A model generated the notes under the pieces. The model saw nothing but the letters and a program-made list of their open reading frames with translations. It was not told the origin of the DNA and ran no database searches. Positions 1 to 32,000 of a DNA stretch of 32,000 bases are shown here, in pieces. Positions within the stretch are counted from its first letter, which is position 1. Each line of letters begins with the position of its first letter. The translations under genes were made by a program, and so were the position numbers. The stretch comes from Zygophlyctis sp. KS116 (Eukaryota > Fungi > Chytridiomycota). Location: NCBI GenBank assembly GCA_054661495.1, contig BAAFSQ010000052.1, forward strand, positions 1 to 32,000, given 5' to 3'.

Positions 1-1
1 A

Positions 2-100
2 GTTCTTCCCCAAGAAGTTGTTTCAAGGATTGAGGATGAAATTGCTTTGCAAGAAAAGATGGAATTTCAACAGAAAGGAAGTCAAATGACTTTATTTTAA
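2..100 (+). CDS. 3' end of an unidentified gene entering the window (..VLPQEVVSRIEDEIALQEKMEFQQKGSQMTLF*)
   Basis: Open frame from base 2 to TAA at 98-100, followed by AT-rich sequence. Too short to identify. Confidence 0.5.
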   Translation, partial: VLPQEVVSRIEDEIALQEKMEFQQKGSQMTLF

Positions 101-222
101 TAAAATTTACGTTTCATTTTATTAAATCATGTACACAGTACAGTGATTTTACCTGGTTATCAAGTGCTTTTACGCACTTCTATATCCATCTTTTTAAGAG
201 AAAAGAATAAATTTATCACTAG

Positions 223-2998
223 CTAATGAGATATAGTAATTGCATAAATATGATCATCCCGACATCCTATATAGATGGTTGAATTAGAAAAAGTAGGAGT
301 TGAAAACACTTGTCCTGGCAACTGTAAAATATCTACAGTATTCGTGTTACTGGCTCGATATATCTTTCCTTCTATACTAGCATATATGCATTCATTTTTC
401 AAAGGAACGACTGAGCCAAAAACTGGAGAGTCTGACATAAATTTCTCTAAAATTTCTCCATTTAGAGAAATGCAAAAAGCCTTTGAAGAGTGCGAACCAA
501 TTAAAATAATTCTATCTAAATTGAATTTTGGAGTTGAAAAGATTGGACCATCAAGTGATATTTTCCATATAATGTCTCCACTATTTCCACAAATTCTATA
601 CAGGTTCTGATCCGTACATCCTATAAATACATCACCTGTTTCTGATTCTAGTAGAGGATCAGTAAAAATCGGTCCAAGATCTAGACACCAGTGAGGAATT
701 AGACCTTTCCCAATATATAATGAAAAAACACTTCCTGAAGTTGTAGATACAATTATATGGTTTGTCTTGTAATTTACTGAGCATTTTGAATATATTGACC
801 CTTCCAAATTTAACGAATAAGCTGCACTGTTTGAAATTAGATCTATTCCATATAAATTCTTATCGTATGAGCCGATCCAGATATAGTTATTTTGTGTATC
901 AAAAAGGGGGCATGCTTTCACAATTCCATTTGTGCTAAATTTCGACAATATTTTGCCGGTCGCAGCACACAGTTTATATATACCGTGATCATAACAGCCA
1001 ACAGCTACAACTCTTCCATCAGGCGAAAGAGCAGCGGTGCCTTCGATTCTATCAGGTAGATATGTGCTCCATTTTATGTCTCCGGAGGTACAATATATGG
1101 CCACGAATAGACCAGAATGTGATCCAATAAATAAAACATTTTCATGTACAGTTGGAGATGCATCAATACATTTTTCCACGTTTACTTTCCATTTGATATT
1201 AAAAGATGAAGCGGTACTTGTTCGCCGCTTTTTATAAGAAGATGTAAGTGTTTGAATCTGAGATTTATTCGTCTTATTTGGTTCCTGACTGTTCTTCTTG
1301 AAACTCTCTACCAAACTTATAAAACTACTGATTGAATCATGAAATAGAGCATTCAAAAGAATGGTTTTAATTTGCTCATATTTAGGGGATTGTTTGATTT
1401 CTAATAATATACAAACATCTTGAATAATCATTGCTGCAAGAAAACTACTGCCTCCACTAGCAAGAAAATGCCGAGTAATATCCAAATCATCCCTATTTAT
1501 ATTTAGTCTACTAGAGATTAAGTCTGATACAGAATCAGGAATCTGAGCGGAAGAAATGGAAATAAAATAGAGCTCTTTTAAACGCTGTATATCAGCCTTA
1601 CCATGACGAGACAACGGGAAACTTGATAGTCGATAAAAAGTAGGTATAGAATACAAAGGCAAATATTCCATTAATTTAGTCTGAATCTTTTGATCCGAGA
1701 TCGGTGAACCCACATAAAAACAAACGATCGCGTCTACAAGTTCTTTATGTACATATATGATCTCATATTGTTGAAAAAGCCCCAAATTTTGCACTATCTG
1801 AGCAATTTGAGAAATGTGTATCCGATATCCATGCCTTTTAATCATACTATCACTCCGTCCTAAAAAGTATAATGAATTATTACTTTCGCCGACGAGATCC
1901 CCAGTATCCCTTAAAATAGCTGGTTCTTTTTCATCATTTATGTAGCAGATACGCTTTGAGCCGCCTAAATACATCCTATTATCATTATCGATTTTCCATT
2001 CAGTTGAACCAAGTGGTGAGCCTAGAGAAACTGGTGTGGATTTAACAAGATTCATAAATGCCCAAACACTGCACTCTGTCGTACCATAAATATTCCATAG
2101 TCTTATTTGCTTTTGGTTTGAACTGATTATGGATTCAGGGAAAGTTTCACCGCCCAGGACAAGATCGCATATTCGAGTTTCACTATTCAAAATACACTTT
2201 CGATGCAATGGCGACAGAGACATAAAAAGAGATGGTGTCATCATAAGAAGATTTGTAGGAGATCTTTTAATATCATCAAAGAACTTTTGAGGCATCCGTG
2301 TTGTATGCTTTTTTAAAATTACAAGGGATCCATGTGCATTTCCGATAAAATTCAGTAAAGGTAGGCAGATCTCTATCAAGCTAGGATCGAATGTAGTTTC
2401 TGAAACTAGTGGGCAGATACGAGCAGAAATATGAGATGATTTTTGTAAGCGCTCGCTGATAGCTTCCAGATTATCTAAAAAAGAAGTTGTAGGAACAGTA
2501 ACTTTAATACCTCCCAATGAGTTCCTTGTTGTTCCACTCGTATGTATCACATATGCAATTCCGCTGCGATCGAGGTCTATACAAGGCTCATCTGATCTCT
2601 TTATGCAGTAGATTCCATCCATTAAATTGAATGATTTTCCATCAATTGAAACAAGATCAGTCTCAAGTCCAATCAAATATCTGGTCCCTTGTTGCTGAAT
2701 TTTAGACACACTGGAAATTGGGACGAATATGGCATCTAACGCCCAAACAGAAAACAAGGAAATAATAAATTCTTTACTGTGAGAAAATAGAAAAGCAACT
2801 TTTTCCTGAGGCTGTATCTATGCATTAGCTCACAAATGGATTCTTTCATACCCCTAATAGGCTAAAGCAGACAACCAATTTCAAAATAGATTCATGCAGA
2901 GAAGAATACTGGATCGTAGTATCATTAGACATGTCGTATAGTGCAATATCATCTGAAAATTTAGAGCATACCACAGAAAGACGATTGTATAATTCCAT
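223..2998 (-). CDS. AASDH: AASDH/ACSF4-like NRPS-like enzyme (adenylation domain + carrier domain + PQQ-type beta-propeller)
   Basis: Adenylation motifs YVIHTSGTT, LVLGGE, NIYGTTE, DTGD, GRSDSMIKRHGYRI. Carrier motif FLASGGSS. C-terminal repeats (CIDASP, VFSTP, IYIGCRD). Extended upstream of the ORF track through a 34-nt intron (2851-2818, GTATGA..GCTAAT..TAG) to ATG 2998 (MELYNRL..). Confidence 0.85.
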
Positions 2999-3003
2999 GT
3001 ATT

Positions 3004-6000
3004 TCAAAAATGTGATTTAAAGAAAAAATTGTTGATCGGTTTGGCAGGAGTAGGCGATGGCCCAAGTTGCCAACTTTTCTTTTCTTTTGGCAGTGTGCTA
3101 ATCGTGACAATTTTGTTTTCAGGAAACGGTGTATAGTCTTGCCCTTTTTTGCATAGATGAACACTAAACTTTTTTCTTTCCATAGATCCCTTTTTAATAT
3201 ATTTTTTGTAGAAATCTTGTATTTCCTTTAGATCCAATCTTGAAATAGTCTCTGAATCCTGTTGATGTTGATCAAATTCAAAATATCCTGATTGTATATG
3301 AGACCAAATACGCCCTGATTCCTGGCTTAAGTTTTTATTCTTTTCAGTGAGTTTCAAAATTAAAGACGATCGATGTTTTTCAAACTGCTCTTGACTAATC
3401 TTCGATAATATTTCATCCAAATGAGCTAAAAATCTTTCAATACGAGTTTCAAGATACATTGGATCTCTTTCGCTCTGAATAACAATTCTATAACCAATAA
3501 TTCCTGTTTGCTTTCTGATTCCATCAAAGACAATATATCCGAGTTGTTCTTTTGTTCTTAGAAAATCAAACGCAGGCTCATGACTTATTTGCTGAAACAA
3601 AAGCAGTTTGCAACGCTCTATTTTATCTTCGCAAGACCCTGTTTGCAGGTAAAATTCAATAGCACAATTCACATTGTTCGGATTAGGCACATCAAGAGCA
3701 TAAATGAGTAAAGATCCTCTCTCTACTTCAAATATCCTATTAAAAGGGATGTGCTGAAGAGCCGTTGAAAAAGAAAATTTGCTTTCAATGTAAGAGCACA
3801 ATCTGGCCACATTCTTGAAGTTATAACATTTTCATTACCTCGACTTCATAGTTACCGTGGATGAATGCTTCAACAAAGATATTTCTAAATAACATTGGAA
3901 CAAATTCATTGAGGCTTTCAGAAGATATGCAATCGATGAATTCCAACTTCTCATTATAAGTCCACATTTTTTCTTGAAGAGCATGACTCTAAATGTATTA
4001 ATTATAAATTTTAATTACCCAATAATACATAGCTTGATGATAGGGTAGCTCTTGATCAAAATTCTTTAGTTCACGTTGTACTTTTTCTTTTACAATTTCT
4101 AAAACATCAGACGGGACCTTTAAACCCATCATACGGTCCAAAATATCTTCCAATAAAACATGCAACTTGTCATTGTACCCACTAACATGTACCTAAATAT
4201 AATTAAAATCCAAAGTATTACAACAAGTCCGGACACTGTACTTTCAATATTGAAATTTAAACCTGCACACTCAGCTAACAGTTAAATTAAATAAAATTTA
4301 CCATAATATGAAGTTTCGTTCAGTAAATGATCGATGACTGCGCAATATATTTTCGCCAAAAGCGAATTTAAAGGCGATTCATATGAGAATGGCGACTTGA
4401 TGTTAATCCAGCAATATGCTTTAGGAACAAAAAAGGTATCTTGATGATTATAAAAATAAATATTACCATCTTTCTTGTACCATAGTCTTAATAGCTCAGA
4501 TTCTTTGAAAATAAATGGTGATATTACAGTCTCGTCCGTATGGCGTCTGACAGACAAATTTTCAGGCAGAAATACATTCTTTCTCGGTAGATGTAAATCA
4601 CTAGCAGTCGAAACAGTCGTAATTGACTCCTTCAATTGGTCTGTAAATTCAAAAATCTGATATTCGGTTTCATAATGTTGAGCTTTTTGCCACACATAAT
4701 CAGAATCATGATTACTTGCAAGAATAAAGAATCTAAAATTATCTGCCCTTAAATAGCTTATGCACTCCTGAATGAGGTCTGGATCAAATTCTTTTAGTAA
4801 ATAGGGCCCGGATAATATGTCAGATGGAGAATAATCATGCATCTGATTAGCTAAGCGACTGGTATATCTCGAAGGTGCCATTTGCTCTTTGAATCTAAAA
4901 GAGGTTTCTCCTAATAATTGGCATTCATGAAAGATCCAATTTAGCACTCCAAGAGAAAGCTGATGCTTCATCATTAATATATATTGAAATATAATTTGTA
5001 AGATTCTTGAATAGTTCTTGATTCCCTGATCAGTCATTTCTATATTTATCTTGAAAAAACTGAAACCATTTCCACCACCCTGTAGACCGGCTGACAATTC
5101 TAATGCCCACCCCAACTTCTTCAAGCATGCTAATATAGAACCATCACCTTCATGTCCAATAAGATGCGCAATAATTTTGCACGGATTTTTACGATAGAAT
5201 TGATGCAAGTCTGGAAAAGGAAACTCTAATACAAGCTCCTTAACATCTTTGACTGACTTTACAAGAATCATTTTCTAATTTCAGTGTTTAAAAAGATACT
5301 TGTAGTTGTTCTCTTTGTAGAGGTTGCCCGTCCCACCTTGGAATTAAAACATTTTTATTCCTGATTGTTGAAAACAATTCTACCGCGAATCCCTTTAGCT
5401 TTTCAATACTTTCTTTCCCTAGTAATACACATTTCATTATGTTTGCAGAATAGTTTTTTTCATAAAATTCTAGCAAGACGGTTCTTACATTCAATCCCAT
5501 ACTTTCAGGAATAAGCTTTAGTGTATTCAAATTTCCAGTCCCAAATTTATTCCAGACATGATTTTTATCACTTAAATCTTTCTCAAGCTGATAAAGTCTC
5601 CAATAATCCTGTTGTATATTCTTTTTATGCTCAGAATCAACAGCCAACAATTCTCTCTCTGTGCAAGATTCAGAAAAAAGCGGCGCCTTAAAAAAGGATG
5701 AGAATCTGCAAAGAGCTTCGTGAAAGTGATCAGAAGAAACATCAAAAAAGTAGTTTGTATTATCAGCAGATGTATACGCATTTGATGATCCTGAATGTGC
5801 TGATAAGAATTGCGAATAATCATTTTCTACGGGATATTCTTCAGTACCCATAAACAGTAAGTGTTCACAAAAATGTGCGATTCCGGATATTTGAGGTGGG
5901 TCGGACAAGTGTCCAACATGTACGTCCAAGCAACTATCAGGGTTAAATACAAAGGCGCTTAATGGGTAGGCTAAATTATTGAGTTACTTACGCTGAGGAT

Positions 6001-6101
6001 TTTTCAGTCTTTTCATCTGAAATTAACAAAACTTCCAGACCATTTTCTAATTCAAATACAAAATATTCTCTATTGTCGACTAGAGGTTTTTCAATATTCA
6101 T
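3004..6101 (-). CDS. STE23: Insulin-degrading enzyme / Ste23-like M16A metallopeptidase
   Basis: HFCEH inverted zinc motif, NAYT, HLIGHEG, LRTKEQLGY. Seven introns restore the frame: 5991-5934, 5299-5275, 4466-4440, 4301-4275, 4221-4193, 4018-3989, 3838-3814. Confidence 0.92.
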
Positions 6102-6146
6102 GTTTTATTTTACAAAACCCCAACACACGCAAACTCCTTTTTTTGA

Positions 6147-8664
6147 TCAAATGTGCGGTACAAACAGAAATGCAATCATCAAGAGACAATAAGTCAGTAA
6201 CAATATAGATCCTTTGAAATAGTTTGATTTCCCTTCAATATAAATATAAGAAAGGAGAAACACGGAAAAGAAAATACATCCCAGGTCCCAAGGAGGGAAG
6301 ATTAACGTGAATCCTTTTCCCTTTAAAGGATTACACCAAAATGCTGAAAAGCCTACTAGTACAGGTATTTGTAGCAATGTTACTTGAATTACATATGCCG
6401 AACCAATTTCCAGAGACAATGCAATATTTCCTGCCATTGCAAAAGAAATTGCATTATAGAATTCTGTGACAGTAGGAGCAATGGCAAAGAGAGTGAGTCC
6501 AAGAAATTTTTCACTTATCGGGAAAGAACTCAGAAACCCGTCGACAGATCCTATTAAAATTTCTGCTATTAAAGAATAGAGAACTGTGCAGCCCAAGAGT
6601 ATCAGGGCAGATTTGGTAGTTGACCAATTCGGAGAATGATGTCCTTCCATGAGTTCTTCTGATTCCTCATCACTGCTAGAGTCAAAAATACCAGTTGGGG
6701 TGAGTTCAGAAGTTAATTGGGTTATTTCAGGGGAAATTTCAGTCAATGACTGGAGAGTGGTAGCATTTCCAGAGAGCGGACCTTTGGGTATTTTTTGATT
6801 ATCAAAAGGTATTCTAGTGACAAAAGAATGAGATCTCTTGAATCTTCGAATATTTTGCCTCGGATTTTCAGAAGAAGGGCCCGGTTGATTAGAAAACTGG
6901 TCTGGAAGTACATTATTAGTTTGATATTCTTCCTCAGCTTCACCTTGTTGAGGAGAGGAATCAGTTCTAAGACCCTGATGCGGCTCTGCTGCATTCGAGA
7001 AGTTGAAAATCTGATAAATGGGTCGTGGCTTTCTTTTTTCCTTTGTTGAAGAGTAGATTTTGTCAGTGTGCGTCATTAGAGTAAACCAAAGACCAACTCC
7101 ATAAGTCATTACCAGTGCACAAGCACATATATACCTGAAATTTAATTATCAAAAACTTACATAAATGGGCGAGTATATTCCATATAAATGGGATCTTTAC
7201 TGGGATGTAGTGGAATTGACACGCATTGACTACAAGTTTCAGAACCAGAAAGCACTTCCGGACAAGGTTTGCATCGCATTTCTAAAGACCCATAAATCAT
7301 TTGAAAAATTGTAGGGGAGAAAACTCCCAATACTGACATTAAAAGCATAGTTGTAGAAACCCCTGCAGCTTTAGAATTGAAAGCCTGCTCTTTTCGAATT
7401 AAACCACCTGAAAACATTGACACTCCAGGCAAAGCTAAAAGACCACAAAGAATAGATCCAACTATTGCACCTTCTACCATTAGTTCTCTACCTTGTATAA
7501 TTGCAAAGCAGTACAAAATGATTTCAATAATGGACCCAAAAGTAGCATTTATAACTGAGCCTAGAGCAATATTTCCAGTTTGTACTGTTATAGAAGAAAC
7601 CGCCATTCCAATAAAATAGGCCAATGGTATTGTGGAAAGAAGAGCACAAGAAAAAATAAACCCATGAGATGAAATTATGGAATCACCAGCCCAACTTCTA
7701 ATCCAGAAATAGTCTAGAATCGTAAATATTCCCAGTATAAATAGATTAATTACGATTATATTAATTCCACCTATTCTTGTAAATACCAATAAAAAAACAT
7801 ACCTATTGTATATTTATAGTATTTCCATCCCAGAGCCTTATATAAACACAAAACAATTGGTTCTCTTTCATGCATTGGATAATGATCTTGACTATCCATA
7901 TCATTTCCTTCTATAGTAGATCTTCTCCAAAATAAAACTGAAGATCTATTCTCTTGAATTTGATTTGGAGATAAACCAGACTGAGATCGACCTTCAAAAA
8001 ACCCAGAATGTACCTTTAACTCTAGAGGATGCCTTGTACAATGTCTAACCAATAAGTAATTTAATTTTGCCATTGGAATAGAAAATATAAAGATTGTACT
8101 AATCAATGACACCATTAAATGAATCGGAGCCAAAATTAGATAATAATAACCATAATAAAATAGCCCAACAATCCCTTGATCCTGAATTTTCTTCCAAGTA
8201 CTAGTTGCTTGATTTAATTTATGAAATTTAGGAGAAGAATTTGGAGATAGTAATCCTGCTTCTTCATCTACTAAAATTCTTTTCCTAGTTATAAATTTAC
8301 CAAATGGCCAAAAAACGTAACCAGCCAAATCTGTAAAAAGTTTAATATAAGACAAAACCATTTCATGTTTTGCCCCATCATTCCTGTAATAATAATAAAG
8401 AGGATATAGTATAATAAGAGGTAATAGATATAAAATACTCAAAATAATCCCAAACACGATTGCCCAAATGACATTTCCAGGAATGATGGCCAATTTCCAC
8501 AGCGGCATTTCTCCCGGAACACTTCTAGTAGCATCCCTAACTTGAATATTTACAGAGCGATCTTTTTTATATAGAGCAGGTTTCCATATTTTCAGACCAA
8601 ACGGATGATCAGAATTTATTTGATCTTGAATATCTTTGACAGACGACTCTAGAGGTTCACTCAT
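6147..8664 (-). CDS. VNX1: VNX1-type (CAX family) vacuolar cation/H+ exchanger
   Basis: N-terminal YccF-like region (GNVIW, YVFWPFGK). Exchanger repeats GSVINATFGSIIE and TEFYNAISFA, plus EGKSNYFKG. Introns 7802-7771 and 7160-7135. Confidence 0.88.
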
Positions 8665-8674
8665 TTTAATTAGA

Positions 8675-8757
8675 GCGAGTGTGCGGCGGTGGTGCAGGCG
8701 AGTGCCAATGGGTGCCCAAAGCCCAAGGGTGGGTGCCTAGTGCCCAAGGGTGAGTGG
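8675..8757. repeat. GC-rich island with short direct repeats (gcccaagggtg x2, gtgcc x4)
   Basis: gcccaagggtg at 8721-8731 and 8742-8752. gtgcc at 8702, 8712, 8733 and 8740. Much more GC-rich than the flanks, and immediately upstream of the VNX1 ATG. Confidence 0.7.
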
Positions 8758-8854
8758 ATATAAGAATTTAAAGTGATAAAAAGAGATAAACACTCAATAA
8801 TATACAATTAGATTTTAAAAACTTGTTCATTATAGAATTTAAGAAATAAAAAAA

Positions 8855-9421
8855 TCAAGCCTTTTTCATCTCCTTCAACTTTTCTTGATATTCTGCAGCC
8901 TTTTCTGGATTATTTGCAACCCATTCAGGACACAACAACTTTCCAAATGGTCCTGAAGTTGCACCTTTGCAATCATCCTTGTGACAATCTCTACACTTTT
9001 TCCTTGCTCTTTTCCTTGGTTTTCCTGAAGTAGTCAAATCAAAAGTTTCTAAATCAATTATAAAACCAATCATACCATTAATGGAACCTGCTGGCCAAAC
9101 TTTAAACATTTCACCTATAGCTGCTGATGGAGTTTGTAATGAAGGTTGTAATAATGTTTCTAAACCTTGTTGGGCTTCTTCAAATGCAGCAAAATCAATA
9201 TCTTTCTCAGGAGTTAGATCAGATAACTCTCTTCCAACTGTTAATTTCTTGATCTTGTCTGATAGTCTTCTGTTTTGTCTCTCTTTGAATGCTAATTCCT
9301 TTTGGAAAAGTAATAATTGGGTCTGAGTAGATGTTAATTGCTAGATTTAATAACTCTAAAATACCTCTAAAGTCACATAATACTTTTCCTTGTAGTCAAT
9401 AACTCCTGAATCATCAGCCAT
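8855..9421 (-). CDS. Hypothetical protein: N-terminal coiled coil + basic patch and Cys4 motif (RKRARKKCRDCHKDDCKG..LC)
   Basis: ATG 9421 and a 24-nt intron (9364-9341) join in frame to ORF 8855..9109. Confidence 0.7.
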
Positions 9422-9455
9422 TTTAAAGATCAAATTTGAAGGTTAAGTGTTTCAA

Positions 9456-10079
9456 ATGAAGATTCTGTATAGACTGAGTATTCCAAGTCATCATGAGTCT
9501 TTAATTTCAACTATATTCTCAAAGTCTGTTATTATAGAATCTCTTGAAAATGTTGCTCAAGAATTACCAGACTCTAATCAGTTACAAGAGTTGATTATAG
9601 AACTCAAGGATATACAGGGTGTTGCACATACAGGAGGACAGGTAGGGAAAAAGAGAATTACTCTCTCTTCTCATTATTTCATGGCTGTAGACTCTAAAGA
9701 GTTGAAAAAGGAGTTTTTAGGCGTTCTAACTCACGAACTAGTACATACTATTCAATATAATGGGTTGGGAACTACAGATGGTGGTGTAATAGAAGGAATT
9801 GCAGATTATGGTAACTGATTAATCTAAATTATAGTAAGATTAAAGGTACTAGGACCGGCTCTACATTGGAAAAAGACTAGAGGAGGGAATTGGAATTCTG
9901 GATATTCTATAACTGCATGGTTTTTTGAATGGATAGATTTAGAAATATCTAGAGATTTTGTTATTAAACTAAATTTAATCATGAAAAGTAGAGAATGGGA
10001 TCAAGAAATGATAAAGGAAATTACAGGATTTGATGTAGATGAATTATGGGACAAGTATCAAAAGAGTATTACTGAATAA
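9456..10079 (+). CDS. BSP family (basic secretory protein / peptidase of plants and bacteria) zinc metallopeptidase-like protein
   Basis: HELVH..EGIADYVRL..HW..WNSGY..TA.F..W after removing a 24-nt intron (9811-9834). Confidence 0.85.
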
Positions 10080-10240
10080 TTTATTACTATAAATAAACAG
10101 ATTATGTAGAAATACAATAATAATGATTTAAAGGATACGTTCTTTGATACTCTACTTGTATGAAGTGATCTGCTAACGGCAACCAACACTGGTTATAAAT
10201 AGATATACTTGCGGCGTTTCTATTAATAGCTTTCAAGAAA

Positions 10241-11975
10241 ATGTCTGAACAATTGCTCAAGAGATGGAATAAGGCTCATGATCTCTTTATAAATGGAGAG
10301 TATGAGAATGCATTAAATCTATTTCATTTGATTGAATTGTCTACGCATGATAAAACTCTTATTCCGAAAGAGATTAGCTTTAATAAACTTTTGGCTATTG
10401 TTGCTCTAGAAGATCATGATCATTCTGTAGAGGTTGGATCAAGCCTTTTAAAGTCATCGCTGGGGCCTTTTTTCTTATTTGCTCTAGGATTGTTGCTTTT
10501 AAATGTTAGTTCGGAAGAGGCTCTTTTATACTTTAGGAAATCATTGCTTGTAAGTTGTTTAATAGATTAAAAGTAGGCATTGGGAGATTCTTTGGAATTA
10601 AAGTTACCCGGAGCTGATTGGAAGTTGTCAAAATTTAAGATTTACATAAATCTGGCAATATTGTCTCAAAAAAATAATAATGGGGCATTGGCGAATATTT
10701 ATTTAGTAAAGGCACAGGATATAGCAGTAGATGCTCAATTCAAAAATATGGTTGAAAATTTTCGTATAAATGGTCTTGTAGGAGTGCCATTTTTTAGATT
10801 TCCCAAATATGTTTGCATTCCACCTCCAGGAATAAATTTAGAAGAAAGTATTGCTTCTAAACCAGTTGATGCACAAGCTGAAAAAAAATCAGAGACTGGA
10901 AATGGATATATTACAGAATTGACTCTTGTTAAGGATGGTTCTAATTCTAATGGTGATTCATCTCCAATTAAAAAGTTGACGCATATACAAGATTTAAACT
11001 TGAATAGTCAGCAGCATAAATCCGACCCAAAAGATCCATTTAGTCCTACCGATAGTAGTGACAGTTTGGTCTCTCCTGGGGTGTATTTGGAGACTGGAAG
11101 TAATAGCTCGTTGTCAATATCTAGAGTAGACAAAAATGACACTACAGTATTTAAAAGAGAAGACTTGAATGACAAAGCGTTGCCATCAACTTCACTAAAA
11201 GACTTGGATTTGGCCCACGAAAGATTTCGGAATCACATTAGGAGTAAGGAGCTACCAACACCCGATGAGAATAAGAGGGAAAATAATTTTGATGGAAGCA
11301 ATATCTGTACCGATGTGGCCTTTGAAAAAAATCCTTTGATAACTCCAAGACAATCTCCAGATCCCCAGTTTTACTCTTATTTCCAAAAAATGGGCAAGAG
11401 CTCCAATTTTACATCGTCGATTGAAATTAAAACTCCAAACAATTACGGTGTGGATCTTGAGGATCTTGCATCTCCTCCTCCAAGGAAATCTTCAAAAATC
11501 TATACTTCTTCAGCCTTTGATAGTATTATTCAATCTCGCAAAGAAGCTGAAGAGTCAGAATATTTTTTTGAAAACAATGCATTTATTCAAATCTTTGGAA
11601 TCTGGCGAGAATTTTCAGTTCAAATAGATGGGAAAATCATTAAACTTTACGATGAAAAAACTGTAAGAATATTATCCTTATGATTAGAGAACAATTGTAC
11701 AAATGGAGATTTCTTTAGAAAAGCAATGCACAATCGAACCTGTTACAGATATAACCTATAGAAAGCTGCACTTATTTAAATTATTGGTGGACGACGATCA
11801 GTTCATTTTTGGACTACCAAATCTGGCTACATCATTAGTGTGGATATCAAGAATCATGAAGACTGCACTTAATCTCCCATATGGACCAAAAGAAGTTGTG
11901 TTATTAGAGACTGGATTAGGCGTAGAGCAATACAATCCCACTGATGTAGATGACGGTCAGACACAGGCGATTTAA
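10241..11975 (+). CDS. p67phox/NoxR-like TPR domain + disordered linker + PH-like domain
   Basis: N-terminus resembles the NoxR TPR (W..A......YE.AL..F, I.FN, EEAL..F...L, KL....I..N). C-terminus is PH-like (WREFSV, HLFKL, WISRI). Introns 10550-10576 and 11663-11687. Confidence 0.6.
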
Positions 11976-12029
11976 TTGCTAAATATCTAGATTTCAGATC
12001 CTTTTTCTTTATTTTAAAGAATAAAAAAT

Positions 12030-12472
12030 TCAGGATTTTCTTGTTAGCCACATCATATGCGCAGAGACTGCAACAACAGCAATTGCAAAAGTAGCAAGCA
12101 TTCCCCTCTTACTCTTTTCAAGATCAGCTTTTAATTCAGTATTCTTTGCAAGCAAGAATTCATTATATTTCTTAATACCCTTTTCCTTTCTATGTGTCCC
12201 ATCGCTATGATTATTTATTGTTAGAATACCAAAAAGGCAGAGAATCAGAGAGCTTACAACCGCAAAGCCAGTATTTCTTCTTCTCCTCAACATTGAATTT
12301 CATTGGAGCCATTCCTGATCCCTTATGACTACCATCACAGAATGGTTGGTTTTTGGATCTAGTATTATCATCATTAGACTCACTTTCCACATGAACAAAA
12401 CCAGTAATCTTTTCCCGGCTCTAAATCAACTCCATATGGGGCAGGCTGAACAAAATCTGGTTCTGGAGTCAT
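12030..12472 (-). CDS. Tandem CDGSH iron-sulfur protein (CISD3/MiNT-like) with C-terminal hydrophobic helix
   Basis: Removing 25-nt introns 12383-12359 and 12229-12205 gives WFCSCGKSKNQPFCDGSH and WLCGCKLSDSLPFCDGTH. The start could instead be the in-frame ATG at 12571. Confidence 0.85.
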
Positions 12473-12637
12473 TTCTTCGTATTTTTCACTGTTCGCCCTG
12501 AACTTGAGACGTTGAACCGATTGCAAATCGCTACAGATTAAATCCAAAATATAATCATATGCAAAAGACATCAGAGTCCATAATAGAAAAAATTCAAGAC
12601 TCTAGATCGAAATATATTATGAGTGCTACAAGTAATA

Positions 12638-13731
12638 CTAAAATGAGAAGCCAGGAAAACTTCCTCCCAACTCTACAGAATCTACATCTACATCACCACC
12701 ATCATTATCATTTGGAGACACAGAATCTAAATTTTGTAATGAATCTAGTAAAAAATCCAAATCAACTGCTTGATTAACAGGCTTCTTATTGATCTCTTGA
12801 TCAGCCGTATGGCTCTGTCTTTGAATAGAATGATTTGATCTATTCATACTATCAGAAGGCGCAGAAAGCCACGAAGGATCAGAAAAAGAAGGAAATGGTG
12901 TATTTTGAGGTATAAATGCACTTATATTCTGCATTGAGTGAAATGAAGAGTTATAAGATGATACAGAGTTCATATCAGACATAAATCCATTATGTGATGG
13001 AATTGGGATTGGAATAGGGCTCCCAAGTTGCACATTAACAATATCCTCCTTGTCTCTCTTCCTTCTAAGTTCAGTATCTGGCATTGGTAAGAATGGTCCT
13101 TTTCTATTTCGTTTTCTAATTACATCTTTTTTCATTGAGAGTGGTCTATTAATTCCATGTAATTTATAAAATAATCCACACGCATTACATAATGAATTCC
13201 CATCCTGATCTCTTCTCCATAATGATGTCTTTGAAGTCCCGCAATTAAAACAAACAGTGAACATGTGTTTTTTTGACTTTATAGGTAAAGAAGAACTCAG
13301 CTTTTCATTATTAGAATTTCTCGACGGTAGAATGATCGATGTAGCTAAACCAGTACTATCAGTAGTATTTGAGATATCAGTATTCAATGGTGATCTTTGA
13401 GTTGTCATATTCATCATTGTCTGATATGCATTTACAGAGGATGCCTGCCTTGTCAAATTTAAATGATCAATCATAGTCTCCAATGATGATGAATAAGTAT
13501 ACTAATATTAATATAAAAAAGTACATCTCTTTCAATTGGCCCATGACCATTATAATTGAAATGTTGAGGAGATTGACAGAGTAAAAGATCAATTGGGTTC
13601 CAATCTATTAAACTGCTCGTACTAATAATAGGCACAGTATCTTGTGCTGGCGGACAATCTTGCTTATTCTTTGATAAGCTTTGTGATAGCAGCGATGTCA
13701 AATTAGAGCAGGTATTGGGAGATCCATTCAT
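12638..13731 (-). CDS. GATA zinc-finger transcription factor, AreA/Gat1/Gln3-like finger
   Basis: [45 protein letters not shown] 23-nt intron (13524-13502) joins the two ORFs. Confidence 0.9.
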
Positions 13732-13787
13732 TTGGGGTCAATGGATTTGTAGGTTAAGTAGCAAGTTTTGAATTTATAGTCGATACA

Positions 13788-14321
13788 ATGCCAGCAAATA
13801 ATAATAATAGCTCTGTATGGAATTTAATCATATCTCGTGCAATCTCTCTATCAGATGAAAATGGTTATATACGCTCAACTACAAATCGTCATGGTATTCA
13901 GGACATTGAAAAAATGATTAGAAAGGGAATGACTAGACCGCTCTCATCAACAGCACCACCTTATAATAAACCAATGGTTCCTGAAGCGATTAATATTGTT
14001 TTTAATAGCAACGAAAATCCTGGATTATTTCACTTGATCCAAAATTTAGAAATCGTTCAGGAAAATCATATAAGTGTGACTTTTGAGTCTATTAGTGAAC
14101 CAAAATTAAAAAGGCTTTGGAGGGCATCATCAGATAATCTTACAGAAAGAAAATGGGAGATTAATCATGAAGCACCACCAAATACGTTAGTATCTATAGT
14201 ATATCTTCAAATTGTTCAAGGACTCCAAAAATTGTATCAAATTTTATACGCTTTATTGATTATAGGTCCTTTGAAATGGTTACTTTCAAAGGAGAAAAGG
14301 AAGAAATTACAATCATCTTGA
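13788..14321 (+). CDS. Hypothetical 177-aa protein
   Basis: Uninterrupted ORF filling the gap between two recognisable genes. No motif recognised. Confidence 0.6.
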   Translation: MPANNNNSSVWNLIISRAISLSDENGYIRSTTNRHGIQDIEKMIRKGMTRPLSSTAPPYNKPMVPEAINIVFNSNENPGLFHLIQNLEIVQENHISVTFESISEPKLKRLWRASSDNLTERKWEINHEAPPNTLVSIVYLQIVQGLQKLYQILYALLIIGPLKWLLSKEKRKKLQSS

Positions 14322-15387
14322 AGCTAGTTTAACTTTCCATTTTGGAGTTATAACATACCATTTCTTTCTTTTAACTGATTTAACACCCTTTGTTTTCCAG
14401 CCCCATGGAGATCTTGGAGCTTTACCTCCTTTAGATTTCTTTCCACCTATACTATAAAAGTAAATTTAGTACCTCCATGAGGATGATCATGCGCATTCAT
14501 GGCAATACCACGAACTGTAGGACGTATTCCTCTTCTACGGCTTGCTCCTGCTTTTCCTAAATTTGTCAATTTATGAGCTTCATTTCCTACAGATCCCATA
14601 GTAGCACATGCTGATAAAGGAATAAGACGTACTTCTTTTGAGACTAATTTAATTTGAGCAAATCCAGCAGTGCTTTTTGAAAGTACTTGAGCAGATGTTC
14701 CTGCTGAACGACAAATAATAGCTTTTCCTTCTTTTGTCAAGGATATATTATGAATGACAGACCCTACTGGAATATCAGCTAATTGAAGGCAATTTCCAGG
14801 CTGAAGTAGGACATTCTTGGGTATTGTTTGATCTTCTTCTGGTGATAATCCATCTCTCCAAGAGTAAATCACATCTCCTGGATTTACTGTAGCAGGTCTA
14901 ATAATATAGGATAATTCATTTGATGATTGATTACGAAGTAATGCTAATTCTGCAGATCTGTTTGGGTCATACTCTAGACGTACAACTGTATGAGGGCCTG
15001 GAATGTTTCTATGAAAATCAATAATTCTAACACGCCTCTTGTGTCCACCTCCTCTATGCCTGACAGTGATCCTACCGGAACAATTCCTTCCACCAGTAGA
15101 TCTCTTTCCAAAACTCAATCGCAAAACTGGTCGGCCAGGATGTAAATGAAATCTAGTGGGATGGCGACGGTTTGCTAGCCCTGGAGTGACTGGCTTATAT
15201 ATTTTCATGTCCCCAACAACTTTCCAAAATCTATTTTCTAAGACGTGCCGTTTGACGGGAGCTGGTTTTCCTTCTGCTATACTCGCCTCCCGAAATTTGA
15301 AGAAGCGCTGCCTAATAATTAGAAATATTGGGATTTTTACTGTGCTTTGGTCGATCGCTTGACAAATGTCTTTGATCGGATAGACAT
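14313..15387 (-). CDS. RML2: Mitochondrial ribosomal protein uL2m
   Basis: GRITVRHRGGGHKR, EYDPNRSA, RPTVRGIAMNAHDHPHGGG. Introns 15340-15312 and 14472-14447. Basic N-terminal presequence. Confidence 0.92.
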
Positions 15388-15480
15388 TACAAGTCTAGGC
15401 AGTGCCAACAATCTCATCTGGAAATAAGCTTTTTAAATTCAAAAAAAACTTTATAGCCCTACACATTGAAAGAAGATAAC

Positions 15481-17239
15481 TTAGTCCGAATCTATAATAA
15501 GTATTGGATCATCAGTCGACACAACAGTATTATGGAGTTTACTTGTGCGCTTCCGTTTTCTAGTTGAATCAAGGCGTTTTTTACTCCATTCTTCAATCTT
15601 GGTGATGAGATGCTCCTGTAGATTTTCATTATTAGTGCAATTAAATTCTTTAAAAGATTTCAAAACTAATTCTTCCACCTAAAATTTAAAAACTTTAAAA
15701 TTACTTCGGAGCGTATGGTAGAGTCTGTAATCTCATAGGCATGAAGAATTGTTGATTGTCGACGCTCGGTATCTACATATTCCCATTTCCCATCTGGAAA
15801 TACTTGAATTTTTTCAATGTTTGCAGGAATTTGAGGAAGTAATTTATCATAGAATTCATCAAAGCATAAAGATGACCAACTACGGTATCGGTTACAAACA
15901 GGACATATAAACTGCTCCGAATTCACATTTAGAGTAAACCAAATCTTCAAGTCAAATGATTGTAAATGTTTGCAGTCTATAGAGTGACCAGGAGTCTCTA
16001 TTCTTGTAAGAGAAAGTGGATCACGAAGGGTAATAATTTCAGAAGTTGATTCTAGTTCATCATCTTGATCTCTTTTTGACAAGGAATCTAGTAATTTAAT
16101 TTATAATATTTTTTACTTGTCTTTTTTTCTGGTATTGCTTTTTTGATAATTTGATCTACTCGTTGATCAATGCTCAACATTTCTACTAGTTCAATTGAGA
16201 TAAGAATAAATCCATCGGCATTAGAGGGAGTCCAAGAAATCTTGAAAGTATTTGTAAACTCTTTTGAAAACATTGTTAGATCCGCACTAACCACTGCATT
16301 TGCAACAGTATTGTTTAAGATCATGTACCTCTTTACAATTAACAAAAAATCTTATCTTACTTCTTGATATATACAAGTTGAGTTTATAAAGGTTTTTAAA
16401 TGCTTTGGTAATGACACAGGGATTGTAATTTCCTTTCCATTTTCTACCGTATCAATTGTTTTAATATTAGCAATAAAAACTCTGATTTTACAGTCCTTTT
16501 TTAAACGATCGAAATCATACTTTTCTAAATTGAAATAGATTGGTGATTGCATAATTGAAGAATCCATGACTACGTGACGCTTGATAGTTTTGATGGTGGC
16601 AAAAGTAGGAGGTTTTTCAAATACATAATGACTAAATCTCTTAATATCCAAAACAGCTGCAGGAACTACCTTTGCTGGATTAAGCTGTTTGAATTTCATA
16701 ATAGGAAAAGATTTCAGTTTAGCATTTGTGTTCTGCTCCGCTGGTACTTCTGCCAGAGCATTCGTACTTCGTACTGAGGTTGTAGGTGATATATTTGCAG
16801 CTCTGGTTAACGGATCTTCATCCAATTGAGATGCTGTAGTTGTGGGAGTAGAATCTAAAGGGTCAGTATTCAATTGAGAAGAATCCGAAAGTGGTGCTTC
16901 AGAAAATAGAGAGTATTCATGCATTGGAGGAGGCGAAAAAACAGTCACTTGATAGCCATCTATATCTCTGATTGTATGTAAATTTAAGACTTGAATGACA
17001 TCAATTCTTCCACTTTTAGCAATTGCATTTGCAAACATCTTTAACGGAGCCTTGTTCCCTGTATTATAGGCGAGCGAAGCCTTGTGAAATGCACACCAAA
17101 ACTTGGCCAAAAGAAAAGGCTTATTCCCGCTTGGAGATATATGTAAAGAGTTTAGAAATACTTTGAGGTCAGCTACTTTCATTCTATGGAAGACTGTAGT
17201 CGTAAGCTCATTTGAGATTTCTGGACTATATACACTCAT
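15481..17239 (-). CDS. SIZ1: Siz/PIAS SUMO E3 ligase (SAP-like + SP-RING)
   Basis: SAP-like MKVADLK..L..SGNK..L. SP-RING LRDPLSLTRI..C.HLQSFD..CPVC. SIM-like ILIIDSD at the C-terminus. Introns 16360-16331, 16116-16088, 15704-15679. Confidence 0.85.
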
Positions 17240-17254
17240 CCGAAAAATGAAAAA

Positions 17255-18235
17255 TTATAACAATCTTTCACCTAAAGCACATCTAGTCAATGACAATCCA
17301 ACACCGATCGTCGTAGCAGAGGCAACAGCATCTCCAATAATTGGATTTACTTCCATAATATCCACAGCAACTAGACAACCAGACTCTGCAAGAACTTCAT
17401 TGATATAATGACCTTCTCTAAAAGTCAATCCTCCACGAACAGGTGTTCCGGTAGAAGGACAAACTGATGGATCTAATGCATCGACATCAAAACTAAGATG
17501 AATTGGAGAATCACGACCCAAATAATCCAATGCTAAATCCATAATTTTCCCTATACCATATTTATCTACTTCATGCATTGAATAAGCACGAATATTAAAC
17601 CGTTTTAATAATTCTTTTTCTCCAGGATCCACATCTCGAAGACCAATATATACCAAGCGGCTTGGATGTAACTTGGTACTGGGTAACCACTCATCAAATT
17701 TCTCATTTGAAGCTAAACCCATTAAAAATGAAAGTGGCATTCCATGAAGATTTCCAGTAGTAGTTGTTTCTGGAGTATTAATATCAGCATGTGCATCCAC
17801 CCAAAGTACACCTACATTAGGGTAAACTGATAACGATCCAGAAATAGTTCCCATTGCTAATGAGTGATCTCCTCCGATTGTTAAAGCGAGGTTTCCCTTG
17901 GAACATGTTTCAGAGACTTGCTTCATAACATCTTTTGTAACTGCAGACGTATATCTAACGTTTTTCAACGGTGGAGGAACAGAGGTCAACTCTTCCATTG
18001 TATGAGTAGAGGGAGCAGGCTTAAGATGATCATAAGTTAATAGAGTATTAGGATCAACAACAACTTCCCATCCAAGTTTTTCTAATTGCGAGACTAATCC
18101 AGCTTCCATCTATGATTTAAACACTATAATAATTACCAATGATGAAGGACCGCCTTCTACACCTCCTTTAGGCTGACCACCGCTAAATCCTCCAGCAATA
18201 ATTCCAACAGTTTTAGGAGTCTTTACAAATTTCAT
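17255..18235 (-). CDS. CAR1: Arginase
   Basis: GGDHS, DAHADIN, GNLHGMP, SFDVDALDP. First exon MKFVK..GQPKGGVEGGP joined by a 27-nt intron (18136-18110). Confidence 0.95.
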
Positions 18236-18255
18236 CGAGGTTGAGGTGAAGTTTG

Positions 18256-18877
18256 ATGAGCACTTGCACAGTGACTAGACAAACATCGGAGACTGATATA
18301 TCAGTCACCATTGATCTTCGACCCACCGGAAATCAAACCATAGTTATTAATACTGGGATCGGGTTTCTGGATCATATGCTAACAGCTCTCGCAAAACATG
18401 CGCATTGGTCCTTGGAAATATCATGTAAAGGAGACTTGCATATTGATGATCATCATACTTGTGAGGATGTTGCATTGGCTTTAGGAAATGCTTTTAAAGG
18501 TGCTCTTGGGCCACCAAAAGGGATCAAAAGATTTGGAGTCGGGTTTGCTCCTTTAGATGAGGCACTTTCTAGAGCTGTTGTTGATATTTCAGGTAGACCT
18601 CATGCTTCTATAGATTTGGGATTGAAAAGAGAGAGTTTGGGATCCATGAGCTGTGAAATGGTTCCACACGTCTTTGAATCTTTTGCAACTTCTGCTGGAC
18701 TAACTCTGCATGTGGACGTTCTTAAAGGTTTTAACGATCATCATAGGTAAACAAGTATATTTACAAAAAAGAGCTGAATCCTCATTCAAGGCACTAGCAA
18801 TTGCTTTAAGGGAAGCAATCACATTTACACAATTTACAAATATTGTTCCCTCCACAAAGGGATCTTTATCAATTTGA
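18256..18877 (+). CDS. HIS3: Imidazoleglycerol-phosphate dehydratase
   Basis: [18 protein letters not shown], and NDHHR|AESSFKA across a 25-nt intron (18747-18771). Ends VPSTKG. Confidence 0.95.
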
Positions 18878-18890
18878 TTAGATAAAGGGA

Positions 18891-19607
18891 CTAATCGGTT
18901 TTGTTTTCAGGAGTTTGAGTTTCATTCAAGGAGAAACGAGAAGATCTTCTCTTATAGGTGGGTTTCCAATGACTAGATTCGACAGATTCCCTATTAATTG
19001 TGAAACGTCCCACTTTTGCTTCTACAGGACCTCCTTCCGGTACAAACATTCTTGGACCTGATGGAGAAAATGCAGTAGGCGATTTTGATATATAACCATC
19101 ATCCATTCCAAATCCTGACAGTTGAGCTACATAATGTGTCCTGTGTCTATGGCTCAGTGGACTGATTGGGCTAATCAATGGAGCACAAATATTTACAGAA
19201 GTATTAATAGCAAAAGGCCCTCCAATTCTTTTGAGGCCCTTGCTATTTCCTTTCAATAGATCATCATTAGAATCTTTAGTTTCAGTATGATTGTATCCTA
19301 TACTATTTGATCTCTGTTGAGATTTAAAAGTCTTAAATGGCAGTGATTGACTAGAAACATTCTGATTTTCAAACTCTTTCAAGTTTGAATCTTGGGATTC
19401 TTCACCAGGCGATGGAAGATATTCTTCCAATCTCTTTCGATACCATTGGAATATACCCCACTGTTTCCTACTAGATGCCTCATTTGTCTTTGTTCCCTGA
19501 TTTCCGATATTATTCTTGATTGGAACATCTTGAAATGAGCCAGCATTAGATGCTGTAGTTTCTGATTGCCTTGTAACTAATCCAAACAAGTTGTATAGTT
19601 TAGTCAT
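18891..19607 (-). CDS. Hypothetical Ser-rich, probably disordered protein (238 aa)
   Basis: Uninterrupted ORF with SP repeats and a GRFTI motif. Confidence 0.65.
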   Translation of the reverse strand: MTKLYNLFGLVTRQSETTASNAGSFQDVPIKNNIGNQGTKTNEASSRKQWGIFQWYRKRLEEYLPSPGEESQDSNLKEFENQNVSSQSLPFKTFKSQQRSNSIGYNHTETKDSNDDLLKGNSKGLKRIGGPFAINTSVNICAPLISPISPLSHRHRTHYVAQLSGFGMDDGYISKSPTAFSPSGPRMFVPEGGPVEAKVGRFTINRESVESSHWKPTYKRRSSRFSLNETQTPENKTD

Positions 19608-19778
19608 GTTAAGTTTTTTTGGAACTAAAAATAGAAAAGTGCCGCATTATAAGGCAGCCTGCATTTAAATAGAATAATAGAATGCATAATACATTCTTCA
19701 ATGCAGCTTAAAACACTACTAGTTTTTTAGTCGTTCGGATCCATAACAAGATCTGCACATTAAATCCCCTAGCTGAAA

Positions 19779-20404
19779 ATGTCTCATCATGCGGATCTGT
19801 TTGGTTCGATTCCACATGCAAAGTATAATATAATTTTTAAATCTTTAGAGTTTCTTTTGAGTCTCCTCCCCCATCAAGAACTGGCAACTGGTCTGGTTCA
19901 CCTTCTGGTTCAAGTTTGAACTCAAAGTATAGTGATTGGGTAAGTAAGATGAAAGATTGGACTAACGTAAATCTTACTCCAGACTCAAATATGGATATAT
20001 CAGAGTCCCAAAGGAAAAAGAGATCCGGACTCGACACAGCACGATTTACTAAGAAATCACGGCCAATTGCTAGTGAATTGTATTCTAGAAAGGTTGTTTA
20101 TTCAAACATATCTCTAAAGAATAAATCAAATTCTATGAATGGATCTCTCAAAAAAGGTTTTAGATCTGGTTCTGGATCAAGCAATAATAATCCTTTTTTA
20201 GCAGAAAAGTTGGTAATTAATGATTTTAAACGCTCTTTGTATTCTAAACCAGAGACTGATGCTTCTTTTTCAACTACTGGTAATGGGTCTAGTGGATTAC
20301 TAGATGAAATATATCAGGCAAAGGATGATACAGAAGACCAAGGAATTTTATTCTTTAATGATGATATTCAAGAATTGTATGGATCTGATTATGAATTGTT
20401 TTAA
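19779..20404 (+). CDS. Hypothetical low-complexity protein
   Basis: ATG 19779 and a 26-nt intron (19823-19848) join in frame to ORF 19916..20404. Confidence 0.65.
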
Positions 20405-20420
20405 ATAAAAGAAAAATTCA

Positions 20421-20475
20421 ATGTCCGAAATATGACTTGCAGCGCTCACCTAGCGCTATGACCCTACAGATCTGA
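20421..20475 (+). promoter_or_regulatory. Three chained short uORFs upstream of the amino-acid permease
   Basis: MSEI* 20421-20435, MTCSAHLAL* 20432-20461, MTLQI* 20458-20475, linked by ATGA overlaps. Whether they are transcribed is unknown. Confidence 0.35.
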
Positions 20476-20477
20476 AA

Positions 20478-22130
20478 ATGAATGGTACAAAGGAACTAAC
20501 AGAAGATCAGTTATTAAAGGAAATTGGAGAGTTTGTTGATGAAGATGAGGCCTTGATCGCTGCTGACAGTCCAATCGTTCCAGATTTAAGTATACCACTA
20601 AGCGCTACGATCCATGAAAATCATTTGGATAGATCAATAAGTCTTTGGTCGGGTATATGGATTATTATTGCATCTACTATTGGGTCGGGTATATTTGCTT
20701 CACCCGGAATTGTCTTTGGTTACACGAAATCAGTAGGTTCCGCATTATTGGTTTGGATTGTTGCAGGTCTTTTATCAATAACTGGAGCATTGTGTTATGC
20801 AGAGCTCGGATCAATGATGCCAATCTCTGGTGGAGAATTCACATACTTATTGAGGGCGTATGGATCTCTAGGTGCATTTTTGTTTTCTTTTGCAAATATT
20901 TTGATTTCAAGGCCTGCTTCAACTGCGATTTTATCTCTTACTTTTGGTCAATATGTAGCTAAATTATTTGACTCATCCAGCTCTTTTCTTGTGAATTTTA
21001 TAGCTGTTACAGCAATTATTTGTATTTGTTCATTAAACATATTCTCTGCACGGGTAGCAGTGTTTGCGCAAGGTTGGCTTTGATTTAATTTTGATTATAT
21101 TAGATATTTTAGCTGGCATTAAATTATTTGCGCTGTTGATGATAAGTTTATTTGGTATTCTGTACATGTTTACTGTAAATCTATGGTTATAATTATACTA
21201 GAGCTCTAATCAACTGCCCACTTTTTGGTTTAATACAGCCTCTACATCATCCGGTGATTATGCGTTGGCTATATATTCTGCGCTTTGGGCATATGATGGA
21301 TGGAACTCTCTGAATTTAGTCTGTGAAGAATTAAAAAATCCTAGAGAGAATTTACCAAAGGCAGTTGTTGGTGGACCATTTCTCGTCATGATTTGTTACT
21401 TTTTTACAAACTTGGGATATTTTACAGTTTTGGAACCTTCTCATGTCCAATATTCAAAGGCAATTGCTATCGATTTTGGGCAGGTTGTATTTGGGGCGAA
21501 TTTCGGACGTTTATTGTTTACAGTCATAGTAAGCTTAGCATGCGCTAGTGCTGCGCACGCAAATGTATTTTCTGGCTCTCGAATAATCTGGGTGAGTTTT
21601 TTTCATCATAATGATAGAATTCATCACGCAATCATGAAATTCCAGAAATATTTTCTCGAATTCATGAGAATTACGGGACTCCGCATTATGCAATACTATT
21701 ACTTGGCTTAGAATCTATAGTGTTTGTAATTTTGGGGGATATTCCATCTCTTATCACACTTAATGGAATGATTGCCTTACCATTCTATTGGCTCAGTGCC
21801 ATGGCTCTAATTGTATTACGTTTCAAAGAACCAAATACGCTCCGTCCTTTTAAAAACTGGCTCATTATTCCAATAGTATTTTCAACTGTATCATTTCTGG
21901 TGATAATATATGGTGTAATGAGCTCTCCTTCACAGGCTCTAGTATCTTTGGCAGTTTTTGGAATTGGTGCTGGCGTTTGGTCACTTGATGAAAAAACTAT
22001 TGTAATTATAAAATCTCGCTTGATCGAATGGTTTCATTCATTAAAGTCGAGGTTAACAGGGTCAACCAGGAAGGAATACATACATGCATCAAGCGATGGT
22101 ATATCACTGACTGATTTCAATACGGAATAA
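20478..22130 (+). CDS. APC superfamily, LAT/SLC7-type amino-acid transporter (Mup1-like)
   Basis: IGSGIF, GALCYAELG, SGGE..YL, LWAYDGWN, LR.KEP...RPFK. Introns 21073-21103, 21175-21201, 21592-21617. Confidence 0.9.
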
Positions 22131-22164
22131 TAATTGGTGACGTAAAGTTGTAATCATTTTAACA

Positions 22165-23740
22165 ATGATTAAAAATGATCGTGAATCAAAAGAAAATAGA
22201 GCTTCAAACAGCTCTAGAGATACCCGTAATGCAATTAACATTTCCAATACAAACAAATTAGAATCGTAATTATAAATGATTGATGTAATAGTTTATCCCT
22301 TTCAACGCCAAATCTGAATTTACCAATTCGCTTTAAGACAGATATGAGAAATACCGTCTGGGATGTTCTTCGGGATCGCAGCTGGAAGGAAGTAGACAGC
22401 TGTGATAGCGATTGGGATTTCTATTGGGCTCCGGTGACCTGGGTCCATGAGCAGTAATAACTTAATCAATTGACGTCAGATTTGATCATATGTACTTAGG
22501 CGAAAATCAAAAGATCAATCATTATCGTAATCATTACGAGGTATATTTTTCGTGTCCTGAATGTTAGCTTACCAGGAAAGATTTGCTGGTTAAAAATGTG
22601 AAGCGAATGATTCGAACAGTTGAGAAAGAATTTGGTAAGGCTGAGGCTGCAAAGTTTGATTTCATTTCTACATCATATGCGTTGCCACAAGAGCATGCTC
22701 TATTCCAAGAAGAATTTAAACGGAATAGTGGAGGTGTTTGGATCATGAAGCCTGTCGGCAAAGCACAAGGGAAGGGGATTTTTCTCATAAATAAATTAAG
22801 TCAAATATCTGGCTGGAAGAAAGATCCACGTCTTAAAAATGGAAAAGCAACCACGACAGATCCCCCTGAAGAAGGTCCAGAAGCATATATAGTTCAAAGA
22901 TACATTGATAATCCGTATCTAATTGGTGGTAAACAATTTATGGAGCTTATCAAAAGGAAAAAAGTTTGATATCCGAATCTACGTTTTAGTTACTTCATAC
23001 TATCCCCTTCAAATCTATATTCACAGAAATGGATTTTGTCGTTTTTCAAATACTCAATTTAGTATGAACTCTAAAGACATATCTAATCTTTGTAAAATTA
23101 TAAAACATCTAAATCTAGATATACACGCCACTAATGTTGCAATCCAAAAAACAGCACCAAACTATGATAGCGATAAGGGATGCAAATGGCTTCTTAGGAA
23201 TTTAAAATTATATCTTACATCAAAACATGGAAAATCATCTGTAGATGCTCTATTTACAGATATGGAAGCACTTATTGTTCGAAGTTTGATGAGTGTACAA
23301 AAAGTAATGATCAACGATAAGCATTGCTTTGAATTGTATAATTATATTTTTTAATCGTTTAGATATGGATATGATATACTTATAGATGATGCTCTTAAAC
23401 CGTAACATTTTTAGGTATTAATATTAGATGGCTCTTAGAAGTTAATGCATCACCTTCTCTCTCTGCAGAGACTCAATTTGATTATGACCTAAAGTATGGA
23501 ATGTTGAGTGATGTATTTGATGTTATTGATTTGGAGAAAAAGTTTGCCCATGAAAAACGACTTCGGACACGAGTTGGAGGATTTGATCTAGTCTATAATG
23601 ATGGATCTATCAAACAAGAAAAGACTTCAAACTACGCATCATACTTGGGAAGTTACAATCCTGTAATGCGAGCCCCTAGAATAAAGAAAAGATTTGCAGC
23701 ATCAATGAATTCACTTTTAAATAGTAATCATAGTATTTAG
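22165..23740 (+). CDS. TTLL9: Tubulin polyglutamylase, TTLL9-like
   Basis: IRFKT..NT..DVL, WDFYW, NHYELTRK, WIMKP..KAQGKGIFL, KFDIR, CFELYGYD, WLLEVNASPS. Introns 22266-22291, 22454-22479, 22541-22567, 22929-22956, 23092-23118, 23336-23362, 23402-23427. Confidence 0.88.
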
Positions 23741-23752
23741 AATTAGAATAAA

Positions 23753-24133
23753 TCAATAACCCAATGGACTATAGTATGCTAGACCCGTAAGATTGTACCT
23801 ATAAATCAGATAAACAATAATCCACGATAAGAATATTATTAAAAATAGGATTGATCCATAGAGTGAAAGCACTTGATCTAATACTTAAAAGAAAATAGTA
23901 CATTGCTTGATATCCTTATTCAAGTTTGGAAAATCTCTAGTGATTGGCGCCAAATATAAATAGTTGATCAACCATATCCAAGGAAGCAGGGCGAATCCCA
24001 GATAAAAATACCGTGTAGCAACTTTTAAGAGTTCGTCTTCTTTGAGATTTAATCTCTTAATTTTTGGAGTAATATTCATCTCCGGCTTTTGGCCCAATAC
24101 GAAGCGGTCTAGTTTTTGTATGAAATTCTGCAT
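23753..24133 (-). CDS. PSENEN: Gamma-secretase subunit PEN-2
   Basis: RYFYLGFALLPWIWLIN, I..Y across a 24-nt intron (23901-23878), a second TM helix, and a C-terminal PLG. Confidence 0.85.
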
Positions 24134-24227
24134 TTAGGAAACACAATGATTAGAAACGATATGATTGGTTATCGAATCTTACACGTTGAAAGTTCGTGTC
24201 ATCGGGAGATTCGCTCACCTTTATGCA

Positions 24228-24274
24228 GATAACTCATGGAATAACTCATTCTGATAATTAATGGGATAACTTAT
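24228..24274. repeat. Four imperfect tandem copies of RATAAYTHAT
   Basis: gataactcat 24228, aataactcat 24240, gataattaat 24253, gataacttat 24265 (spacing 12, 13, 12). Confidence 0.6.
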
Positions 24275-24355
24275 GAAATTCTAATAAGTACTGTCAATAT
24301 TTCATTTATTGATCAGTTCAAATCGCAGTTGATTCCAAGATTCATAAAAAGTTCT

Positions 24356-24880
24356 CTAAATACTAGCACTTTCTTGTTCATAAAGCACAATGTTAAATAT
24401 GCTCAATAATGAGTCAACCATTGCCTTTGAAACCGGGACTGTGACTCCACGGATATTTATGTATGATCCAGAGCTAATCAACCGATCGGTGCTGTGGGCG
24501 CATGCAAGCGGGTCCCTTTCAGCTACTGAAGAAGACTTTCTTTCAGGAACACAACTATCTCCAAACTCCCGCCATGGATTAATTGAAAGGGGAAAATCAA
24601 AATTGCTTGCAATAAGTTCGAATTCGGGAATACCATTCGGCCCAAAACTATCAAAAAACTGATTGATAAAAGAAAGACAGTTTTTGGAGCCATTATTTCC
24701 ATCAGAATAAGCAATTTTGCAAATATCTGTAGCTGACTTAAAGCAATCAGTGTGCGGTTTATCAGTATCAATTGTGCAGCTAAAATCATGGCCATCTGAT
24801 TCTTGGCTAAAAGTCAAGGAAGTAGCAAAATAAGTTGGAAGAAAGCCAACAGAGAGAATTGCAGCGAGAGAGACTTTCAT
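24356..24880 (-). CDS. Small secreted six-cysteine protein, paralog A (174 aa)
   Basis: Signal-peptide-like N-terminus. Six Cys align with paralog B. Intronless. Confidence 0.8.
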   Translation of the reverse strand: MKVSLAAILSVGFLPTYFATSLTFSQESDGHDFSCTIDTDKPHTDCFKSATDICKIAYSDGNNGSKNCLSFINQFFDSFGPNGIPEFELIASNFDFPLSINPWREFGDSCVPERKSSSVAERDPLACAHSTDRLISSGSYINIRGVTVPVSKAMVDSLLSIFNIVLYEQESASI

Positions 24881-25040
24881 TTTTATTTATTTATTGTTTG
24901 CGATCATGATGTCACTAGAAATGCATTTAGATTCAGCGGGACGATCGATATATGCTGTAAATTCAGTTTCTTCTCAGATACCATTGTGTGATTGGATTCT
25001 TCTTTAGATTTGAATATAAGGGAAATGATCAATCTCAAAT
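24808..25040. repeat. 233-bp perfect direct repeat, copy 1 (160 bp upstream + first 73 coding nt)
   Basis: Identical by eye to 25516-25748 (offset 708). Confidence 0.93.
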
Positions 25041-25123
25041 CAAATACATACTTAAATAATTCGTTCAGCGTTACTTTAATCATGAATCGACCTTGCTATG
25101 ATTTACAATCGCTCTTAATGAAA

Positions 25124-25588
25124 TCATTGTTTAACACCAACATAGTGGATAATTGTATTCACTAATTCTCTTGTTACTGGAAGCTTAATGCCTTGTGGAC
25201 TTAAATAGGATTCAGTTTTCAGCAATTTAGTGGTGCTATCACTGCATCCTTGTTCGGTGCCTACTATAGCAACCCCTGATGTAGATTTTCTTCCAGCAAT
25301 ACAATTGTCTCCAAATGCCCGCCATGTGCTGCCAGAACTGAAACTATTGAAAATCTGGTTAATAGAAGAAATGCATTCTTGAGAAGGATTCACTGCTCCA
25401 GAGGATTGTGTCGAGTGAGTGGCTTTACAGGCACCTGCAGCTAAGTTAAAGCAGTTTTGGGCTGGTTTATCACCGATAATCGAACAAGAATATTTGTAAG
25501 ATCCTATAACCTTAATAAAAGTCAAGGAAGTAGCAAAATAAGTTGGAAGAAAGCCAACAGAGAGAATTGCAGCGAGAGAGACTTTCAT
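25124..25588 (-). CDS. Small secreted six-cysteine protein, paralog B (154 aa)
   Basis: Same first 24 aa as paralog A. Shared motifs KP..CF..A...C, C.S.INQ.F.SF, WR.FGD.C...RKS.S. Confidence 0.8.
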   Translation of the reverse strand: MKVSLAAILSVGFLPTYFATSLTFIKVIGSYKYSCSIIGDKPAQNCFNLAAGACKATHSTQSSGAVNPSQECISSINQIFNSFSSGSTWRAFGDNCIAGRKSTSGVAIVGTEQGCSDSTTKLLKTESYLSPQGIKLPVTRELVNTIIHYVGVKQ

Positions 25589-25748
25589 TTTTATTTATTT
25601 ATTGTTTGCGATCATGATGTCACTAGAAATGCATTTAGATTCAGCGGGACGATCGATATATGCTGTAAATTCAGTTTCTTCTCAGATACCATTGTGTGAT
25701 TGGATTCTTCTTTAGATTTGAATATAAGGGAAATGATCAATCTCAAAT
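25516..25748. repeat. 233-bp perfect direct repeat, copy 2
   Basis: Identical by eye to 24808-25040. Confidence 0.93.
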
Positions 25749-25788
25749 ACATACTTTAATCATTAGTGCATCAGAAGCGCGGCCAATA

Positions 25789-26214
25789 TTACAAGTTTAT
25801 AACGACTTTACTCAAGTACAAACCTAGTAAAATTACAATAACTCCTACTCCCCAAACCATCCACTTCTCTTTAATTTTCAATTGACTCTTATACTCTTGT
25901 ACTTGAACTTGTAAATTCCTGAGATTAAATTCCATCATTTCCACTTTAGAATTATAATTTTCCAAAAGACCAACTTGACTTTGCAACTCTTCTTCTTTTT
26001 CTGCATAATTTTTAATTTCCTTTTTCAAGTTTTGTAATTCCTTGAGTGCTTTTGCATAGTCTAGTCCAACATTAACATTCTCACCATGCAACAATGATTC
26101 TCGTGTTTCTTCTTCCGCTATCTGCTCCTTGACCCTGTGAGAGAAATTTGACAGTTCCTTGAGAGCCTTGAATGGAGTAGACACCTTGTTTCTCGACGTT
26201 GAAGGAGTGAGCAT
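25789..26214 (-). CDS. Coiled-coil protein with C-terminal TM helix (tail-anchored); 5' end unresolved
   Basis: Heptad-rich E/K/L/Q stretch followed by WMVWGVGVIVILLGLYL. Upstream exons up to about 26385 are possible but I could not resolve them. Confidence 0.65.
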   Translation of the reverse strand: MLTPSTSRNKVSTPFKALKELSNFSHRVKEQIAEEETRESLLHGENVNVGLDYAKALKELQNLKKEIKNYAEKEEELQSQVGLLENYNSKVEMMEFNLRNLQVQVQEYKSQLKIKEKWMVWGVGVIVILLGLYLSKVVINL

Positions 26215-26430
26215 TGGATTTCTAGTATATTTAACCTAAAGCTTGTAAATTCCCCTAAACTTTGACTGTTCAGACCTAGGAGTCTGCAATGAATGAAATC
26301 TACAAAAGACTCTCTAGACCCCAAAAGCTGGGTGTATCTCTAGGTAATGCAGTATTATTTACTCTAGGTCTTTTTGCATTTGCATTGACTGGAAATTTCT
26401 TGAATTCTTATTTTGAGAAAAAATTAAAAA

Positions 26431-27126
26431 ATGGAAAAGTACAAGAATAGAATTTTAGAGATTTTAAAGTCTCATGATCTGACGATAGTCACTCCTAAAT
26501 ACATTCGTTTAAAATTACAAGAAGAATTTCAAGTGGATTTACTTGAGTTCAAGTCTGAATTAAAATCTTTGATTTCTGAATGTTTGACAATTGTTGACAT
26601 TGATGTAAAGGAAGAACATACTCAAGAGCAGACGCTAGAAGAAGTCATTGGTCCAGACACTGATGTTGTTGATTCTGACGCCAAAAGAACTAAAAGTAGA
26701 AAGAGGGAGACAAGAACCAAGGTAAAAAATACTACTCCAAAAAAGTCTGCAAAGAAAGAGTCTGCAGGAAAACAGTCTTCAGGAAGAAAGGGATTTCAAA
26801 TACCACATTATATTTCAGTAGAATTGGCTGAATTTCTAAATAGGAATACTGCTTCAAGAGCACAAGTTACAAAATTAGTTTGGGATTACATAAAGGAAAA
26901 TAATTTACAAGATCCAAAAGATAAGAGATTTATTGTTCCAGACGAGAAACTTAAAAAGGTACTAAGAAAAGATAGAGTTCAAATGTTTAAAATGACTAAA
27001 ATACTCTCAGATCATATTAAAGAAGCAGCGCAAGAAGAAATTATGGAAACTGTACAAGATTCTTCTCAAGACTCTGAGACTGGTGAACCAAAGCTAAAAA
27101 AAGTTAAAACACTCAAAGAAGAGTAA
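26431..27126 (+). CDS. DEK-C + SWIB domain protein (Uaf30/Tri1/Spp27-like)
   Basis: N-terminal IL...DL..VT.K.IR..L. SWIB motif SRAQVTKLVWDYIKENNLQDPKDKRFIVPDEKL. Confidence 0.88.
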   Translation: MEKYKNRILEILKSHDLTIVTPKYIRLKLQEEFQVDLLEFKSELKSLISECLTIVDIDVKEEHTQEQTLEEVIGPDTDVVDSDAKRTKSRKRETRTKVKNTTPKKSAKKESAGKQSSGRKGFQIPHYISVELAEFLNRNTASRAQVTKLVWDYIKENNLQDPKDKRFIVPDEKLKKVLRKDRVQMFKMTKILSDHIKEAAQEEIMETVQDSSQDSETGEPKLKKVKTLKEE

Positions 27127-27142
27127 GGATCAGGTTTACAAA

Positions 27143-28536
27143 ATGTCTTTGAGACAAGTTCAAGTAAATTTACTACAAGAATAATAAAAAGTGGGATATT
27201 GAGAGTTCATTTGAGTTTCCATCTTCGTCTTCTCTTTTATCTTCGGATCCATTTCTTGAGATTCAAGGTCAAGTCTTAAAACTAGAACAGTATTGTCCGA
27301 AACAAGTGTCAATTTATATCTCAGAATTAACAAGGACTGTAGACTTTAAAAATACTATTCAAGAGTATGAAATAGAATGGAAGTCAAGGTAAAAGTTATA
27401 ACATGGAAATTAGGGAAAATATACTATTGGAAATAGATAAAGTACTAGATCAGATTTCAATTGCATTGGCTAATAGAGAAATTCCGGTTTTGAAAGTCAT
27501 TAATAGAAATGCTGATTCTGGGTTCAAGTTTGAAGATTATGCGATTGTATTGAATATTGGACAATTGAAAATCATGAATATAAGATTTGGAACTCAAAGA
27601 TTTGAAATTTATGTAAATATCTTGAAAGATATACAACAAGGACTAGAGTGTAATGTAACTTCAAAGAAACGGTAAATTTGTCTTCTCAAACTAGAGATTT
27701 ATATTACAAAAATCCAGAATTATATACAAATCAGACAAAAGTAGATGATGCAGTTGAAAATATTGCTTGTTCGTTTGGAGTTCCAAGACGATGCTTAAAT
27801 GTTATTGCAGGTTCAAAAGGTTTGGTTTTTGGTAAACTTTTACTCTGTCTACGATCAGGATCAACATTGGATTGTAGTTTGGCAAATGATCAAGTAAGGT
27901 TTCTTTGTTATGAATTCATAGGGAACTTTGATTCCTGAAGGTTATGAAATTGAATCATTTCGGACATCAGCAAAAGCTGTACTTGTAATCGAAAAAGAAG
28001 CTACATTTTCAAAATTACTAAGCCATAAATCGTGTAATTCTTCTTTTGCTTTTTTAGATTCTTGTATTTTGGTAACTGGGAAAGGGTAAATTGTACTATA
28101 GTTTTAATATGATAGATATCCGGATGTTTCAACACGAATGCTGGTAAAATTGCTCTGTCAATATTTACCAATATATTGTATGATTGATGGTGATCCTCAT
28201 GGATTTCAAATTTATCTAACATACAAATATGGATCAAAATCAATGGCCTTTTCCTCTTCTAGTTTAGCGATCCCTTCGATCATTCTCCTAGGAATATATC
28301 CTTCATCATGGTTTTCTCAATTACAGATTGCATTCAAGGATTTAATCCTATTATCAAGGCATGATGTAAAAAAATGCCATTGCTTGCTACGTAATCCCCA
28401 CGTTTGCCGTGATCAATTGCTCAAGAGAGAAGTAAGCCTATTGATCTTTTACAATTATAAAATCGAAATTCAGGCGATCTCTACGGAGAATCTTGCCGCC
28501 TTTCTCGAAAACCACCTCTCGCCACCAAAGAGATGA
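27143..28536 (+). CDS. SPO11: Spo11 meiotic transesterase (Topo VIA family)
   Basis: KR|DLYY catalytic Tyr, SKGLV.G, VIEKEATF, TGKG|YPD..TR, DGDPHG..I, KIEIQA. Introns 27389-27413, 27672-27694, 27894-27921, 28086-28115. First exon and intron (27164-27191) are tentative. Confidence 0.9.
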
Positions 28537-28587
28537 TCTTCACGCCACGCTCATTGTTCCCTTAAATCTTGATAATATAATCAATAA

Positions 28588-29877
28588 ATGAATCCTGAGA
28601 TTGATCCACTTATCGCCCGAATAGAACTTATTACATATTTGTTGAAGCAATATAACCTCTTAAGAGATACTTCCGCAGTGATACAGAATGATCTTCAAGT
28701 TTTGAATACTTTTGCATTGGCTAAAGATTGGGATAAAGTCAAGTTGGCTCTTGATAAATGGACAGAGAAGCTTAAGGATCCTAACCAAGTTGCAGTTATA
28801 ATCTGCAAATGGAACATTTCGATTGAGGTTGCAGTGGACGGTTCGGACATTGAATTTTTAAAACTATTGCTTCCATTCGTTGGTAAGCATAAGAAATTAA
28901 GAATCAAACTCTCATATATGGCAATCGCTTTAGAAAAGCAAGATCAAACAGTTGTGGAAATGATGTTACGCCATTTACATCATGATAAAGACGATAGCTC
29001 AATTCTAGCTCGTCTTCCAAAAGAAGATCAAAGAGCATATCAAGCATTATTCAATAGATATTGCTGTGTATCAGACAATGATATCATTAAGGAAATCCTA
29101 GAAGATTATAAAAAAACTGACGTTTCAAAAGAAGAAGCATCAATTATTGCTCAAGAGCACAGGCTGGCCATGATCACATATCTATGTCATCATTCAAACA
29201 TTACGATTGCAGAAGATACTGTTTGGAATTGTATTAATAGTGGAAATATTCATATTTCAAAATTATTAGAAAAGTTGAAGGAAATATCTGTTATTGGCTG
29301 GATGGAAACATTTGATTCAGGTGAAAATTCGAGTGCTAGAATGGAATCTGGAGCAAGACCCAATACTCCATTGTACCATATATCAAACAATAAAACTCCC
29401 AAAACCCAGGCTGAAGACGAACAGTTTAATTCTCTTTTAGCATTATATTCTGCATATGGTGGAAATATATCAGGCATTGATCTGGAAACAAAAGAAAAAA
29501 TATCAGTGATGAATCCTCCAGGATCTCCCAGATCACTTTCTGGGTTCCTAAACAGAAAGGGAGCGCCTAAACGGTTTAGAGGTGCATCAGAGATTCCGTC
29601 CGAGGCAGCAGTTAAAATCGTTCAATCAAAACAAGATGATTATTGGACAAAATACTTGTGTGGAGAAATTCAAGATATATCATCTTTACCTTGGATGGAG
29701 CCTTCAAACGATTTCAACGTGAAATTCGATTATAGCGCCAGTGAAGCCAGTCTTCCTCAAGATCCAGAAAATGCAATATTCGAAGGTCTAGCAGGGTTAG
29801 CATCTAGAACAAATTCAGTTCGTCGTATAAGTCGGGACGATTCATCCTTAACAAATCCGCAGATTATAACTCATTAA
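28588..29877 (+). CDS. Hypothetical 429-aa protein, possible degenerate ankyrin-like helical repeats
   Basis: Uninterrupted ORF. AVDGSDIEFLKLLL and IALEKQDQTVVEMML loosely resemble ankyrin repeats. Confidence 0.7.
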   Translation: MNPEIDPLIARIELITYLLKQYNLLRDTSAVIQNDLQVLNTFALAKDWDKVKLALDKWTEKLKDPNQVAVIICKWNISIEVAVDGSDIEFLKLLLPFVGKHKKLRIKLSYMAIALEKQDQTVVEMMLRHLHHDKDDSSILARLPKEDQRAYQALFNRYCCVSDNDIIKEILEDYKKTDVSKEEASIIAQEHRLAMITYLCHHSNITIAEDTVWNCINSGNIHISKLLEKLKEISVIGWMETFDSGENSSARMESGARPNTPLYHISNNKTPKTQAEDEQFNSLLALYSAYGGNISGIDLETKEKISVMNPPGSPRSLSGFLNRKGAPKRFRGASEIPSEAAVKIVQSKQDDYWTKYLCGEIQDISSLPWMEPSNDFNVKFDYSASEASLPQDPENAIFEGLAGLASRTNSVRRISRDDSSLTNPQIITH

Positions 29878-29892
29878 ATTTTTTAGATTGAA

Positions 29893-31507
29893 ATGAAAGC
29901 CAATTATTTGCTAAACTTTAGTTTTCCAAAGAATCCGATTGAGAGCCCAAAAAAGAAGAAGCAATTCACTGCTCAGTTTGATAAGAATGTCTTTATGAAT
30001 GCAAAGTATTTATTTAATGCTCACCTTTTAGTTTTCAGTGGGTGATGCAAGATGCAAAGACTGCTAGTGGATTATTATCTAATCCTGATGCCATTGTGGA
30101 ATGGGGACAAGTTGCTTTTATAATAACTTCAATTACCAATTGCCCAATATGCTTAACTGAACCCACAATACCAAAATGCACCAAATGCGGGCATATTTAT
30201 TGCTGGACATGCATTCTTCAGTATCTAGAAACAAACTATAAGTGTCCGATTTGTTATGAATATGTTTCATCTGAAGATTTAAGAAGCGTCATAGGAAAGC
30301 CAGATGTAAATTATGAGCAAAAACAACTCACAATGAAGCTTTTAAAGAGGAATTCTGTAAGTATATTGTATTTATAATACTTTCAAGACTTCCAATAGGC
30401 TTGCTCTAAAAAATGGTCAATTGTATAGTGAGGAGCTGCCATACTTTGAAGATGAAGAAATTTCACCATTTTCGAGACATTTAATAATTAGAAAGCAAAC
30501 GTTACTGATGCTTATCAATAAAGATAAAGATACTCTCTCAAGTTTCTCAGAGTTATTGAAAATGGAACAAGAGAGCTGGTTGGAAATTCAAGGGTATCTA
30601 CCGGCTGGATTATCAAATGATTTGCCCTTTATAGAAATTGCAATCAAAAAATTAGATGAAAAAATAGAATCTATAAAGAATGAAAAATCGACAGAAAATA
30701 ATCATCGGATGATTTTAGTTCCAGACTATTATTTTTTCATGGATTCTAGGGGTGAACATACGTATTTATCACATTTGGATATCAAAATATTGAAACAAGA
30801 ATTCTGCAATTATTGTGATTTTCCAGAAGACATTCAGGTCCAGATTCTGGCTTTGTCTGATTTGCAACTGGATGAGGTAAGTGGATTCCTTTTTAATGAT
30901 TAAAGGGTTTCCGGAAGCGAATGAAGTATTTAAGTCATCTTCCGTTGAATTGCAGCATTGTAAGGAATAATCTTCTAAAATATAAAGAAGTTGCTTGATA
31001 TTGACTGGGATAGGACAAATTTGGTTACAAAGGAAACCTTGGATATTTTTTCTAGTATTTTTGTTAATTTAATTGAAAGAAGAATTATCAGACAGGAAGC
31101 GTCGCATCTTGAAAATTCAAAAGAAGGAATTTAGAGAATCAAACAGTCTAAACGTTAAAATGAATCTCTCAGAGCAGGCTATCTCAGATCCTCCTCTTCC
31201 AACTCCTGATGACTTTCCTCAAGGCCTAATCAAGCCTTCATCACTTGAAAAGGAATATAATGGACCTTCTTTTGCAAGCATGACCAAAAAGGCTCCCGGC
31301 ACTTTGCCCTTCTCCCCAACAAGGAATTCTAAAGCTCGTTTGATTGTTGATGAGAATGAAAATGAACTTTCAGACTCTTTAGGATGGACTTTGGATCTTG
31401 AAGACATGCTTCTTGAGGGAGAAAATTCTAAAATATCTATTAACGGGAAGAAAAAAACCAAGAAAAAATCTGTTCTTAATAATGGAAGTAGTAGGAGACG
31501 CACTTGA
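29893..31507 (+). CDS. MAG2: RNF10/Mag2-like C3HC4 RING E3 ligase
   Basis: NYLLNF, F.NAN, CPICL..CGHIYCWTCIL.Y..CPIC, YYF, YLSHLPL. Introns 30006-30031, 30357-30387, 30877-30905, 30960-30987, 31055-31079. Confidence 0.88.
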
Positions 31508-31965
31508 AATGGAAAGCGTATGCATTTCAACAGCAGGATCATGGTAATGATTCAGCTTATCATTTCAACACATTTTGCTTGTTTCGGCACAAGCCATCAG
31601 AATCTGATTGATGATTGCTTCGCCAATATGCAAGCCTTGGCTACCAAGTGTTAAATTATTTGGCTAATGTATTTCACACAGGATGAAGACCAAACTATTT
31701 TTGACGAATAACTCAAAGATGATACTATCTTTTTGTTGTGATCTGACTGCTTCAAAAGAAGCTAGAATATATTTTGAATGCTCATAATTAAACGATGATT
31801 TTCAGTTATTGAATATGATTTTGATGTTATTCTATGAAATAAGGCATTACTGATCTCGCTCTCGACGCCGATCATGTTCGGACAACCCATTATAATTAAA
31901 GCCAGCGTATAGTTTCATGGCACTCCAAATAAAATCATCATAAAAAGAAATATCTATTCAAAGCT

Positions 31966-32000
31966 ATGAAAGTGATTGCTCTTCTATATCTATTGACAAG
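31966..32000 (+). CDS. Possible start of a secreted protein cut by the window edge (MKVIALLYLLT..)
   Basis: Signal-peptide-like start, but only 11 codons are visible. Confidence 0.3.
   Translation, partial: MKVIALLYLLT

Follow-up and report, generated by a model that had tools for sequence, protein, structure and literature searches.

Parasite effector and toxin gene families already provide examples of a constant leader paired with a variable mature region. In the conotoxin superfamilies, a conserved signal sequence and a conserved cysteine framework accompany a hypervariable mature peptide; a single signal sequence serves each many-gene superfamily, a pro-region is present and the exons are separated by long introns. 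In the Hessian fly, the SSSGP-1 cluster comprises seven genes in tandem that encode small secreted proteins (Chen et al. 2010, PMC2955719), in which the promoter, untranslated regions, signal-peptide region and introns are conserved and the mature region is highly diversified. The authors of that study propose positive selection combined with concerted homogenisation (PMC2955719).

Here we describe a pair of genes, A and B, in a 32,000-nt window (the whole stretch of DNA that was analysed) from Zygophlyctis sp. KS116, a member of a little-studied group of uncultured freshwater fungi. The closest precedent for this locus is the Hessian-fly SSSGP effector genes. As in that cluster, A and B stand in tandem, and an identical leader (233/233 nt) heads mature parts with 35% amino-acid identity and pS = 0.69; also as in that cluster, the leader appears to be homogenised by exchange rather than held by constraint, judging from variants shared between the copies of a related metagenome contig, L023. 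Unlike the SSSGP cluster, the locus has two genes, no introns and 3' flanks without similarity, and it comes from a fungus-like microbe and an unrelated protein family. Its layout of constant signal, fixed cysteine framework and variable mature part likewise recalls the conotoxins, but the leader stands on two genes only, a pro-region is absent and neither gene has an intron. We read the pair as a compact case in which concerted evolution is confined to a regulatory and secretion module, beside a fast-changing secreted domain. The features of the locus are as follows, in window coordinates.

24356..24880, minus strand: gene A, predicted secreted six-cysteine protein of 174 aa (stop included); ORF, family HMM E = 1.2e-36, a partly circular score because the HMM alignment includes A and B
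24587..24640, minus strand: 18-codon insertion in A, residues 81-98; gap in B
24808..25040, minus strand: repeat copy 1, exact 233-nt repeat that heads predicted gene A
24881..25040, minus strand: non-coding part of copy 1, putative promoter and 5'UTR of A, from its position relative to the ORFs
25041-25045, no strand: duplicated tcaaa, by which copy 1 is five bases longer at its distal edge; exact identity stops here
25046..25067, minus strand: decayed homology past the exact block; partner 25749-25770
25124..25588, minus strand: gene B, predicted secreted six-cysteine protein of 154 aa (stop included); ORF, family HMM E = 2.1e-43, partly circular for the same reason
25408..25531, minus strand: strain-variable patch of B, nt +57 to +180, covering the N-terminal strands and helix 1; from differences to the L024 allele
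25516..25748, minus strand: repeat copy 2, exact 233-nt repeat that heads predicted gene B
25589..25748, minus strand: non-coding part of copy 2, putative promoter and 5'UTR of B, from its position relative to the ORFs

A repeat finder run on the window returned 24808-25040 and 25516-25748 as a 233-nt direct repeat with 100% identity and a spacing of 708 nt, the identity being an assembly-level value that is indistinguishable from about 98-99% with no change to the reading. An exact match of this length is far beyond chance. Each copy consists of 160 nt upstream of the ATG and 73 coding nt (codons 1-24 plus one base). The non-coding 160 nt, which would include the promoter, sit within the 243 nt separating the B stop from the A start in copy 1 and within 200 nt of intergenic DNA in copy 2. 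An Rfam scan of 24000-26300 placed no family in the repeat block, and a plus-strand ORF of 62 aa across the block was judged spurious.

Both edges of the block are sharp. On the coding side, the codon alignment of A and B gives identities per 30 nt of 1.0, 1.0, then 0.57, 0.47 and 0.67 onward, a drop from 100% to 40-80% per 30-nt bin directly after codon 24. On the distal side, exact identity ends at the five extra bases of copy 1, which are missing from both copies in L023, and weaker similarity then continues: the two-member repeat family D4 pairs 25040-25067 with 25743-25770 (28 nt, 86%; 24/28 bases match after the 5-nt indel). Because this decayed homology runs on beyond the exact block, the block appears to have overwritten DNA that was already paralogous. 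The preliminary description of the locus, made from the sequence alone, had reported an identical 233-bp block of 160 non-coding bp and codons 1-24, an abrupt loss of identity just after the likely signal cleavage region and five extra bases in copy 1 at its distal edge. The repeat finder reproduced the first in every detail, the binned identities the second and positions 25041-25045 the third. The genome search with the block that it proposed was also run and found exactly two copies in the whole genome (a 12.7-Mb draft of 1175 contigs).

The two genes are adjacent in tandem on the minus strand, 243 nt apart, and each ORF is a single exon. By BLASTP, their products are 41% identical over 165 columns with an 18-residue gap in B, and outside the shared leader 43/124 amino acids (35%) agree. 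All six cysteines are present in both, together with the short motifs that the preliminary description had listed, and its account of six conserved cysteines, a few shared motifs and an insertion of roughly 18 aa in A agrees with both BLASTP and the alignment. The common N-terminus, inspected by eye, is charged at its beginning and hydrophobic in its core, with small residues near positions 19-21, features from which we infer secretion of A and B; the exact block ends three residues past the probable signal-peptidase site. The 3' flanks of the two genes share no similarity. We rejected an intron within the 54-nt insertion of A: a 28-nt GT..AG segment exists, and its removal breaks the frame that carries a conserved Trp and Cys. 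A sub-threshold Rfam match to Dictyostelium class I RNA, lying antisense inside B (25284-25357, plus strand; E = 0.0057), was taken as chance, its 29.8 bits falling under the gathering score of 41.5.

The mature regions tell of a much older separation than the leader does. Between A and B they have pS = 0.69 (dS about 1.9, saturated) and dN = 0.58, against 0 differences in the leader. In a tree of mature domains, A groups with B and the B orthologues (support 99/94), making A and B the closest paralogs of each other, on branches of 0.79 for A and 0.63 for the B stem; distances among the three B sequences are 0.02-0.08. Because silent sites are saturated and the branches are long, A and B are, on this reading of the sequences, old tandem duplicates far older than the identity of their block. 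Because each is the other's nearest paralog by mature domain, the locus is a tandem pair rather than the product of a leader swap.

A protein search yielded three B-type proteins: P0001, identical to B, on a 763-nt ENA metagenome contig (L053); P0002, 94% identical, on metagenome contig L024 from ERZ28594736; and P0003, 77% identical, on the 15.5-kb metagenome contig L023 from ERZ19571628, the ORFs of the latter two being intact. Protein A had no relatives among JGI metagenome contigs, and a word-index protein search with A met B-type proteins only, so that the A gene of the relative was not found. Contig L023 is collinear with 24995-32000 of the window at 94.7% nucleotide identity (about 5% diverged) and terminates a short way past B. 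The final 55 nt of the contig repeat exactly the stretch that lies 169-115 nt upstream of B on the same contig, and the match is lost at the 56th base. Stopping at a shared 55-mer is how an assembler with k=55 enters a repeat, which places a second copy of the block downstream of B in the relative. Three positions in this 55-nt stretch separate the lineages: the two L023 copies agree on C / A.T, the two window copies on T / T.A. These three sites, within 55 nt of the second copy, constitute the evidence for concerted evolution in the relative.

The amount of change between lineages makes the same point. The B leader differs between the window and L023 at 6/160 upstream and 10/72 coding positions (16/232), changing 6/24 signal-peptide residues, and the leaders of the window paralogs differ at 0/233. 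Independent evolution since the split predicts about 16 differences; 0 were seen (e^-16 by a hand calculation). Because lineage-specific variants are common to both copies, the identity of the block points to repeated gene conversion rather than conservation, and on this evidence from sequence comparison homogenisation acted after the split, in both lineages. The upstream region of B is identical over 245 nt in L024 and at 154/160 positions in L023. The 3.75% divergence of these 160 nt from L023 is somewhat below the silent rate of neighbouring genes (dS 0.05-0.13), which suggests modest constraint on the putative promoter.

Contig L053 equals window positions 24909-25671 and runs from copy 2 through B into copy 1, with the 5-nt indel included. 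Its first 55 nt are its last 55 nt, closing a 708-nt cycle that matches the repeat spacing. It may come from the same population as this assembly, or even from the same data. A possible further reading of the cycle is that the tandem array has more than two units in some strains. For assemblies, the locus is a case in which an exact repeat of 233 nt makes metagenome contigs break or cycle.

Taken together, these data make it likely that A and B are an old tandem pair whose 5' module is kept identical by recurrent non-allelic gene conversion, that is, by concerted evolution. The preliminary description had raised recent gene conversion homogenising an expression and secretion module as one of two possibilities, and the L023 variants, the contrast of 16/232 with 0/233 and the saturation of the mature region all support it. 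The other possibility, leader-cassette swapping across a diversifying family, fared worse. A dedicated system joining one constant module to many payloads, as in conotoxins, would account for the constant leader, the conserved cysteine framework and the variable mature part, and the family is indeed large; yet the leader occurs only twice in the 12.7-Mb genome, a 29-nt core of it has 0 exact matches in JGI metagenome contigs, the protein search met it on B-type proteins only and the other ~38 family matches use different leaders or sit behind LRR exons. With A and B each other's nearest paralogs as well, we regard such a system as highly improbable. Purifying selection alone, keeping the leaders identical without any exchange of sequence, is more improbable still. 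The upstream 160 nt are indeed only 3.75% diverged against a silent dS of about 0.09-0.12, but the signal-peptide part changed at 10/72 nt and 6/24 residues between lineages and is nevertheless identical between paralogs, and three parallel substitutions would be required to explain the lineage-specific variants common to both copies.

Two further explanations concern how often the copies were equalised and whether they were equalised in the cell at all. A single recent replacement or partial re-duplication could have put the promoter and signal peptide of B before A, or the reverse; zero differences in 233 nt fit a very recent event, and just two copies exist. Such an event is nonetheless unlikely, given that L023 also has identical copies with variants of its own, so that homogenisation followed the split in both lineages, and that the decayed D4 homology past the block indicates overwriting of homologous DNA rather than insertion of a new cassette. 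Alternatively, a de Bruijn assembler might have collapsed similar or misplaced copies and used the result twice. In favour of this, the draft genome is in 1175 contigs, the repeat breaks metagenome assemblies or sends them into a cycle, and a short-read assembler may merge near-identical copies into exact ones. We consider an artefact of this kind very unlikely: L053 spans the passage from the 3' flank of B into copy 1 as well as that from copy 2 into B, L024 and L023 independently show the upstream block before B, and L023 has the second copy after B. Moreover, collapse hides a difference of about 1-2% and does not create identity out of the ~50% divergence next door.

Under recurrent gene conversion, A and B would each be a predicted free-standing secreted six-cysteine domain descended from the old tandem duplication, and conversion would be limited to the module that is still homologous, namely the putative promoter and 5'UTR (160 nt) and the signal peptide (24 codons). 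The tract would stop where homology collapses, at the diverged mature region on one side and at the 5-nt indel on the distal side. With mature regions about 50% different in DNA, conversion would be unable to extend further; or selection would act against conversions that replaced a distinct secreted domain. The outcome would be one regulatory and secretion module driving two very different secreted proteins, whose secreted parts would diversify fast on a fixed disulfide scaffold. Both the boundary-setting mechanism and any interaction with other organisms are things that we infer; on the same footing, A and B are marked as candidate interaction proteins, effector-like or acting in recognition.

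We then compared rates of change in B with those of its neighbours. Between the window and L023, the whole gene has dS 0.116, dN 0.128 and dN/dS 1.11, and its mature part dS 0.094 and dN/dS 1.4, with 36 replacement and 8 silent changes; between L024 and L023, the mature part has dS 0.068 and dN/dS 1.69. Neighbouring ORFs in the window-L023 comparison have dS 0.05-0.13 and dN/dS 0.06-0.39. Amino-acid change in B is thus 4-30 times faster than in its neighbours at a normal silent rate, and the replacement-to-silent ratio differs between B and the neighbours with Fisher p = 1.5e-6, whereas a dN/dS above 1 in B is not significant (p = 0.18-0.27). The excess of amino-acid change in the mature region that the preliminary description had named as one of its tests therefore holds relative to the neighbouring genes (Fisher p = 1.5e-6) and does not hold as a dN/dS significantly above 1. 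Relaxed constraint on B might also explain the ratio, in keeping with that non-significant result (p = 0.27). All six cysteines are kept among the B orthologues and all three B ORFs are intact, which diversification on a fixed scaffold seems to fit better than decay.

Variation among B alleles is concentrated at the start of the mature region. Compared with the 94% allele on L024, B has 16 differences, 15/16 of them at +57 to +180 (p = 5e-11) and none in the 245 nt upstream. When changes were polarised with L023, 7/12 window-specific changes in B matched the base of paralog A (5/10 outside the exact block), against 0/4 of the L024-specific changes. This suggests that conversion from A sometimes spills over, patchwise, into the beginning of the mature region. 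For the surplus of A-like states, p ranges from 0.0007 to 0.06 with the chance rate that is assumed, and we treat the surplus as a lead only.

The six-cysteine domain extends well beyond this locus. A tblastn search with B found about 20 paralog loci in the genome, down to 1e-17, and a profile of A, B and the paralogs found at least 40 matches in the genome, mostly at the C-terminus of predicted secreted LRR proteins. Among 1.84 billion proteins, the same profile matched 137 cluster representatives at E <= 0.001; all of the clusters sampled (20/20) came from metagenome or run assemblies and lacked an informative name. The six cysteines and Pro and Trp columns are conserved in the family alignment. 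In 7/10 longer relatives the domain follows Pfam LRR domains, and in this genome it is preceded by LRR exons separated by tiny introns, one intron per LRR. The small C-terminal domain of this secreted, one-repeat-per-exon LRR family is the six-cysteine domain of A and B, in which the signal peptide stands directly before the domain, unlike in the LRR-type members, with no LRRs, no KR site and no GLW.N tail. That an undescribed six-cysteine domain ends dozens of predicted secreted LRR proteins is, to us, more interesting than the repeat itself.

The position of a dibasic site bears on what the domain may do. A KR site lies 13-17 residues before the first Cys in about 19/21 LRR-type or second-domain paralogs, and in the alignment it falls where A and B, which lack both LRRs and KR, have the end of their signal peptide. 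The free domain may be the working product: a Kex2-type protease would cut it from the LRR proteins, and signal peptidase would free it in A and B. As in Kex2-processed fungal secreted precursors (KEPs), the KR site of the LRR-type paralogs suggests release of the domain; having no KR site, A and B are not KEPs themselves. A and B also lack the C-terminal GLW.N tail, and their stand-alone subclade also includes genes from contigs C27 and C93 that have a signal peptide and two domains.

Structure prediction and fold comparison, which the preliminary description had proposed, gave models of both proteins and no fold match in the PDB. The AF2 model of B is confident (pLDDT 81.2, pTM 0.75) and that of A fair (pLDDT 76.7). 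Both chains pass in the same succession from three strands and two helices through a variable loop into two further helices, two short strands and a last helix. The loop holds the 18 residues inserted in A, a region that is mostly unstructured in the model (mean pLDDT 57-60 over residues 81-100). Pfam gave nothing below E = 0.078 for 18 family members. A sequence profile search of the PDB (best E = 0.16), Foldseek against the PDB (best E = 1.1 and 0.9) and VIA-align against 48,161 chains (best Z = 3.5) each found no relative, and in the ESM Atlas comparison TM was at most 0.42 by fold with no match by features, weak or missing matches of this kind having no power to prove a fold new.

A broader account would join these observations: the six-cysteine domain would be a new disulfide fold and the released product of a large secreted LRR repertoire belonging to uncultured freshwater chytrid-like fungi, and the leader would be homogenised for joint production of A and B, which might, for example, target host or partner cells as a pair. 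New alleles would then arise through conversion that leaks into roughly the first 100 nt of the mature region, which would account for the strain-variable patch. We hold this account to be rather unlikely as a whole.

Several observations on the family stand apart from the argument above. A second stand-alone pair lies on C93 (L035, C93:24023-27421, and L045, C93:1-1970), 25 kb apart, with coding DNA 88.9% identical and a 107-nt upstream block 96.3% identical; in one copy, about 207 nt of inserted DNA shift the upstream block, and the copy that lies at the start of the contig contains an in-frame TGA. Six paralogs (L025, L027, L028, L029, L036 and L042) share 110-270 nt at 86-96% identity downstream of the domain stop codon; they are LRR-type and otherwise more diverged than these downstream stretches, which may represent a 3' element common to these genes, a small repeat or additional conversion tracts. 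In P0037, a 238-aa metagenome protein, the six-cysteine domain leads, with a Cys-rich cap and the beginning of plant-type LRRs behind it, so the order of domains is not fixed across the family. P0019, P0024, P0094, P0006 and others lie on JGI/Logan contigs of 1-2 kb as uninterrupted LRR-plus-domain ORFs of 300-620 aa. Because these ORFs are uninterrupted, as against a tiny intron per LRR here, the contigs are probably spliced transcripts, and relatives of the family appear to be expressed.

On either side of the pair stand ordinary eukaryotic housekeeping genes (PEN-2, TTL, SWIB/DEK_C and Spo11). At 23885-24133 on the minus strand, 222 nt downstream of A and in the same orientation, an 82-aa ORF matches the gamma-secretase subunit PEN-2 (E = 9e-10). 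Just upstream of B, a 141-aa ORF (25789-26214, minus strand) has no Pfam match; by eye, it combines a charged, probably helical body with a hydrophobic C-terminal tail, and it is kept in L023 with w = 0.24.
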